NCBI GenBank assembly: GCA_965249835.1
Contig: CBDFMY010000003.1
Span: forward strand, 737,979-801,978
DNA length: 64,000 nucleotides
Direction of reading: 5' to 3'
Origin: Candidatus Poriferihabitaceae bacterium
GTDB taxonomy: Bacteria > Pseudomonadota > Gammaproteobacteria > Arenicellales > Poriferihabitantaceae
This document shows, piece after piece, positions 1 through 64,000 of the stretch. The notes under the pieces are model-generated. The model was not told the origin of the DNA and did not search any database. It was given only the letters and a program-made list of their open reading frames with translations. Both the position numbers and the translations under genes were made by a program. The first letter of the stretch is position 1; each line of letters begins with the position of its first letter.

Positions 1-888
1 TTGCACAGAGTATTCGCCGGTGGAAAAATCTTTGCCGCAGGCGACATCGCCGGCCGCGTAAATATCCGCGAGCGAGGAACGCATGTGCTGATCGATGACC
101 ACCGCGCCGTCTTGCAATTCAACGCCGCTGATGCAATCGGTATTGGCGCGCACGCCGGCCGCGCAAATCACCAACTCGGCGGCGACATCGCGCGGTGCGT
201 TTTTGCCACCGCCGCTGACTTTGACATTGACCTTGGCGTTGTCATTGCCAAGGGCTTCGATCGCTTCCACTTGCGCACCGGTGATTACGCACACGCCCTT
301 TTTCTCGCACCAATCCGCCAGCATCGCGCCGCAAACCTGGTCCAGCATGCGCGGCACCATGCGGTTGCCCATCTCGATTACGCTCAAGTTTGCGCCGGAC
401 GCGACCAACGCTTCGAGGATGATGCAGCCGATGAAACCTGCGCCGATCAACACCACCGGCGCGCCTGGGGCGATGCCGGCGGCGATTTTTCGGGCGTCTT
501 CCATGGTCCAGCAACTGGTTACTTTTTCATGCTCAATGCCGGGAATCGGCGGCGTCAGCGGCTTTGATCCGGTGGCGACCAGCAACTTGTCGTAGGCCTG
601 TGTGCCGCCGCCCGCCAGCGTGACTTTTTTTGCGGTCGGGTCAACGGCGCGCACCGTGTCCACCACAACTTCGATGTGGTTGTCGTCAAAATGCTTCGCT
701 TGTTTGCGAAGATAAGTGCCGCGCTCGTCGATGTCGTTACGCAACAAATACGGAATCGCCATGCGCGAATACGGCGGCTCCGGCTCATCGCCGATAATCG
801 TTATTTCAGCGGTGGCATCCAGTTTACGCAACGTCTCAGCGGCAACCACGCCGGCCGGACCGGCGCCGATGATGAGGTGTTTGGTCAT
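1..888 (-). CDS. FAD/NAD(P)-binding pyridine nucleotide-disulfide oxidoreductase, AorC-like subunit (3' end runs off the window)
   Basis: It is absent from the ORF track because it is open at the window edge. My minus-strand translation from the ATG at 886-888 gives MTKHLIIGAGPAGVVAAETLRKLDATAEITIIGDEPEPPYSRMAIPYLLRNDIDERGTYLRKQ..., with a GxGxxG motif. YAAGDVACGK lies at positions 1-60. The gene is immediately downstream of the AOR gene. Confidence 0.75.
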   Translation of the reverse strand, partial: MTKHLIIGAGPAGVVAAETLRKLDATAEITIIGDEPEPPYSRMAIPYLLRNDIDERGTYLRKQAKHFDDNHIEVVVDTVRAVDPTAKKVTLAGGGTQAYDKLLVATGSKPLTPPIPGIEHEKVTSCWTMEDARKIAAGIAPGAPVVLIGAGFIGCIILEALVASGANLSVIEMGNRMVPRMLDQVCGAMLADWCEKKGVCVITGAQVEAIEALGNDNAKVNVKVSGGGKNAPRDVAAELVICAAGVRANTDCISGVELQDGAVVIDQHMRSSLADIYAAGDVACGKDFSTGEYSVQ

Positions 889-940
889 GGGTAACCCCAT
901 CGACTGGGCATCGACTGGGCGCAAAACCAAGTCGTTACCA

Positions 941-2797
941 TCACGCCGGCAACGCGAACTGCTTGCGGACTTTGTCGGTGAGTTGACCGTCTTTGCTCCA
1001 GCCGCGGAGTTGGTAATATTCCGGCAACATTTCATCCAGCCCGCAAACTTTGCCCTTGGCCGGACCGGTCTTGGCCGCTTCTTTCAGCAACCTCGGCGGC
1101 AAGGTGTCGTCGGCGCCGGACAGACCGGCTTTCAGGTTGTAATCCCGCTCGAGATTCCAGATGCGTTCGCCGGCTTCCAGCAATCGCTCGACGCTCCAAT
1201 CGCCATCACACGCGGCATCCACTTGCGGCGCAATGTTGTCCAGCGTCCAAGCGAAGGTGGTGAACAGGCAGATGCCGAGCGAGTCGACCGCCGCGGTGGC
1301 ATCCTGAAATGCCTTGACCAATCCGGCTTTGCCATCGGTGACCAGCGGGTCGGTTTTTTCCGGGATACCCAACACTTCCGATGCCACCGTGTAACCGCGC
1401 AGGTGGCAGGCACCGCGGTTGGAGGTGGCGTAGGTCAAGCCCATGCCCTGAATGCCGCGCGGGTCGTAGGCCGGGAATTCCTGCCCCTTGACGGTCATGG
1501 ACAACTCCGGGTGGCCGTATTTTTCGCACAAGCGTTTGGAGCCGAGACCGAGGTCTTTGCCAAACCCTTGGCCGATGGCGACCTGGTCGGCGCACCAGGT
1601 CAGTGCTTCGGCGGAACCGAATTTCAATTCCATGCCGCCGGTGTGTTTGGTGGTAATGGCACCGAGGTCGAACAACTCCATGGCCGCGGCCACGGTTGCG
1701 CCAAACGAGATCGGGTCAAAGCCGTCTTCGTTGCAGATGAAGTTGGTGTAGGTGACGGCGTCCATGTCGTTCACGCCGGTGTCCGCGCCCATGGCCCAGG
1801 CCGCTTCGTATTCCAGCCCGCCGGAATTGCCCCAGTATTCGGGTTTGTTTTCCACGCTGAAGTGGGTTTTATCGATGGTGGAGATGCGCCCGCAGGCGAT
1901 GGTGCAACTGAAGCAGGCGGCGTTGGTGGTGAGATTGGGCTTGCCGTCGCTGGCGCGGGGTTTGAGCATGGCTTCGCCGGAAATGTCATTGGCACCGTCA
2001 AACTGCACATCGCGCATGTTGTTGGCAGGCAGCGCGCCGATTTCGTTGACGACATTCATCAGCACTTGCGTGCCCAACGTCGGCAGGCCCTGACCGGTGA
2101 CCGCGTTATCCGCCAGCACTTGCTTTTGCTCGGCCACGCTTTTCATGAAGCGGGACGGGTCCTTGATGTTGCCGACGCCGCGCGTGCCGCGCACCGCAAC
2201 CGCCTTGAGGTTTTTCGAGGCCATCACCGTACCGACACCGGAGCGACCGGCCGCACGATGCAGATCGTTGATGATGCCGGCATACAGACATCCGGCTTCG
2301 GCGGAACGCCCGACCGCGGCGATGCGCATTTGCGGGTCCTGATACTTGTCGTGAATTTGTTTGTCGGTCTGCCACACGCTTTTGCCCCACAGATCATCCG
2401 CCGGCACCAGTTCGGCAGTTTCATTTTCGACCCGCAACATCACCGGGGACTTGGATTTGCCCTCAAAAATAATCATGTCCCAACCCGCGAATTTCAATTC
2501 TGCGCCGATAAATCCACCGGAATTCGAGCACGCCACCGCGCCGGTCAACGGACTTTTGGTGATGACTGAATAGCGGCCGCCGGTTGATGCCGTGGTACCG
2601 GTGAGGGGGCCGGTGGCAAAGATCAGTTTATTATCAGGCCCGAGCGCATCGCATTTAGGGTCGGTTTCCTCGACCAAGTAACGGGTGCCGAGTCCGCGTT
2701 GCCCAATATATTGCGCGGCCCATTCCATGTTCAACGCCTCTTCGGCAACCACGCCTTTGCTTAAATCCACTCGTAGTACTTTTTTTGTCCAAGACAT
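941..2797 (-). CDS. aor: Tungsten-containing aldehyde:ferredoxin oxidoreductase family protein (AorB-like catalytic subunit)
   Basis: The 618-aa ORF begins MSWTKKVLRVDLSKG...QYIGQRGLGTRYL and has the length and N-terminal pattern typical of the AOR family. It is flanked by a 4Fe-4S protein and an FAD oxidoreductase, as in AorABC. Confidence 0.85.
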   Translation of the reverse strand: MSWTKKVLRVDLSKGVVAEEALNMEWAAQYIGQRGLGTRYLVEETDPKCDALGPDNKLIFATGPLTGTTASTGGRYSVITKSPLTGAVACSNSGGFIGAELKFAGWDMIIFEGKSKSPVMLRVENETAELVPADDLWGKSVWQTDKQIHDKYQDPQMRIAAVGRSAEAGCLYAGIINDLHRAAGRSGVGTVMASKNLKAVAVRGTRGVGNIKDPSRFMKSVAEQKQVLADNAVTGQGLPTLGTQVLMNVVNEIGALPANNMRDVQFDGANDISGEAMLKPRASDGKPNLTTNAACFSCTIACGRISTIDKTHFSVENKPEYWGNSGGLEYEAAWAMGADTGVNDMDAVTYTNFICNEDGFDPISFGATVAAAMELFDLGAITTKHTGGMELKFGSAEALTWCADQVAIGQGFGKDLGLGSKRLCEKYGHPELSMTVKGQEFPAYDPRGIQGMGLTYATSNRGACHLRGYTVASEVLGIPEKTDPLVTDGKAGLVKAFQDATAAVDSLGICLFTTFAWTLDNIAPQVDAACDGDWSVERLLEAGERIWNLERDYNLKAGLSGADDTLPPRLLKEAAKTGPAKGKVCGLDEMLPEYYQLRGWSKDGQLTDKVRKQFALPA

Positions 2798-2809
2798 AAC
2801 ATTATCCTC

Positions 2810-3289
2810 CTAGCTTGCTGTAGCTGAGTTATCGGTTTTCGCGGCCCAGGCGCGCATTTTTTCGAGCCCGGTTGCATCGGCATCCACATAGGTAATGGCC
2901 TCAGTCGGGCAGGCAACGACGCATTGAGGATCGCCGCCGCATAAATCACACTTAATGACTTTGCCGGTGTCCTGATTGTAATTAACCGTTCCGAATGGGC
3001 AGGCGATGGTACACACCTTGCAGCCAACACAGGTCGCCTCGCTGACCTCCATGGCACCGGTATCGCGGTTCATGGTAATGGCATCCACCGGACACGCCGC
3101 CATACACCACGCTTCATCGCATTGGGTGCAGGTGTAGGGCACGAAGCGTCCCTCGTCGTGGAAGGTGAAAACCTTGATACGCGACTTGGCCGGATTGAAT
3201 ACGCCTTCGTTCTCGTAGGAACACGCCATTTCGCATTGCAGACAGCCGGTGCATTTGTCGGCGTCTATATACAGGGATCGTTGCATCAT
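2810..3289 (-). CDS. 4Fe-4S dicluster ferredoxin-like protein (AorA-like)
   Basis: The 159-aa ORF has several CxxCxxCxxxCP-type motifs (CTGCLQCEMAC, CVGCKVCTIACP, CDLCGG..CVVACP). It ends 13 nt upstream of the AOR gene. Confidence 0.85.
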   Translation of the reverse strand: MMQRSLYIDADKCTGCLQCEMACSYENEGVFNPAKSRIKVFTFHDEGRFVPYTCTQCDEAWCMAACPVDAITMNRDTGAMEVSEATCVGCKVCTIACPFGTVNYNQDTGKVIKCDLCGGDPQCVVACPTEAITYVDADATGLEKMRAWAAKTDNSATAS

Positions 3290-3446
3290 CTCCTCCTCGC
3301 TATGGTATTTGGGCTATGATATTTTCGCCAAGTGGTGGTCGGCTTTCGGTGCAACCGGTCATGTTCTCGCCATACTCCGGCTCATGCCGGGCGGCACTCG
3401 CCACCTCACGCCACTTTTATTGGGGTCACAATAGCATCTGAACGGG

Positions 3447-4470
3447 CTACTCGCAAGACCTTGTTTGATGCCGTGAATTCAACCTCAAAGTGCAACTTAT
3501 GCCGAATAATGCCTGATTCGGTGTTTTCATGCCAAGGCATTTGCGCGGCCGGTTATTGATCTGGTCGACCACATGCGCCAGTTGCGAGGTTGTGATGGTC
3601 GACAGATTATAGCTTTTGGGAAAATACTGCCGTATCAGCCGGTTGGTATTCTCATTGGTTCCTCGCTCCCAGGACGCGCAGGGATGGGCGAAATAGAAGT
3701 CGGCTTGCAGTGCGTCGCTGACCGCTTCATGTCTGGCGAATTCGCTACCGTTATCCGCGGTCAATGTGCACCCGGTGTTTGATCGTAGCCAGGTTTCTAA
3801 TCAGCGCCGCGCCCACCACCGGCGCCTTCCGGTTGGGCAGGATATCAATGTATACAAAGCGCGTGGCGCGCTCGACCATGGTCAGCATCACCGCGGTATT
3901 GTTTTTCCCATACACCGTGTCCAGCTCCCAATCGCCGATGCGGGCTGTTTGCTCGACCAACATCGGGCGCTGCTCGATCGACACCCGATTGGGGATCGAG
4001 CCCGGCCGCGCCTTGCTACCGTAACGTTTCTTCCCCTTTTTCTGGCAGCGTAAGTGCTGATACAGAAGACCGCCGTGGTGCTTGTCGTTGCGAATGTACC
4101 GGTAGATCCACTCATGGCTAACCGCCAGCCATCCGGCTTTCCCCAGCCACAGGCTGATCTGCTGCGGGCTCCACTTCTCATGCAGCAGCCGTTCGATGAG
4201 TTGCCAATCTTGCCGGCTAATACTCGCCCTGGACTTGCCTGCTCGGCGCGCCAGGGCCTGCTTGTGCGCCCCGGCGGGACGATAAGCGCCCGCTCCGGCG
4301 GTGCGCCGCCGCACACGCCCCCGATTGGGGCCATTTCGGCGTATCTCCCGGCTGAGGGTGCTTTGGTTGACACCGATAATATCGGCGATGGCTTGTTGTG
4401 AATAGCCTTGCTTCAAGCCATTGGAAATCTGGTATCGTTGCTCACTGGTGAGGTGCGTGTAGCGTTTCAT
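3447..4470 (-). pseudogene. IS30 family transposase, split by a frameshift near 3765-3772
   Basis: The N-terminal ORF (3751-4470) has an HTH region (QQAIADIIGVNQSTLSREIRRN) and ends ...IKHRVHIDRG*. The C-terminal ORF (3447-3764) continues in another frame as (L)TADNGSEFARH...NENTNRLIRQYFPK, which carries the DDE region. The reading frame runs through the IR into flanking DNA. Confidence 0.8.
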
Positions 4471-4562
4471 ATGGCAACTCCTTATATTGATTCCGGAAAA
4501 TCAAGAGGCTACCGCATCTCACCTTTCCTTCATCGGTGAAGTTGCACTTAAGAGTTGAATCC
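3475..4562 (-). mobile_element. IS30-family insertion sequence (about 1.09 kb) with imperfect terminal inverted repeats
   Basis: The inverted repeats are gaattcaacctcaaagtgcaactt (3475-3498) and the reverse complement of aagttgcacttaagagttgaatcc (4539-4562), matching at about 19/24 positions. They enclose an IS30-type transposase reading frame. Confidence 0.8.
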
Positions 4563-4748
4563 AAGCTTCCATACTCGCCACGAAAACATGTATCAATATC
4601 TGCTAAAATCTATCCGAAATCGACCGCTTAAAGTATCTTGAACCTTATAATATGTGGCAGTCTGGCCTTTTTGCCATTCTTGCGAACGCAATATTAGGTG
4701 CTTCGTCGATCTATTGGGCCTTAGTTTAGAGATATTTCACCGATCACA

Positions 4749-5504
4749 TTGGTAGAGTACCGTGTGATTTTTTCATTGATTGTGCTGTTTTTTGTCCTTG
4801 CATGGTCAGGAAAAATTCGGGCATGTTTGGGCAGCATCACTCTACGGCTCGTATTTCTCCATACATTTGCCGCTGTTCTGGTCGCTATCAATTGGGGAAC
4901 TTTTATTTGGGCATCAATAAACGGCTCTGTGCTGGAAAGTGGCTTCGGATACTTAATCGCTCCAATATTCACAATTGCGCTTGGCAGCGTCTTGTTTCGA
5001 GAGAAAATTTCGCGGGACAAGTCGTTCGCGCTACTGATAATTGTTTCAACTATATTATTCTTGATATTGTCAAGCGGGCGTTTAGAGCATTGGGTATATT
5101 TAACGATTGCCGTGACTTGGGGCGGATACACTGTCCTGAAAAAGAAGACCACACTGTCATCGATTGAGGGTCTTTTTATCGAAACTCTGATACTCAGCGT
5201 TTTGTTGGTGTTCGGCGTTGCCTTACAATGGGTATCTATTCCTGATATGTCAAATGAAGTTTTTATCGAACATCCTCTTGTTACCGTTAGTGGTATCGTT
5301 TCAGTCGTCCCGCTGGTAATGTTTTCCATAGCCGCTCAGAAGCTGAACTCATATCATATGGGGATGCTCCAATTCGTTTTGCCGTCCGTACAACTTGTCG
5401 TTTCATTTCTGTACTTTGATCAGGTCTCCACAGCAGTAGCCTACCTGTGCTTTTTCATCATTTGGGTGACCCTGTTTACAATTTCGCTAAGACATCTGCA
5501 TTAA
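4749..5504 (+). CDS. rarD: RarD/EamA-family (DMT) transporter; the N-terminal helix appears to be in another frame
   Basis: The ORF is a multi-TM protein with RarD-like features (HTFAAVLVAINWGTFIWA, GYLIAPIF). The upstream frame (ATG 4652) encodes MWQSGLFAILANAILGASSIYWALV*, which looks like the missing first helix. The gene is AT-rich relative to its neighbours. Confidence 0.6.
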   Translation: MVEYRVIFSLIVLFFVLAWSGKIRACLGSITLRLVFLHTFAAVLVAINWGTFIWASINGSVLESGFGYLIAPIFTIALGSVLFREKISRDKSFALLIIVSTILFLILSSGRLEHWVYLTIAVTWGGYTVLKKKTTLSSIEGLFIETLILSVLLVFGVALQWVSIPDMSNEVFIEHPLVTVSGIVSVVPLVMFSIAAQKLNSYHMGMLQFVLPSVQLVVSFLYFDQVSTAVAYLCFFIIWVTLFTISLRHLH

Positions 5505-5580
5505 TTTCGCGACTCCCGCCCACGGGTTGTTCCAATAGGCAAGATGAGTCCGGCTACGCCGCGATGAATAGTGTCGCGCG

Positions 5581-5873
5581 AAGCGCAACAAAGCATGGCG
5601 GAAAATAGGCAAGTGCAAAATTGCGCGCCGCATATTTTTTGTCAGGCAAGGCGCGCAAGGAGCGAGGGAGTGAGCAATACATTAAGTATGTGAGCGACCG
5701 AGCGATGAAGCGCAACAAAGCATGGCGGAAAATAGGCAAGTGCAAAATTGCGCGCCGCATATTTTTTGTCAGGCAAGGCGCGCAAGGAGCGAGGGAGTGA
5801 GCAATACATTAAGTATGTGAGCGACCGAGCGATGAAGCGCAACAAAGCATGGCGGAAAATAGGCAAGTGCAAA
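5581..5873. repeat. Tandem direct repeat, 127-bp unit, about 2.3 copies
   Basis: The unit aagcgcaacaaagcatggcggaaaataggcaagtgcaaaattgcgcgccgcat...gagcgaccgagcgatg starts at 5581, 5708 and 5835. The last copy is partial. Confidence 0.95.
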
Positions 5874-5885
5874 GGCAAGCGCGGG

Positions 5886-6512
5886 TTACTCGCGCATACT
5901 CAACACCGAATCAATAATGCCATAGTCAGTGGCTTCGGTTGCGCTCAGAAAATAATCGCGGTCGGTGTCCTGCTGGATTCGGTCGAGCGGCTGTCCGGTA
6001 TGCTCGACGAAAATCCGGTTGAGTTTCTCGCGCACGCCGAGAATTTCTCGCGTGTGAATTTCAATGTCGGATGCCTGTCCCTGCGAGCCACCCATGGGTT
6101 GGTGAATCATCATCCGCGAATGTGGTAGCGCGTGACGTTTTTTAGCCGTACCGCCGGCCAGGATGACCGCGCCCATGCTCGCCGCTTGACCGATGCAAAC
6201 GGTGCTGACATCGGGGCGGATGAATTGCATGGTGTCGTAAATCGCAAGCCCTGATGAAACCATTCCGCCGGGGCTGTTGATATACAGTGAAATGTCCTTC
6301 TCCGGGTTTTCCGATTCGAGGAACAACAACTGCGCGACGATCAAGTTCGCCATCTGATCTTCGAACTGTCCGACCAGAAACACCACCCGCTCCTTGAGCA
6401 AGCGCGAGTAAATATCATATGCGCGCTCGCCGCGGCCGGTGGTCTCCACCACCATGGGAACCAGGCTGATGTTGCGCGGCGAATGATCGGTGTCTTTCAT
6501 TTTATTTGACAT
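5886..6512 (-). CDS. clpP: ATP-dependent Clp protease proteolytic subunit
   Basis: The 208-aa ORF contains [24 protein letters not shown] and GQAASMGA motifs. It starts 19 nt downstream of tig. Confidence 0.95.
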
Positions 6513-6531
6513 GGATGATAAGTAGTATTGA

Positions 6532-7851
6532 TCAGGTCTGCGGATTCATCAGTTGCCGAAATGATACCTTTTTTTCGGTGACGGTGGCGGTCTCGCACAT
6601 GCGCGCCACCACCTGCTCATCCAGCACCATTGCCTCAATCGGCTGCAAGCGCACGGGGTCGGCATAATACCAGTTAATCAACTTATTGCTGTCATCATAA
6701 CTGGTTGCCATCTCCTCAACCCGCATCCGAACCGCATCGGCATCGGGCTTCAGGTCGTATTTCTCGATGATGCCACGCACGATGAGAGCGAGGTTTACCC
6801 GATGTTTGGCTTCGGCGGCGAATCGTTCGCGCTCGCGTTCCAGTTCCGATGCGTTCGGCACCGGACTCCCCTGCGCTTCCATTCGCTGGGTGATGCTCTC
6901 AATCATGTGGTCAATTTCCGCTTCCACCATCGCCTTCGGCGCTTTGATGTCATTGACCTTGATCAATTCACCCATGACCTGCGTACGCACTTGCGAACGC
7001 ATTTGCGCAACCATCTCACGCTTCAAACTGACTTCAATTTCCTCGCGCATTTTTTCCATACCGCCTTCGGTGATGCCGAGTTTTTCGGCCAAGGCATTAT
7101 TGAATTCGGGCAGCACCTGTCGATCCACCGCTTTCACCGTGACCGAAAACTCCGCCGCCTTGCTTGCCACTTCGGTGCTGGGATAATCATCGGGAAAAGT
7201 GACCGCGATTTGCTTCGACTCACCGACCGCAACGCCCACCAGACCGGTCTCGAACGGTTCGAGCATGTGCCGGTCTCCGAGTATAAATTGATGGTCGGTG
7301 GCGGAGCCGCCGGCGAAAGGTTTGCCATCAATGCGCCCGTCAAAGTCGATGGTAAGTCGGTCGCCGCTCTGCGCTCGCGCATCCGCTTGTTTGGCGACGA
7401 AATCTGCGTTTCGTTTGCGAATATCCTCCAGTGTGCGGTCGATATCGGCGGCGGTGATTTCGCACAACGGTTTTTCGATGGTGCGGCCATCCAGCGTCGG
7501 GGAAGGAATTTCCGGATAGAGTTCAATGGTGGCGACATATTGCAGGTCGTCGTCGGAACCAAACGGCTTGGGCTCGATGGACACCAGCCCGGCCGCCACG
7601 ATCTCTTCTTTGCCAAGGGCCTCTTGATAACTGGTATGGATGGTGTCGTTGACGACCTCGTTGGTAATCTGCGCACCATAACGCTGGTTGATGATGTTGC
7701 GCGGTGCCTTGCCCGGACGAAAGCCGGGAATGCGCGCGCGCCCGGCCATGCTGCGCAGGCGTTTTTCGATTTCCCGGTCGACCTCGTCTCGCGGAACGGA
7801 AACCGTTACCTTGCGTTCAATGACACCGGATTGTTCGACTGATACTTGCAT
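6532..7851 (-). CDS. tig: Trigger factor
   Basis: The 439-aa ORF begins [20 protein letters not shown] and contains GFRPGKAP, the ribosome-binding signature. Confidence 0.95.
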
Positions 7852-7901
7852 AACTTGAGGATGGTCTATATTTTATCAAACTCGCCGACAACTTTTGCCA
7901 A

Positions 7902-7986
<85 letters not shown>

Positions 7987-8078
7987 ACTGCTTTATTCGC
8001 CACTGCGTCACTTGCGTTTGCGTCACGTTATTGCACCGCGTTATTTCACCAGGTCATCACGCATCGGGCGCGGATTAC

Positions 8079-8154
<76 letters not shown>

Positions 8155-8188
8155 CCGTCACTCGCCTTGTCATGCCCCTGCGAAAAAC

Positions 8189-8265
8189 TGGGGTGAACGA
8201 TGGGACTCGAACCCACGACGACCGGAATCACAATCCGGGGCTCTACCAACTGAGCTACGCTCACC
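8189..8265 (-). tRNA. tRNA-His (anticodon GTG)
   Basis: The reverse complement reads G-GTGAGCG..CCGGA TTGTGAT TCCGG..GTGGG TTCGAGT CCCAT CGTTCAC C CCA. The extra 5' G is typical of tRNA-His. Confidence 0.9.
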
Positions 8266-8296
8266 ATATTTTTTCCACTTCGTTTTCCTGCCTGAA

Positions 8297-8373
8297 TGGC
8301 GCGCCCGACAGGACTCGAACCTGTAACCTACGGCTTAGAAGGCCGTTGCTCTATCCGGTTGAGCTACGGGCGC
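8297..8373 (-). tRNA. tRNA-Arg (anticodon TCT)
   Basis: The reverse complement reads GCGCCCG TA GCTC AACCGGATA GAGC A ACGGC CTTCTAA GCCGT AGGTT ACAGG TTCGAGT CCTGT CGGGCGC G CCA. Confidence 0.9.
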
Positions 8374-8389
8374 AACGGATAAGCGAAAC

Positions 8390-8466
8390 TGGTCGGGGTA
8401 GAGAGATTTGAACTCCCGACATCCTGCTCCCAAAGCAGGCGCGCTACCAGGCTGCGCTATACCCCG
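8390..8466 (-). tRNA. tRNA-Pro (anticodon TGG)
   Basis: The reverse complement reads CGGGGTA TA GCGC AGCCTGGTA GCGC G CCTGC TTTGGGA GCAGG ATGTC GGGAG TTCAAAT CTCTC TACCCCG A CCA. Confidence 0.9.
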
Positions 8467-8570
8467 AAACCCCGTCTCCGATTGGTGTCGCCGTTGATGA
8501 CCCGCGCACCAAAATAAATTCGGCACTGCCCGAGACGGAGGCGCGAACTATAAGGTATTCAATGCCTTGA

Positions 8571-8700
8571 CGCAAATTGCGCTTGCTTATTTTCCGCCAT
8601 GCGGTGTTGCGCGTCGTCGCTCGGTCGCTCACATACTTAATGTATTGCTCACTCCCTCGCTTTTCGCGCGCCTTGCCTGACGAAAAATAATCTGCGCACA
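8571..8700. repeat. Inverted, diverged copy (about 1.1 units) of the 127-bp repeat found at 5581-5873
   Basis: The segment tcgctcggtcgctcacatacttaatgtattgctcactccctcgc...gcgccttgcctgac is the reverse complement of the 5581-5873 unit, with a few mismatches. Confidence 0.9.
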
Positions 8701-8760
8701 ATGCGGGGTAGCGACGAGGTAGCGGCGAGGATGACGAAATGTTATGAGCCTATACATGCG

Positions 8761-8788
8761 CTTGAAAAGCCGCAAGATAGCCCCATTT
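8761..8788 (+). promoter_or_regulatory. Sigma32 (heat-shock) promoter of htpG
   Basis: CTTGAAA (8761-8767) is separated by 13 nt from CCCCATTT (8781-8788), about 50 nt upstream of the htpG ATG. This matches the CTTGAA-N13-17-CCCCATnT consensus. Confidence 0.75.
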
Positions 8789-8835
8789 TTCCCGCATTTA
8801 CCACCCACCCGCCCAACCACCACTTGCCCAACGCC

Positions 8836-10806
8836 ATGACCGCAGCCAATGATGCCCCGCCCAACCAGCAACCCGCCGTTGAAACCCATGCGTTTCAAAC
8901 CGAGGTTCAACAACTGCTACACCTCATCATCCATTCGTTATACAGCAACAAGGAGATCTTCCTGCGGGAGTTAATCTCCAACGCTTCGGATGCCTGCGAC
9001 CGCTTGCGGTTTCTGGCGCTGACCGATAAAAATCTGCTCGACGACGATGCGACACTCGGCATTCAGATTGAAGTGAATCGCAAGGAAAAAACCCTGTGCG
9101 TGCGCGACAACGGCATCGGCATGAATCACGACGAGGTGATCGAAAACATCGGCACCATCGCCCGCTCCGGCACTCGCCAGTTTTTGGAGCAGATCAACGA
9201 GAAAGACGCGGGCAAACCATCCGATGTCAAACAAACCTTAATTGGCCAGTTCGGTGTCGGATTTTATTCGGCGTTTCTGGTGGCAAAGGAAGTCACCGTG
9301 CTGACGCGCAAAGCCGCTGCGCCGGCCGCCGAAGGGGTGAAATGGGTGTCCGATGGCAGCGGCGAATACACCATCGAGCCGGTCGAGCGATTCGCGCGCG
9401 GCACCGAAATTATCCTGAAACTGCAACCGGATCAAAAAGAATATCTGCAGGACTACCGTCTGCGCGCGCTCATCGGCAAATACTCCAACCACATCTCGCT
9501 GCCAATTCAAATGCGCAAAGAAAAAGAACCGGACAAGGATGGCGACGACAAAAAAGTGGACGGCAAAGCGACTGAGCAAGAGCCAGCGTGGGAGACCGTC
9601 AACCAGGGTTCGGCACTTTGGGCGCGCGCAAAAAACCAAATTACCAAACACGAGCACAATGCATTTTACACTTCGCTGACCTACGACCCCGAACCGCCTG
9701 CGGTCACGTTGCACAATCGGGTGGAAGGAAAAATGGAGTATATCTCGTTGTTCTACATTCCGGCCAAGGCACCGTTTGATCTGTGGGATCGTGAACAACG
9801 TCACGGCATTAAATTATATGTGCGGCGAATTTTTATCGCCGAAGATGCCAAGCAGTTGATGCCGAATTATTTGCGTTTCGTGCGCGGGCTGGTGGACTCC
9901 GCCGACCTGCCCTTGAATGTGTCGCGGGAGTTTTTGCAACAGAACAAAGAGATCGACAAAATTCGCGCCGCTTCGGTCAAGAAGGTGCTCGCCGAGTTGA
10001 AAAAAATCGCCGATAAAAATGACGATCAATACGCGGCGTTGTGGAAAGAATACGGTCGCGTGATTAAGGAAGGTGTGATTGAGGATTTCGACAACCGTGA
10101 TGCCATCGTTAAGTTATTGCGCTTTGCTTCCACCCACACCACCGATGAAAAACAAACCGCGTCGCTGGATGATTATCTCAAGCGGATGCCAGCCAAACAA
10201 AAAGCGATTTATTATCTGACCGCCGATAGTTACGCCTCGGCGAATTCATCTCCGCATCTTGAGATTTTCCGCAAAAACGATATTGAAGTGTTGCTGTTGT
10301 CCGACCCGGTGGATGAATGGGTGGTGGGTCACCTGCCCAATTACGAGGAAAAGCCGTTGCAGTCCATCGCCAAAGGCGACCTTGACATCGCTGAACTAAC
10401 CGGCGAGAAAAGTGGGGATGAAAAAAGCGAGAGTTCGCCGCATGAACAAGAAGAAAACCTGAAACCATTGGTGGAAAAAATAAAATCGGTGTTGAAAGAC
10501 AAGGTTAAGGATGTGCGGATTTCCAATCGGCTGGTGGATTCCCCGGCGTGTCTGGTTGCCGACAGTCACGACATCGGCGGTAACATGGAACGAATTCTGC
10601 AAGCCATCGGTCAGGATGCGCCGAGCACCAAACCGATTTTGGAAATCAATCCGCAACACGCCATCGTCAAGCAGATTGATGTCGAAGGTGAACTCGCCGA
10701 AGACTGGGCGAGCGTGTTGTTCGACCACGCGGTGCTGGCGGAAGGCGCGGCGTTGAAAGACCCCGGCGGTTATGTAAAACGAATTAACAAATTGCTGGCG
10801 CAATAA
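8836..10806 (+). CDS. htpG: Molecular chaperone HtpG (Hsp90)
   Basis: The protein contains HAFQTEVQQLLHLIIHSLYSNKEIFLRELISNASDA and GQFGVGFYSAF. I chose the start at MTAANDAPP (8836) rather than the track start at 8701, which lies inside the repeat and promoter. Confidence 0.93.
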   Translation: MTAANDAPPNQQPAVETHAFQTEVQQLLHLIIHSLYSNKEIFLRELISNASDACDRLRFLALTDKNLLDDDATLGIQIEVNRKEKTLCVRDNGIGMNHDEVIENIGTIARSGTRQFLEQINEKDAGKPSDVKQTLIGQFGVGFYSAFLVAKEVTVLTRKAAAPAAEGVKWVSDGSGEYTIEPVERFARGTEIILKLQPDQKEYLQDYRLRALIGKYSNHISLPIQMRKEKEPDKDGDDKKVDGKATEQEPAWETVNQGSALWARAKNQITKHEHNAFYTSLTYDPEPPAVTLHNRVEGKMEYISLFYIPAKAPFDLWDREQRHGIKLYVRRIFIAEDAKQLMPNYLRFVRGLVDSADLPLNVSREFLQQNKEIDKIRAASVKKVLAELKKIADKNDDQYAALWKEYGRVIKEGVIEDFDNRDAIVKLLRFASTHTTDEKQTASLDDYLKRMPAKQKAIYYLTADSYASANSSPHLEIFRKNDIEVLLLSDPVDEWVVGHLPNYEEKPLQSIAKGDLDIAELTGEKSGDEKSESSPHEQEENLKPLVEKIKSVLKDKVKDVRISNRLVDSPACLVADSHDIGGNMERILQAIGQDAPSTKPILEINPQHAIVKQIDVEGELAEDWASVLFDHAVLAEGAALKDPGGYVKRINKLLAQ

Positions 10807-10819
10807 AAAAAAATATCGA

Positions 10820-11758
10820 TCAGACATGCGCGCCGAGGTCGGGTGCACGGCGGCGTGGCGTGACCAGAACCATACCGAGCAACATCAACACCAACGCCGT
10901 CCACACCCACGGCGAGTGTCGTTCAGCGAAGAACATCATTCCCCAAAACACGCCGGACAGGGTGATGATATAACCGGCCATGCTGGCGAATACCGCGCCC
11001 GCCAGTTTGACCGCATACAAAAACAATACATATGCGATGCTGCTAACCAACATCATCGCAATGAGCGCGATTTCGGTGCGATCCAATGGCCAGTTGATCG
11101 GATAGAACGCGCCCTCGAAATAAATAATCGGCGCTAACACCAGTGCCGCGAGCATCAATGCGATGGTTAGTAATCCGATCATGTCGGGATGTTGTCCGAC
11201 TCGCATATCCACATAAATATTTTCCAGCGTGTAAAAAACCGAGGCGATTAGCGGCGGGATTAACCAGCGCGTCATTCCCGGCTCGGGCAAACTGGTGTCG
11301 GGCGCGACCAGCAAAATGATGGCGACCAATCCCAGAATAATTCCGCACAGACGTCGTCGCCCGAATTGCTCGATGCCGAGCAACCACGAAATCGCGTAGG
11401 TTAGCATCGGCACCAACGCCACGGTGATCGCGAGCACGCCGGCCGGCACTTTCGGCGCGGCGTAAAAATACAATGTGCCGGGTATCGCCGTGCCGAACAA
11501 TGCAATGACGCAAGCATGTTTGAAATTGGTGCGGGTTATTTGTGGTCGTCGCCAACGCAACAAACAAAAAATCGCTAACACCGACCCGCCGCCGAGTGCT
11601 TGCCAAAACGCCAGCCCGAGTGGATGCGCCGAGCCCAATGTGGCGATGCGGGCGAGGGAAAAAGTCATGCCCCAAATCAGCCCGCAGAACAACACCAGAA
11701 TATAGGGAACTACGGACGCGGGCACCGCCATGGTTGGCGTCGATTGGTCTGCTTTCAT
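10820..11758 (-). CDS. EamA/DMT family transporter
   Basis: The protein has about 10 TM helices. I chose the start at MKADQSTPTMAV (11758), which forms an ATGA overlap with the tag stop codon. The longer track ORF would overlap tag. Confidence 0.75.
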   Translation of the reverse strand: MKADQSTPTMAVPASVVPYILVLFCGLIWGMTFSLARIATLGSAHPLGLAFWQALGGGSVLAIFCLLRWRRPQITRTNFKHACVIALFGTAIPGTLYFYAAPKVPAGVLAITVALVPMLTYAISWLLGIEQFGRRRLCGIILGLVAIILLVAPDTSLPEPGMTRWLIPPLIASVFYTLENIYVDMRVGQHPDMIGLLTIALMLAALVLAPIIYFEGAFYPINWPLDRTEIALIAMMLVSSIAYVLFLYAVKLAGAVFASMAGYIITLSGVFWGMMFFAERHSPWVWTALVLMLLGMVLVTPRRRAPDLGAHV

Positions 11759-12351
11759 GTTCCGCACCCGCCGCCGAGTTGTCGGTAACGATAGCAGTCG
11801 GTAACATGATCGTTGACCAAACCGGCGGCTTGCATGAATGCATAGCAGATGGTGTCGCCGACGAAGATGAAACCTTTTTTCTTTAAGTCGCGGCTGAGTT
11901 GATTCGATAACGCCGTGGTTGCCGGCACTTGTTCGGCGCGCGTCCATTTATTTTGCACCGGTATGCCGTCAACATAATTCCACAAGTATCTATCAAAGGT
12001 GATTCCCGAATCCAACAGTTCGAGGTAGGCGCGCGCGTTTTTGACAAAGCCGTTGACTTTAAGTCGGTTGCGCACGATGCCGGGGTTGTTTAGCAACGCG
12101 GCAATTTTTGCATCGTCGTAACGGGAAATGCGGGCGGCGTCAAAATCATCGAATGCCTTGCGATAGTTTTCGCGTTTTTTGAGAATGGTAATCCAACTCA
12201 ACCCGGCTTGCGCACCTTCGAGACACAGCAGTTCAAACAACCGCCGCTCGTCGTGCAGCGGCGCGCCCCATTCCTGGTCGTGGTATTGCCGATACAGCCG
12301 ATTAGCGCCGCACCACCAGCATCTGGTTCGCGTATTATTTTTGGGAGGCAT
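11755..12351 (-). CDS. tag: DNA-3-methyladenine glycosylase I
   Basis: The 198-aa ORF contains RCWWCGANRLYRQYHDQEWGAPLHDERRLFELLCLEGAQAGLSWITIL, which is Tag-family. Confidence 0.9.
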   Translation of the reverse strand: MPPKNNTRTRCWWCGANRLYRQYHDQEWGAPLHDERRLFELLCLEGAQAGLSWITILKKRENYRKAFDDFDAARISRYDDAKIAALLNNPGIVRNRLKVNGFVKNARAYLELLDSGITFDRYLWNYVDGIPVQNKWTRAEQVPATTALSNQLSRDLKKKGFIFVGDTICYAFMQAAGLVNDHVTDCYRYRQLGGGCGT

Positions 12352-12429
12352 GTGCGGGCGCGCTCAACACGGGAAAAAGCCCGGCGATTGTATCGTAATC
12401 CCGGTGGATTTTTTGTTAAACTCTCACCC

Positions 12430-13224
12430 ATGAACCTCGTCAAACTGAAAAGCGATTACCACGAACTGGGTTTTGTCTCGCCGCTGGACATTCTCAGCGA
12501 GGAACAAGCCGGCGCGCATCGTCGCAGCGTGGAACACGCCGAACAGCAAATGGGGCCGGTTCACTATCTGGCAAAGATGCACACCATTTTGCGCTCACCC
12601 TGGCAACTGGCGACGCATTCCATGGTGCTCGATGCGGTGGAGCAGATTCTCGGACCCGACATCCTTTTGTATAACACCACCTACATCATCAAGGAAGCGA
12701 ACACGCCGACTCATGTAAGTTGGCATCAGGATTTAACTTACTGGGGTTTAGATTGCGATGATCAGATTTCGATGTGGCTGGCGTTGTCGGTGGCGGATGA
12801 AAAAAACGGATGCATGCGCATGATTCCCGGCAGTCATGTCGGTGGGCGGCGCGTGCATGACTTTTGCGCGGACGATCAACATAATGTGTTATTCCAAAAT
12901 CAAACGGTGTGCGAAGTGAATGAAGCGGATGCCGTGTATTGCCCGCTGAAACCGGGGCAGGCTTCCTTCCACCACGGCTGGACGCTACATTCGTCTCTGC
13001 CCAACCGCAGCAACGACCGGCGCATCGGCCTCAATGTTCAATACATCGCGCCGCATGTGCGCCAAACAAAAATGTCCGGCATCGGTGCGTTGCTGGTGCG
13101 CGGCGAAGATCGCTTTCATTACTACGAACAAGAAACCCCGGCAAGCCGCGACCTCGACCCGGCGGCGTTGGCATTACGCGAACAAAAAGATCAACTGCAT
13201 AAACGCATCGCCGGTAGTGCTTAA
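12430..13224 (+). CDS. Phytanoyl-CoA dioxygenase (PhyH) family Fe(II)/2-oxoglutarate oxygenase
   Basis: The protein starts MNLVKLKSDYHELGFVSP and contains VSWHQDLTYW (the HxD motif) and SFHHGWTLHSS. The start is the first ATG after the divergent tag gene. Confidence 0.7.
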   Translation: MNLVKLKSDYHELGFVSPLDILSEEQAGAHRRSVEHAEQQMGPVHYLAKMHTILRSPWQLATHSMVLDAVEQILGPDILLYNTTYIIKEANTPTHVSWHQDLTYWGLDCDDQISMWLALSVADEKNGCMRMIPGSHVGGRRVHDFCADDQHNVLFQNQTVCEVNEADAVYCPLKPGQASFHHGWTLHSSLPNRSNDRRIGLNVQYIAPHVRQTKMSGIGALLVRGEDRFHYYEQETPASRDLDPAALALREQKDQLHKRIAGSA

Positions 13225-13307
13225 TTAGTTGGCTTAATTACTCGACCAACGGCGATGGCGGATGGAATTGGTTATAATTCCACCGCACCCCAACTTGTGA
13301 AATTGAA

Positions 13308-13595
13308 ATGCCGACCCGAACCGTTCATTGCGTCGTCTTGAATCAGGAAGCCGAAGCCCTTGAGTCCCCGCCCTATCCGGGGGAATTGGGACAGCGGGTG
13401 TTTGAAAATGTTTCCAAGCAGGGCTGGGTTCAGTGGCTGGAACGGCTGACCACCATCATCAACGAGAACGGCCTCAATACCTCCGACCCGCACACCCTGG
13501 AACTGATTGAAAAACACATGAACGGATTTTTCTTCGGCGAAGGCGGTGGCGGTCATTTACCAGCGGGTTTCCACGCCGCCGATCCGCGAAAGTAG
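13308..13595 (+). CDS. yggX: Fe(2+)-trafficking / oxidative damage protection protein YggX
   Basis: The 95-aa ORF begins MPTRTVHCVVLNQEAEALESPPYPGELGQRVFENVSKQGWVQWLERLTTIINE, the typical YggX pattern. Confidence 0.85.
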   Translation: MPTRTVHCVVLNQEAEALESPPYPGELGQRVFENVSKQGWVQWLERLTTIINENGLNTSDPHTLELIEKHMNGFFFGEGGGGHLPAGFHAADPRK

Positions 13596-13624
13596 TAATC
13601 ATTGTTTACCCACATTCGCCGCGG

Positions 13625-14152
13625 CTATTTCAACGACCAGTGTCGAACCAGTTGATAGCGCACGCCTTTACGTCCGGCAATCGATTCAAACAACGCAAAG
13701 CCATCGCAGATGATGTCAAAGTCGGGTGCGCTGATGGGCAACGGTGGCCTGGCGCGACAATTTCTAAACAACGTCAGGTGTGGCACGAAAATTTTGCGTG
13801 GTGTTTTTACGCCGATGCTTCTGCCGACTTTTCGCAAAGCGCGAACCAGTTGATTTAATTCTGCAGGAATGTCGTCGCTGCCCAGCCAACATATACCCGG
13901 TGCGGGAAAATAACCGAGTGTGTTCAAGCGCAATTCAAATCGTGATTCGTTAATTTGATCAACTGCGGCACACAGTCGTTCCAATTGTCGGGGCGCAATG
14001 TCGCCAAGAAAATGCAGCGTGATATGAAAATTCGCCACCGACACCGGTCTCGACGCTGATGCAGTCGGCAACATGGTGCGCTCACGCCATTGCGCAATGG
14101 CATACTGAATTTCGGTGGCGATGTTGAGGGCGAAAAAGGTGCGCATAATCAA
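13625..14152 (-). CDS. thpR: RNA 2',3'-cyclic phosphodiesterase (2H family, ThpR/LigT)
   Basis: The 175-aa ORF has two HxT/S motifs (HITLHFLG and HLTLFR). Confidence 0.8.
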   Translation of the reverse strand: MIMRTFFALNIATEIQYAIAQWRERTMLPTASASRPVSVANFHITLHFLGDIAPRQLERLCAAVDQINESRFELRLNTLGYFPAPGICWLGSDDIPAELNQLVRALRKVGRSIGVKTPRKIFVPHLTLFRNCRARPPLPISAPDFDIICDGFALFESIAGRKGVRYQLVRHWSLK

Positions 14153-14276
14153 TTCAGGGTCGGACCCATTAACATGTGTCGAATGATAATCAATTACCGC
14201 ATGATTTGAACGCGATCAATGCATACAATCACCAACTCGCCGGATTGGGAAACAACCACGCACAACTGAAAAAAAC

Positions 14277-15023
14277 ATGCCGAACACTACGTCGCAAATC
14301 ACGCCAAAAAAAGGAGCGCGGCGCATCGTGCTGATCGACCACCACGAAAACCCGCCGGATGACCGCGTCAGCACCCATTTGGAAAAACGCGGATACCAAC
14401 TGGAGCGGCGTTATCCGGTGAACGGCGACGCGCTTGACTGCTCCGACTACGACATCGCCGGAACCGTGATTTATGGCGGCACGCACGACGTCGATGAAAT
14501 GGACAAGTATCCGTTCCTGCATGACGAAATTGCCTGGATTCGCCACTGCCACGCGCGCAACATTCCGATGTTCGGCATCTGTCTCGGCGCGCAACTCATC
14601 GCGCATGCCCTCAACGCGAAAGTAACCCCGATGACGCACGGAAAATGTGAGTTTGGTTATTACCCCATCACCCCGACCGCCGAAGGACAATGTTGGATGC
14701 CGCAACCGATGTATGTTACGCAAGCGCATTTTTGTGAATTTGAGTTGCCACCCGCGGCGACTTTGCTGGCGCGTGGCGAAGGTTGCGCCAATCAGGCGTT
14801 CCGTTGCGGGCAAACCACTTACGCGGTGCAGTTTCATCCCGAAGTCACCGCGCAAATTTTTCACCGCTGGCAAAACTCCGACTGGGCCGAGGAAATATTT
14901 TTTGGCGCGCCCGGCGCGCAAACCCGCGAATTGCAAACCGCATTAGCGACTCAACACGACCAAGCACAGCATGATTGGTTTGTTGGGTTTCTTGATAAAC
15001 TTTTTGGATGTGCGAACGAGTGA
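14277..15023 (+). CDS. Class I glutamine amidotransferase-like protein
   Basis: The 248-aa ORF contains MFGICLGAQLIAHAL (the nucleophile elbow) and a later HPE motif (VQFHPEV). Confidence 0.75.
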   Translation: MPNTTSQITPKKGARRIVLIDHHENPPDDRVSTHLEKRGYQLERRYPVNGDALDCSDYDIAGTVIYGGTHDVDEMDKYPFLHDEIAWIRHCHARNIPMFGICLGAQLIAHALNAKVTPMTHGKCEFGYYPITPTAEGQCWMPQPMYVTQAHFCEFELPPAATLLARGEGCANQAFRCGQTTYAVQFHPEVTAQIFHRWQNSDWAEEIFFGAPGAQTRELQTALATQHDQAQHDWFVGFLDKLFGCANE

Positions 15024-15049
15024 CACGGAAACTTCAAGCAAACAAGTCA

Positions 15050-15079
15050 TTGACAAATGCTAGGTTAGTATGCTATAAA
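15050..15079 (+). promoter_or_regulatory. Putative sigma70 promoter for the AT-rich gene at 15118
   Basis: TTGACA (15050-15055) is followed by an 18-nt spacer and then TGcTATAAA, an extended -10 (15071-15079). A GAGG ribosome-binding site lies about 10 nt before the ATG. Confidence 0.5.
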
Positions 15080-15117
15080 GGACAGTTGTTTTTTACAATT
15101 TTTATGAGGTTAAGAAT

Positions 15118-15633
15118 ATGGTTGAAAGCAACGACTTATCAGTTGCAAAAGAATACATGGATAGCATGGAGAGAGTCATGAACATGTGGTTCAACATGAT
15201 GCACGGCTTATATTTGAAGATTAGCACTATTCTGATGTCATTTGCCTTGGTTGTCATAGGCTACCTTCTTTCGTATTTATTAGATAACGAGCACCATGTC
15301 GGAAAATATGAAACACATATTGGCATAGTAGCCTTGATTTTCCTTTTCGGGAGTTTGGGTTCTTTGATGGCTTCTGTTGCATGCGGGTTTACGCATTTAT
15401 GCAAAAATTTGGCATTCGTTCAATGCACAGCAAATCTCTTTGCGGTACGCCACACTGATGCTACAGAGATGTATCATAAAATACTTAATAAAGAGCCCGT
15501 TGAACAAAAGAAATGTACGAACGAATGCGAAGAACCTTCACCTAAGTGGTGGCGTTGGCAATTTTTTACATTCGGTTTTGGCGCAGGTTCTTTGATTATT
15601 GCGGTCGTAATTGATTTTTTTACCCTTGGATAG
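15118..15633 (+). CDS. Hypothetical small membrane protein (3 predicted TM helices), AT-rich
   Basis: The 171-aa ORF has hydrophobic stretches ISTILMSFALVVIGYLLSYLL, IGIVALIFLFGSLGSLMASVACGF and FFTFGFGAGSLIIAVVIDFF. I recognise no family. Its composition differs sharply from the flanking genes. Confidence 0.6.
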   Translation: MVESNDLSVAKEYMDSMERVMNMWFNMMHGLYLKISTILMSFALVVIGYLLSYLLDNEHHVGKYETHIGIVALIFLFGSLGSLMASVACGFTHLCKNLAFVQCTANLFAVRHTDATEMYHKILNKEPVEQKKCTNECEEPSPKWWRWQFFTFGFGAGSLIIAVVIDFFTLG

Positions 15634-15726
15634 CGAATCACGGGTAACGATAGTGTGGTCTGATATCAATAAGAAAACAACGATTCCGCATTTGCCATTC
15701 ACCGGAAACAATAAGAGAATATCCTT

Positions 15727-17340
15727 ATGAAAATCATTAAAAAGATATTGCGTATTTTCAGCGCGGTCGTTTTCGCGATGGTGATAAGTAACGCCGCCAT
15801 TGCAGAAACGAAAAGTGAAAGAATTGCAAGGTTGCACATACAAGCCGAGCAGGGAGATGCGGAGCTGCAATATCTTTTGGGCTTTGCATACTGGGATGGC
15901 TACAGAGTGGAAAAAGACCAGCGCGTGGCGGTGCGTTTGTGGCGGATGGCGGTCGAGCAGGGGTATGCGAAGGCGCAAGTTAAGTTGGGCTGGGCATACT
16001 GGCATGGCGAGGGCATTGACGAAGATCAGCGCGAGGCGGTGCGTTTGTGGCACCAAGCAGCCGAGCAAGGGGATGCGGGTGCGCAATCTGCTTTGGGCTA
16101 CGCATATGACAGCGGCGACGGAGTCGATAAAGACCAGCGTGAGGCGGTGCGGTGGTGGCACAAGGCGGCAGAGCAAGGGCAGATGTATGCGCAATATCTT
16201 TTGGGCTATGCATACGATTACGGCGAGGGCATTGACAAAGATAAGCGCGAAGCAGTGCGTTGGTATCGCAAGGCAGCGGAACAAGGGCATGCGGATGCGC
16301 AAGTTAATTTAGGCTATGCATACCGGAATGGCGAAGGAGTTGATAAAGACCCGCGCGAGGCGGTGCGTTGGTATCGCAAGGCGGCCGAGCAGGGGCATGC
16401 GACGGCGCAAAGTAATTTGGGCTATGCATACTCTAATGGGAAAGGTGTTGCTGAGAGCAAACGCGAGGCGATGCGCTGGTTTCGCAAAGCAGCCGAACAA
16501 GGGAATGCGGATGCGCAAAATAATTTGGGCTATGCATACTGGAGTGGTGATGGCGTGATTATGGATAAACGCGAGGCGTATATCTGGTGGTCCATTGCCA
16601 AAGCAAATGGTGATGAGAGGGCAGCGAATAATTTACGCAAAACGGATTGGAACGATTATTTATCCAGTAGCGGAACTCGTGCCGCAAACAAAGAAGCGGC
16701 GCGGCGGTTGGAAGCCATTGAAAATCTCGAAGTAGAGACCGCTTCCGTGCCATCCATCAGCGAAAATATTGCATTGGCAAAACCATCCGGCGGCGTGAGC
16801 ATCGCCGAGAAAGTATTTGAGAACGCATGGCGTTCGGTGGTCATCGTTACCACCGAAGACGGACAGGGTAGCGGCGTGATTATCCGCCCGAATGTGGTGG
16901 CGACCAATTGTCATGTCGTGGATGGTGGGGGCGAAATCATCGTGTATAAATCCGACAATCGCCGCGCCGACACGCCTTTTGCCGCCACCATCCGCCGCGC
17001 CGATGACGAACAGGATTTTTGCTTGCTGGATGTTGCCGGTTTGTGGGGCGTTCCGGCCACGGTGCGGCGCTATGACACGCTCAAAGTCGGCGAGACGGTG
17101 TATGGTTTGGGCGCGCCGCAAGGGTTGGATTTGTCGTTGTCGGACGGGCTGATTTCGCAGTTGCGCGAAATGCGCGGCACGCGGTTCATTCAAACCAACG
17201 CTGCCATATCGCCCGGCTCATCGGGCGGCGGATTGTTCGATGGCGAAGGCAATTTGGTCGGCATTATGACGCTGAAAATCAGTGATGAAAGTGTTGAGGG
17301 TATCGGCTTCGCCATCGCCGCCGATTTGGCGATGGAGTAA
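15727..17340 (+). CDS. Secreted Sel1-repeat (about 7 repeats) / trypsin-like (S1, DegP-type) serine protease fusion
   Basis: The signal peptide is MKIIKKILRIFSAVVFAMVISNAAIA-ET. It is followed by repeated GYAYxxGxGVxKDxREAVRWYRKAAEQG units. The C-terminal domain carries the catalytic triad context NCHVV, DFCLLDV and SPGSSGGGLF. Confidence 0.85.
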   Translation: MKIIKKILRIFSAVVFAMVISNAAIAETKSERIARLHIQAEQGDAELQYLLGFAYWDGYRVEKDQRVAVRLWRMAVEQGYAKAQVKLGWAYWHGEGIDEDQREAVRLWHQAAEQGDAGAQSALGYAYDSGDGVDKDQREAVRWWHKAAEQGQMYAQYLLGYAYDYGEGIDKDKREAVRWYRKAAEQGHADAQVNLGYAYRNGEGVDKDPREAVRWYRKAAEQGHATAQSNLGYAYSNGKGVAESKREAMRWFRKAAEQGNADAQNNLGYAYWSGDGVIMDKREAYIWWSIAKANGDERAANNLRKTDWNDYLSSSGTRAANKEAARRLEAIENLEVETASVPSISENIALAKPSGGVSIAEKVFENAWRSVVIVTTEDGQGSGVIIRPNVVATNCHVVDGGGEIIVYKSDNRRADTPFAATIRRADDEQDFCLLDVAGLWGVPATVRRYDTLKVGETVYGLGAPQGLDLSLSDGLISQLREMRGTRFIQTNAAISPGSSGGGLFDGEGNLVGIMTLKISDESVEGIGFAIAADLAME

Positions 17341-17383
17341 TTGGTTTTTGAAGGAGTCACGCTTTGTGTGACGACACTAAAAA

Positions 17384-17406
17384 GCCCGGCCATGCCGGGC
17401 TTTTTT
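17384..17406 (+). terminator. Rho-independent terminator
   Basis: A gcccggc-cat-gccgggc hairpin is followed by tttttt, 44 nt after the protease stop codon. Confidence 0.75.
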
Positions 17407-17409
17407 CTC

Positions 17410-17700
17410 GTTTGCTTTTGGCGTCTCAATTCGCCTTTGTCCTCTCGGTTCACCATTACCTATCATTTGTCATTGCCCGGCTTGTTCCGGGCAATCCAGT
17501 TGTTAAACTCAGCGGCGTTAGCCGCTATCCTTAAATGGCGGCGAAGCCGCCGCCATTTGCGCGGCTTTGCCGCGTCTGGATTTGCGCGTATCATCCCTGA
17601 TACGCGCCCTTCGGGGCTCGCTTCGCTCGCGAAAAATCGCGCCAGGCGATTTTTCCGCCTGTCGGCGAGAATGACGGGGTGGGTGCTTCGTGTGAAAAAT
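17410..17700. repeat. Copy of the mosaic intergenic repeat family (hairpin modules)
   Basis: It shares modules with 42160-42660, 45590-46240 and 56290-56690. Examples are gtcattgcccggcttgttccgggcaatccagtt, cagcggcgttagccgctatc, and the reverse complement of aatggtgaattgagaggacaaaggcgagttgaga. Confidence 0.85.
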
Positions 17701-17755
17701 TATTGAAATCTGGATTATAATCTCGTGATGGATTAAGTTTAGTGACAACACGCAA

Positions 17756-18700
17756 ATGACCAAAGAAAATATTTCAATAAGTGATTCGGCATCCAGTGTT
17801 AGAGGTTTTATTGACGCACCATGGATGCAGCATATTTGTAAAGAAGATATTGCTTATTGGCATATGCTTTGCAGTAGTTTGGACGCTATTGAAGACACTG
17901 AGTTGGCGATTGATGCTTATTTTAGTTCGTCTGATGATATAGAAGTAGGCACTAATTACTTGTTGATTTACGGAATACTGCAGTGTCTTTTTGTTCAACA
18001 AGATGCTGTATGCCACATTGCGGAGTCTTTATCTATTAATATTGAAAAAGATGATTCCCTTAAACAAATTCGTGATATAAGAAATAAGGCAGTTGGGCAC
18101 CCGACCAAAACAGGCGGAGGTAAAGGTAAATCCCATAATTTTCTTTCACGATTCACAATGAACAAATTCAGTTTTGATTTAATGATAACTTATCCGAACA
18201 ACGAGCATGATATTAAGAGCATTAATATTCCGGGTTTGATAGAAATGCAACAAGATAAGTTGGTGTGTGCTATGTCAAAAATTATACAAGAGTTAAAGAA
18301 AAGAGAAATGAAATATAAAGATGAATACAAAAAGAATGGAAAACTACAAAATGTTTTTCCGAATACGCTTGGTCACTGTCTCTCCGCAATTGTAGATACA
18401 ACTTCTGCCTATTCTTCGCGTCGCGAATACGGCACAGTCAACTGTGGGGTAATTGAAGATGTGCTGAACAACTTTAATAAAGAACTTGAAGCAAGGAAAT
18501 TATCGGAAGCGTATCCTGGCCTTAAACATGTATTAAAACAAATTCAATATCCTTTAGAAGAACTCAAAAAGTTTTTTAATAAATCAGATGAAAGTAAACT
18601 GAACAACGAAGATGCTTATATTTTTGCCACTTATTTAAAGTTAAGATTTGAGGAAATTGTGGACATGGCAAAAGAGATTGATACTGGTTTCGAAAAGTGA
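17756..18700 (+). CDS. Hypothetical protein with a HEPN-like Rx4-6H motif, AT-rich
   Basis: The 314-aa ORF contains LKQIRDIRNKAVGHP (R-N-x4-H) after a helical segment. Its stop codon lies 2 nt before the ATG of the next protease gene. Confidence 0.55.
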   Translation: MTKENISISDSASSVRGFIDAPWMQHICKEDIAYWHMLCSSLDAIEDTELAIDAYFSSSDDIEVGTNYLLIYGILQCLFVQQDAVCHIAESLSINIEKDDSLKQIRDIRNKAVGHPTKTGGGKGKSHNFLSRFTMNKFSFDLMITYPNNEHDIKSINIPGLIEMQQDKLVCAMSKIIQELKKREMKYKDEYKKNGKLQNVFPNTLGHCLSAIVDTTSAYSSRREYGTVNCGVIEDVLNNFNKELEARKLSEAYPGLKHVLKQIQYPLEELKKFFNKSDESKLNNEDAYIFATYLKLRFEEIVDMAKEIDTGFEK

Positions 18701-18702
18701 TT

Positions 18703-27942: not shown

Positions 27943-29232
27943 TCAGCGACCGTCATCGGCAAATTTGGCAAGCGGTCGGCAATAAGTCTCGCGTAACAAC
28001 AAAATGCAAATCAACGCCAACAAGTTGGAGCCGAGCAAAACGCTGAACGCGACGGTATAAGTTTCGGCGCCATAAACGCGCGCGCCTTCCACCAGTTGTC
28101 CGTCCCAGCCGAGGTCGAGTAGCCAGCCGATTACCGGTTGCATGACCGCTCCGGAGCCGACCACGCACATGTTGACCAAGCCCATGGCGGTGGCGCTGTG
28201 CCGTGGCGAATTGACCTCGCGCATGGAACCGAACGCCACGGTCATCATCGAGCCGCTGATACCGAGAATAAAAAACAACACCGCCAACACCATCGGCACG
28301 CTGAATCCGGCAAACAACACCACCGAAAAAATTAGCGTGTTGCACAGGATGCCGATCAGCATGACCGGTTTGCGTCGACCGGTGTGGTCGGACAGCCAGC
28401 CCATTGCCGGCGCGCCGAGTGCCCAGCCGATAAATAACATGGACGAGATTTTGGCGGCGTTGGAATCTACATAACCGTGAATGTCGCGAAGCCACGGCAC
28501 CGCCCACAGCCCGGCGAAAGCAAGCATGATTGCGGTCATGCCGAAACCGATGCCGGCGCATGCCCAACTTTGCGGATTGGTGATCACCGCGAGTACGCCT
28601 TTGATGTTACTCGGCGCTTCGGGTTGCGGTTGGTTTTGTGCGCCCAGTGGTCGACGCGGAACGATGTAGAACAACGACACCGCCAACGCCACCGATACCA
28701 CGCCCAACGAACCGATTACCGTGCGCCAGCCGAATTGTTCCACCGCGTATCGCAACGGTGCTTGACCGAGCACTGCGCCGAACATGCCAATGCTCTGCAC
28801 CAATCCGGCTAACATCGCAAAGCGCGCCGGCGCGAACCAGTAGCCGGCGATGGTTAGCGTGCCGACAAATGCGAACGCCACCGAGCCGCCGATCAACGCG
28901 CGAAAAAATGATGCCGCCAATACCGATTCGCTCAGCGCGAAACCGAACGACGCCAATGCGCACACTGCCACCGCCACGCTCATCAGTTTGCGCGGGCCGA
29001 AGTGGTCGTTCAACATGCCGACCGGGATTTGGATGCTGGCGTAAGCGTAAAAATACCAACCCGACAGCGTACCGAGTGCCGCGCCGCCCACCGCAAAGTC
29101 GCGCATCCATTCGGTGGTCATAACGCTCGGTGCCACGCGATGCACGAACGCCAGCGCAAAAAACAATGCGCCCACCGAAAACGCCGCCAGCGCGCGTGCG
29201 CCGGACACTGTGCGTGGAGGCGTGTTCATCAA
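27943..29232 (-). CDS. MFS transporter
   Basis: The 429-aa ORF has 12 TM helices and GMLNDHFGPRKLM, a D-R/K-x-G-R-K-like motif. Confidence 0.8.
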   Translation of the reverse strand: MMNTPPRTVSGARALAAFSVGALFFALAFVHRVAPSVMTTEWMRDFAVGGAALGTLSGWYFYAYASIQIPVGMLNDHFGPRKLMSVAVAVCALASFGFALSESVLAASFFRALIGGSVAFAFVGTLTIAGYWFAPARFAMLAGLVQSIGMFGAVLGQAPLRYAVEQFGWRTVIGSLGVVSVALAVSLFYIVPRRPLGAQNQPQPEAPSNIKGVLAVITNPQSWACAGIGFGMTAIMLAFAGLWAVPWLRDIHGYVDSNAAKISSMLFIGWALGAPAMGWLSDHTGRRKPVMLIGILCNTLIFSVVLFAGFSVPMVLAVLFFILGISGSMMTVAFGSMREVNSPRHSATAMGLVNMCVVGSGAVMQPVIGWLLDLGWDGQLVEGARVYGAETYTVAFSVLLGSNLLALICILLLRETYCRPLAKFADDGR

Positions 29233-29411
29233 AACGAGATCAATGTGCGGTTGTTGCTGAACATGGTTGCGGTATCCGTTGTAGTGTGAACAAAAGTGCC
29301 GCGTTGCACTGCCGGCTCCGGGGGGTGATTAGCCTATTATACGAGGATTTGGTTTAGAATAGCGGCGGGCACACGTCCGCCACCGAAATCAATAGATAGG
29401 AACATACCATC

Positions 29412-30041
29412 GTGACGACACCGCCAGTCACACCACCAGTTAATGTAACCGTCTACCGCTGGGCCGGGGCATGGGGACCATTCAAGGTCTCGATTCCTTG
29501 CGGCGAATGTTCGCTTACCGGCGATGTCATCACCGATACCTTCGACAACGAACTGAAAGGAATCCCGGTGCACCTTGAGATGCTCGACTGGCTCAGCCAC
29601 TGGTGGCAACCGTTACCACGCGGCGGCTGGCACGCCCCCATCGTCATGGTGGAAGGGCGCATCATCAGCCAAGGCAAAGCATTAAATCGCGGCGTGCTGA
29701 CCCAGGCGGTAATCGAAGCGCATGTCACCCGCGCTGCGGTCACGAGCAATGTTTTGTTTGGCAAACAAACTTGTCCGCACTGCGCACGCGCCAAAAGTTA
29801 TCTCGACCAGGCCGGCGTCGACTATGTGTATCACGATGTGGTCAAAGAACCGCGCGCATTGTATGAAATGCTGGCGCGAGTGAAACCGATCATCGGCGCG
29901 AAAACACCGGTAACGGTGCCGCAAATCTGGTTGGATGGAACATACATTGGCGGCGCCGATGAGTTATCGGAAGCCTTGCAAATGGAAATAGTCGCCAACA
30001 CCGACCGCGGCCAATGCTCGCTGTCGCCGGGGCGGTTGTAG
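29412..30041 (+). CDS. Two-domain redox protein with an N-terminal CGEC domain and a C-terminal glutaredoxin
   Basis: The start codon is GTG. The C-terminal half contains GKQTCPHCARAKSYLDQAGVDYVYHDV...VPQIWLDGTYIGGADEL, a glutaredoxin fold. The N-terminal half carries IPCGECS. Confidence 0.7.
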   Translation: MTTPPVTPPVNVTVYRWAGAWGPFKVSIPCGECSLTGDVITDTFDNELKGIPVHLEMLDWLSHWWQPLPRGGWHAPIVMVEGRIISQGKALNRGVLTQAVIEAHVTRAAVTSNVLFGKQTCPHCARAKSYLDQAGVDYVYHDVVKEPRALYEMLARVKPIIGAKTPVTVPQIWLDGTYIGGADELSEALQMEIVANTDRGQCSLSPGRL

Positions 30042-30188
30042 CCGCAGGGGTGACGGTGTCGGGCCGGCTGCCCGAAAAATGTGGTTATACCCAACCCGGC
30101 TTTTCCTTCACATTGCCCTTTTCTTTCGAAAAAACGAAACCTACCGATTCACTGAGGGCGAAACCGAACCAACCCAAAACGGACGGCA

Positions 30189-31799
30189 TCAGTTGGAGCG
30201 GGCGGCGATATATTGATCCACGGCGCGCAGGTAGGGCACATATGTTTCGGTGAAGTCCCATTCAACGGCATCCCACAGCCGATCTTCCAGCACCTCGGCC
30301 ATCAGGGAATAGTGCGTAATCATGGCTTCGACTATTTCCATGGGCGATGCGTCGAGCCGCGTCCCCAAGCCGAGGATGGCTTGGGTGAGTAGCCCGTTCA
30401 ACTCCATCAGGTATTCCACGTTGGCGCTACTGTCGAGGTCGGCGGCGGTGAATATCTTTTTTTCCACATCGTAAAATTCCGTGATGGCGTAGCGCACCAC
30501 CTTGACGGCCACCGCGAAATAACGGGGGTCGTTGAAACGCAGGGCTGCATCGGTAAACAGCTTTGCCACATGTGCATGATCCGACAACCCGCTGGTCGCC
30601 CGCCATTCGCTGTCAGCCAACGCATAGTAGCGATTCATGCCAGCGTTCGTCATCACCATCTCAGCCAGAAAATCAAGTGATTGCTTTATTTTTCTTTCCA
30701 GCCCCCGGTCTTCGTGGTAGTCGGCCACTTGAATCAAATAACCAAGGGCAATCGCCAGACGGTCGGTAAAGACTTTGTCCATTACCTTGGGCTTTGTTGC
30801 GGTGCTTCTGTGCTTCTTGTTGAGAAAATAATAGTTGGTGTCGGCTATCTGAAAACTCAAAAAAGTTCCCGGGTTTGCATGGAATAAAGTGGAGGTAAGG
30901 TAAGCCAGAGTGGCGTCCGCAGCTTTTTTCAATTTTGCTGAAGGAGCAAGCCGGTTCAATTGATACAACAAAAGAATTGCCCCTGCGTTCAAGTCGGAGA
31001 ATTTTTCGTAGTGCAAAATTTGCCAGTTGCGTTTTTCCGCATAACGAAAAAACCCCCCTTCCACCGGGTCGTAAATTCGATCAATCGCCCGCTCGAGGGT
31101 TTTGGCAATCCACTGCACTGCCTGCTCGTGGCCCGACGCGTCGGCATTTTCCAACAAATACAAAAAAGTTCGCGGCTGTATTGCCTTTTGTCCCTTGCCC
31201 AGTCCATATTCTTGCGGATCAAAATTATCCAACACGCCTTGGGTAAAAATCCCGGACAGGGCTTCCAAGTTGGCCGGCGTCAGACTTTTTGGCGGAGTGT
31301 ATTTGACCTGGTTTGACTCCATTCCGATGGCATGTTTTCCAACCCCCGCTTCAGCCGCCACTTCTTTTATGACATCCAGAAAATCGTCGCCGTATAACGT
31401 GCCGGCATACTGGTAGTAAATGGAGCGGTCCGGATTGAGAAACACGGTGTACGGCAGACCGGTGGCGTGGTATTGGGCGTACGCGGAACCATGCACATCT
31501 ACGTCAATAAATAGGTTGATAAAATTTTCATTCAAATAGTCCGCCACGTCCTCTCTGACCAGCGTGTTCTCCGCAAACTCGTGGCACCAGTGACACCACT
31601 CGGCCGAAAATAGGAGAAAATACGGTTTGTTTTTTTGCCCGGAATCAACCGGTGCGTCTGCGGATGCGCCATCCTGAAAACGTTGGAGGCCCGCCGTGGA
31701 GTATTCTTTGAAGTCAACCAGCGAATCCCGGTGTTCATAGGCAAGGCCCACAGAAACCTGCAAGATCATCACCAAAACAAGGTGCCGGGCAACTTTCAT
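30189..31799 (-). CDS. Secreted thioredoxin-domain protein (DUF255/YyaL-like, with an alpha/alpha-toroid C-terminal domain)
   Basis: I chose the start at MKVARHLVLVMILQVSVGLA (a signal peptide), just after the SCO1 stop codon. The protein contains KPYFLLFSAEWCHWCHEF, a thioredoxin-like CxxC motif. Confidence 0.7.
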   Translation of the reverse strand: MKVARHLVLVMILQVSVGLAYEHRDSLVDFKEYSTAGLQRFQDGASADAPVDSGQKNKPYFLLFSAEWCHWCHEFAENTLVREDVADYLNENFINLFIDVDVHGSAYAQYHATGLPYTVFLNPDRSIYYQYAGTLYGDDFLDVIKEVAAEAGVGKHAIGMESNQVKYTPPKSLTPANLEALSGIFTQGVLDNFDPQEYGLGKGQKAIQPRTFLYLLENADASGHEQAVQWIAKTLERAIDRIYDPVEGGFFRYAEKRNWQILHYEKFSDLNAGAILLLYQLNRLAPSAKLKKAADATLAYLTSTLFHANPGTFLSFQIADTNYYFLNKKHRSTATKPKVMDKVFTDRLAIALGYLIQVADYHEDRGLERKIKQSLDFLAEMVMTNAGMNRYYALADSEWRATSGLSDHAHVAKLFTDAALRFNDPRYFAVAVKVVRYAITEFYDVEKKIFTAADLDSSANVEYLMELNGLLTQAILGLGTRLDASPMEIVEAMITHYSLMAEVLEDRLWDAVEWDFTETYVPYLRAVDQYIAARSN

Positions 31800-31806
31800 T
31801 GTGCTT

Positions 31807-32406
31807 TCAGTGGCTTGGGGGGAGAACTTTTCTGATACGGGCGGCAATTTCCCGGCTGCCGGCGGACCATCCAATTCTCTCTTCCAGCAACTCGCCCGCC
31901 GAATCGACAACAAGGACATCAGTGGTGTGATAGATTGCGTATCCACGTTCCGAACTCGGCTCCTCTCTCCTTTCAAAAGCCACGCCGTATTTTTTTACCA
32001 CTTCGCCGAGGGTTTCCTCATCGGCGGTTACACCAATGATTTTCGGATGAAATAATTGCGTGTATTTTCGCAACACTTCCGGGGTATCCCGGCCGGGGTC
32101 GAGGCTTACAAACAACGCTTCGACCTTTTCAAGTTCTTCTTCGCTTAACTCCGAGAACACTTTTGATAAAGTCCACAGCACCATCGGGCAGACATCCACA
32201 CAAGACGTATACCCAAAAAATAACAGAACGACTTTGCCGCGCAATTCGCGGATGGAAACCGGGCCATCGAAGGATTGCAAGGTAACGTCCCCGCCCTTCC
32301 CGCGAAGTTGCCGGGCTTCCAATTCATGGGCGCCGGCAATGGTCGCCAATGAACCGTGCATCACAACAATCGCCAGTGCCTTAGTAATCCATTTCTTCAA
32401 GCACAT
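31807..32406 (-). CDS. SCO1/SenC family copper chaperone / thiol-disulfide oxidoreductase
   Basis: The 199-aa ORF has a signal/anchor sequence and FFGYTSCVDVCP, a CxxxCP motif. Confidence 0.85.
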   Translation of the reverse strand: MCLKKWITKALAIVVMHGSLATIAGAHELEARQLRGKGGDVTLQSFDGPVSIRELRGKVVLLFFGYTSCVDVCPMVLWTLSKVFSELSEEELEKVEALFVSLDPGRDTPEVLRKYTQLFHPKIIGVTADEETLGEVVKKYGVAFERREEPSSERGYAIYHTTDVLVVDSAGELLEERIGWSAGSREIAARIRKVLPPSH

Positions 32407-32803
32407 CGATCATATCCTTTTCGAGTTTGGTAGCCACCCGCATCAGCGGTTGTGAAGCATACAATGCCGCAAAGGCGGTTGGCTTGAGGAAAGAAATATT
32501 CACGTCGGCGGTTTCGTTTTTTTGGTATACGACGAATCTAACCGGCATAAAAACACCCGCGCTTAAATCCGCTGAAATTAATTCACTGCAACTGTTCAGG
32601 TTGCAAAATTCGACGATTTTGTAGTGCTTGAATTCGGCAACCACATCAATGCCGTGTTGACGTCTTTGGTGAATATTGTCGATGTGATTTATTTTGGTAA
32701 CGCGGTAATTGCGCGTCTTGATTTCCGTTACAAGGTCATCGAGCAGGTTGTCAAAATTTTTTGTTTTATATTGTTTACCAAAGATATCCCGGTTGATGTT
32801 CAC
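32381..32803 (-). CDS. DUF302 domain protein
   Basis: The 140-aa ORF has a pattern (YKIVEFCN...AGVFMPVRFVVYQ) typical of DUF302. Confidence 0.65.
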   Translation of the reverse strand: MNINRDIFGKQYKTKNFDNLLDDLVTEIKTRNYRVTKINHIDNIHQRRQHGIDVVAEFKHYKIVEFCNLNSCSELISADLSAGVFMPVRFVVYQKNETADVNISFLKPTAFAALYASQPLMRVATKLEKDMIDVLEEMDY

Positions 32804-32827
32804 GATGCCAGTCCAAAGAGAACTCGT

Positions 32828-33529
32828 TTACCCGGGCTTTTTCAGGGTTTTGATGTAATTGATTAAGTCCCAACGCTGGTTCTCCGGCAGAATCACCCCC
32901 CACGGCGGCATTTCATTGCGACCGTTGGTTATAAACCAGAACAAGTAACCGTCAGCGGATGAGTCGGCGTTGTTCCAAACCCAAAGTTGACGTGGAAAGG
33001 TCGTAATGCCATGCGCGGCGGGACCGTGGCCGCCACCATTCAAGCCGTGGCAAGTGGCGCAATAATGCTCAAACAACTGTTTGCCGCGGCCAATGGATTC
33101 GGCGGAAGCTTGGACCGGGTTGGTAACGACGGGTATGTCCGGCGGTGCCGGGCCGAATCGGGCGATCGCTTTTTGTTCTTCGTCGGTATAGGCGGCATTG
33201 TTCATCGGCGCGCCTTTATGGACGCGGTATTTATGCCCGGCCGGGTCTTCAATGGCGGCGATGGTTTTTTCAATGTCTTCTCTGGAATGCTGGTCTAAAT
33301 CGAACCGCACGGTCAGCACCGGCCAGCCCGATTCGGTGTTTTTCAGGTTCAGATTTACCACGCTGACCTTCGGCTCTTGTTCAAGTGCGGCGGTCAGCGC
33401 CCTTGGACTGGCCGGCGAAATCAATCCTTCTATTTCAAATTTTTCTGTAGTGAACGCGGCGAAAGCTCCGGTGCCGGTCATCAACGCGGCCAACAGTATC
33501 GTGCCGCCCGCGAACCATTTTTTTTTCAC
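32828..33529 (-). CDS. Periplasmic c-type cytochrome with an N-terminal ferredoxin-like (HMA-like) domain
   Basis: The protein has a signal peptide, a CATCHG haem-binding site and a distal MPPWG motif. Confidence 0.8.
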   Translation of the reverse strand: MKKKWFAGGTILLAALMTGTGAFAAFTTEKFEIEGLISPASPRALTAALEQEPKVSVVNLNLKNTESGWPVLTVRFDLDQHSREDIEKTIAAIEDPAGHKYRVHKGAPMNNAAYTDEEQKAIARFGPAPPDIPVVTNPVQASAESIGRGKQLFEHYCATCHGLNGGGHGPAAHGITTFPRQLWVWNNADSSADGYLFWFITNGRNEMPPWGVILPENQRWDLINYIKTLKKPG

Positions 33530-33544
33530 TTGGCTATCACCGAC

Positions 33545-33898
33545 TCATGAGGTGAATTTAATGTCTTCAGATATTTCCCAGCGCTCGCCGGTGTTATCAA
33601 TAAACACGACATTAACCGGGGCTTCCTTGACCGCCTTCAGTTTGAAGGTGAAAAGTGGATTATCTGCGATCGCCGAAGTCATGCTGAATCTGCTGACCAA
33701 AGCATCATCGTAATACACCAGCATGCTTCTGATGAAAGTAACCGGCACTGCACGATTAAACATCGGATTGGTCGAGGTATCCACCTGACCAAGCCCGGTA
33801 AAAGACGGGTGTTCAAATCGGACTTTTATCTTGACGACCTGGTCTTTCTTAACGCGCCGCCCAATTCTCATTCGCGGTGGTTTTATATTCGCTGCCAT
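33545..33898 (-). CDS. soxZ: SoxZ-like sulfur carrier subunit
   Basis: The 117-aa ORF has VVKIKVRFEHPSFTG...FIRSMLVYYDDALVSRFSMTSAIADNPLFTFKLKA, which matches the SoxZ family pattern. Confidence 0.7.
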   Translation of the reverse strand: MAANIKPPRMRIGRRVKKDQVVKIKVRFEHPSFTGLGQVDTSTNPMFNRAVPVTFIRSMLVYYDDALVSRFSMTSAIADNPLFTFKLKAVKEAPVNVVFIDNTGERWEISEDIKFTS

Positions 33899-33932
33899 TT
33901 GTTTCCTCCTGCGTGAATTCCAGCAAAAATTT

Positions 33933-35546
33933 CTATCGGGGTCCCAATCGCGGCGTTATTCTTGCATCAAGCGTCGCGTTGAGCGGTGAATTTTCGCGGA
34001 TGTGTTCGATTAATTCTTCCACGAATACCTTGCCGGTGTCAACCACATTGCGGGCGCCGAACAACGGGTTTTCCTGGAACCGCGTATTCACCGAGGCAAC
34101 CGTATAACTCTTGTCCATCAGGAACGGCTGGCCGCCGGTCATGGTCATGGATGTGATTCGTTCGCCCGGCGCGTTGGCGCGGTCATGCACAATATCCAAC
34201 CCGGAAAATCTAATCATGTCCCCGCCAACCCGTGAATAAGGGTCTTCGTTAGTGACCCCGTCGAGAATGTTCTCAAGCAAGGTTTTGATTTCTCTGCCCA
34301 TCATGGAGTAGGTAATGATACGTCCGCCGGTGGGAACGATATTGTAAACATCTTCCACGGTAATTTCGCCGGGCATCAACGTGGCACCGTAACGCCAGGC
34401 GGGGAAAAAACTAATATCGGTCGCCTGCATACTGCGCAATGAATCGGTAATGAGATTGCCCACGGTGCTTTGCCAGTAATCCCGGCGATAGAGCAATGCA
34501 TCGGTATGCCCGATAACTTCATTCAACCGGTCAGCGTGTGGTTGGTATGCCTCCTCAACCAGTCTGGCGACTTCCGGGTCTGCGGCGGTGAAGTCTTGGT
34601 TAACCTTGATCAATTGGTAATCAAAACTTTCGACGCGTTTGTTTTTCACTTCAAGGTCGAGGCTTGAGACAAATTTTCCGAGCGTGCCACCTTCATAAAT
34701 AATGGTGCCGTTCCACACTACCGGATCGAAAACCGGGTTATGCGTATGCCCGCTGATGATTACGTCTATGCCATCGACGCGCTGTGCAAATTTCTGGTCC
34801 ATACCGAAACCCGCGTGGGAGATAAAAACGATCAAGTCGGGGTTTTCTTCGAGTTTGATTTGCTCGATTAATTCTCTGGCTTCGCTTTCCTTGATGCCAA
34901 AATTCCACCACTTGGCGCTACCGCGAATTGCCGTGGTAAGCGCCGTCCACGGGTAGGTCATGCCCACCACCGCCACCTTGAGATTGCCGACTTTCTTTAT
35001 TATGTATTGCTCCAGCACCGGGTCGCCCCAGTCTTTGTCGGTAAGGTTGTAGGCAATAACCGAAAAATTGGCTTGGTCGATGAGGTCTAAAAAATGCTCC
35101 TTGCTGTAAACAAATTCCCAGTTGCCCGGCACCATGGCATCATACCCAATCGCGTTCATCACCTTGACCATTGACCGGCCCTTGTCGAAAGCGGATAGAC
35201 CGGAGCCGTGCCAAGTGTCGCCGCTGTCCACAATAAGCGTTTTTCCGGGTTTTTCCGCGCGAAATTTTTTGATTACCGTTGCGACATGCGCCATGCCGCC
35301 AACTCTGCCCTCATAAACCGCCTTTTGCGCGTAGTCACCATCCGATGATTGAACGCCCCAGGGTTTCGGCTCATCCAAATGCCGGTAATAAACCGGACGC
35401 AGATAACTGTGAATGTCATTGGTGCTGATGATGCGAATTTGCTCGGTGTCCGCCACCACCGCCGATTGACCAACACCAAACGTAAGCAAGAACACAAGTG
35501 GCCAGCCGACAAACCCGCTTCTTTGGCGACCACCACCGACAGACAT
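33933..35546 (-). CDS. SoxB-like bifunctional metallophosphatase/5'-nucleotidase family protein
   Basis: I chose the start at MSVGGGRQRSGFVGWPLVFLL (35546), 5 nt after the soxY stop codon. The protein contains STNDIHSY, GDTWHGSG, GNWEF and ISGHTH metallophosphatase motifs and a 5'-nucleotidase C-terminal domain. Confidence 0.7.
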   Translation of the reverse strand: MSVGGGRQRSGFVGWPLVFLLTFGVGQSAVVADTEQIRIISTNDIHSYLRPVYYRHLDEPKPWGVQSSDGDYAQKAVYEGRVGGMAHVATVIKKFRAEKPGKTLIVDSGDTWHGSGLSAFDKGRSMVKVMNAIGYDAMVPGNWEFVYSKEHFLDLIDQANFSVIAYNLTDKDWGDPVLEQYIIKKVGNLKVAVVGMTYPWTALTTAIRGSAKWWNFGIKESEARELIEQIKLEENPDLIVFISHAGFGMDQKFAQRVDGIDVIISGHTHNPVFDPVVWNGTIIYEGGTLGKFVSSLDLEVKNKRVESFDYQLIKVNQDFTAADPEVARLVEEAYQPHADRLNEVIGHTDALLYRRDYWQSTVGNLITDSLRSMQATDISFFPAWRYGATLMPGEITVEDVYNIVPTGGRIITYSMMGREIKTLLENILDGVTNEDPYSRVGGDMIRFSGLDIVHDRANAPGERITSMTMTGGQPFLMDKSYTVASVNTRFQENPLFGARNVVDTGKVFVEELIEHIRENSPLNATLDARITPRLGPR

Positions 35547-35550
35547 CGGC

Positions 35551-36015
35551 TCAGCAACCGCCGGCGGCGACCTTGGTATCACTGCTGACCGCCCATTTCC
35601 CATGTTGATTACATTCGGCCACAACCCAGACCGAGCTTTCTCCGCCGTTGAGCCGGATCTGCGTACCGATGAACGCCTCACCGTTGGCCGGCGAAAAATA
35701 AAACTTCCCCTTGGTCTGCACCGGGTCGTTGAAACCGATAATCTGTATGCTCTTTATGTAGTGGTGCTCTTCCATCGGGTGTTCCATCTCCACTTGTATC
35801 GGCGCCTGGCTTCCATCTTCCACCACCGGCGGAAGCGTTACCTTGACCAAGTGCATGCGCTCCATCTCGGTCAAATTTTTCGGGTCAACCACAAAGTTGA
35901 ATGCGCTGGCATGCGCCGAATCCGGCAAGCCAAAACCCCAGGAAATCGGAACGGCAATGCCGCCGACCATTGCATAGCGCAGAAAATCGCGCCGGGTATG
36001 TGTGTGTTTCATCAT
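35551..36015 (-). CDS. soxY: SoxY-like sulfur carrier protein (Tat signal, C-terminal GGC)
   Basis: The 154-aa ORF has a twin-arginine motif (TRRDFLRY) and ends ...KVAAGGC, with the swinging-arm cysteine at the C-terminus. Confidence 0.7.
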   Translation of the reverse strand: MMKHTHTRRDFLRYAMVGGIAVPISWGFGLPDSAHASAFNFVVDPKNLTEMERMHLVKVTLPPVVEDGSQAPIQVEMEHPMEEHHYIKSIQIIGFNDPVQTKGKFYFSPANGEAFIGTQIRLNGGESSVWVVAECNQHGKWAVSSDTKVAAGGC

Positions 36016-36097
36016 TAAAAATTCCTCGCTTTTAGCGATACACGACCTGAAGCCCGAACATCAAGAGCCACAGGTCGCGCTTAAAAAATTAATCGCA

Positions 36098-37396
36098 TCA
36101 GTTTAATGCCGCTCGAAGCGCTTCCGGACTGGGCACCCACCTGACACCATTGTTCTGAATACCCGCATCGAGGTCGGTGGTAATCACATCCCACTCCATG
36201 GGATCGGCCGATGAGGTATCCACCAAGGTTGCAACTGTTTCTTTTTTGGTGGAAACCACCGCACGGGTACCCTTCGGGTTGAAGGCGATATTGTGCGGAC
36301 CCAACCCGGTATGGATGTTTTTGATGGCAATATCTTCGCGGGTGTCGATTACCGTGATGATGTCCGATTTCCCGGATTCATTGGCAAACAAACCGTAGCG
36401 CGTGTTGGCCGGATTCAGGTAAAAACGATTGGCGTCAGGCCCGGTTTCGATTACCTTGAGCAATTCCAGTTTGTCCATACCGATCACGGCAACGCTGCCC
36501 GCCTTGCGCAAGCCGGCATAGCATTTGGAACCATCCGGCAGACAAGTGATATTGCCGCCACCGCCGGGGACTTTCACGGTTTTGACCGGCTTGCCGGAGT
36601 CGGTATCCAGAAAAACAACCACGCCTTTGCCTGCGGCCATGAAGTATCTGCCATCGGGAGACATGGCGCCGGCCCGGCCACCGGGGATGGGAATCATGCT
36701 GATTTCTTTGCGCGACTTGACATCAACGACAGACACCCCTTTCGGCTCCTGCTGGCACGTGGTGAAAACCTTGGAGTCGTCCAGAGTGAACATTGCATCA
36801 CGCGCACCGTGGCAACTTATCTCAATGGTCTCGAGCGGCCTTCTGGTCGCGGTGTTCAGGAAAGTCAAATAACCGTGCTCCTTGTCCAGAATATTGCCAA
36901 CCACCGCCAGCGGCTTGGTGTAAGCAAAGCCCACATGCAACGGGGCGATGACCTTTTTCCCATTCATGCTGACACCGAACTTGTCCACCACTTCCTGGCT
37001 AAGCAAATCAATGGTCCAGAATTGATCGCTTTCATAGCGCTGGGAAGACCACGCATAGCGTGCGCCGGGTATAATCCAAATGTGATGATTTCCGGTTTCG
37101 CCCATGGCTATTTTTTTGATGGTCTCACCTTTCTCATAATCCACCACCGAAACCGTCGGCTCACCTTGATTATCAATCAAAAAATTTCCCGGCATATCTC
37201 GTACCGCCGCCCAATCCATGCGCACGGTGTTCTGCGGGTCGAGGAACACCAACGATTGATATTCCTCGATGCTCATGCCTTCGGTGGGCGCGCCGAATCT
37301 CTGGGCGGCGGCACTACCGGCGCCGACCAACATGGCGACCCCAAACACAGAAACGAAGGCCAGCATTGCCGACCGTATCAATGATTTTTCTTTCAT
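36098..37396 (-). CDS. Secreted beta-propeller protein (YVTN/NosZ-like repeats), possible metalloenzyme
   Basis: The 432-aa ORF has a signal peptide, repeated beta-strand blades, and histidine motifs GNHHIW, HVGFAY, CHGARD and GPHNIAF. Confidence 0.55.
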   Translation of the reverse strand: MKEKSLIRSAMLAFVSVFGVAMLVGAGSAAAQRFGAPTEGMSIEEYQSLVFLDPQNTVRMDWAAVRDMPGNFLIDNQGEPTVSVVDYEKGETIKKIAMGETGNHHIWIIPGARYAWSSQRYESDQFWTIDLLSQEVVDKFGVSMNGKKVIAPLHVGFAYTKPLAVVGNILDKEHGYLTFLNTATRRPLETIEISCHGARDAMFTLDDSKVFTTCQQEPKGVSVVDVKSRKEISMIPIPGGRAGAMSPDGRYFMAAGKGVVVFLDTDSGKPVKTVKVPGGGGNITCLPDGSKCYAGLRKAGSVAVIGMDKLELLKVIETGPDANRFYLNPANTRYGLFANESGKSDIITVIDTREDIAIKNIHTGLGPHNIAFNPKGTRAVVSTKKETVATLVDTSSADPMEWDVITTDLDAGIQNNGVRWVPSPEALRAALN

Positions 37397-37470
37397 GACT
37401 TCCTCCCACGCAAATGCGTATCTATTATGAAACTACAAAATTAAACAAGTAACGGTTTATATCATCGTTG

Positions 37471-38664
37471 CTACCAGGCTATAACAAATTTCTTCCGCCC
37501 CTCATTCCACACCACCAAAAAATACCACAGCAACATTATGCCAATAACGGATGCGATTGACAATTTCCAACTCAAGATATCGGGCAAAAATACCGCGCTG
37601 CCGAGTTTCATCAACCACCCGCTTTGTTCCAGCCAGGTCCTGAACAGCGCGCCGGATAACGCAAAGGCGACGATGGCAACCCATAGTTTTATCTGACCTT
37701 CCCCGGCACGCCACAGGCAGCCGGTGGCACAACCACCACTAAATGACATGCCAACGCCGAAAATCACCCCGCCGGCAAAACTGCCGAACCAAAAACCAGG
37801 CGACACAGAAGCGTCCCAATCGCGCAGGTCGGTCCACTTCAGAATGGAAAAACCGATTACGCTGATTACGATGGCAAGAATTACCGCTTTGGTCATTGCG
37901 CCGTCTCCGGTCAGGAACGGCTCCCGAAAAGCTTTCACAAAACAGAAACGAGAGCGTTGCATGACGATGCCAATCATCAGCCCGAACAGCAAGAATCCAC
38001 CCCGAACCGGATAATCAAAGCGGTCGTAGACCAAAGCCAAAACCAAGCCACCGACCAGAAACAGCACACCCAGAATTTTTTGCCGTTGCAGCCGGGCAGA
38101 AGTCTGTTCCTTCGCTACCTTTGCGGGGGAAGTCGATGCGGAAAAATTGAGATAGGTAACTTCCAGAATGAGCAGGCGCAAGCCGATGTAAACGCCCAGC
38201 ATGAGGCCCAACATCATCGCCATCCCGGCCATCGACAACGCACTGATGGCGCTGAAAAACCCGCCGATGTTGCAACCAAATGCCATCGCCGCGCCGATAC
38301 CCATCAGCGCCCCGCCAACCAACCCCTTGAACAACTCAAACGGCGGCACTCCCCGTATTCGAAACTGCCCGGCGAGCAAGGCCGCCACCAGCGCGCCGGC
38401 AATCACGCCGAAATTCAACAAGGAAGTGGAATACAGATACGGCGAAATAATAACTTTGTCAGCGACCCCAAGGCTGTTGAACACCCAATCCCCCCAGTTT
38501 CTGACACCATCCGCCGCGCTCCAGGGTTTTTCAAAAGCGAATAACAAGATATTGGCCACTGCCAGCAACAGCCCCGCCACCCACGCCGCCCACTGCTTTC
38601 CGAACAACGCAACGCGCACGTTGTCCAGGGTAAGTCCGATGCCGTGTGTGCTGGAATTTGACAT
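37471..38664 (-). CDS. YeeE/YedE family sulfur-compound (thiosulfate-type) transporter
   Basis: The 397-aa ORF is polytopic and has two conserved FGCNIGG/SGGCATG-type cysteine motifs (AFGCNIGGF and FSGGCATGC). Confidence 0.8.
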   Translation of the reverse strand: MSNSSTHGIGLTLDNVRVALFGKQWAAWVAGLLLAVANILLFAFEKPWSAADGVRNWGDWVFNSLGVADKVIISPYLYSTSLLNFGVIAGALVAALLAGQFRIRGVPPFELFKGLVGGALMGIGAAMAFGCNIGGFFSAISALSMAGMAMMLGLMLGVYIGLRLLILEVTYLNFSASTSPAKVAKEQTSARLQRQKILGVLFLVGGLVLALVYDRFDYPVRGGFLLFGLMIGIVMQRSRFCFVKAFREPFLTGDGAMTKAVILAIVISVIGFSILKWTDLRDWDASVSPGFWFGSFAGGVIFGVGMSFSGGCATGCLWRAGEGQIKLWVAIVAFALSGALFRTWLEQSGWLMKLGSAVFLPDILSWKLSIASVIGIMLLWYFLVVWNEGRKKFVIAW

Positions 38665-38938
38665 TACTATCGGCTGGCTTTCTGAATGGTTTGAACCGAC
38701 AAAACCAATTAAAGTCGGTCTTTGGATTGTATTGAAACTCTCCTTACGACCACCACACTATTCTAGTGCCATGCCCAATCACAATACCTATAATGGGATA
38801 GAACGAACCATACTTGAGGAGTATAACTTCTCATTCCTGAAATGGACATAGCGCAGAAAAATATCCGAGGCTACGCCGACGCACGACCCGCGGCCTTTAT
38901 TTCCTCTGTCTCTCCTCACTCTTTTTGCACAATTCGCG

Positions 38939-39718
38939 CTAACTACACTTACTCTCCCCGCAGTTGAGGCAGGTCAGGCAGTTGTCCATGACGATCATGG
39001 CTTTGTTGTGACACTTGTTGCATAACACCGCGCCTTCGGGAAAAGCACTTTCGGTGTCGCTGGGGTCGGCTTTGATGACTTGCTGTTGTTCGAACTCCTT
39101 GCGCTTTTGATTGACCAGTCGTTGCTGGTGTTCGTCCAGGCCCGGGGAGACGATGAGGCCGATCATTTTCAGGTGGGATTCGATGGCGTCGCCGATTTCG
39201 GCCACCAGCGATGGAATGAATTTACCGCCCTTGCGGAAATAGCCGCCCTTCGGGTCAAACACGCTTTGCAATTCCTCCACCAGAAAGGTGACATCGCCGC
39301 CTTTGCGAAACACCGCCGAGACGATCAGGGTCAGGGCCGAAATCCATTGATAGTGATCCATGTTTTTGGAGTTGATAAACATCTCAAACGGGCGACGCTT
39401 TTCATATGGCGTCCCGGGGTTGAGCACAATGTCGTTAATGGTGATGTAAAACGCGTGTTCGGAAACCGGCGTTTTGATTTTGTAGGTGCTGCCGACCAGC
39501 ATTTCCGGTCGTTCGACCTTCTCGTGCATGTGCGCGATTTTGCCGATGCTGGCAACGGCATCACGGCTTTTGGGAGGCGCTTCGACCTGGGTTGCGGCTT
39601 GGCTCTGGGCTTGGTCTTCGACTTGGTTGTCAGCCCCGCCGTCGACCCTGTCATCAGCCCCGTCATCAGACTTGGCGATGTCGTAGCCGACAATTTTTTT
39701 CTGGATTTTTATGCTCAT
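38939..39718 (-). CDS. nrdJb: Class II (adenosylcobalamin) ribonucleotide reductase, C-terminal split subunit NrdJb
   Basis: The 259-aa ORF contains TYKIKTP...AFYITIND...RPFEMFINSK (a TSCPD-type domain) and a C-terminal CxxC...CxxC tail. It is immediately downstream of nrdJa. Confidence 0.75.
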   Translation of the reverse strand: MSIKIQKKIVGYDIAKSDDGADDRVDGGADNQVEDQAQSQAATQVEAPPKSRDAVASIGKIAHMHEKVERPEMLVGSTYKIKTPVSEHAFYITINDIVLNPGTPYEKRRPFEMFINSKNMDHYQWISALTLIVSAVFRKGGDVTFLVEELQSVFDPKGGYFRKGGKFIPSLVAEIGDAIESHLKMIGLIVSPGLDEHQQRLVNQKRKEFEQQQVIKADPSDTESAFPEGAVLCNKCHNKAMIVMDNCLTCLNCGESKCS

Positions 39719-39761
39719 GAGGTATCTCTTGGTCTGTTGTTTTTTGTTGATGTGAACGCGA

Positions 39762-41897
39762 TCAAAACCGGCCGTAATACCCTTCTTTCAATGCATCGAA
39801 CAAATTGGCGGCGGTGTGCGTTTCGCCATCGTATTCGATCTCTTCGTTGCCTTTGGCTTCCACGGTCTCGCCGTTATCCAAAGTGAACCGGTAGGTGGTG
39901 TTTTCCAAATCCGAATCCTTAACCAGCACACCCTGAAACACTTCCGGATTGAATCGAAAAGTGGTGCAACCTTTCAGCCCTTTTTCCCAGGCGTGTTTGT
40001 AGATGTCCTGAAAATCTTCAAAAGCAAAATCCGTCGGCACGTTGGCGGTCTTTGAAATGGAAGAGTCAATCCATTGCTGCGCCGCCGCCTGAACATCCAC
40101 ATGCTGCCTCGGGCTGACGTCTTCGGCGGTGACAAAATAATCGGGCAGTTGATTGCGTCGGTCTTTGGCCGACGGCGATGCATCGGGATTGATCAGGTAC
40201 CGATAGGCAAGCAATTCAAATGAATCCACATTCATTTTCTGCTTGGATTTTTTGCCTTCGCGAATCACATTGCGGCTATACCGGTGCGCGAACGATGGCT
40301 CGATGCCATTGCTGACGTTGTTGCCCAGCGACAGGCTGATGGTGCCGGTCGGGGCGATGGAAGTGTGATGCGTATAACGACAGCCACGCTCGGCGATGGC
40401 GGTGCGCAATTCCTGCGGAAACTGTTGCAGGTAGCGGCTGTATTGCCCCATCAGCACCGAGCCCTTGACCTGGTGGCCAACCCGGTAGCCGTCCTTTGCC
40501 ATCTGCGGGCGTCGCCCCAGCATTTCGGTGGTCACTTCAAATTCCTGTTCAAGAATCGGTGCGCAACCTTTTTCCTGCGCGAGTTGTATGCCGGTCTCCC
40601 AACCCACCGTAGCCATCTCTTTTGCGACCCGCTCGGTGAACTCAAGAGACGCCTCAGAGCCGTATTTCATGCGCAACATAGTGAGCGTCGAGCCCAGCCC
40701 GAGGAATCCCATACCGTGTCGACGCTTGGCGTGAATTTCTTCGCGCTGGGGAGGGAGGGGCAACTCGTTCACTTCCACCACGTTGTCGAGCAGGCGCGAG
40801 AAAATGGCAACCACTTCGCGGTATTTTTCCCAGTCAAAGCGCGCCTTGTCGGTGAATGGGTTTTCCACGAAACGCGTCAGGTTGACCGAGCCCAGCAGAC
40901 ACGCGCCGTACGGCGGCAACGGTTGCTCGCCGCACGGATTGGTGGCGCGAATGTTCTCGCAAAACCAGTTGTTGTTCATGTCGTTGATGCGGTCGATGAG
41001 GATGAACCCGGGCTCGGCGTAATCGTAGGTGGAGTTCATAATCACATTCCACAGCCGCTTGGCCGGCACCGAACTGTACACCCGACAGGCGGTCTGCCCC
41101 AGATCGTTGGTGGTGTAGTTGTCATCTTGCGACCAGTTGCGCCACACGATTTCATACTCGTCGCTTTCCATTTCGCGCCTGGTTGCCGGGAATGACAATT
41201 TCCACTCGGTATCATCCACCACCGCCTGCATGAATTCGTCGGTAATCAGGCACGACAGGTTGAACTGGCGCAACCGGCCGTTTTCGCGCTTGGCGCGGAT
41301 GAACTCCATGATGTCGGGATGGCTGATGTCAAAGGTGCCCATCTGCGCGCCACGCCGCCCGCCGGCCGAGGATACCGTGAAACACATTGAGTCGAAGATG
41401 TCCATGAAGGACAAGGGACCCGAGGTATACGCGCCGGCACCGCTGACGAAAGCACCTTTGGGGCGCAAGGTGGAGAATTCATAGCCGATGCCGCAGCCGG
41501 CTTTCAAGGTCATGCCGGCTTCGTGCACCGAGACCAGCACGCCGTCCATGGAATCCGGAACCGTGCGCGACACGGTGCAGTTGATGGTGCTGGTGGCGGG
41601 TTTGTGTTCATGTGCGCCGGCATTGGAGATGATGCGACCGGCCGGGATGGCGCCGTTTTGCAAAGCCCACACAAATTTCTCAAACCACTCCTGTTGCTTT
41701 TGCTTGCCGGTTTCCACCTCCGCCAGCGCCCGGGCGATGCGCTCGAAAGTGGCGTCAATGTCGGCATCCAGCGGCTTGCCATGCATGGTTTTCAAGCGGT
41801 ATTTTTTATCCCATATATCCCACGAGGCGGGTTGCAGTTCCAGATGTGCGGTGGTGTTTTCGCTGCTTTCGCGGGCGATAGCGTTGGCCAGTTTCAT
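39762..41897 (-). CDS. nrdJa: Class II ribonucleotide reductase large fragment NrdJa
   Basis: I chose the start at MKLANAIARESS. The protein contains SNAGA, GCGIGYEFSTLRPKG, NPCGEQPLPPYGACLLGS and TISL motifs. Confidence 0.85.
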   Translation of the reverse strand: MKLANAIARESSENTTAHLELQPASWDIWDKKYRLKTMHGKPLDADIDATFERIARALAEVETGKQKQQEWFEKFVWALQNGAIPAGRIISNAGAHEHKPATSTINCTVSRTVPDSMDGVLVSVHEAGMTLKAGCGIGYEFSTLRPKGAFVSGAGAYTSGPLSFMDIFDSMCFTVSSAGGRRGAQMGTFDISHPDIMEFIRAKRENGRLRQFNLSCLITDEFMQAVVDDTEWKLSFPATRREMESDEYEIVWRNWSQDDNYTTNDLGQTACRVYSSVPAKRLWNVIMNSTYDYAEPGFILIDRINDMNNNWFCENIRATNPCGEQPLPPYGACLLGSVNLTRFVENPFTDKARFDWEKYREVVAIFSRLLDNVVEVNELPLPPQREEIHAKRRHGMGFLGLGSTLTMLRMKYGSEASLEFTERVAKEMATVGWETGIQLAQEKGCAPILEQEFEVTTEMLGRRPQMAKDGYRVGHQVKGSVLMGQYSRYLQQFPQELRTAIAERGCRYTHHTSIAPTGTISLSLGNNVSNGIEPSFAHRYSRNVIREGKKSKQKMNVDSFELLAYRYLINPDASPSAKDRRNQLPDYFVTAEDVSPRQHVDVQAAAQQWIDSSISKTANVPTDFAFEDFQDIYKHAWEKGLKGCTTFRFNPEVFQGVLVKDSDLENTTYRFTLDNGETVEAKGNEEIEYDGETHTAANLFDALKEGYYGRF

Positions 41898-42065
41898 ATT
41901 TCTATTCCTCACGCGTAACGGGTTTCGGATAACAAATTGGTTATCCCCTGTCTTCGTTCCCGGCACCTTGCCTCTGTGGTCGTCCTCCGAGGGCGAAAAT
42001 TAGAAACTCCATTACTTTTTCCAGCCAAACTACTGTTTTAGGCGGAAAAACCTAACCCAGTCAAT

Positions 42066-42111
42066 CACTATATGTAGTGGCGAAATCCGAATATTATACC
42101 AACATGTGGGT
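42066..42111 (-). promoter_or_regulatory. Tandem NrdR boxes upstream of nrdJab
   Basis: The palindrome cactatatgtagtg (42066-42079) and the second box accaacatgtgggt (42098-42111) have centres 32 bp apart. This matches the known NrdR box architecture. Confidence 0.65.
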
Positions 42112-42159
42112 GCCGTCAAAGTTTTTTTGCACTTAATTCTTTCGGCTCAATCTTTCAAG

Positions 42160-42660
42160 CAGTTACGCCTGAAGGTGACCTGCGGTAGCCGGACCCGCCG
42201 CCTTTAATAGTCCGGCTATGCTGGGCAACACGCTTTTCGTGTCGTCATTCTGGCTCGAAAAACCGGCGGCGAAGCCGCCGCTATTTGCGCGGCTACGCCG
42301 CGTCTGGATCCCCGCCTGCCGGCGAGGATGACGAATTATAAGTAATGGTGAATTGAGAGGACAAAGGCGAGTTGAGATGCCAAAGCACACGAGAGAAAAA
42401 GTCTGGCTACGCCAGAGCACGTTTTAGTGTCACGCTTTGCGTGACAATTATTTACCATTGTCCTCTCAAAAGGACTCATTGCCTTCCGACTTACCATTGT
42501 CCCCCAACCCGTCATTGCCCGGCTTGTTCCGGGCAATCCAGTTATTAAATCAGCGGCGTTAGCCGCTATCATTACCGGCGGCGAAGCCGCCGCTATTTGC
42601 GCGGCTACGCCGCGTCTGGATCCCCGCCTGCCGGCGAGGATGACGAATACTGATTCTTTC
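42160..42660. repeat. Mosaic intergenic repeat block
   Basis: It contains two copies of cggcggcgaagccgccgctatttgcgcggctacgccgcgtctggatccccgcctgccggcgaggatgacgaat (about 42283 and about 42575). It also contains a 170-bp module (42344-42515) that is about 93% identical to 46004-46175. Confidence 0.9.
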
Positions 42661-42966
42661 GTTATCACGCCCACAGAAGTTTTGCTATTTACTCTATTCT
42701 CCCAATCACCAGAGCGTGCAGGGACGCACGCTGGCGCGTGGAAACAGGATGTTTCCCCCGCGCCAAAAGGGGGGTGCGGGGGGTATCCCCCTCGCAAAGC
42801 GCGAGCACGCGCAAGCGAACCTTTGCATATCAGCCACAGGTTACTCGGCGGCGTAAGCCGCCGCCAATGCCCTTCGCATACCACTGTCGTTTGCGGCAAA
42901 GCCGCCGACCTTCCCGCTTTGGGCGATAATCCGCCCCATAATGAAAACCAGGCAAGCAGCCATGCG

Positions 42967-43992
42967 TTATTCCAGCAACGCCAACACCACCACCGGACGC
43001 AACTCATTCAAGCAGTTCAGATGATCGAGCGGACATTCCCGCTGGAAGCAAGGGCTACATTCCAAGCCAAGGGTAAGGCGGTCGCTTTTGTCGGTCAGCG
43101 GCGGGGTGAAGGCGTCGCTGGACGAGCCGTAAATGGCGATCACATGGCAGCCAACGGCGGCCGCAATGTGCATCAGTCCGGAGTCGTTGGTGACCGCGTA
43201 TTTCGCCAGCGACATCAAATCAACCGCCTCGCCGAGGGTGGTGCGTCCGCAAAGATCGGCGCAGCGTCCCTGGCAAAGTCGGTTGATGTGCGCGGCGATT
43301 TCGCGGTCGTTTTTGGAGCCGAACAACCACACCTGCCAGCCGCGCTGCAATTGCCGATTGGCGACTTCGGCAAAATGCTCGGCCGGCCAACGCTTTGCCG
43401 GACCGTATTCGGCGCCGGGGCAAAGCGCGATGACCGGCGCATCGGTGGCAAGCGCGAAGCGCGACGCGGTCTCGGCAACCATCGCCGGCTTCACCGCCAG
43501 TGCCGGTTGGGGGATGTCGTCCAGGCCCGGTGGCGCGGCTTGTTTGCGCATACCGAGCGCGGCGAATTGTTGCACATTGAGCGGCATCACCCGCTGGTCT
43601 ATAACGCGAATATCGTTCAGCAACCCCCGGCGTTGCTCGCCGAGATAGCCGGTGCGCTGCGGGATTTTCGCGAACCACGGCACCAGCGCCGACTTGAACG
43701 AATTCGGCATGACGATGGCGCGGTCAAAAACCATGCTGCGCAGTTGGCGTCCGAGTCGGTATCTCACGCGCAAACCCAACTCGCCATGCCCAAGCGGCAG
43801 ACAAATCCGGTGCGCGACTTCCGGCATGCGCTCCAGTATCGGCATACTCCAGGCCGGTGCCAACACGGTAATTTCGTTATCAATCTGATTGGATTCAGAC
43901 GCACGCTTCAGCACTTTAAACAAACTTTGCGCCATCACCATATCGCCGACCCATGCCGGACCGACAATCAGGGTTTTTTCATGGTTCGCCAT
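42967..43992 (-). CDS. waaF: ADP-heptose:LPS heptosyltransferase II
   Basis: The 341-aa ORF begins MANHEKTLIVGPAWVGDMVMAQSLFKVLK and contains TNDSGLMHIAAAVG, which is GT9 WaaF-like. Confidence 0.85.
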   Translation of the reverse strand: MANHEKTLIVGPAWVGDMVMAQSLFKVLKRASESNQIDNEITVLAPAWSMPILERMPEVAHRICLPLGHGELGLRVRYRLGRQLRSMVFDRAIVMPNSFKSALVPWFAKIPQRTGYLGEQRRGLLNDIRVIDQRVMPLNVQQFAALGMRKQAAPPGLDDIPQPALAVKPAMVAETASRFALATDAPVIALCPGAEYGPAKRWPAEHFAEVANRQLQRGWQVWLFGSKNDREIAAHINRLCQGRCADLCGRTTLGEAVDLMSLAKYAVTNDSGLMHIAAAVGCHVIAIYGSSSDAFTPPLTDKSDRLTLGLECSPCFQRECPLDHLNCLNELRPVVVLALLE

Positions 43993-45541
43993 GCGCTGGT
44001 CGTATGGTGTTTATCACTTAGTTCAAATACATCCGTGAAGCATTTCAATTGCGCCGGCTTGTTGCGCCAGTCGTGTAGAAAACGCCGACGATCTTTGCGA
44101 TGTTTATGTATAAATATGCGCAATGCGCCGGGGATTTTTGATCGGATCGGCGCGGAAAAATCCTGGGTTTGATCGAGATCAATCAGCGCGATGTCTTGCT
44201 CGGTGACCAACAAATTGTGCGCATTCAAATCGCCATGGTAAATCCGCGCGCGGCGCATTTTTTCCAGCAACGCAACCAACCAACTCAATTCCAACTCGTT
44301 CGGTGGCTGATGCTGATACTTTTGCGCCGCCGTGGGGAACTGGTTGAACGCGCAAACAAAATAACTACCCAGCAGAAATGGCCCCCAGCGTTTTTCCACG
44401 AAAGCAATGGCGCCTGGTGTTTTGATGCCGCTGATTTTTAGCAGATGCGCGTTGCGCCAGGCAATGCGCGCCTTGCTGGTGCGCAAACAATATCGCAACC
44501 CGCGAACAATGGTCTTGCGGTTATAGCGTTTAATAATCACCCCCCCCCCCCCCCCCCCCCCCCGAATTTGGCACGCACCACGGTGGTGGAACGCCCATCT
44601 TTCACCATCTCGGCGCGCGCCATCCAATCATCCGGATTTTGGAAAAACGAAATCAACTCAGCGCAATGATACTTGCGCATCCACACCGCCGTTTGATGCC
44701 AACTTTTATGCACCGCGATTTCACTGCCAACGCGAAAACATTCGGCAAGATAACGATCCTTGCAACGCCGCCACTGGTGGTATCGCGCTTGCGCTTGCGC
44801 GCTATTTATATATGCCTTGATATACTTGAAAAACACGCCGCTGGCGGCACACCAGGCAATTACCAAACCGCGCCAGCCGTCAAGGAAACCCAACTGCAGC
44901 GCATAACTTTTGGCGAAGGTATAACCGGCGCGCAACACCACCAACGCGGGATGGAATACGCGCGCCTGCGGTGCCGCCAACTCGGAGTAATCCCGAATCT
45001 TGTCGATGCGAGCATTAAGATTGGCGGTAGTGTAATGATCGACTCCGCCGGCCAGCAGAATCTTTTTGCTATGCGCGTGCAGCACGATGCCTTCGTGTAC
45101 TTTGGCTTGGGAAAATTCGTGCCGGCGACGATCAAACAAACGCGGAATGTGATCTCGCCCCAAGCCGCCACGCTTGATGTGTTTGCCCATGAAAAAATTA
45201 CGCCGGTCAATTACGCCCAGGCGATTTTCATCGCCGTTGGTATCCCACAACGCCAGCGCATCGCACAGATCAACATCCGCAATTTCGTCCGAGTCGATCG
45301 AGAAAATCCAGTCGTGGGTGGCTTTGGTGACGGCATCTCTTTTCGCGTCTCCGAAGCCATTGAACTCGATTTCAAACACGCGCACATTGGCATATATCGC
45401 GGCCCGCGCGATGGTGTTATCGCTCGATCCAGTGTCGCACACCACGACTTCCTCGAAAACCGCCAACGCCTGCAAGCATTGATCTATGGTGCGCGCCGAA
45501 TCGCAAGTAATCATCACCGCGCTGATGTTTGGAATTTTCAT
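43968..45541 (-). pseudogene. GT2 glycosyltransferase fused to an LPS kinase (Kdo/WaaP/InaA family), out of frame at a poly-G tract
   Basis: ORF 44537-45541 encodes a GT-A domain (ISAVMITCDSARTI, SIDSDE) and the kinase N-lobe, ending ...TTVVRAKFGGGGGGGG*. ORF 43968-44627 continues as GGGGGGGVIIKRYNRK...YHGDLNAHNLLV...IDLD. One additional G would join them into a single protein of about 524 aa. Confidence 0.75.
44540..44563. repeat. Homopolymeric C24 tract (G24 on the coding strand)
   Basis: I counted it directly: c at 44540 through c at 44563. Confidence 0.95.
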
Positions 45542-45589
45542 GTTCTTGAATAAACTTCCCTACTCGTTTTGCGTTTAGTTTACCACGCC

Positions 45590-46240
45590 ATAAAAAGAGG
45601 TATCCGGGGTGGCCGGATACCTTATATTGTGTCATTTCTGCTAAAGCAGAAATGACGGCGTATTTAACTGGATTCCTGCTTCCGCAGGAATGACGGTCCG
45701 GGGCAAATGACGACAAGGGGCAAAGACGGGCTACGCGCAATTTCGCTCCCGCGCGAACTGTCCTGCACCGTATTTCAACTTAGCCCGTCATTCCCGCCGG
45801 CAGGCGGGAATCCAGAGTGGCGGCGTTAGCCGCCGGGACGCGCTCATACAGTAGCGGTAAGCAACAAACACCATCGCCTTGCCGTCATTCTCGCATCGAA
45901 CGGCGCGGCTTCGCCGCAAAGGAGTCCGGCTACGCCGGACGGCATATTCCACTGGATTGCCCGGCCAATAATAATATGGGCCGGGCAATGACAAATGATA
46001 GGCAATGGTGAATTGAGAGGACAAAGGCGAGTTGAGAGGCCAAAGCACACGAGAGAAAATGTCCGGCTACGCCAGAGCACGTTTTAGTGTCACGCTTTGC
46101 GAGACACTTATTTACCATTGTCCTCTCAAAAGGACTTATTGCCTGCCGATTCACCATTGTCCCCCCAGCCCGTCATTCTCGCCGCAGGCGGGAATCCAGT
46201 TAAATATGTCGTCCGGCGTAGCCGGACTCCTTTGAAAGAG
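45590..46240. repeat. Mosaic intergenic repeat block (dRS3-like ATTCC..GGAAT hairpins plus the 170-bp module)
   Basis: It contains the hairpins gtcatttctgctaaagcagaaatgac, attcctgcttccgcaggaat and gtcattcccgccggcaggcgggaatccag. The segment 46004-46175 is homologous to 42344-42515. Confidence 0.85.
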
Positions 46241-46377
46241 TGTGAGTCTCGCTTCAATATGCGCCACGAAAATAGGTGTCAATATCTGCTAAAATCTATC
46301 CGAAATCACCGCTTAAAGTATCTTGAACCTAAAGTAATTATTTAGTTCAGCCAACTTGCGGGCAAAGTGCCAATTTC

Positions 46378-47173
46378 CTAATTTTTGCCAAAAACTTCGG
46401 AAAAACATTGTAACTGTTCTGGTTTGCTCTTCCAATCACGCAAAAACCTGCTTTTGTCTTTGCGGTGTTGGCACAAAAACTGGTGCGAGGTTTTCGATGA
46501 AAAATCTTTCACCGAATTAATGTCAATGGCTATTATTCCGTCATCACTTATCAATATATTATCCGCATGGAAATCGCGGTAGTAAATCTGCGCCAGAAAT
46601 AATGTTTCCAGCAGTTTTTTGAACCAGATAATCTCTTGTTTGGTTGGCAGTTGATACTGGTATTTCTCCGCCGCTGTTGGAAAATCATTGAACGCACAAA
46701 CATAATAAGAATCCAAACGAAATGGCCCCCAGCGTTTTTCCACGAAAGCATATGGGGCTGGCGTTGCGATGCCACTAAATAGCAGTAGATGAGCATTTTT
46801 CCAGCAACTGCGTGCTTTGGTTGCACGCAGGCTATGCCGCAATTTGCGGAAAATAGTTTTTGTGTTAGCGTGTTTAATAGCCGCCTTGTAGCGTTTAATC
46901 ACTACCCCCCCCCCCCCCGAATTTCGCGTACACGACCGTGGTCAAACCATCGTCTTTCATCATAACGCCGCCTTCAATCCATGCGTCCGGATTTTGCAAA
47001 AAAGAAATCAGCTCAGCGCAATAATGCGCGCGCACCCACACCGCCACTTGACGCCAACCCTTGTGCGTCTCAATTTCACTGCTATTGCGAAAGCATTGCT
47101 TGAGATAGTAATCTTTATGCTGTCGCCATTTCTTGCTACCGAGCCGTCCGGCGGTTTTTGGTGCGGTGTTCAT
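46378..47173 (-). pseudogene. LPS kinase (Kdo/WaaP/InaA family) paralogue, out of frame at a poly-G tract
   Basis: The N-terminal ORF reads MNTAPK...DDGLTTVVYAKFGGGGGSD* and the C-terminal ORF reads (V)IKRYKAAIKH...YYRDFHADNILI...IDIN. Both halves are homologous to 43968-44770. A tract of 13 or 16 G would restore a protein of about 264 aa. Confidence 0.75.
46905..46918. repeat. Homopolymeric C14 tract (G14 on the coding strand)
   Basis: I counted it directly. It sits at the position equivalent to the C24 tract in the paralogue. Confidence 0.95.
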
Positions 47174-47415
47174 CAATAACCATCCATCTCCCGATACGGT
47201 TCATATCTCCCCGGTCCGAATAAACTCATCGGATACGCCGCGGCGTTGATGAACGACTTGACGCCACGCCAGCGTTGACCGGGCAGGAATATCGCGAACG
47301 GCAACAGGACAACGCCTTTGACAAAATAAAACAACGCGCCGGCCAGGATGTGCGTCGCCGGTTTTGCGTTGTTGATGCGGAACAGATACGTGGCGATGCT
47401 TGCAGAAATCAGCAT
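47173..47415 (-). pseudogene. Orphan 3' fragment of a GT2 glycosyltransferase gene (paralogous to 49511-49740)
   Basis: Its 80-aa translation, ...KPATHILAGALFYFVKGVVLLPFAIF...YPMSLFGPGRYEPYREMDGY, aligns with the C-terminus encoded at 49511-49735. No catalytic N-terminal part is present. Confidence 0.7.
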
Positions 47416-47437
47416 AATTTATTAACAAACTGGAACC

Positions 47438-47902
47438 TTAAGAAATGCAAATTTTCGGCAATGCTTGCTTGTTTTTAATATGATAGATATGTTTCGTTTT
47501 ATTACGCAATGAAATCTTTTCGGTGGTTAATTTTCTGCGCGCTGATGGGCTAACGCCTTTGGAAACCCAAACGGGCATAAAATCGAATGCAGAACAATCA
47601 AGAGCGGGATCGTTATTCAGAAAAGTACAGACAAAAGTGGCACCACCTTGTAATTGTGCTTTTACTTTCGTTACATCAGAGATGTTAGTTTTTCTTTCTA
47701 CCAGATAAATACCAGTGATGTTTTGGTTTATATTGAAAAAGATAAATTCATCACATCGTTTTCCAGTAGCATTTCGCTGCATACGAAAAATACAATCCAC
47801 ACAAAAAACAACAGGTCTTGTTACATTTTTCAGTTGGTATTCTGATGGAGGTTGAATTGCGCAACTTGTATGCCTCGCACAAAATTCCTGCTTAATCATC
47901 AT
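47438..47902 (-). CDS. Hypothetical small protein with a possible PD-(D/E)xK nuclease motif, AT-rich
   Basis: The 154-aa ORF contains ...KRCDEFIFFNINQNITGIYLVERKT..., a D...E-x-K arrangement. Its start overlaps the ATPase stop codon by 8-11 nt. Confidence 0.5.
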   Translation of the reverse strand: MMIKQEFCARHTSCAIQPPSEYQLKNVTRPVVFCVDCIFRMQRNATGKRCDEFIFFNINQNITGIYLVERKTNISDVTKVKAQLQGGATFVCTFLNNDPALDCSAFDFMPVWVSKGVSPSARRKLTTEKISLRNKTKHIYHIKNKQALPKICIS

Positions 47903-49412
47903 TGTTATCCCTTTCGTCTAGCAGGCTAATTGTCCGATTATACAAAGCGGAAGAAACCTCTAAATGGTCTTTGGTTAAAATGCCGGTTTCACGATCAAAC
48001 TGGATTTTCTTGACGGCGGTATTTTTGTACTTGCTTCTTCTTGGCTGATTAAATAAATAAACAGAAATTTTTTCTTTGTTTAGTGTTTGTCCGTTAATTT
48101 CAGTACTCGATAGTTTGGCTTGCTTGTTTTCTTTAGCGTTACGTATATCCGCCGCGAGTATACAATTGCCGATTTGCTCCAATATGTTGTCGCTATGGGT
48201 GGTGATTAATACATGAACACCAGCATTGACCAACTGCACTAGAATATTGGATATTTCCACTTGTGCGGCGGGGTGCAGATGGGCTTCCGGCTCTTCAACA
48301 ATAAATAGATCGTCGCAATTAACATGGTGACGAGCGAATAAAGAAACGGGTGCTAGTTCTGAAACCATGGATGACACGCTCATTAACGGCAAATCATGTT
48401 TTTTTCCATCGCTTTCAAACGCATAGCGGAAATCCGGGTAACGCGTCTCAGACATTTGCACATTTATTTCCCCCCCCATGATTTTTTTCTCTATTCCCTT
48501 GCCAATTTCATCAATTTTCTTCCTCTGTTTTTTTCGATCGTGATTATAAAGAGATTTTCGATAAAATCCATATCTTCTTTGAAATCTTCTATCAGCAATG
48601 GAGACATCCATGTTAATTAATTTTTGCATGAAATCCGATAAAACGCCGTTAAAAAGTGGAATGGGTGGTACTTTGCTTAGCCCTGCCATTGGAGCGCGCT
48701 CAATTAAAGCACTGACAAGGGTGCGGTGACTCTGCATGATACCACCACGGATTGCAGGCAAATAATGAGGAACAGTGTGTGCACTAATCCCTTCTTCTTT
48801 GTCTAATAAAGAAGTAGAAAAGTGCTTGTCTAGTATCTCTGCATAATAGCGCTGTATAATATGCCGATGGAATATGGCTCTTTCATCTGGCTCTTCCTCA
48901 TCAAAACGATCTTTAATAATTCTTAACAAATCGTTGTTTATCAATGTGCGCAGTTCCGATTTTTTTTCATCAGTTAACTTACTATTGTCTGGAGAAGATA
49001 AATCTAAAATAAGTTGGTTTTTGCTGTCAGATATTACGATGGAGATTTTTCCATTTTCGTTCATCATCATCTTTCTTCCCTCTTCACCGAAACAGTAAAC
49101 AAACTGCTCTTTCCAGGAGGCGCTGAAAATGTTTGCCCATAGAAGAAAGCGTTTTTCTATTTCTTTTAATGTGACTTGATTTTTTTGTAAACTGGCTAAA
49201 TCCGATTTCTCCCCCTTATCCATTTCCCTTCGAATTTTATAATGCATGTTCTCCCATATATCGCCGTCATCCCCAAACACTTTGATAATTGAATAAATCA
49301 ATATCGCTAGGTAGGATTTTCCCGTATTACTGGGGCCGACAAAAACAGTCATAGGTTTAACATCCACCTCTGCTTTACGAATCGGCCCGAAATTTTTCAC
49401 AATAAGTTTCAT
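47892..49412 (-). CDS. ABC/OLD-type (AAA_15/AAA_21-like) ATPase, AT-rich
   Basis: I chose the start at MKLIVKNFGPI, after a GGGAGGAAA ribosome-binding site. The Walker A motif is GPSNTGKSY, the Walker B/D-loop is LFIVEEPEAHLHP, and the H-loop is ITTHSD. A long helical insertion lies between them. Confidence 0.75.
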   Translation of the reverse strand: MKLIVKNFGPIRKAEVDVKPMTVFVGPSNTGKSYLAILIYSIIKVFGDDGDIWENMHYKIRREMDKGEKSDLASLQKNQVTLKEIEKRFLLWANIFSASWKEQFVYCFGEEGRKMMMNENGKISIVISDSKNQLILDLSSPDNSKLTDEKKSELRTLINNDLLRIIKDRFDEEEPDERAIFHRHIIQRYYAEILDKHFSTSLLDKEEGISAHTVPHYLPAIRGGIMQSHRTLVSALIERAPMAGLSKVPPIPLFNGVLSDFMQKLINMDVSIADRRFQRRYGFYRKSLYNHDRKKQRKKIDEIGKGIEKKIMGGEINVQMSETRYPDFRYAFESDGKKHDLPLMSVSSMVSELAPVSLFARHHVNCDDLFIVEEPEAHLHPAAQVEISNILVQLVNAGVHVLITTHSDNILEQIGNCILAADIRNAKENKQAKLSSTEINGQTLNKEKISVYLFNQPRRSKYKNTAVKKIQFDRETGILTKDHLEVSSALYNRTISLLDERDNNDD

Positions 49413-49510
49413 TTCATTTCCTCCCGTGTTTGATGCGCTGTAGTATAAATCAGAAAATACGAGAGATGCAATCCACATGGTTTCATGTCATCACCCAGCC
49501 GTCCGCGCCA

Positions 49511-50421
49511 TCAATAACCATCCATCTTCCGATACGGTTCATATCTCCCCGGTCCGAATAAACTCATCGGATACGCCACGCTTTTCAGGAATGATTTTCC
49601 ACAACGCAAACGTTGTTCGATGGAGAAAATAGCAAACGGTAACAATACGACACCTTTGATGAAGTAAAAAACCGCTTCAACCAGAATGTGCGTTGCCGGT
49701 TTTTGTTTTTTGGTTCGGTTGGCGTAAGTAAGCACACGAACACGATTATAGTGACGCCTGAGGGTGAACCACCCCCCCTTGATGATGGCCGCGCGCCTCG
49801 GCCGGTGCGGTGTCGGGATTGGCTATCCACGCATTCGCTTTGCAACGCGGGTCGGCGATGAACTGCGCGCCGGCAGCGATGGCACGCTTGCCAAAATCCG
49901 TGTCTCCGCCGCCGGTTAAGTTAAACAACGGGTCATAGCGAATCTTAAGATTGCGGTAAATGCGCGCCGAGATGATGATGTTTCTGGATGGCAGTGGTGG
50001 GTTCTTTACCGCTTTATATTCGCCGTGCGCAGGACCAACGGCATCACCGCCGGTTTCCCGAATAACCGTGTATAAATCTGTCAACCAGGTCGCGCTCACC
50101 GGTCCCTCATCGTCATCAGTGCTGGCGATGTAGTCGGCGCCGATTTTGATTGCGTAGTCGAACAGATGATTACGAATGTTGCTGTGTCCGCGTTCGGCGC
50201 ACACGCGGTAATTCACTGGAAAAGGCGCATTGCAAGCAAACTCTTCCACGACTTCGCGCGCTTTCATCTTTGTCGTTATCGGCAACGACCATACGCACCT
50301 CGACGTTTTCGGGAAGCGCGCTCTCGCCGATGGATTGCAAACATATCGCCAGCATCCGTGGACGCATACAGGTCGGTATGCCAATCAGTATCAGCGGTTG
50401 CGGTGCTTTGGCGCGATTCAT
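49511..50421 (-). pseudogene. GT2 (GT-A fold) glycosyltransferase with two frame disruptions
   Basis: The N-terminus reads MNRAKAPQPLILIGIPTCMRPRMLAICLQSI...ADNDKDES in frame 1. It continues as AREVVEEF...ASTDDDEGP in frame 2, with the switch near the (CG)n run at 50255-50261. It then continues as W FTLRRHYN...PMSLFGPGRYEPYRKMDGY in frame 3, after the G7 tract at 49772-49778. Confidence 0.65.
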
Positions 50422-51245
50422 TTCGCCGCCCCGAAATACCACCCCAGCGCAAACATGGCAATCGCCACAACCAGCCGCAACAAACGCCCACGATATTTTG
50501 TCCATCGGGTATCATAATTTCGCACATGCTTGCCGAAGCCGGTGTGTTTGACCGCATCGTTTTCCAAAAGCACAGTGAAATAACCCTGCGCGGCGTAGTG
50601 TTCGCTTGCGATCATTTCCATGTCGGCCAGTGATTGTCCCTTTGCCACCAACGATGCATAGCCACCGTCCGGATATTGCGCTCGTCGCCGCAAACCCGGA
50701 TTGAAAGAAAAACACTGGCTATGGGAAAGCGTGGTATTGACTCGGTAATACGCAATGCTTTGCACCGTTTTCCGCTCAGCAAGAACCCAGGCACACGCGC
50801 CATAAAAAGCAAGGTCATGATGATAACTCCGCAAGTGCACCATCAAGGATTGCGGCTCCGCCTCCAGCACTGTTTTGGAGTCTTCGATAAAACCCGGGCG
50901 GTAAAACAACCAGTCGTCTTCGCAGTGAAAAATATAGTCGGTCTTTACTAACCGATACGCTGTATCAATGGCCGAAACCTGGCCAATTTGCGGCTGGTTG
51001 ATAATCAAATCGATTCGCTCACGATATTCTGCCGGAATGATATTGCGAACCTCGTCCTTGCCGGAATCCTCGATTAAAATGAATTGTGAAATGGGATAAG
51101 TGTTGTGTTGAAAAAAACTATGCAATGTTTGTGCAAGCAGATTAAACCGGCCGCAACTGGTCAGAACGACGGTGACATCGCTGGTTTTGGAAAACAGGTT
51201 ATCCATTTGCAGATTGTGCGGAGAAATCAAATAGTGATTGCCCAT
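50418..51245 (-). CDS. Glycosyltransferase (GT-A-like) with a C-terminal membrane anchor
   Basis: The 275-aa ORF contains VTVVLTSCGRFNLLAQTLHSF, LIEDSG and HCEDDW (DxD-like) motifs. Its stop codon overlaps the next start codon (ATGA). Confidence 0.6.
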   Translation of the reverse strand: MGNHYLISPHNLQMDNLFSKTSDVTVVLTSCGRFNLLAQTLHSFFQHNTYPISQFILIEDSGKDEVRNIIPAEYRERIDLIINQPQIGQVSAIDTAYRLVKTDYIFHCEDDWLFYRPGFIEDSKTVLEAEPQSLMVHLRSYHHDLAFYGACAWVLAERKTVQSIAYYRVNTTLSHSQCFSFNPGLRRRAQYPDGGYASLVAKGQSLADMEMIASEHYAAQGYFTVLLENDAVKHTGFGKHVRNYDTRWTKYRGRLLRLVVAIAMFALGWYFGAAK

Positions 51246-51416
51246 TAATTATTATTTGATAATTGGCTTGACAACATTGCGCAAGTTAGCATACATTAGC
51301 GGGTCGCGGTTGGGAGGGCTTTGGTAACAAGGTTCGCTGGGTCCAGGTGGCCCACCCGGCTGCGTTTTTTGCCCTCATTTTGATTGGGCAGCAAATGAAC
51401 TAACCATCTCACTCAA

Positions 51417-52183
51417 ATGTATTTGCTCTATCTCGATGGATCGGGAACAGTCAAAAACCCGAACGAACGCCATTTCATTCTGGCTGGCGTCGCTGTGTTT
51501 GAGCGTCAAGTATATCACCTCATTCGCAAAACCGATGAATTCGTCTCCTCGCTCAACGTAGGGAACCCTCACGATGCGGAGTTGCATGGTAGCGTGATGG
51601 CAAACGGAAAATCCGCTCCATGGAAAGGAATAGCACGACAAAACCGCTTGGAAATTATTGAGCGGGGATTGAACTTGCTATCCACCGCGCATCAAAGCGT
51701 GAGAACATTTGCAGTAGTCGTAGACCATTTGCAGTAGTCGTAGACAAACAAGCCTGCACGCTGGATGACCCCGTTGAATATGCATTCGAGGAAATTAGTA
51801 ACCGTTTCGATTTGTTTCTGAGGCGGTTATACAGGCGAGATGGGAACCAGCAACGCGGATTGGTCATCATGGATGAGTCGCATTATGAAGAGTCGTTACA
51901 AGGGTTGGCCAAGCGTTTTCGCGAAGAGGGCACCCGATGGGGAGTGTTCCCCAATCTTGCCGAAGTCCCATTATTTGTAGACTCCGCCGCTTCACGCTTG
52001 ATTCAACTTGCGGACCTTTTGGCGTGGGCTGTTTGGAGACGTTATGAGCATCATGACACACGCTATTTCGATTCAGTTGTCGGTAGATTCGACAAAGAAG
52101 GTGGCACCATTCACGGTTTGGTACACCGCAAACGCTCCGCAGATGAGTGTCACTGTCCCGCTTGCATGTCCCGAGCAAATTGA
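51417..52183 (+). pseudogene. DUF3800 family protein, disrupted by a 20-bp tandem duplication
   Basis: The N-terminus MYLLYLDGSGTV... is typical of DUF3800. The frame breaks at the duplicated catttgcagtagtcgtagac (51706-51725 and 51726-51745). Removing one copy gives a continuous ...RTFAVVVDKQACTLDDPVEYAFEE... that joins ORF 51812-52183. Confidence 0.7.
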
Positions 52184-52196
52184 ACAACAGTTTTGA

Positions 52197-53147
52197 TTAA
52201 CGTCGCGCAACAGACGAAATCAACGGCAAGTATTTTGTTGTCACCACATGTTCCGCGTCAAAATTGATTCGGGCGTATTCGCGGATGTCTTTTCGCATGG
52301 TCAGCGCGGTGGCGCGGTTTTTGACGATGATGCCACTAACGAATCCACGGTCGTGGATTTTGTCATCCGGCACCACATCAATAAACGGCAATGATGTGTC
52401 CAGATTGTCAGTGGCATTTTGTGAAATTACCAGCCCCAGACCACTCGCCAGAGATTCCATACAAGCAACGTTATGCGCCTCCGCTTCGGTTAGCAACACT
52501 TTGTTGGCGTATTCGGTAAGATTTCGGCAAACCTGTTGTCGCGACCATTCGCCTTGATACGCACCGTCCAGAAAATCCACCGGTTCATTTACTGGGCCGG
52601 CAAAGTCAATGTTCGGCAAATCAGCAATGGCGTATTGCCGTTTGCGTTTGCTGACCACGCCGAGGCAAATGGAGCGGTCGGGGTATTTCGGTTGTTCGGT
52701 GAATGAAAATTCAGCAACCGCCACTCCATTTGGGATTACAGGCAAAAAATCGCGACCGATACCAACCGCCGCATAAAATTCCTTGATTTTTTCGGAAAAA
52801 CAAAGAGTATGTGCGCCTTTTACTTTTGCGCGGCGGTGATATTTGTATTCCTCAAAAGAAACGCCCGGGCTATGATCCGAAAACAGGATATTCGAACAGC
52901 GTATAAAGCGGGCGAGGTTGAAGTATTTGGAAGCATGTATATGCACGACATCGGGGCAACTGGCGTTGATCGCCCGCACGATGTTCCAGCGTTTGGCGAT
53001 GCTACTCCCTTTCATCACATTTACGATGCTGACACGATGCCCATGGTTTGTCAGCATTGTTTGGAGATTCCATATCACCAATTCAATTCCGCCATAGCCT
53101 TGCGGAGGAATGGGATAGACACCCGGGGCAACCATGGTGATTTTCAT
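52197..53147 (-). CDS. GT4-family glycosyltransferase
   Basis: I chose the start at MKITMVAPGVYPIPPQGYGGIELVIWNL. The C-terminal region contains the E..(x7)E-like motif LLTEAEAHNVACMESLASG. Confidence 0.7.
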   Translation of the reverse strand: MKITMVAPGVYPIPPQGYGGIELVIWNLQTMLTNHGHRVSIVNVMKGSSIAKRWNIVRAINASCPDVVHIHASKYFNLARFIRCSNILFSDHSPGVSFEEYKYHRRAKVKGAHTLCFSEKIKEFYAAVGIGRDFLPVIPNGVAVAEFSFTEQPKYPDRSICLGVVSKRKRQYAIADLPNIDFAGPVNEPVDFLDGAYQGEWSRQQVCRNLTEYANKVLLTEAEAHNVACMESLASGLGLVISQNATDNLDTSLPFIDVVPDDKIHDRGFVSGIIVKNRATALTMRKDIREYARINFDAEHVVTTKYLPLISSVARR

Positions 53148-53196
53148 GCGGTTTGCCCGCATTGTTTTGGTAGCCGCTGCAGTTGATGCGCCACTT

Positions 53197-53958
53197 TCAT
53201 CGCGCAACGCCTTTGTCCGGTTTTATGTTCAACGCATACCAATAGGGTTCGAACGCCTGCTCGGCCGCATCCGCAACCATCTTCACAAAAGCGCTGTAAT
53301 TATTTTCAGTGCAGGACAAATCAAGCGCATCATAATATTCAAGGCGTTTTTCAACAGGAATAATCACCGGCGGGAAACCGCCTTTCATCAGTTCAAGATT
53401 CATCAACAACCGAGAAGTTCTGCCATTGCCGTCAATAAATGGATGCACTTTCACAAAATCCGCATGCACCCGCGCCGCTCTTTCGATTGGATGGAGTTCA
53501 AGCGCCGCGCTTTGATACCATTCAATAAATTGCGCCATTTTTACAGGCACTTGTTCGTGCGCCGGCGGGAAATGTCGAGCGCCCCCAATAATGACATTAA
53601 CCGATCGATACACGCCTGCATTTGCATTATCGATTTCTTTTAAAACCATCTGGTGAATGGCTTTTATATCTGTTTCCGTTAATGATTGATTTTCCTTGAC
53701 GATTTTCTCCATCAACGAAATCGCCGCATGGTGGTTGACAACTTCGAGATGCTCGCGCAGGGTCTTGCCGCCAATGGTAATGCCTTCCAATACAACCTTG
53801 GTTTCCATTAAGGTGAGGCTGTTGCCCTCGATGGCATTGGAATGATAGGTCCAGCGCAATGTAAAATCTGTGTGCAGGTTGCCAACCGCCTCGGGCGGAA
53901 GCGGTCGAAAAGAATCCAGTTTCAGTTTCAACTGGTCGAGTTTATTGTACTCAATCAT
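53197..53958 (-). CDS. fic: Fic family protein (class II, with an intramolecular inhibitory motif)
   Basis: The Fic motif is HPFIDGNGRTSR, and the N-terminal SNAIEGN fits (S/T)xxxE(G/N). I chose the start at MIEYNKLDQ, whose ATG overlaps the upstream GT2 stop codon (ATGA). Confidence 0.85.
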   Translation of the reverse strand: MIEYNKLDQLKLKLDSFRPLPPEAVGNLHTDFTLRWTYHSNAIEGNSLTLMETKVVLEGITIGGKTLREHLEVVNHHAAISLMEKIVKENQSLTETDIKAIHQMVLKEIDNANAGVYRSVNVIIGGARHFPPAHEQVPVKMAQFIEWYQSAALELHPIERAARVHADFVKVHPFIDGNGRTSRLLMNLELMKGGFPPVIIPVEKRLEYYDALDLSCTENNYSAFVKMVADAAEQAFEPYWYALNIKPDKGVAR

Positions 53959-55040
53959 TGTTTTAGCGGCGCCGCCAATTGATGCGCCACTTTCATCGCG
54001 TAACGCCATTGCCCGGCGCGAAGCGCGTAAAAAAGCACGCCGCGTAGCACTTTTTTCAATGTTCGTCGGTCGTGTTTGTCGGTGGCAAGGGTAGTCAACC
54101 CGTCAATGATTTGCTCGGCGGCGTGGCTCATTCCGTTGCGTAGCGAGCGTCTGCACCAGTGGCGCGCGCTTTTCATGCAGGCCGCCTTGATTGGATGCGG
54201 CAAGGTTTTGAGCGCAGGAAGCAAGTCGCACGGGGGCGAATCCGCGGCGGTCGCATGATCAATCGGGTCGGCGACACCCTGTCGACGGCAATGCGCCGAC
54301 AACACAGCCGCGCACCAATAGTGCCAGAACAAAACCTGATTTTGGCTCATGTTATTTGCAGACCCTTCGGGGTATTGGCGATATTGACACAGCGGCGGTG
54401 CGTTGAGATGCGCGATGCGGTGTTTTTCCGCCATGCGCAACGAGAGATCAAAGTCCTCCAAAAAACCACGAAACCACGGACGATAAGTTGCGCCCGTGTC
54501 GTCCAGTGATGACATCCGAATCATCGCGGTCTGGTTGACCAGTATCGGGCCGGGCGGCAGTCGCAACAACTCTTCCAGCGGCACCCCTGCTTCCTGCGCG
54601 GGAGTGCGTGCGCGTTGTGTTTTTATGTGCGCACCGGATTCGTCAATCAATTCGCAACGACACGAAACCGCGGCGTATTCGGGATTTTGGGTAAGAAAAA
54701 CAACCTGTTGTTCCAGTCGTCCGGGATGCGCAATGTCATCACCGTCCATAATCGCAATGAAGTCGCCGCGGCATCTGGCGATTGCCGCATTGCGCGCGGC
54801 AGCCGACCCCGCGTTGTCTTGATGGATGATAGTTACGCGAGCATCCCGCTCCGCATATTCCGTTAATATATCGGCGGTGGCATCGGTCGAACCGTCATTC
54901 ACCACGATCAATTCCAGATCGGTAAAACTCTGGTTGAGGATGCTTTCCACGGCGGCGTGCAGGTACGCCTCGGCGTTGTATGCCGCCATGATCACGCTGA
55001 CCGCGGGTTTTGTCACGGGGGCTGTTTGTGCTTCGTTCAA
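53955..55040 (-). CDS. GT2 family glycosyltransferase
   Basis: The 361-aa ORF contains VSVIMAAYNAEAYLHAAVESILNQSFTDLELIVVNDGSTD and IAIMDGDD. Confidence 0.85.
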   Translation of the reverse strand: MNEAQTAPVTKPAVSVIMAAYNAEAYLHAAVESILNQSFTDLELIVVNDGSTDATADILTEYAERDARVTIIHQDNAGSAAARNAAIARCRGDFIAIMDGDDIAHPGRLEQQVVFLTQNPEYAAVSCRCELIDESGAHIKTQRARTPAQEAGVPLEELLRLPPGPILVNQTAMIRMSSLDDTGATYRPWFRGFLEDFDLSLRMAEKHRIAHLNAPPLCQYRQYPEGSANNMSQNQVLFWHYWCAAVLSAHCRRQGVADPIDHATAADSPPCDLLPALKTLPHPIKAACMKSARHWCRRSLRNGMSHAAEQIIDGLTTLATDKHDRRTLKKVLRGVLFYALRAGQWRYAMKVAHQLAAPLKQ

Positions 55041-55061
55041 GAATCTGTTCCCGGCTGGGGC

Positions 55062-64000: not shown

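What the first reader, a model, noticed from the sequence alone, without database searches (positions are those of the whole stretch)
30189..38664. Non-canonical Sox-like cluster: soxY and soxZ separated by a SoxB-like gene and linked to a His-rich beta-propeller, SCO1, DUF302, cytochrome c, YeeE and a secreted thioredoxin
All nine genes lie on the minus strand with short gaps. In order they are: YeeE/YedE; a 432-aa secreted beta-propeller; SoxY (Tat signal, C-terminal GGC); a Sec-dependent SoxB-like metallophosphatase/5'-nucleotidase; SoxZ; a monohaem cytochrome c with an extra N-terminal domain; DUF302; SCO1/SenC; and a thioredoxin-DUF255 protein.

Canonical sox loci are soxXYZAB(CD), with soxY and soxZ adjacent. 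Here soxA, soxX and soxCD are absent from the window.

The propeller carries an adjacent His pair (GNHHIW) and further conserved-looking His motifs. A copper chaperone (SCO1) is encoded in the same operon. This is reminiscent of copper beta-propeller enzymes such as N2O reductase or thiocyanate dehydrogenase.

A coherent hypothesis follows. A copper propeller enzyme would oxidise a sulfur compound imported by YeeE, hand the sulfane sulfur to SoxYZ, use the SoxB-like protein for hydrolytic release, and pass electrons to the cytochrome c.
Basis: inference. Interest (0 to 1): 0.6.

Follow-up and report, generated by a model that had tools for sequence, protein, structure and literature searches.

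The report
Alternative Sox-like sulfur-oxidation cassette
This sponge-symbiont genome carries a complete nine-gene periplasmic sulfur-handling cassette, shared by many uncultured bacteria, that apparently replaces the textbook Sox thiosulfate-oxidising enzymes with a histidine-lined propeller protein and a sulfur carrier that keeps the metal site of a superoxide reductase.

Summary
Two starts need moving: SoxB-like to 35546 and Trx-DUF255 to 31799.

The gene order is identical in about 40 genomes: Arenicellales and sponge symbionts, other Gammaproteobacteria, SAR324 and Binatia. The flanks differ. Deeply diverged versions in Chloroflexota, Armatimonadota and metagenomes keep a core of propeller, SoxY, SoxZ, cytochrome c, YeeE and SoxB-like. 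They add copper proteins: cupredoxin, SCO1, PCuAC.

- The SoxB-like protein is its own clade of the SoxB family.
- None of 20 cassette genomes has a canonical SoxB, although 42 of 81 genomes of the same order do.
- Most cassette genomes have rDsr. One variant sits inside an sHdr-like cluster.
- The "SoxY" also keeps all five ligands of the superoxide-reductase His4Cys centre.
- The propeller has four invariant His plus Arg-Asp, but it is not NosZ or thiocyanate dehydrogenase.

Best reading: a SoxXA-independent Sox-type module that passes sulfane sulfur through YeeE to cytoplasmic oxidation. The substrate and the propeller's role are inferred.

This scan found the same cassette before on other DNA (e1-1062455). 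I found no paper describing it.

The parts
37471..38664 (-). YeeE/YedE-family (SoxT-like) membrane sulfur transporter, 397 aa
   Evidence: PF04143, 186.8 bits. It falls below the NCBIfam TsuA and YedE cut-offs. Three Cys (C131, C241, C312) are invariant in 41 sequences, including distant variants.
36098..37396 (-). Secreted 432-aa YVTN-type beta-propeller, about 8 blades in the model, with an invariant polar ring
   Evidence: AF2 pLDDT 82. Best TM-scores (0.63-0.65) are to the NirF, NirN and NirS propellers. Orthologues are 65-83% identical. H104, H105, H154, H368, R199, D200, N282, N323 and N369 are invariant in 38 orthologues and in 5 relatives at 26-34% identity.
37082..37087 (-). Codons of the adjacent His pair H104-H105 (GNHHIW)
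   Evidence: Invariant. Both are lost, together with H368, in the relative P0148.
36935..36937 (-). Codon of propeller H154
   Evidence: Invariant.
36293..36295 (-). Codon of propeller H368
   Evidence: Invariant. It aligns with a His of the Tat-exported propeller 8q9x/8yu5.
35551..36015 (-). Tat-exported SoxY-like carrier, 154 aa, that also keeps a superoxide-reductase centre II ligand set; C-terminus KVAAGGC
   Evidence: PF13501, 64.3 bits, and PF01880, 35.4 bits.
35602..35853 (-). Span holding the five SOR-type ligand codons: H55 (35851-35853), H79 (35779-35781), H85 (35761-35763), C135 (35611-35613), H138 (35602-35604)
   Evidence: The set is conserved in 33 of 36 orthologues (exceptions: L013 H to N; L033 and L035 H to D) and in the distant L090 and L092 proteins. 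It is absent from the canonical SoxY of L095.
35554..35556 (-). Codon of the terminal carrier cysteine C154
   Evidence: Terminal GGC is invariant in all complete orthologues.
33933..35546 (-). Sec-exported SoxB-like dinuclear metallohydrolase, about 537 aa from M46
   Evidence: TIGR04486, 416.9 bits, below the 550 cut-off. The nearest PDB entry is T. thermophilus SoxB 2wdc at 208 bits, against 87 bits for 5'-nucleotidases. It forms its own clade with 100* support. The motifs NDIHS, GDTWHG, GNWEF, SHAG and GHTH are present. It has no Tat motif, whereas 30 of 30 canonical SoxB have one.
33545..33898 (-). SoxZ-like partner, 117 aa
   Evidence: PF08770, 57.1 bits. TIGR04490 scores 52.4, below the cut-off of 76.
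32828..33529 (-). Secreted monohaem cytochrome c (CATCH at residue 157) with an unassigned N-terminal domain of about 110 aa
   Evidence: PF13442 and PF00034. The N-terminal domain is conserved in orthologues but has no PDB sequence match.
32381..32803 (-). DUF302 protein, 140 aa, with no obvious signal peptide
   Evidence: PF03625, 38.8 bits. DUF302 genes are reported between soxA and soxB in Acidithiobacillia (PMC5248467).
31807..32406 (-). SCO1/SenC copper chaperone or thiol-disulfide oxidoreductase, 199 aa
   Evidence: PF02630, 118.4 bits. C69-x3-C73 and H160 are invariant in 28 orthologues. It is the only clear SCO1 in the genome.
30189..31799 (-). Secreted thioredoxin-DUF255 (DsbH/YyaL-like) protein, about 536 aa from M60, with CHWC
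   Evidence: PF03190, PF13098 and PF13899. The CxxC is invariant in 25 orthologues, and Sec-type leaders are present.

Best explanation
The nine genes form a self-contained periplasmic sulfur-oxidation module. It is Sox-type but needs no SoxXA, and it stands in for the canonical Sox system.

Proposed mechanism (all steps inferred):
1. A SoxY-like/SoxZ-like pair carries sulfur on the terminal Cys154.
2. An inorganic sulfur compound, most likely thiosulfate and possibly sulfite or sulfide, is oxidatively coupled to that cysteine. No SoxXA haem enzyme is needed. The catalyst is the His4/Arg-Asp site of the secreted propeller, probably a copper site loaded by SCO1, and/or the SOR-type His4Cys metal centre on SoxY itself.
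3. Electrons leave through the monohaem cytochrome c.
4. The SoxB-like hydrolase releases sulfate.
5. The remaining sulfane sulfur passes along the three cysteines of the YeeE/SoxT-like channel into the cytoplasm, where rDsr oxidises it (sHdr in other lineages).
6. Trx-DUF255 and SCO1 keep the thiols reduced and the metal sites loaded.

Shown: gene content, residue conservation, phyletic pattern and genomic associations.

Inferred: every catalytic assignment, the metal identities and the substrate.
For: - The nine-gene order is identical in about 40 loci across several phyla, with unrelated flanks. It therefore behaves as a functional, transferable unit.
- Variants whose propellers are only 26-34% identical keep the same core, shuffled in order: propeller, SOR-type SoxY, SoxZ, cytochrome c, YeeE and SoxB-like.
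- The pattern looks like replacement. None of 19 cassette genomes, nor the window's own genome, has a canonical SoxB. In the same order 42 of 81 genomes have canonical SoxB, 6 have the cassette type, and none has both.
- In five complete chromosomes a canonical soxXYZA operon without soxB is present. In four it lies within about 4-6 kb of the cassette, read in detail in L095. The cassette's SoxB-like gene is the only SoxB homologue in those genomes.
- The SoxB-like protein keeps the metallophosphatase motifs and is nearest to SoxB.
- DsrA is present in the window's own genome and in 15-16 of 19 carriers. It lies about 4 kb from the cassette in one SAR324 genome.
- The Armatimonadota variant sits inside an ETF/HdrBC-like/2x GCV_H/LplA cluster, which looks like sHdr.
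- YeeE keeps three invariant Cys. SoxT-type YeeE proteins are reported to import SoxY-bound sulfane sulfur (PMC11582611).
- Copper handling recurs: SCO1 with an invariant CxxxC-H, PCuAC-like PF04314 plus SCO1, and cupredoxin.
- The propeller's His quartet is invariant at 26-34% identity.
- The SoxY SOR ligands are conserved.
Against:
- The substrate is unknown.
- Nothing assigns copper to the propeller directly. I could not inspect model coordinates, so the clustering of the four His is inferred from their position at the start of the innermost strands.
- The cassette's SCO1 is the only clear SCO1 in this genome. It may also serve cytochrome oxidase, or act only as a thiol oxidoreductase.
- Five genomes keep SoxXA and canonical SoxYZ beside the cassette. 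This argues that the cassette is not simply redundant with SoxXA and may use another substrate.
- Three of 36 SoxY orthologues have one ligand substituted.
- The SoxY model is of low confidence, with pLDDT 58.
- Phyletic counts come from related genomes and are not independent.
Confidence: 0.6

Rival explanations
1. The propeller is a copper enzyme like thiocyanate dehydrogenase or NosZ. It oxidises a substrate such as thiocyanate that YeeE imports, and hands the sulfane sulfur to SoxYZ.
For: - The adjacent HH pair lies at an innermost strand, as in the CuZ-type propellers (from established knowledge of those enzymes).
- There are weak matches to the L-NosZ model (52 bits) and to the Tat-exported propeller 8q9x/8yu5. 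In that alignment one of the target's His aligns with H368.
- Copper chaperones and cupredoxins occur in the cassette family.
Against: - Only four His are invariant, and two His positions of 8q9x align with Asn (N282, N323).
- The model has about 8 blades, and neither NosZ nor TcDH is named among the top 50 fold hits.
- The L-NosZ score of 52 bits is far below the cut-off of 700.
- YeeE would carry the substrate to the wrong side of the membrane.
Confidence: 0.1
2. The propeller is a functional analogue of SoxCD. It would be a metal-dependent dehydrogenase or oxygenase that oxidises SoxY-bound sulfane sulfur to the sulfonate. The cassette would then oxidise sulfide, sulfur or thiosulfate fully to sulfate in the periplasm, and YeeE would serve sensing or assimilation.
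For: - SoxC is absent from this genome.
- Five genomes keep SoxXA and SoxYZ next to the cassette. That fits a propeller doing something other than the SoxXA step.
- The His4 plus Asp constellation is compatible with a non-haem metal oxygenase.
Against: - The strong association with rDsr or sHdr, and the universal presence of a three-Cys YeeE in the core, point to export of sulfane sulfur to the cytoplasm.
- Most carriers (14 of 19) lack SoxA, so another protein would still be needed for loading.
Confidence: 0.12
3. The cassette is a periplasmic sulfite-oxidising or sulfite-detoxifying cycle. Sulfite would be coupled to SoxY-Cys and then released as sulfate by the SoxB-like protein. This would matter for symbionts and heterotrophs that degrade taurine and other sulfonates.
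For: - By established Sox biochemistry, SoxXA, SoxYZ and SoxB alone oxidise sulfite, and such a cycle leaves no sulfane sulfur behind.
- The hosts are sponge symbionts and marine heterotrophs. Taurine-derived sulfite is important in sponge symbionts (PMC10356861).
Against: - This cycle has no need for YeeE.
- The sulfite made by rDsr or from taurine is cytoplasmic, and the described symbiont handles it with Apr/Sat.
- The association with rDsr and sHdr is not explained.
Confidence: 0.1
4. The cassette is a periplasmic defence against reactive oxygen or reactive sulfur species. The SoxY-like protein would be a true Tat-exported superoxide reductase, re-reduced through its thiol arm, the thioredoxins and cytochrome c.
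For: - The full SOR ligand set is present, with a conserved Glu and Lys/Arg before the first His.
- PF01880 scores above its cut-off.
- Tat-exported SORs have been predicted before (PMC3116461).
Against: - This does not explain the obligate SoxZ, SoxB-like and YeeE partners.
- It does not explain the invariant terminal GGC arm.
- It does not explain the exclusion of canonical SoxB or the linkage to rDsr and sHdr.
Confidence: 0.04

Closest known systems
Truncated Sox system (SoxXA-SoxYZ-SoxB without SoxCD) coupled to rDsr or sHdr, as in Allochromatium vinosum and Hyphomicrobium denitrificans
   Same: - Periplasmic SoxY/SoxZ-type carrier with a C-terminal cysteine.
- A SoxB-family dinuclear hydrolase.
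- A c-type cytochrome as electron outlet.
- A YeeE/SoxT-like transporter.
- No SoxCD.
- Co-occurrence with rDsr or sHdr.
- DUF302 and thioredoxin-type accessories are also seen in some sox clusters.
   Different: - There is no SoxXA in this genome or in 14 of 19 carriers.
- SoxY ends in GGC rather than GGCGG, and it carries SOR-type metal ligands.
- SoxY, SoxZ and SoxB all score below their NCBIfam equivalog cut-offs.
- SoxB-like is Sec-exported rather than Tat-exported and forms a separate clade.
- soxY and soxZ are separated by soxB in the marine cassette.
- There is an obligate His-lined propeller, plus SCO1.
Superoxide reductase centre II (neelaredoxin/desulfoferrodoxin, PF01880)
   Same: - The four His and one Cys ligands are in the same motifs: ...H, HPMxxxH(Y)I and CNxHG.W.
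- The Ig-like beta-sandwich fold is shared.
- A conserved Glu and Lys/Arg lie before the first His.
   Different: - It is Tat-exported.
- It has a SoxZ partner and a C-terminal Cys swinging arm.
- One residue is inserted between Lys/Arg and the first His.
- It always sits in a sulfur gene context.
- The metal has not been identified.
Copper beta-propeller enzymes NosZ (CuZ domain) and thiocyanate dehydrogenase
   Same: - A secreted propeller with an adjacent HH pair and further His at the starts of the innermost strands.
- Copper chaperones are encoded nearby.
- A c-type cytochrome or cupredoxin partner is present.
   Different: - Four invariant His rather than seven.
- About eight blades in the model.
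- No significant membership score.
- Asn occupies two positions where the 8q9x propeller has His.
PQQ-dehydrogenase-associated trio (YVTN propeller TIGR03866/PedA2, fused SoxYZ-like carrier TIGR04557, cytochrome c550 PedF)
   Same: A YVTN propeller, a SoxYZ-like carrier and a small cytochrome c are encoded together in the periplasmic ped/xox clusters.
   Different: - Scores are far below those models' cut-offs (59.6 against 287, and 54.9 against 140).
- There is no PQQ dehydrogenase here.
- That trio has no SoxB-like gene and no SOR ligands.

Membership tests
Canonical Sox (Kelly-Friedrich) system | SoxXA haem enzyme encoded in the genome | tested here: not met
   TIGR04484 (SoxA) gives no match in the 97%-complete own genome. 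SoxA is absent from 14 of 19 other carriers.
Canonical Sox (Kelly-Friedrich) system | SoxB reaching the equivalog cut-off (TIGR04486, 550 bits) with a Tat signal | tested here: not met
   The score is 416.9 bits, and the match starts at model position 102. The protein forms a separate clade with 100* support. Canonical SoxB has a Tat motif in 30 of 30 sequences, against 1 of 32 for the cassette type.
Canonical Sox (Kelly-Friedrich) system | SoxY with a GGCGG C-terminus, reaching TIGR04488 (125 bits) | tested here: not met
   The score is 51.3 bits. The C-terminus is GGC with nothing after it in all orthologues. The canonical SoxY of L095 ends in GGCGG.
Canonical Sox (Kelly-Friedrich) system | SoxY and SoxZ Pfam domains, and a carrier cysteine on a C-terminal arm | tested here: met
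   PF13501 scores 64.3 bits and PF08770 scores 57.1 bits, both above their cut-offs. The terminal Cys is invariant.
SoxB / calcineurin-like dinuclear metallohydrolase | Metal-ligand motifs (DxH, GD, GNxE, H, GHxH) | tested here: met
   NDIHS, GDTWHG, GNWEF, SHAG and GHTH are all present. In the alignment to SoxB 2wdc the position equivalent to the His of the nucleotidase GNHE motif is Trp in both proteins.
Superoxide reductase (PF01880, centre II) | Four His plus one Cys iron ligands in the conserved motifs | tested here: met
   H55, H79, H85, C135 and H138 align with the ligands of 4brj and 2ji2. The set is conserved in 33 of 36 orthologues and in distant variants. PF01880 scores 35.4 bits against a cut-off of 22.2.
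Superoxide reductase (PF01880, centre II) | Superoxide reductase activity and bound iron | not testable with these tools
   This needs purified protein.
NosZ / thiocyanate dehydrogenase copper propellers | Seven His ligands of a multinuclear copper centre on a seven-bladed propeller | tested here: not met
   Four His are invariant. The model has about 8 blades. N282 and N323 align with His of 8q9x. L-NosZ scores 52 bits against 700. Neither enzyme is named among the top 50 Foldseek hits. The identity of 8q9x as TcDH rests only on my recollection.
YeeE/TsuA/SoxT sulfur transporters | Sulf_transp fold with three conserved channel cysteines | tested here: met
   PF04143 scores 186.8 bits. C131, C241 and C312 are invariant in 41 sequences. 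The NCBIfam TsuA and YedE equivalog cut-offs are not reached.
SCO1/SenC | CxxxC motif plus the distal His | tested here: met
   C69, C73 and H160 are invariant in 28 orthologues. PF02630 scores 118.4 bits.

The most novel reading that the evidence does not exclude
This is a previously undescribed type of Sox pathway. The sulfur carrier SoxY is itself a metalloprotein, with a superoxide-reductase-type His4Cys centre. A copper-dependent His-lined beta-propeller replaces the haem enzyme SoxXA.

The pathway is used by abundant uncultured marine bacteria (relatives of UBA868, SAR324, sponge symbionts) and by Chloroflexota and Armatimonadota.

Surveys that use canonical soxB or soxXA as markers would therefore miss these sulfur oxidisers.
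Probability: 0.4. Interest if true: 0.85.

Novelty: new variant of a known kind. Interest (0 to 1): 0.75.

Why it matters
- **Missed sulfur oxidisers.** Sulfur oxidation in the dark ocean and in animal symbioses is usually inferred from canonical sox and dsr markers. This cassette appears instead of canonical SoxB in every carrier examined, and it is linked to rDsr or sHdr. A sizeable group of bacteria may therefore oxidise reduced sulfur by a route that marker surveys do not see.
- **How sulfane sulfur reaches the cytoplasm.** How sulfur is loaded onto SoxY and moved from it into the cytoplasm is an open question. This system offers a compact set of six core genes in which to study that.
- **An unexpected carrier.** It shows an evolutionary bridge between superoxide reductases and SoxY, with a possible redox-active carrier protein.
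- **A new propeller family.** The propeller is a candidate metalloenzyme family with no characterised member.

Tried and rejected
- **Promoter and terminator scans** of 29900-39100 found no more promoter-like sites than shuffled sequence did (6 against 7.0), and the terminator-like hits marked no operon boundary.
- **Flanking genes** are conserved only among close Arenicellales relatives. No shared regulator emerged. The neighbouring Grx-like gene (29412-30041) has no counterpart at any related locus.
- **Membership in NosZ or TcDH** is rejected.
- **The cytochrome c N-terminal domain.** My first impression was a degenerate HMA fold. I could not support it: there is no Pfam hit and no PDB sequence hit.
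- **The AF2 model of SoxY** was poor (pLDDT 58). Its Foldseek hits, neelaredoxins first and then SoxY, count only as weak support.
- **Other SoxB-like paralogues** in the class (140-368 bits) are at most 37% identical to the cassette protein and lie in other contexts, so they are not the same system.
- **Literature searches** for the gene combination, for SoxY with SOR, and for SoxXA-independent Sox found nothing relevant. The PDB code 8Q9X could not be traced to a paper.

Full report
**1. Observation**

The window has nine co-oriented minus-strand ORFs between 30189 and 38664. Pfam and NCBIfam give the following.
- YeeE/Sulf_transp: 186.8 bits.
- A 432-aa protein with only sub-threshold beta-propeller hits: YVTN repeat, TIGR03866 at 59.6 bits against 287, and L-NosZ at 52 against 700.
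- SoxY: PF13501, 64.3 bits.
- A 5'-nucleotidase/metallophosphatase whose best model by far is SoxB. TIGR04486 scores 416.9 bits (cut-off 550), while UshA scores 130.
- SoxZ: 57.1 bits.
- A monohaem cytochrome c with about 110 unassigned N-terminal residues.
- DUF302.
- SCO1: 118.4 bits.
- A thioredoxin/DUF255 protein.

Two long ORFs overlap their upstream neighbours. Comparison with orthologues puts the real starts at M46 of SoxB-like (35546, 4 nt after soxY) and M60 of Trx-DUF255 (31799).

**2. Conservation**

The propeller is unusually conserved. The best 120 database clusters are 74-100% identical to it.

A scan of one genome per species found 41 loci. Wherever the contig is long enough, the order YeeE-propeller-SoxY-SoxB-like-SoxZ-cytochrome c-DUF302-SCO1-Trx is the same. 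The hosts are Arenicellales, Candidatus Poriferihabitaceae (sponge symbionts), other Gammaproteobacteria, SAR324 and Binatia.

The flanks are not conserved beyond close relatives. The nine genes therefore behave as a transferable cassette. In one locus an IS element sits between DUF302 and SCO1.

**3. A deeper family**

At 50% clustering the propeller has essentially one full-length cluster, plus four relatives at 25-36% identity. I looked up the contigs of those relatives and of distant SoxY-type proteins. They show the same core in other orders.
- L092 and L099: propeller, SoxY, SoxZ, cytochrome c, YeeE, SoxB-like, then cupredoxin. L099 adds SCO1 and a small thioredoxin.
- L098 (Armatimonadota): thioredoxin, then the same core. 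It is embedded among ETF, HdrBC-like, two GCV_H (LbpA-like) and LplA genes, which looks like an sHdr system.
- L097 (Chloroflexota): a split YeeE, a 532-aa propeller, SoxY, SoxZ, cytochrome c, SoxB-like, an LpqE/PCuAC-like protein and SCO1.

The functional core is thus six genes. Copper-handling and thiol-redox accessories recur around it.

**4. The SoxB-like protein**

- It keeps the metallophosphatase motifs.
- Its nearest solved structure is Thermus SoxB at 208 bits. 5'-nucleotidases reach 87 bits.
- In a tree with 15 canonical SoxB and 15 other paralogues, the cassette proteins form their own clade (100*), apart from canonical SoxB (100*).
- Canonical SoxB has a Tat motif in 30 of 30 sequences. 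The cassette type has one in 1 of 32.

It is not an ordinary nucleotidase, and it is not a bona fide SoxB either.

**5. Phyletic pattern**

The own genome is 97% complete. It has no SoxA, no SoxC, no second SoxY and no other SoxB homologue, but it does have DsrAB.

| Set of genomes | Canonical SoxB | Cassette-type SoxB-like | Both |
|---|---|---|---|
| 19 other cassette genomes | 0 | 19 | 0 |
| 81 genomes of the same order | 42 | 6 | 0 |
| 201 genomes of the class | 76 | not counted | not counted |

- DsrA is present in 15-16 of the 19 carriers. In one SAR324 genome it lies about 4 kb from the cassette.
- SoxA occurs in 5 of the 19. In four of those chromosomes SoxA and canonical SoxY lie within about 4-6 kb of the cassette, with no soxB anywhere in the genome. 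I read one of them (L095) in detail and found a canonical soxXYZA operon convergent with the cassette.

This pattern suggests two things. The cassette substitutes for the canonical system, and its SoxB-like enzyme does SoxB's job. Related genomes are not independent, so I treat the pattern as suggestive, not statistical.

**6. The carrier**

- It matches PF01880 above the cut-off.
- In alignments to the neelaredoxin 4brj and to desulfoferrodoxin 2ji2, its H55, H79, H85, C135 and H138 occupy the ligand positions. The motifs are E-R-M-H, HPMEEHHYI and ECNQHGKW.
- The five residues are conserved in 33 of 36 orthologues. The exceptions are L013 (His to Asn) and L033 and L035 (His to Asp).
- The Tat motif and the terminal KVAAGGC are invariant.
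- The distant L090 and L092 proteins keep all five. The canonical SoxY next to a cassette (L095) has none of them and ends in GGCGG.
- A search from the L092 protein found 96 clusters. Nearly all carry both Pfam domains, and several are annotated simply as SoxY.
- The AF2 model is poor (pLDDT 58). Its best fold matches are nevertheless neelaredoxins, followed by SoxY.

Which metal binds is unknown. Tat export fits a cytoplasmically loaded iron. However, NosZ is a Tat substrate that receives its copper in the periplasm, so copper cannot be excluded.

From the alignment, the ligand loop and the C-terminal arm lie at opposite ends of the last strand. I therefore do not assume that the arm reaches the site within the same molecule. 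This is inference.

**7. The propeller**

The AF2 model (pLDDT 82) has about 32-34 strands, which implies eight blades. Its best TM-scores (0.63-0.65) are to the eight-bladed NirF, NirN and NirS propellers. Neither NosZ nor thiocyanate dehydrogenase is named among the top 50 matches.

Two residue sets are invariant in 38 orthologues.
- The first set is also invariant in five relatives at 26-34% identity that all sit next to an SOR-type SoxY: H104, H105, H154, H368, R199, D200, N282, N323 and N369.
- The second set is invariant only within the tight family: R241, R324, R419 and four Cys.

In the relative P0148, H104, H105 and H368 are all replaced together.

By register with the YVTN repeat of 1l0q and the DSSP strands, each of these residues lies at the start of the innermost strand of a blade. 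That would place them in a ring at the mouth of the central channel, the usual active-site position. I could not inspect coordinates, so this is inference.

A weak match to the Tat-exported propeller 8q9x/8yu5 aligns three of that protein's His with N282, N323 and H368. I believe this protein is thiocyanate dehydrogenase, but I could not verify it.

So there is a conserved candidate metal site, but it is not the CuZ or TcDH centre.

Copper is suggested only by context: SCO1 with an intact CxxxC-H, PCuAC and cupredoxin in the variants. The cassette's SCO1 is the only clear SCO1 in this genome. It may therefore not be dedicated to the cassette.

**8. YeeE and the cytoplasm**

YeeE keeps three invariant cysteines. 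The Dahl laboratory showed that YeeE-like SoxT proteins are needed to bring sulfur from the periplasmic truncated Sox system to cytoplasmic sHdr. [quoted passage not shown]

Together with the rDsr and sHdr linkage, this makes import of the product the most likely role.

**9. Mechanism and odds**

I put about 0.6-0.7 on the general reading: a SoxXA-independent Sox-type module that releases sulfate in the periplasm and sends sulfane sulfur to rDsr or sHdr.

Within that reading, the propeller as the copper-dependent loading enzyme is about 0.35-0.4.

The alternatives are:
- a SoxCD-like role for the propeller;
- a sulfite cycle;
- a TcDH-like enzyme;
- a defence against reactive oxygen species.

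The five genomes that keep soxXYZA beside the cassette are the main argument that the cassette is not simply a thiosulfate system equivalent to SoxXA.

**10. Novelty**

Six full-text searches found no paper describing the cassette, the SOR-type SoxY or a SoxXA-independent Sox system. Three related facts are in the literature.
- DUF302 genes occur in sox operons (PMC5248467).
- Tat-exported SORs have been predicted (PMC3116461).
- A large Sox survey counted only 65 extra soxB paralogues outside sox gene clusters, without describing their contexts (PMC13500833).

The scan itself found the same cassette earlier on other DNA (e1-1062455).

I class it as a new variant of a known kind, namely Sox-type sulfur oxidation.

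Noticed in passing
L021:15024-16433: In one gammaproteobacterial chromosome a transposase gene of 469 aa sits inside the cassette, between DUF302 and SCO1. The other genes look intact.
   Followed up: no
L074-L077 (G043, G057, G019, G059): A second clade of SoxB-like proteins scores 347-368 bits to TIGR04486 and is 35-37% identical to the cassette protein. It is sister to the cassette clade. It occurs in genomes that also have canonical SoxB, and none of the other cassette genes lies nearby.
   Followed up: partly
L098:1-12651: The Armatimonadota variant of the system is embedded among ETF, CCG/Fer4 (HdrBC-like), two GCV_H (LbpA-like) and lipoate-ligase genes. This looks like an sHdr-type cytoplasmic sulfur-oxidation cluster.
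   Followed up: partly
window 31807-32406 (G000:C3:769869-770246): The cassette's SCO1 is the only SCO1/SenC above the Pfam cut-off in the whole 2.77-Mb genome. The next hit scores 20 bits.
   Followed up: partly
window 29412-30041: The glutaredoxin-like gene convergent with the end of the cassette has no counterpart next to the cassette at any of the 41 related loci. It is probably not part of the system.
   Followed up: partly
window 32828-33529, residues 26-135 of the cytochrome c: The N-terminal domain is conserved in all orthologues (FEIEGLISPASP..., EDPAGH). It has no Pfam match and no PDB sequence match. The short cytochromes of the distant variants (127-132 aa) lack it.
   Followed up: partly
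L097-L099, L092 propellers (alignment A4): The distant propeller variants carry a C-terminal extension with two conserved cysteines (VPYFCGVP...GDC). The marine cassette propeller lacks it and instead has four invariant internal Cys: C195, C214, C285 and C292.
   Followed up: no

Follow-up and report, generated by a model that had tools for sequence, protein, structure and literature searches.

In a stretch of DNA of 64,000 nucleotides (the window), a gene predicted to join a glycosyltransferase to a lipopolysaccharide (LPS) kinase breaks off at a run of 24 G. This raised the question of whether the run marks a dead gene, a gene whose length was miscounted, or a gene that is switched on and off by mutation. 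The source of the sequence is a sponge symbiont, Candidatus Spongiihabitans-like (Arenicellales). Read directly, positions 44540-44563 hold an unbroken C24 on the plus strand; the minus strand, which is the coding one, has G24 here and reads AAA TTC (GGG)x8 TGA. The pre-tract open reading frame (ORF; 44537-45541, minus strand, 334 codons including the tract) stops right after G24, and its 334-aa product, that of the out-of-frame state, comprises a GT2 domain of GT-A fold, a long linker helix and the first β-strands of the kinase N-lobe. This ORF was identical to database protein P0025 (NCBI and ENA), although an exact-protein look-up in the contig index returned no match for it. The post-tract kinase frame (43968-44540, minus strand) begins at the final G (44540) as GTG ATT ATT AAA (VIIKRY...), and stays open for 190 codons up to a stop at 43968-43970. 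When the tract was resized in silico, G22 gave a fusion protein of 523 aa and G25 one of 524 aa, the fusion gene being in frame only if the G count equals 1 modulo 3. In the G24 state, the downstream GTG overlaps the upstream TGA as GTGA. The sequence-only reading had proposed both the truncating tract and the rule of 22 or 25 G, and both were borne out. It had also placed the rest of the kinase in another frame, which held. Its statement that the frame is off by one nucleotide is uncertain by about 1 nt in this single assembly.

As for the domains, Pfam found GT2 (PF00535, residues 7-115, 46.2 bits against a cutoff of 23.3) and the Kdo/WaaP kinase (PF06293, residues 343-462, 36.2 bits against a cutoff of 21.3) in the rebuilt fusion protein, which is the architecture that had been suspected. 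The SIDSDE motif of the GT2 domain (the DxD test) was conserved in the alignment, and Foldseek matched this domain to SunS, ThuS and TarS with E-values of 1e-10 to 1e-12, indicating a GT-A fold. The kinase motifs were conserved as well, namely VIIKRY for the catalytic-lysine strand, IYHGDLNAHNLLV (HGDLNAHN at its core) for the HxD....N loop, and LIDLD for the metal-binding Asp. Foldseek matched the kinase to PRPK/Bud32 (7szb_C, TM 0.66 of target), WaaP (6dfl_A, E 6e-9) and Rio1/Rio2, while a search of the PDB by sequence returned only a weak Rio2 match (E 0.08). NCBIfam held no equivalog for either domain of the fusion; the nearest model for the kinase, the KdkA equivalog NF002475 (Kdo kinase), was not reached (35 bits against a cutoff of 142), and for this reason the kinase was not assigned to KdkA. 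When 1.84 billion representatives were searched exhaustively with HMMER, the cluster of this clade itself was the only one to match as a fusion, and the other matches among the 150 best listed had their best match confined to one of the two domains. The fusion, which the sequence-only reading had called unusual, was indeed rare in this search and appears confined to this clade, where it may be regarded as a candidate enzyme with two functions in LPS core synthesis.

The AlphaFold model of the fusion protein (pLDDT 89, pTM 0.72) placed the glycines of the tract at residues 326-332, a turn of low confidence that links strand 319-325 to strand 333-339. The poly-Gly β-hairpin turn lies in the kinase N-lobe and immediately precedes the catalytic-lysine strand. 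Tract-free homologues have 3-12 unrelated residues at the hairpin position of the alignment, so different lengths of this loop are tolerated.

The locus is anchored in LPS inner-core synthesis by an LPS heptosyltransferase II (WaaF/RfaF-like, GT9; 42967-43992, minus strand), which scored 234 bits with PF01075 and 434 bits with TIGR02195 against a cutoff of 134.6. Its start overlaps the 3' end of the kinase by 25 nt; the two are therefore in the same operon, and judging from this overlap they are probably translationally coupled. The LPS locus is interleaved with anti-phage defence genes. In public annotation, one half of the fusion gene is called "glycosyltransferase family 2 protein".

A second, stand-alone kinase gene was found 2.3 kb from the fusion gene (46378-47173, minus strand), and it shares 54% identity with the fusion's kinase part. 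It carries a G14 homopolymer (46905-46918, minus strand; C14 on the plus strand) at the homologous codon position (..VVYAKF-Gn-VVIKRYK..), and this tract is also out of frame, splitting a protein that would have 264-265 aa in frame into 92 and 174 codons; G13 or G16 restores the frame. Repeats D1 and D2 flank the tract in both kinases, with 71-75% nucleotide identity on each side, and the tract occupies the identical site in three kinase lineages that are mutually only 54-71% identical. The downstream half of the second kinase, publicly annotated as "hypothetical protein", lies in low-GC DNA (42-44%), and the gene adjoins an inserted defence island. The window's copy gave no Pfam match at E<=0.01, while its relatives in other genomes do match. 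The C14 tract was not among the observations of the sequence-only reading. Three other ORFs near these genes were considered and rejected. Upstream of the second kinase, an 80-aa ORF (47173-47415) showed no BLASTP similarity that would make it a GT2 remnant of the fusion and is a duplicated 3' fragment of another, 303-aa GT2-like gene, and the ORFs at 49746-50384 and 50418-51245 are not further kinase paralogues.

The C24 and C14 tracts were the only G/C runs longer than 8 in the 64-kb window, and dinucleotide-preserving shuffles predicted 0.01 runs of at least 11 G. Moreover, GGG makes up only 17% of the glycine codons in the genes of the window, whereas the hairpin loop always uses GGG. A chance origin of the tract was ruled out by these three results.

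The tract was then compared between the window and 13 related assemblies, with lengths taken from consensus assemblies. The fusion gene had 24 G in the window, and 14, 19, 22, 17, 14, 14, 15, 16, 19, 11, 14 and 9 G in L001, L005 to L011, L018 and L012 to L014, respectively. The second kinase had 14 G in the window, 11 in L001, 21 in L005 and 17 in L006, and 22, 14, 15, 16, 23 and 15 at further loci. Over 14 loci the fusion tract thus ranged from 9 to 24 G and the second-kinase tract from 11 to 23 G. All three frames were found among the relatives, including full-length fusion proteins of 505-523 aa, such as P0001 (522), P0026 (523), P0030 (506), and P0031 and P0034 (507), and truncated proteins of 331-340 aa shared 90%-identity clusters with full-length ones. 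Of the five lineages of the fusion gene that were sampled, four had in-frame alleles. These results show that the tract is hypermutable and that its length modulo 3 sets the frame. ON alleles made up about one third of the total, as random frames predict, so nothing pointed to a preference for the ON state. Among the 13 uninterrupted fusion-gene tracts represented by DNA, G14 was seen more often than any other length, namely 6 times and partly in near-identical strains, which could be due to shared ancestry or calling bias. As the tract length in any one assembly could be off by about 1 nt, single ON/OFF calls are soft, that of the window included.

Close relatives showed the same variation. 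Across about 3.7 kb, nothing but the two tracts, a single SNP and a single T indel distinguished L008, L009 and L010. Metagenome assembly ERZ25069810 held six loci, with the two genes in OFF/ON, OFF/OFF and ON/OFF combinations, and ERZ26167708 held two loci; such co-occurrence of several alleles within one metagenome points to switching but is suggestive only. One lineage had an interrupted tract, G6-A-G6, in frame and encoding IGGRGV, and another had G6-A-G5, both of which read as classic alleles locked by a point interruption. JGI metagenomes gave 0 matches when scanned for a DNA pattern made of the tract and its flanks, and a protein-based scan of them found only 29%-identical relatives, all without tracts.

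The part of the gene behind the tract is intact. All 19 post-tract frames examined were open for 175-192 codons, with no stop or further indel. The catalytic Lys, HGD..N and ID.D motifs were retained in the alignment. In the fusion gene, dN/dS was 0.13-0.33 for the post-tract part, compared with 0.10-0.23 for the pre-tract part, with dS up to about 2. The post-tract part is under purifying selection, and the gene is not degraded. The locus shows the features by which simple-sequence-repeat contingency loci are recognized: long uninterrupted intragenic repeats, lengths that vary between conserved flanks, and both frame states of a constrained ORF. The sequence-only reading had taken the homopolymer for a phase-variation-like switch of an LPS gene, and the length polymorphism, the presence of both frame states and the intact downstream frame support this.

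We therefore consider it probable that the two tracts mediate slipped-strand phase variation of LPS-core kinases, as hypermutable contingency loci. Slipped-strand mispairing in replication would alter the number of Gs, and lengths of 1 modulo 3 (16, 19, 22, 25...) would join GT2 to a complete Kdo/WaaP-type kinase, the tract being translated as a poly-glycine hairpin turn of 5-8 residues before the catalytic-lysine strand. In the other two frames, translation would stop after 0-6 codons, depending on the lineage, to give proteins of 331-340 aa with the whole GT2 and a kinase stub, in which GT2 activity would persist. The second kinase, which has a separate tract at the same hairpin, would switch independently, so that as many as four heritable LPS-core states would be mixed in the symbiont population. 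The consensus assemblies suggest that switching may be reversible within a clonal line and that populations may be heterogeneous. Both kinases would phosphorylate the LPS inner core, and the benefit may be evasion of phage adsorption or of recognition by host sponge cells.

The DNA frame might instead matter little. RNA-polymerase slippage on the tract, or re-initiation at the GTG within GTGA, with the G run acting like a Shine-Dalgarno sequence and two polypeptides reassembling at the hairpin, would mean that the kinase is always made and that tract length tunes its amount. Tracts of 11-24 nt far exceed the RNA:DNA hybrid, which is about 9 bp; slippage rescue of frameshifts has reportedly been discussed for insect endosymbionts. 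GTG and TGA share their TG directly 3' of the tract, and gene callers repeatedly predicted a 175-aa ORF from that GTG. According to the model, the split would fall in a surface hairpin favourable for fragment complementation, and the downstream part is under purifying selection despite most alleles being out of frame. However, periodic ON phases account for this selection equally well, the locked in-frame alleles suggest that the frame matters, and transcription insertions occur transcriptome-wide mainly in A and T runs, not in G/C runs (PMC5574713). We regard this explanation as unlikely. The same holds for a three-state device, which would be doubtful at best: n=1 (mod 3) would give the fused GT2-kinase with a hairpin of 5-8 residues that tunes activity, n=0 (as in the window) two GTGA-coupled polypeptides that may reassemble at the hairpin, and n=2 uncoupled products and the off state; with the independent second kinase, this would produce graded, combinatorial states of LPS-core phosphorylation, kept by selection across species and paralogues. 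In the n=0 state, the GTGA stop/start would sit behind a G-rich, Shine-Dalgarno-like run.

Another explanation is that the true tract is G25 or G22 and the gene intact, the consensus of a long homopolymer in HiFi data, possibly from a PCR-amplified library, having been miscounted by one or two. A 24-nt homopolymer is difficult for any sequencing platform. The window also contains a nearby glycosyltransferase-like gene with two frameshifts, +1 in a G6 run and -2 in a (GC)4 run. The readable names of related contigs are metaMDBG-style and suggest assembly from PacBio HiFi reads. In a sponge genome note by the Sanger Tree of Life, an ultra-low-input library was amplified by PCR, sequenced as PacBio HiFi and assembled with metaMDBG (PMC12988363), and homopolymers are acknowledged as the main residual error of metaMDBG, whose contigs are polished by a racon-like consensus (PMC11392814). 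Nevertheless, a miscount accounts neither for 9 to 24 G across assemblies nor for differences of 3-10 nt between loci that are 94-98% identical, nor for the like behaviour of the second gene and the interrupted locked alleles. A metagenome contig from NCBI and a Logan assembly of an SRA run likewise contained truncated alleles. Over 8.2 kb, the window and L001 differed by only 5 indels, four of them at simple repeats (two being the tracts themselves) and one an in-frame 6-nt indel. The neighbouring G8, A7 and A9 were unchanged between the two, the G8 being in frame in an AAA_15 ATPase gene and not evidently variable; there is therefore no general homopolymer noise in the assembly, and this census ruled it out. 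Such an error is quite improbable as an explanation of the locus, and at most it alters the state called for this one genome, not the nature of the tract.

Finally, gene loss is common in host-restricted symbionts, but a decaying pseudogene, its kinase part frameshifted in a mutation-prone run and being lost, is highly improbable and was rejected on the intact post-tract frames and the dN/dS values, together with the kept catalytic motifs and the in-frame alleles in most lineages, even though the majority of alleles are out of frame, a nearby glycosyltransferase-like gene is frameshifted twice, and the window's second kinase is partly low-GC, beside a defence island and without its Pfam signal.

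Phase variation by homopolymer slippage is textbook knowledge in pathogens adapted to a host, among them Neisseria, Campylobacter, Helicobacter and Haemophilus. The lipooligosaccharide of Neisseria is phase-variable through its lgt locus, with poly-G tracts in lgtA, lgtC and lgtD and a poly-C tract in lgtG. As there, the symbiont has intragenic G homopolymers in LPS/LOS core genes, a frame that slipped-strand mispairing would turn on or off, several genes per locus, each with its own tract, which would yield combinatorial surface structures, and an in-frame tract translated as glycines. Unlike there, the tract lies some 200 residues past the GT2 domain, in the N-lobe of a Kdo/WaaP kinase (residues 326-332 in the model), so that only the C-terminal domain of a putatively bifunctional protein would be switched. 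Tracts here also reach 24 nt, a length that the lgt tracts are not known to attain, and the bacterium is an uncultured Arenicellales symbiont of sponges, not a human mucosal pathogen. The Campylobacter poly-G phasome (PhasomeIt) comprises mostly tracts of G8-G13, about 20-30 per genome. It shares with our case the concentration of G/C homopolymers in surface-glycan genes, detection by comparing tract lengths among genomes and, probably, ON/OFF mixtures in populations, but the tracts here are longer, two were examined, and their site is conserved across 54%-identical paralogues.

With regard to the switched enzyme, lic1/licA of Haemophilus influenzae encodes a phase-variable choline kinase for phosphocholine decoration of LPS, and by analogy the present gene may be another kinase for a charged LPS decoration that is switched by a simple-sequence repeat within the ORF. 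Unlike it, licA is a member of the choline/aminoglycoside kinase family, is switched by a CAAT tetranucleotide repeat at its 5' end, has a small molecule and not the LPS core as its substrate, and has no glycosyltransferase fusion. The kinase resembles KdkA, WaaP and WaaY in PF06293, the Bud32/RIO/WaaP-like fold, the catalytic motifs and an operon with heptosyltransferase II. It differs from KdkA in its low equivalog score, and from all three in its fusion to GT2 and in an extra N-terminal helical and strand extension, common to "double-kinase" proteins. We know of no phase-variable KdkA, WaaP or WaaY.

Full-text literature searches found no report of homopolymer-slippage phase variation in a sponge symbiont. 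The tract is most likely a real on/off mutation switch and not a dead gene, because related genomes carry 9 to 24 G at this site; it would be the kind of switch known from pathogens. In long-read metagenome-assembled genomes, a surface-glycan gene that looks "frameshifted" at a long G run should be neither annotated automatically as a pseudogene nor silently polished into frame. LPS changes have been proposed to serve both phagocyte avoidance and phage survival in a cyanobacterial sponge symbiont (PMC4453008). If the switch is real, the abundant, uncultured, sulfur-oxidising-type clade Poriferihabitaceae would keep its LPS inner core stochastically heterogeneous, which would bear on how these symbionts escape host phagocytic cells and survive under phage pressure.

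Reading of the minus strand showed that a run of 24 G (C24 on the plus strand, 44540-44563) splits the GT2-kinase fusion gene. The coding strand reads AAA TTC, 24 G and then TGATTATTAAACGC, and the ORF listing gives a pre-tract ORF of 334 aa (44537..45541, minus strand) with eight glycines at its end, which is identical to the database protein P0025 encoded on a 1.9-Mb contig (NCBI, ENA). The post-tract frame (GTG ATT ATT AAA, VIIKRY...) starts at the last G and holds 190 open codons, with its stop at 43968. When the tract was resized in silico, G22 gave a single protein of 523 aa and G25 one of 524 aa, and in the rebuilt protein the Pfam domains GT2 (PF00535, 7-115) and Kdo/WaaP lipopolysaccharide kinase (PF06293, 343-462) both scored above gathering thresholds. 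These results bear out the sequence-only reading, which had claimed a 334-codon ORF ended by AAA TTC (GGG)x8 TGA, the rest of the kinase in the next frame, one protein of about 524 aa at G22 or G25, and a GT2 plus Kdo/WaaP kinase architecture. Chance does not account for the tract: the next longest G/C runs in the 64 kb are one each of 14, 8 and 7, shuffles of the window sequence give 0.01 expected runs of at least 11 G, and just 17% of the glycine codons of the window genes are GGG.

Judged by gene content, the locus is an LPS core locus, because heptosyltransferase II (TIGR02195, 434 bits) starts 25 nt before the kinase stop and several further glycosyltransferases lie upstream. The nearest model of the fusion kinase is Kdo kinase, at 35 bits versus an equivalog cutoff of 142, and kinase family and locus context suggest a putative role in inner-core sugar phosphorylation. 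An exhaustive search of 1.84 billion representatives was performed and the top-150 listed matches were inspected; apart from this clade's own cluster, these fitted best in either the GT2 part or the kinase part, the latter mostly being the C-terminal half of two-kinase proteins of ~450-500 aa. Since only this clade's own cluster matched as a GT2-kinase fusion among the matches listed, the fusion appears clade-restricted as far as this shows, and its description as unusual holds. The kinase module, together with its N-terminal extension, also forms the C-terminal half of double-kinase proteins of 430-480 aa (L002, at 1.08 Mb of NZ_OZ252047.1; P0007-P0009, P0042-P0047), encoded on the chromosome that carries the syntenic locus described below, but elsewhere; no G or C run in L002 reaches 7. 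Similar two-kinase proteins in Desulfobacterota MAGs are annotated as InaA-family LPS kinases.

The run census also showed a tract that the earlier reading lacked, a C14 on the plus strand (46905-46918) inside a paralogous stand-alone kinase gene (46378-47173, minus strand). Both tracts occupy the homologous codon position (..TTVVYAKF-Gn-VVIKRYK.. in the second kinase, ..TTVVRAKF-Gn-VIIKRYN.. in the fusion), and on either side of it the kinase genes are 71-75% identical in nucleotide sequence, with 54% identity between the proteins. The second kinase is likewise out of frame in the window, and G13 or G16 would restore 264 or 265 aa. Substitutions in the window-type second kinase are too few for dN/dS (dS 0-0.03), and GC over its downstream half is 42-44%, versus 53-60% nearby, suggesting a recently spread segment.

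Tracts were measured in the window and 13 further loci. The number of G in the fusion gene was 24 in the window, 22 in L006, 19 in L005 and L018, 17 in L007, 16 in L011, 15 in L010, 14 in L001, L008, L009 and L013, 11 in L012 and 9 in L014, with an interrupted G6-A-G6 in L017. In the second kinase it was 23 in L011, 22 in L007, 21 in L005, 17 in L006, 16 in L010, 15 in L009 and L018, 14 in the window and L008, and 11 in L001, with G6-A-G5 in L014. The comparison among related genomes proposed by the sequence-only reading therefore shows lengths varying from 9 to 24 G in the fusion gene. Uninterrupted tracts are in frame when n = 1 modulo 3, except the G9 of L014, which begins one base earlier within its codon (inside GAG). 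The fusion gene is in frame in L005, L006, L011, L018, L014 and the interrupted L017, and the second kinase in L007 and L010; the remaining uninterrupted alleles are out of frame, with both alternative frames represented. Two 90%-identity protein clusters hold full-length members (506-523 aa, with 5, 6 or 7 glycines) and truncated ones (331-337 aa, with the stop directly after GGGGG, GGGGGDY or GGGGG(G)DYQTL). The six loci of metagenome ERZ25069810 showed OFF/ON, OFF/OFF and ON/OFF combinations of fusion gene and second kinase (ON, in frame; OFF, out of frame). The chromosome of the Candidatus Spongiihabitans sp. MAG NZ_OZ252047.1, from the sponge-symbiont family Candidatus Poriferihabitaceae (Gammaproteobacteria, Arenicellales), carries a syntenic locus at 93% protein identity.

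In the mechanism we propose, replication slippage would alter the number of G. At n = 1 (mod 3) the product would be a single bifunctional enzyme; at n = 0, the window state, TGA comes straight after the tract; and n = 2 is read as GGT GAT TAT TAA, or GGT GAT TAT CAA ACG CTA TAA in the sister species. As the OFF states still encode the GT2 domain, the switch probably removes kinase function only. Translation would then end some 570 nt before the overlapping heptosyltransferase gene begins, which might also reduce heptosyltransferase expression. Two kinases switching independently could give up to four LPS-core states. Kinase expression might instead be independent of frame, through transcriptional slippage or re-initiation, and in the G24 state the downstream GTG does overlap the upstream TGA as GTGA right behind the G-rich run; however, transcription insertions are known mainly from A/T runs (PMC5574713), and we regard this explanation as unlikely.

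Across about 3.7 kb covering the fusion gene, second kinase and heptosyltransferase, one SNP, one T-run indel and both G tracts are all that distinguishes the three loci L008, L009 and L010. Window and L001 share 95.6-97.9% identity over 8.2 kb with five indels only, namely the two tracts (+10, +3), an in-frame 6-nt indel, (GC)4 to (GC)3 and G6 to G7, and the neighbouring G8 and A7 are unchanged. Both G tracts therefore change much faster than their flanks, and the assembly is without general noise at homopolymers. The contig names of the ENA relatives (ctgN_coverage-x_c or _l) are presumably those of metaMDBG output. PacBio HiFi (PCR-amplified ultra-low-input library) and metaMDBG were used for the metagenome in a sponge genome note from the Sanger Tree of Life (PMC12988363), and metaMDBG polishes homopolymers by a racon-like consensus (PMC11392814). 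If the contigs here were made likewise, each tract length might be off by about one base. Assembly error, improbable as an explanation of the tract, could alter the ON/OFF state called for the window genome but does not explain the comparative length pattern.

L009 and L010 lie on one 3.98-Mb contig (ERZ25069810, ctg137365_1158x_l; about 835-845 kb and 1365-1374 kb) carrying the whole LPS locus in two near-identical copies, with tract lengths 14/15 and 15/16; because other large contigs with the locus are 2.0-3.0 Mb, two strains may have been joined, or the region may be truly duplicated. A 303-aa GT2-like gene of the window (49511-50421, minus strand), intact in L001, L007, L008 and L011, has two slippage-type frameshifts, at about 50262 and 49772-49778 ((GC)4 to (GC)3, -2; G6 to G7, +1), and only its middle piece is in the ORF listing (49746..50384); this may reflect a pseudogene, more switching driven by repeats, or errors in the consensus.

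Each of the 19 post-tract frames that were examined holds 175-192 open codons irrespective of tract frame, and Nei-Gojobori dN/dS of the fusion gene is 0.13-0.33 after the tract and 0.10-0.23 before it, over dS of 0.04 to about 2. Pseudogene decay of the kinase part is thus very hard to credit, and rather than the invariant tract in a degraded gene that was named as speaking against a switch, we found a varying tract and open frames under constraint. The G6-A-G6 of L017 encodes Ile-Gly-Gly-Arg-Gly-Val in frame, and it and G6-A-G5 look as expected of point mutations locking a phase-variable tract. In L017 (Logan SRR27456853) a G9 (532-540) and a G8 (2573-2580) sit in two other glycosyltransferase genes of the locus, making these genes possible additional switches.

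When P0026, an in-frame relative, was modelled with AlphaFold2 (alignment of 35 sequences; mean pLDDT 89, pTM 0.72), the model had a GT-A domain and a kinase domain with a long helix (218-267) between them. Glycines 326-332, the sole internal stretch with pLDDT <50, connect strand 319-325 (STTVVRAKF) to strand 333-339 (VIIKRYN, with the conserved lysine). Foldseek matched the N-terminal half to the GT2 enzymes SunS, ThuS and TarS, and the C-terminal half to PRPK/Bud32, WaaP (6dfl) and Rio1/Rio2 kinases. In homologues that lack a tract, the turn consists of 3-12 unrelated residues (e.g. DREP, NGQA, NGMNDMDGDEKM). A loop of variable length is thus tolerated here, and the turn is an expected site for survival of an in-ORF repeat.

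Anti-phage defence genes are interleaved with the LPS locus. A low-GC (37-44%) two-gene insert (47438-49478, minus strand), between glycosyltransferase genes and the second kinase, carries an AAA_15/AAA_21 ATPase (PADLOC PD-T4-4_A, 134 bits) and a 154-aa partner without family match. It is flanked by a direct duplication, because an 80-aa ORF (47173-47415) duplicates a 3' fragment of the 303-aa GT2-like gene; the sister species has the same insert in a different place within the locus. A Fic/DOC-domain protein (53197-54009, minus; PDC-S04, 139 bits; SoFic, 112 bits) lies among the glycosyltransferase genes. Intergenic repeat elements on either side of the GT2-kinase/heptosyltransferase operon (42262-42648, 45786-45816, 45917-46234, 45988-46170) include a 183-nt repeat with 92% identical copies (42328-42510, 45988-46170), a perfect 75-nt repeat (42262 and 42574) and inverted repeats of 31-45 nt with a core such as CGTCATTCCCGCCGGCAGGCGGGAATCCAG, which is similar to the REP- or MITE-type elements found in other proteobacteria. 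Farther away, two large Sel1-repeat proteins (15727-17340 and 18697-20742, plus strand; 6 and 11 repeats, appearing as 108-nt tandem arrays) end in a trypsin-like peptidase domain. Sponge symbionts typically encode eukaryote-like repeat proteins, but this Sel1-protease fusion may merit separate attention.

Three of the five features defining an SSR contingency locus were tested and all three were found, and we consider it likely that the tract is a slipped-strand phase-variable contingency locus of LPS kinases. Its behaviour matches that of poly-G tracts in the Neisseria lgt locus and the Campylobacter phasome, with no sign of common descent. Full-text literature searches turned up no description of SSR phase variation for a sponge symbiont; as far as the literature was searched, poly-G switching is known and its occurrence in a sponge symbiont would be new. 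For a cyanobacterium living in sponges, changes in LPS have been put forward as a means of escape from phages and from host recognition (PMC4453008). The likely benefit here would be to evade phages whose receptor is the core, or recognition by sponge cells. For the study of symbiosis the finding is of moderate interest, and it calls for care when MAGs are annotated.

Follow-up and report, generated by a model that had tools for sequence, protein, structure and literature searches.

PD-T4-4, from E. coli ECOR58, is a two-gene operon in which adjacent, co-oriented genes encode an ABC/P-loop ATPase and a PD-(D/E)xK nuclease. It was described as 'ATPase, nuclease' and validated (Vassallo 2022, PMC9519451, Tables S1 and S2). 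WonAB, encoded by the WASA-1 prophage of Vibrio cholerae, has the same architecture. Over-production of WonB is toxic, its toxicity requires the ATPase activity of WonA, phage DNA replication proceeds with WonAB present, and translation stops with genomic DNA intact (Adams 2025, PMC12137116). Abortive infection by translation arrest is known only for this V. cholerae system (PMC12137116). Operons combining an OLD-ABC ATPase with a 'novel REase' go back to Krishnan et al. 2020, as cited in PMC12137116. PADLOC-DB v2 also lists a phage-defence candidate, PDC-M47; a literature search found no publication describing it.

The window (the whole 64,000-nucleotide stretch of DNA analysed here) contains a two-gene cassette that belongs, as a divergent representative, to the already known PD-T4-4/WonAB family of anti-phage systems and does not amount to a new type. 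Coordinates are collected in Table 1. The open reading frames of the two genes overlap by 11 nt, or by 8 nt if counted from the second ATG; an initial annotation of this DNA had described them as translationally coupled, with an overlap of 8–11 nt. GC content is 38.2% for the pair, 52–55% for the 8-kb flanks and 53% for the whole window, and in all 17 loci compared the pair lies 10–24 points below its flanks. The composition of the pair is foreign. The annotation was right to call the pair AT-rich, but its figure of 55–60% GC for the neighbourhood was slightly too high. Neighbouring genes in the window carry frameshifts, which may reflect either a decaying genome or indel errors in the assembly.

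Table 1. Positions of the gene pair and surrounding features in the window.
Feature	Position	Strand	Description
ATPase gene	47892-49412	minus	506 aa; ABC (OLD-type) ATPase
ATPase full ORF	47892-49478	minus	506-aa form starts at 49412, with GGAGG Shine-Dalgarno upstream
Small nuclease gene	47438-47902	minus	154 aa, 17.7 kDa; predicted PD-(D/E)xK, WonB / PD-T4-4_B / PDC-M47B-like effector
Cassette leader	49413-49478	minus	66 nt, contains GGAGG ribosome-binding site; 95.5% identity to the Halieaceae copy (L004)
Left repeat copy (R2)	47171-47415	minus	orphan 3' fragment of c10-like GT2 gene; 80-aa ORF, 74-codon fragment
Right repeat copy (R1)	49509-49718	minus	native 3' end of c10 GT2 gene
30-nt segment	49479-49508	minus	after GT2 3'-end repeat; marker of circular permutation
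c10 family-2 glycosyltransferase (GT2) gene	49511-50505	minus	neighbour upstream of insertion; tblastn in three frames
Extra block	46378-47176	minus	93-aa 3' fragment of c11-like GT2 gene and AT-rich Kdo/WaaP-type kinase paralogue (174 aa)
REP-like repeats	45600-46350		follow the extra block
c11 GT2 gene	44537-45541	minus	Pfam Glycos_transf_2

The ATPase matches Pfam AAA_15 and AAA_21, and the best match among 92 PADLOC families is PD-T4-4_A (PDLC04033, 1.3e-39), with a second PD-T4-4_A model (PDLC04032) matching at 9.7e-29. The next family is PDC-M47A (1.2e-31). The AriA profile matches at 4.2e-23, and GajA profiles match the ATPase core only (∼1e-11). Walker A (GPSNTGKS, residue 26, with K32), EEPEAHLHP (373) and TTHS (404) are all present, as the annotation had reported, and its assignment to the ABC/OLD-type defence ATPases is upheld by the Pfam and PD-T4-4_A matches. 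Further elements are YLPAIR (R222), a degenerate signature SSMVSE (347), the Walker B/catalytic residues E373-E374, the H-loop H406, and a C-terminal extension covering residues ∼420 to 506. An AF2 model of the protein (pLDDT 81) has PtuA and SMC heads as its nearest solved folds.

The same motif series, GPxxxGKS, [FY][IL]PAxR, SS..xE, EEPEAHL.P and TTHS, is found in WonA, which also carries a homologous C-terminal extension. BLASTP between the two proteins gives ∼1e-11 at best and is confined to the conserved motifs. When the ATPase family alignment (A4) was compared with one of WonA homologues (A5) using hhalign, they matched with 99.8% probability (E 5e-29) over residues 303–489, a stretch that takes in the C-terminal extension. 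YLPAIR corresponds to the FIPAxR motif kept by WonA homologues (P178 and R181 are invariant in the alignment), and, going by residue numbering, we take this motif to hold the essential WonA R182. The window ATPase differs from WonA in being ∼80–100 residues longer, in inserts, and in its degenerate ABC signature, SSMVSE versus SSGQQE.

The small protein is more divergent. It had no match in Pfam, PADLOC (E≤1), PHROGs or NCBIfam; in particular, no PD-T4-4_B or PDC-M47B model matched it, even at E≤1. In its family alignment (A1), residues D36, (C50)D51, E69-x-K71 and Q85-G-G are invariant, and D51 and E69 remain so across 114 distant relatives. The AF2 model has a pLDDT of 90, and Foldseek matches to it, although weak (E-values of 0.03 or higher), are nearly all restriction-fold enzymes, among them restriction enzymes (BsmI, R.BspD6I), NucS, Cap4, Can2 and viral cap-snatching endonucleases. 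The prediction that the protein is a PD-(D/E)xK nuclease, made in the initial annotation, is thus supported by the invariant D/E/K residues and by the model. So is the accompanying statement that the partner is not an HNH, TOPRIM or DUF4435 protein, given that no such match was seen in Pfam or PADLOC and that the modelled fold is PD-(D/E)xK.

Its relationship to known effectors emerges through more distant sequences. The nuclease family profile retrieves 158 cluster representatives, each of ∼150 aa. PDC-M47B (PDLC04668) is matched by 53 of the 114 relatives, including bridging members such as P0170, and PD-T4-4_B models by only 10 of them (best E 1.1e-6). In hhalign, a broad profile (A2) aligned with WonB at 96.2% probability and E 2.1e-9, with all catalytic columns in place, and an HMM built from this profile matches the 'novel REase' of E. 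faecium (1.2e-6). With the narrow family profile (A1), the probability was only 25% (E 7.6e-4, same register), and hence homology of the window nuclease to WonB rests on transitive links via distant relatives. The two proteins are similar in size (17.7 kDa here, 16 kDa for WonB) and appear to share a D...CD...ExK...Q layout, which would place the catalytic lysine at residue 71 in both. In the broad-profile alignment, K71 of the window nuclease aligns with the ELK lysine of WonB homologues, which we take to be WonB K71, a residue whose mutation abolishes defence (PMC12137116).

How the pair stands relative to the described systems follows from these comparisons. It resembles PD-T4-4 in gene arrangement and, when compared via PADLOC profiles, in gene A. 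However, the window nuclease lacks a PD-T4-4_B match, and PADLOC would therefore miss the pair. PD-T4-4 resides on an E. coli ICE, whereas the members of the window clade come from metagenome-assembled genomes associated with sponges. The likeness to PDC-M47 likewise extends to the A profile only, the small protein falling below PDC-M47B detection. Unlike WonAB, the window pair is not prophage-borne. The initial annotation had proposed an uncharacterised system. Since the ATPase maps confidently to PD-T4-4_A and the nuclease remotely and transitively to the same family, and since the combination of ATPase and small PD-(D/E)xK nuclease is already present in PD-T4-4 and WonAB, the claim of novelty largely fails by the annotation's own standard, under which assignment to a described system would count against it.

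Septu (PtuAB), PARIS (AriAB) and Gabija (GajAB), to which the ATPase had also been likened, belong to the same ATPase superfamily and follow the same logic of ABC ATPase sensor plus nuclease effector; PtuA is the closest solved structure to the ATPase model. The likeness holds at that level and not beyond, as the effectors differ, that of the window being a stand-alone PD-(D/E)xK protein. Septu requires the HNH partner PtuB, and the window partner has no HNH match. PARIS requires AriB, a DUF4435/TOPRIM protein; the partner matches neither domain and models as a PD-(D/E)xK fold. For Gabija, the ATPase has no fused TOPRIM domain, and the cassette has no GajB helicase gene.

Linkage of the two genes in other genomes, another expectation of the annotation, was borne out: in 17 of 18 loci, the small gene is directly preceded by the ATPase gene, and the same holds for the distant members P0170 and P0255. 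Every related sequence stems from a metagenome-assembled genome, and the clade of the window's pair occurs in those associated with sponges. Searches of IMG/VR and INPHARED yielded no member of the family. Among close copies, dN/dS is 0.44–0.6, indicating only moderate constraint. In six loci (L002, L005, L006, L009, L011, L018), a Type III Mod gene (5.7e-158) and a ResIII/Res-like gene flank the pair, and there it adjoins an AriAB-like ATPase gene. Such recurrent placement between the mod and res genes of Type III restriction systems is indicative of a defence role. Together with the PD-T4-4_A match and the WonA and WonB alignments, it supports the reading of the pair as a defence system.

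We consider it likely that the two genes form an anti-phage module belonging to the 'OLD-type ABC ATPase + small PD-(D/E)xK nuclease' family (PD-T4-4, WonAB, PDC-M47) and that this module works in a WonAB-like manner. Complex formation, trigger, RNA target and abortive outcome are drawn here from homology with WonAB. By this analogy, the ATPase would form a head-to-head dimer enclosing two molecules of ATP, and the 17.7-kDa nuclease would dock onto the dimerised C-terminal extensions. A cue from phage infection would lead to ATP-dependent licensing of the nuclease, which would then cleave part of the translation machinery; its substrate would probably be tRNA or rRNA and not bulk DNA. Protein synthesis would halt, and the infection would abort.

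The target could instead be DNA, with the ATPase recognizing foreign DNA or ends (cf. OLD, Gabija, Septu) and the nuclease cutting phage DNA, leaving translation untouched. The structural neighbours fit such a restriction-like system: the closest folds to the nuclease model (BsmI, R.BspD6I, NucS) are DNA endonucleases, and those closest to the ATPase, PtuA of Septu and SMC heads, bind DNA. Type III restriction operons also harbour the pair. However, EcPD-T4-4 cut none of 11 DNA substrates in vitro, and the intact genomic DNA and continuing phage DNA replication seen with WonAB also argue against DNA as the target, if less forcefully for the window clade, which is distant from both systems. We regard this alternative as unlikely. 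A toxin-antitoxin or addiction module, with the nuclease as toxin and the ATPase as antitoxin, whose main role is to stabilise the DNA that carries it, appears distinctly unlikely. A small overlapping pair with a predicted-toxic effector, foreign composition and horizontal mobility would suit this role, as would the AAA_21 match of the ATPase (Pfam name 'putative AbiEii toxin') and the toxicity of over-produced WonB. Yet in WonAB the nuclease is non-toxic without the ATPase and needs its activity, which rules out simple sequestration there, and both PD-T4-4 and WonAB protect against phage. The recurrent position between Type III mod and res genes also points to defence rather than addiction.

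Location alone would suggest a housekeeping or LPS-related role, for example that of an ABC-type ATPase acting in export or repair together with an accessory protein, as the pair sits inside a cluster of GT2, GT9 and Kdo/WaaP-kinase genes. Against this, there is no membrane domain and no transporter partner, and NCBIfam transporter matches are far below cut-offs. Moreover, related genomes lack the pair at the corresponding locus, and elsewhere it occupies unrelated contexts, with foreign GC in every host. The empty sites and changing contexts effectively refute this reading, which we consider most improbable.

The predicted anti-phage pair resides in the LPS-core gene cluster of a sponge symbiont, where it lies between the two copies of a direct repeat. 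This repeat of 210 nt (47171–47380 and 49509–49718) shows 78% identity, far beyond chance, and the last 67–69 nt differ by one base. The annotation had recognized this last part, as 67-bp repeats with one mismatch; the repeats are real, but the homology extends further. They had been interpreted as 3' ends of two GT2 paralogues. This is correct for the right copy, which ends a gene (c10) broken in the window by two frameshifts, both at simple repeats (a (GC)n run around 50261, a poly-G run around 49778), and intact (331 aa) in L003 and L001. As had been stated, the left copy is an orphan gene fragment. However, its 5' 176 nt are 94.3% identical to the copy in a Halieaceae genome (L004), compared to only 77.6% for its last 67 nt; the former belong to the cassette, with which they travel, and not to a local paralogue, whereas the latter are host-like. 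In L001 and L023, this left copy is internally deleted, and the extra block listed in Table 1 is absent. That block is 71–75% identical to 44308–44761, and the Kdo family assignment of its kinase paralogue comes from Pfam matches in L001.

Four related genomes (L019–L022) retain an empty site, in which c11 directly follows c10. These confirm the insertion and the empty site that had been anticipated, with one GT2 gene abutting the next. They also correct the position: the ancestral site is a GT2/GT2 (c10/c11) junction, rather than a GT2-kinase junction. The Halieaceae genome, of a different order, contains the 2.3-kb unit at 95.5% identity in circularly permuted form. Shared homology starts at 49478, and the 30-nt segment (27/30 nt identical) is upstream of the ATPase gene in the window and downstream of the repeat in L004. 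A circularly permuted, ∼95%-identical copy in another order implies recent cross-order transfer via a circular or tandem intermediate. The vicinity of the cassette contains no gene for an integrase or transposase. The cassette entered the LPS-core locus at the c10/c11 junction, duplicating the 3' end of c10, most likely by a single crossover between a c10-like fragment on the circular or tandem intermediate and chromosomal c10.

The circular permutation, the breakpoint inside the repeat, the empty sites and the lack of a nearby integrase or transposase raise one further, tentative possibility. The 2.3-kb unit may be a recombinase-less mobile defence cassette that circularises or amplifies in tandem, moves between unrelated sponge-microbiome bacteria, and uses a captured LPS glycosyltransferase 3' fragment as a homology anchor for single-crossover integration. 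If so, the anchor would direct integration to LPS-core loci, which specify phage receptors.

The two genes of the cassette overlap on the reverse strand, with the ATG of the small gene lying 11 nt ahead of the ATPase stop codon. We place the ATPase start inside a longer open reading frame, at a position that is shared by homologues and has a GGAGG Shine–Dalgarno sequence upstream. ATPase motifs reported by the initial annotation were confirmed at residues 26 (GPSNTGKS), 373 (EEPE) and 404 (TTHS). The GC content of the pair is 38.2%, compared to 52–55% in the 8-kb flanks and 53% in the whole window, and in every locus compared the pair lies 10–24 points below its flanks. Rfam gave no RNA family in 45000–50500; a promoter/terminator scan found no more sites than in shuffled sequence, and no promoter is claimed.

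Positions of features in the window (strand and remarks where applicable)
Feature	Position	Strand	Remark
ATPase ORF	47892-49478, true start 49412	(-)	506 aa; MKLIVKNFGP...
Small-protein ORF	47438-47902	(-)	154 aa; overlaps ATPase ORF
Leader	49413-49478		
30-nt segment	49479-49508		TGGCGCGGACGGCTGGGTGATGACATGAAACC
Right direct repeat (R1)	49509-49718		3' end of c10 GT2
Left direct repeat (R2)	47171-47380		orphan c10-like GT2 fragment; end reads ...GGTTATTGA
c10 GT2 gene	49511-50505	(-)	broken across three frames
Extra block	45542-47429		1.9 kb; window and L003
Kinase paralogue (Kdo/WaaP-type, ~40% GC) and 93-aa c11-like GT2 fragment	46378-47176	(-)	within extra block; absent from L001, L023
Resident kinase/c11 junction	44308-44761		
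DUF3800-family gene	51417-52183	(+)	two ORFs, 106 and 123 aa
REP-like repeats	45600-46350, 42262-42648, 17373-17608, 56296-56416, 5580-5833, 8580-8703, 4550-4621		exact 127-nt tandem duplication at 5580-5833
108-nt tandem-repeat arrays	15832-16671, 18799-20082		duplicated flanks 16646-17049, 20045-20448

Two described systems have the same architecture as the cassette, an ATPase with a PD-(D/E)xK nuclease. PD-T4-4 is entered as 'ATPase, nuclease' and has been validated with phage (PMC9519451, Tables S1 and S2); it has been placed within the PD-(D/E)xK nuclease-NTPase systems (bioRxiv 2025.07.10.664194). WonAB of V. cholerae consists of an OLD-type ABC ATPase (WonA) and a 16-kDa 'novel REase' (WonB), and its authors name PD-T4-4 as a relative (PMC12137116). 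Homologue sequences of WonB (n = 9) and WonA (n = 7) were taken from Supplementary Table 4 of that paper (PMC12137116).

The ATPase matches Pfam families AAA_15 and AAA_21. Among 92 PADLOC families, its top match is PD-T4-4_A (1.3e-39), next PDC-M47A (1.2e-31), then NsnB and AriA (4e-23), with Old and GajA far weaker; we found no publication on PDC-M47 in the literature. Transporter matches in NCBIfam were all below threshold. The AlphaFold model shows an ABC fold (pLDDT 81) and, among solved structures, comes closest to PtuA of Septu, retron-associated PtuA proteins and SMC heads. PDB sequence searches with the ATPase and with the nuclease profile returned zero matches, and no structure of a closer ATPase relative is there. 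The ATPase family aligned to WonA with 99.8% probability (E 5e-29) over residues 303–489, a stretch that takes in the C-terminal extension (residues ∼420–506), the part predicted to hold WonB. YLPAIR, with R222 invariant in the family alignment, matches the FIPAxR conserved among WonA homologues, and, going by residue numbering, R222 is taken as the putative counterpart of the essential WonA R182.

For the 154-aa protein, no match was found in Pfam, PADLOC, PHROGs or NCBIfam. A word-indexed search recovered 26 relatives, and in their alignment (A1) residues D36, D51, E52, E69, K71 and Q85-G-G are invariant, indicating a PD-(D/E)xK layout. AlphaFold models it with confidence (pLDDT 90, pTM 0.87). 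Foldseek matches to the PDB had weak E-values (0.03–0.5), yet nearly all were restriction-fold enzymes: BsmI, the R.BspD6I small subunit (probability 0.9), NucS/EndoMS, Bse634I, EcoO109I, Cap4, Can2 and the cap-snatching endonucleases of bunya- and arenaviruses.

When the profile of the 26 relatives was run against 1.84 billion cluster representatives, 158 proteins were found, nearly all of ∼150 aa, and 114 of these make up a broad alignment of distant relatives (A2). There, D51 and E69 are still invariant, and C50, K71 and Q83 almost so. PADLOC family PDC-M47B is matched by 53/114 members and PD-T4-4_B models by 10/114; one bridging member, P0170, scores 1.8e-25 against the nuclease family profile and 1.4e-7 against PDC-M47B. 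The broad profile aligned to WonB with 96.2% probability (E 2.1e-9), and the invariant WonB columns D, CD, ELK and Q line up with D36, C50-D51, E69-x-K71 and Q85. The narrow family profile gave an identical register, at a probability of 25%. Judged from these profiles, the homology of the nuclease to known systems is transitive. Searched for by exact sequence, neither window protein was on record, nor was the identical P0001.

The small protein is encoded at 18 loci (16 in the genome collection and 2 from the assembly index); the 16, like all comparators, are from metagenome-assembled genomes. Judged by name, most of the 16 belong to sponge-associated lineages: Ca. Spongiihabitans, Porisulfidus, Poriferihabitaceae, Arenicellales, Pseudohongiella, Halieaceae and Binatia. 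In 17 of the 18 loci the small gene is directly preceded by the ATPase gene, and the same adjacency is seen in distant members P0170 and P0255. The sole exception, L015, has only a truncated small gene (10001–10354) that lacks its first 35 codons, and the ATPase gene is absent; this copy has probably decayed to a remnant. The adjacent genes correspond to those in L010, one of them encoding a 393-aa AAA_15/AAA_21 ATPase.

At six loci (L002, L005, L006, L009, L011, L018), and partly at L007, the pair sits in a tight co-oriented Type III restriction cluster, in the order Type III Mod methyltransferase (PADLOC 5.7e-158), ATPase, nuclease, AriA/AriAB/NsnB-like ABC ATPase and ResIII/Type III Res-like helicase. 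That the pair recurs between Type III mod and res is a case of 'guilt by embedding' and speaks for a role in defence across the whole family. The mod–res interval of these six loci (L009 5853–15249, for example) holds two distinct ABC-ATPase modules; in the second, a 552-aa AriA/AriAB/NsnB-like ATPase, the C-terminal region aligns with the AriB part of AriAB. No match to the small protein was found in INPHARED phages by tblastn, and a scan of IMG/VR with A1 gave no relatives, so the module is not evidently phage-borne. The wonB qPCR primer, used to seek WASA-1, likewise had no match in IMG/VR.

Taken as an uncharacterised defence system at the outset, the pair was accurately observed, and the guess at its function was right in kind. 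The term 'uncharacterised' is not borne out: the pair is a divergent member of the described and validated PD-T4-4/WonAB family, and we consider both this membership and a defence role probable. By analogy with WonAB, the ATPase would be needed for activation or stabilisation of the nuclease, activation would halt translation while leaving genomic DNA intact, and the end result would be abortive infection without lysis. EcPD-T4-4 did not cleave any DNA substrate tested, which fits a non-DNA target or the need for a viral cue. On the same analogy, we put the chances that the cassette's clade specifically targets RNA or translation at about even. The picture of how PD-T4-4/WonAB-type systems work is left unchanged by these findings.

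The cassette is surrounded by GT2, GT4, GT9 heptosyltransferase and Kdo/WaaP-type kinase genes, making 'LPS locus' a fair label. Over window positions 43000–51195, locus L003 (Ca. Spongiihabitans sp., order Arenicellales) is collinear at 96.5% identity. Four related loci (L019–L022) have neither gene of the pair; there, a c10 GT2 72–76% identical at the protein level is directly followed by the c11 GT2, with a gap of 0–12 nt and, in L022, overlap of the c10 stop and c11 start. These empty sites indicate that the pair is an insertion at the GT2–GT2 junction. L001 and L023 carry the pair at the same site, with the downstream repeat internally deleted. An 80-aa ORF was weighed as a possible third gene and rejected: it is a GT2 3' fragment, present only in the closest copies and internally deleted in L001 and L023.

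In the extra block, which the window shares with L003, an AT-rich kinase paralogue and a c11-like fragment accompany REP-like repeats. The paralogue and the fragment are 71–75% identical to the resident kinase/c11 junction and look like what is left of an older or foreign version of this locus. The REP-like repeats of the window are dispersed and GC-rich, contain palindromes, show 80–100% identity and are present too in L001, L003 and L023. A caveat is that window genes neighbouring the cassette are frameshifted. In c10, a (GC)n run near 50261 differs by 2 nt and a poly-G tract near 49778 by 1 nt (G7 in the window, G6 in L003); this could mean that an LPS glycosyltransferase undergoes slipped-strand phase variation, or that the assembly has homopolymer errors. 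The DUF3800 gene, intact in L001 (248 aa), is split in the window by a 20-nt insertion relative to L001 at ∼51702–51721, apparently a local duplication. Elsewhere in the window, two 108-nt (36-codon) repeat arrays of ∼70–75% identity, 3.4 kb apart and with duplicated flanks, look like two paralogous repeat-protein genes.

Direct repeats of 67 bp had been noted around the pair. The repeat is real but longer, 210 nt at 78% identity, with one differing position in the final 67–69 nt. A Halieaceae genome (L004, order Cellvibrionales) has only the cassette in common with the window, and its cassette is flanked by unrelated genes that, read from translations, look like putative alkyl-sulfatase-like MBL-fold and wax-ester-synthase-like genes. 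The unit is circularly permuted between the two: R1, 30-nt segment, leader, ATPase, nuclease, R2 in the window (2338 nt), versus leader, ATPase, nuclease, R, 30-nt segment in L004 (2336 nt). Identity is 95.5% in the genes, 94.3% in the 5' 176 nt of R2, 77.6% in its last 67 nt and 90% in the 30-nt segment. This drop along R2 assigns the 5' portion of the repeat to the cassette and marks the last 67 nt as host-like.

A simple linear transfer cannot produce the permutation. A single crossover between the 3' end of chromosomal c10 and a c10-like fragment borne by a circular or tandem intermediate would give this pattern; in such a hypothetical circular or tandem form, the R2 end would run into the 30-nt segment and then ATGTGGATTGC. 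No integrase or transposase gene lies near the cassette, and an integron attC or dif-like border site was rejected, as by eye the junctions have no GTTRRRY/RYYYAAC core or dif-like sequence and no integrase gene is nearby. In L004, a perfect hairpin, TTGTAGAC-AGACTC-GTCTACAA (∼8395–8416), directly abuts the cassette on its left side, and ATGAA microhomology occurs near each end of the unit. The window copy differs from the L004 copy by a dS of 0.08, which does not exceed its dS to L001 and indicates that the cross-order transfer was recent; dN/dS among close copies is 0.44–0.6.

Points of some interest are the nuclease missed by profiles, the recurrence in Type III restriction operons and the circular permutation of the cassette with its recent cross-order transfer. 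Since the nuclease half of the cassette's clade escapes current defence-finder profiles, systems of this clade are under-counted, and our alignments could seed an improved nuclease profile. The permuted copy in another bacterial order provides a small, clean example of a recombinase-less defence cassette moving. The PD-T4-4/WonAB family reaches uncultured sponge symbionts, with hosts including Arenicellales, Cellvibrionales, Pseudomonadales and Binatia.

Follow-up and report, generated by a model that had tools for sequence, protein, structure and literature searches.

The window, by which we mean the whole 64-kb stretch of DNA analyzed, carries exactly 14 consecutive C residues on its plus strand at positions 46905-46918. 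In the sense of the minus-strand gene in which they lie, hereafter gene B, these form a G14 tract (46905..46918, minus strand), a candidate hypermutable switch. We counted the G/C runs of the window: nine of 6 bases, one of 7, one of 8, and then only two longer than 8, namely this C14 and a C24 at 44540-44563. Given the base composition, a 64-kb window should contain 0.0008 runs of at least 14 G or C, and the gene B tract is a long intragenic simple sequence repeat far above chance. The tract divides gene B into two reading frames. From an ATG at 47173, the N-terminal frame (46895..47173, minus strand) encodes 92 aa in the OFF state seen here; this part holds the N-terminal helices and strands beta1 and beta2, then reads GGGGGSD into a stop codon that ends at 46895, so that the ORF terminates in ...TTVVYAKFGGGGGSD, also given as ...DDGLTTVVYAKFGGGGGSD. 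The C-terminal frame (46378..46904, minus strand; P0001) begins with strand beta3, which bears VIKRY and Lys94; the catalytic loop (YRDFHADN) and the metal-binding IDIN follow, and the frame closes with a stop at 46378. Its ORF (46902-46378, 174 codons) reads (V)IKRYKAAIK... in a different frame from the N-terminal part.

The preliminary description of the locus had reported this tract as an out-of-frame G14 and had proposed that 13 or 16 G would restore a kinase of about 264 aa. Base count and frame translation confirm the former. As to the latter, substitution of G13 or G16 in silico gave a single ORF of 265 or 266 aa from a TTG at 47176, and G10 did likewise (264 aa); counted from the ATG at 47173, each repaired ORF is one residue shorter. 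At lengths other than 3n+1, a stop codon falls 0 or 3 codons past the tract. A change in repeat length thus shifts the frame and truncates the product, and other lengths restore it. In a public protein collection, the N-terminal part is present as the 92-aa protein P0103, and a 91-aa allele of the same cluster bears the NCBI name 'hypothetical protein'. A 58-aa ORF that overlaps the tract on the opposite strand was judged spurious, and we found nothing in support of that ORF or of a promoter role.

A paralogue, A, is separated from gene B by 2.3 kb (43968..45541, minus strand; 523-524 aa if in frame) and is a fusion of a GT2 glycosyltransferase with a Kdo/WaaP-family kinase. Both parts score over the Pfam threshold (PF00535 and PF06293, the latter with 36.4 bits against a cut-off of 21.3). 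The C24 run is the tract of paralogue A (44540..44563, minus strand); this G24 is out of frame, and G22 or G25 would be in frame. The kinase parts of A and B share 54% identity as proteins, and their DNA is 71-75% identical to either side of the tract. Their alignment (VVRAKF-Gn-VIIKRY in A, VVYAKF-Gn-VVIKRY in B) bears out the earlier claim that the two tracts occupy the same codon. Natural full-length alleles of A that are in frame exist (P0085, P0086, P0089, P0006 and P0097; 506-523 aa), and the front half of one A allele is named 'glycosyltransferase family 2 protein' by NCBI. In one relative, L003 (NZ_OZ252047.1, Ca. Spongiihabitans sp.), the A copy at ~6586-7157 has HGN for HGD, and hence has lost the catalytic Asp, in addition to an out-of-frame G14. 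This copy may be in decay.

Directly downstream of A lies a waaF-like GT9 heptosyltransferase gene (42967..43992, minus strand; PF01075 on the L001, L010 and L011 orthologues), which marks the region as an LPS inner-core locus. Gene B is surrounded by GT9, GT2 and GT4 genes, as in an LPS core cluster, and the same neighborhood is found in L001, L010, L011, L014 and L017. Immediately upstream of B is an 80-aa ORF (47173-47415, minus strand) whose stop overlaps the B start codon (ATGA). Most of this ORF (47171..47380, minus strand) is a diverged copy of the 3' end of a GT2 gene (49509-49718), and the two segments are therefore the arms of a 210-nt direct repeat (78% identical) around a two-gene cassette (47438..49478, minus strand). 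The cassette encodes a 528-aa AAA_15/AAA_21 ATPase and a 154-aa product. The ATPase matches PD-T4-4_A, an anti-phage protein (E = 1.5e-39); the smaller product gave no match. The same PD-T4-4-like cassette is present in L003, L010, L011 and L014, and it looks like an old insertion between the upstream GT2 gene and kinase B. That GT2 gene (49509-50505, minus strand) is intact in L003 (303 aa) and L010 (294 aa) and broken in the window by two repeat-associated indels, of which one removes 2 nt from a (GC)n run near 50254-50261 and the other changes G6 to G7 at 49772-49778; it could be a pseudogene, a further instance of low-level phase variation or a consensus error.

Further along, a tandem duplication of 20 bp (repeat 51702-51745) has divided a DUF3800 gene (51417-52183, plus strand) into two ORFs. 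Deletion of one copy in silico gave a 248-aa ORF, the length of the intact DUF3800 protein of L011. A Fic-domain protein (53197-54009, minus strand; motif HPFIDGNGRTSR) is wedged between glycosyltransferase genes and matches the candidate defense families PDC-S04 (E = 5e-41) and SoFic (1e-32). The interleaving of anti-phage-type genes in the LPS locus is compatible with, but no proof of, a contribution of LPS variation to phage escape. The window also contains several repeats. A 183-nt element occurs downstream of the waaF-like gene (42328-42510) and of gene B (45988-46170) with 92% identity, and an exact 75-nt repeat occurs at 42262-42336 and 42574-42648; these dispersed repeats are possibly REP- or MITE-like elements. 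Two arrays with a 108-nt (36-codon) period, at 15843-16588 and 18811-19937, hold about 6 and 10 copies, respectively, at 74-81% identity; we take their consensus to resemble Sel1-like repeat proteins, a class often reported in sponge symbionts. Finally, a perfect 127-nt tandem repeat lies at 5580-5873 (2.3 copies, 100% identity).

When the repaired gene B alone was compared with Pfam and NCBIfam, no match was obtained at E<0.01. Its PF06293 score of 14.1 bits (E = 0.032) lies under the gathering cut-off of 21.3, and all 6 members of the alignment A1 match PF06293 at E<=1. Consequently, the family assignment was taken from the paralogue, the alignment, the predicted fold and the gene context. 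The nearest sequence relatives of gene B are GT2-kinase fusions and double-kinase proteins of ~460 aa; the latter carry PF06293 and are 46-48% identical to it. An AlphaFold2 model of B(G13), built from a 34-sequence alignment, had a mean pLDDT of 94 and a pTM of 0.90. In a Foldseek search, the best match to this model among solved structures was WaaP (6DFL_A, E = 1.9e-8), followed by PRPK/Bud32 and Rio1; model and WaaP (6DFL) share 17% sequence identity, with a TM-score of 0.46-0.50. In the family alignment, K94 (ATP-binding) and D201 and N206 (catalytic) are invariant and D218 (metal-binding) is nearly so. Model and alignment together predict a protein-kinase-like fold equipped with the ATP-binding Lys, the catalytic Asp and Asn and the metal-binding Asp. 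Gene B departs from its relatives in two motifs, YRD against HGD and IDIN against IDLD, which amounts to three changes at near-invariant residues (H199Y, G200R and the second Asp of IDLD to Asn). YRD is a normal variant of the catalytic loop in protein kinases, for example in PKA. Homology, fold and context lend good support to the identification of gene B as an LPS core kinase, with LPS as its presumed substrate.

The glycines encoded by the tract had been placed at the glycine-rich-loop position in the preliminary description, and this part of its interpretation did not stand. According to DSSP, the strands of the B model are beta1 (71-75), beta2 (79-86) and, after a turn at Gly87-88, beta3 (89-96), which bears K94. 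The equivalent of the P-loop in the model is the beta1-beta2 turn at residues 76-78 (Asp-Gly-Leu). The poly-Gly forms the beta2-beta3 hairpin (residues 87-90), directly ahead of the VIK-Lys strand. A profile-to-PDB alignment, in which the family 'RVKMDGRAVVIKR' lies over MAPK7 'RRRLTGQQVAIKK', gave the same placement: the family 'MDGRAVVIKR' is aligned on MAPK7 'LTGQQVAIKK', the turn before beta3. Model strands and MAPK7 alignment thus indicate that the tract codes for the beta2-beta3 hairpin. We rejected the P-loop (GxGxxG, beta1-beta2) placement on the same grounds, since the tract residues fall after beta2 and before the catalytic-lysine strand. Tractless relatives have four residues in this turn (Asp-Gly-Arg-Ser and similar), G13 in gene B would supply exactly four Gly, and the natural in-frame alleles of the paralogues supply five to seven. 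The hairpin appears to tolerate from 3 to at least 7 glycines.

The genomes closest to the window are complete MAGs of sponge symbionts named Candidatus Spongiihabitans sp. (Gammaproteobacteria, Arenicellales, Ca. Poriferihabitaceae). Four alleles of gene B, and no more, are present in public collections, each OFF and each of a different length: G14 in the window (on a 1.91-Mb contig), G11 in L003 (NZ_OZ252047.1), G17 in L014 (ERZ26167708 ctg196924) and G21 in L010 (ERZ26167708 ctg196962). Sample ERZ26167708 contains three related strains. Among the four, the coding flanks (782 nt) differ by 0-7 substitutions. Between L010 and L014 there are 0 substitutions, yet the tracts are G21 and G17; between the window and L003 there is 1, yet the tracts are G14 and G11. 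As a control, a G8 run in the neighboring ATPase gene (48470-48477 in the window) is equally long in the window and L003. Tract length is thus polymorphic among close relatives and the flanks are conserved, which is the pattern of a phase-variable gene. Neither homology search nor exact-sequence cluster look-up of the N-terminal ORFs returned an in-frame gene B, of which 0/4 alleles are ON.

For paralogue A, with lengths read from DNA and from protein tails, 15 alleles were obtained: 11, 14 (six times), 15, 16, 17, 19 (three times), 22 and 24. The G16, the three G19 and the G22 alleles are in frame. Alleles in both the ON and the OFF state therefore exist for A (5/15 ON) and were not found for B. 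A third, stand-alone kinase paralogue in L011 has G22 and is in frame. The tract states within one genome are independent: L010 and L014 combine an ON allele of A with an OFF allele of B, the window and L003 have the two genes OFF, and L011 has A OFF with the third kinase ON. This agrees with the earlier suggestion of two independently switchable kinases. In total, 6/20 alleles counted are ON, which is the expectation of a random frame or of a random length error, so that the states alone prove no selection. A bias toward the 3n+2 class, one base over the in-frame length (11/20 alleles), was considered and set aside as not significant (p about 0.1, estimated from the counts of non-independent alleles).

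Out-of-frame tracts also occur on short contigs from elsewhere, G11 in L012 (NCBI metagenome) and G14 in L013 (Logan assembly of an SRA run). More distant orthologues show graded states: L017 has G9 in frame and G6AG5 in a second kinase, and L018 has G6AG6. The double-kinase relatives have MDGRS/EGQA at the tract position and no tract, and loci L004-L008 have no G run. Among GTDB species-representative genomes, one (L003) bears the tract and the remaining relatives are tractless; a scan of JGI metagenomes with the kinase alignment gave one 28%-identical relative and no additional tract alleles. These graded states indicate that the tract is lineage-specific, that it predates the paralogues, and that it is long and pure in some branches only. 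The comparison of homologues therefore upholds the core of the preliminary description, a maintained and variable tract: the G run recurs at one codon in several paralogues and orthologues, is confined to the lineage, and differs in length in every related genome, the close relatives carrying variable G runs.

From these results, we consider it likely that gene B is a slipped-strand phase-variable locus for a WaaP-like kinase that is currently OFF. Its product would be a WaaP-like LPS core sugar kinase with a hypermutable poly-G inside the coding sequence. Slipped-strand mispairing during replication would add or remove G residues, presumably in a reversible manner within the population, and only 3n+1 lengths (10, 13, 16 and so on) would join the N-terminal part (helices, beta1 and beta2) to the C-terminal part (the beta3 Lys, catalytic loop and C-lobe). 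The consensus state here, G14, would correspond to a population that is predominantly OFF. Since the beta2-beta3 turn appears to be length-tolerant, in-frame changes would be harmless and frame changes would act as an ON/OFF switch. Since paralogue A has a tract of its own, a population could hold different combinations of LPS core phosphorylation. As to the benefit, we can only guess at a varied phage receptor or host-recognition surface, a guess prompted by the anti-phage genes interleaved in the locus.

Gene B might instead be a dead or dying copy, its tract slippery but locked out of frame, with A and, in some genomes, the third kinase still switching. We regard this as unlikely, although the lack of an in-frame B allele is what it would predict; if each allele had a two-thirds chance of being OFF, four of four would occur with a probability of (2/3)^4 = 0.2. 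The frames before and after the tract are without other stops in all eleven tract-bearing loci for which DNA was read, and both halves of gene B are free of stops and further frameshifts in 4/4 genomes. Downstream of the tract, the orthologues of paralogue A have a dN/dS of 0.17-0.28 at a dS of 0.05-0.75, which is not the behavior of a pseudogene; by this measure, that part of A is under purifying selection. The orthologues of gene B (0-3 differences in the C-terminal part, 0-7 overall) are too alike for dN/dS. However, B is 48% and A 45% identical to P0002, and the dN to L012 and L013 is similar for the two; B is thus no more distant from outgroup kinases than A, which argues against long neutral decay of B. 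The failure to match Pfam or NCBIfam at E<0.01 and the three changed residues would also suit a decaying gene, but the Lys, the Asp, the Asn and the metal-binding Asp are all kept, the YRD of the catalytic loop is normal in kinases such as PKA, and the AlphaFold model is confident. Decay of gene B would further be in keeping with the defense cassette that now separates it from the glycosyltransferase gene it apparently once followed and with the breakage of two other genes of the locus in the window, the GT2 and DUF3800 genes. As a separate observation, gene B differs by 0-0.9% in nucleotides among four co-occurring genomes, compared with 1.9-4.4% for paralogue A and ~2-3% for the surrounding DNA. 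This higher conservation of the gene B segment hints at recent exchange between strains.

All tract lengths given here are consensus-assembly values. The related ENA contigs have names of the form ctg196964_3864x_c, and on this basis they were probably assembled by metaMDBG from PacBio HiFi reads. In a genome note on a sponge, in which Spongiihabitans MAGs are reported, PacBio HiFi reads came from PCR-amplified ultra-low-input libraries and were assembled with metaMDBG (PMC12988363). In metaMDBG, homopolymers are compressed in minimizer space and lengths are then set by consensus polishing; according to its authors, the remaining errors are mostly homopolymer errors (PMC11392814). Each tract length is therefore a population consensus in which a 1-base error is possible. 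Were the true tract in frame, B would be a constitutive kinase with a poly-Gly loop, and the frameshift would be a homopolymer error of sequencing or polishing. Contig names that fit such an assembler, the amplified libraries of that genome note and a proportion of in-frame alleles close to the one third expected from random length error are compatible with this explanation, which we nevertheless find quite improbable. Near-identical flanks enclose tracts that differ by 3-10 bases, far over a one-base miscall, and out-of-frame tracts are also present in L012 and L013; a pure length artifact is unlikely for these two reasons. Moreover, real movement between G11 and G24 necessarily crosses out-of-frame lengths, and the G8 control is the same in the window and L003.

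We give still less credence to the notion that the 'OFF' alleles are leaky or split, with slippage of RNA polymerase or of the ribosome restoring the frame, or with the two halves being made separately and reassembling: bacterial transcriptional slippage is documented mainly on A/T runs, the 3n+2 excess that would favor it is not significant among non-independent alleles, and the natural full-length in-frame alleles of A point to a single chain as the functional design. On the split route, translation of the C-terminal part would begin at the GTG that immediately follows the tract; the G run would serve as a Shine-Dalgarno-like sequence, and the upstream stop would overlap or be at most 5 nt away. 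It is true that the wrong-frame stops lie 0-3 codons past the tract, on or beside the GTG that opens the C-terminal frame (post-tract sequence TAGTGATTAA), that gene callers predict the 174-aa C-terminal part from this GTG, and that the break, lying in a hairpin turn, is favorably placed for a split.

A slipped-strand switch in gene B would rest on a mechanism that, by analogy with the Neisseria lgt genes, the Campylobacter phasome and H. influenzae licA, is itself known (PMC2192423, PMC6321876 and PMC2212159). In Neisseria, the LOS glycosyltransferase genes lgtA, lgtC and lgtD are described as undergoing poly-G phase variation (PMC2192423). The present locus resembles them in having intragenic G tracts in LPS/LOS genes, several tracts per locus, frameshift stops and lengths that vary by strain. 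Here, however, the tract-bearing enzyme is not a glycosyltransferase but a WaaP-like kinase, which in A is fused to a GT2 part, and the tracts reach G21-G24. The bearer also differs: Neisseria is a human mucosal pathogen, whereas the window belongs to an uncultured marine sponge symbiont (Arenicellales) in which switching is deduced from assemblies.

In the licA gene of Haemophilus influenzae, the repeat is a tetranucleotide near the 5' end, and the enzyme phosphorylates free choline. Unlike this arrangement, gene B has its mononucleotide run midway through the kinase N-lobe, and its presumed substrate is the LPS core itself. The two would share a simple sequence repeat inside the reading frame as the switch of a kinase that governs a phosphate-containing LPS decoration, licA being described as phase-variable and as a choline kinase that controls LPS phosphorylcholine (PMC2212159). 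The WaaP protein of known structure (LPS core heptose(I) kinase, 6DFL) shares with gene B the eukaryotic-type kinase fold, the Lys/Asp/Asn/Asp set and a gene position beside core heptosyltransferase genes. Repeat tracts are not known from WaaP genes. The tracts of Campylobacter are mostly G8-G13. They are likewise intragenic G/C runs in genes for surface structures, in which a given tract keeps its position from species to species but varies in length and ON/OFF state, and belong to a poly-G/C phasome (PMC6321876 and PMC8355987); phylum and lifestyle differ from those of the present symbiont.

In the literature searched, we found no tract inside a kinase beta-hairpin and no relevant report on phase variation in sponge symbionts or on phase-variable LPS kinases. 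The new elements are the sponge-symbiont host, the WaaP-like class of kinase, and the position of the tract in the kinase beta-hairpin, repeated in two or three paralogues. A broader reading, which we offer tentatively as possible rather than probable, is that LPS core phosphorylation is varied combinatorially by simple sequence repeats, with 2-3 paralogous WaaP-like kinases, each carrying an independent poly-G switch in the same hairpin, among anti-phage genes (the PD-T4-4-like ATPase, Fic and DUF3800). In a bolder variant, the out-of-frame alleles would yield a translationally coupled split kinase rather than a null.

Repeat-driven phase variation is best known in host-adapted pathogens and vertebrate commensals. 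If such a combinatorial system were true, it would take contingency loci beyond pathogens, to a sponge symbiont, and surface variation could serve as a first-line defense against phages or modulate recognition by sponge cells. Standard MAG annotation is blind to such loci, as the names 'hypothetical protein' and 'glycosyltransferase family 2 protein' illustrate. If the switch is real, symbionts within a sponge would retain a heritable and reversible diversity of outer-membrane charge. This would bear on phage escape inside a filter feeder, in which viruses become concentrated, and on the means by which sponge cells discriminate symbionts from food.
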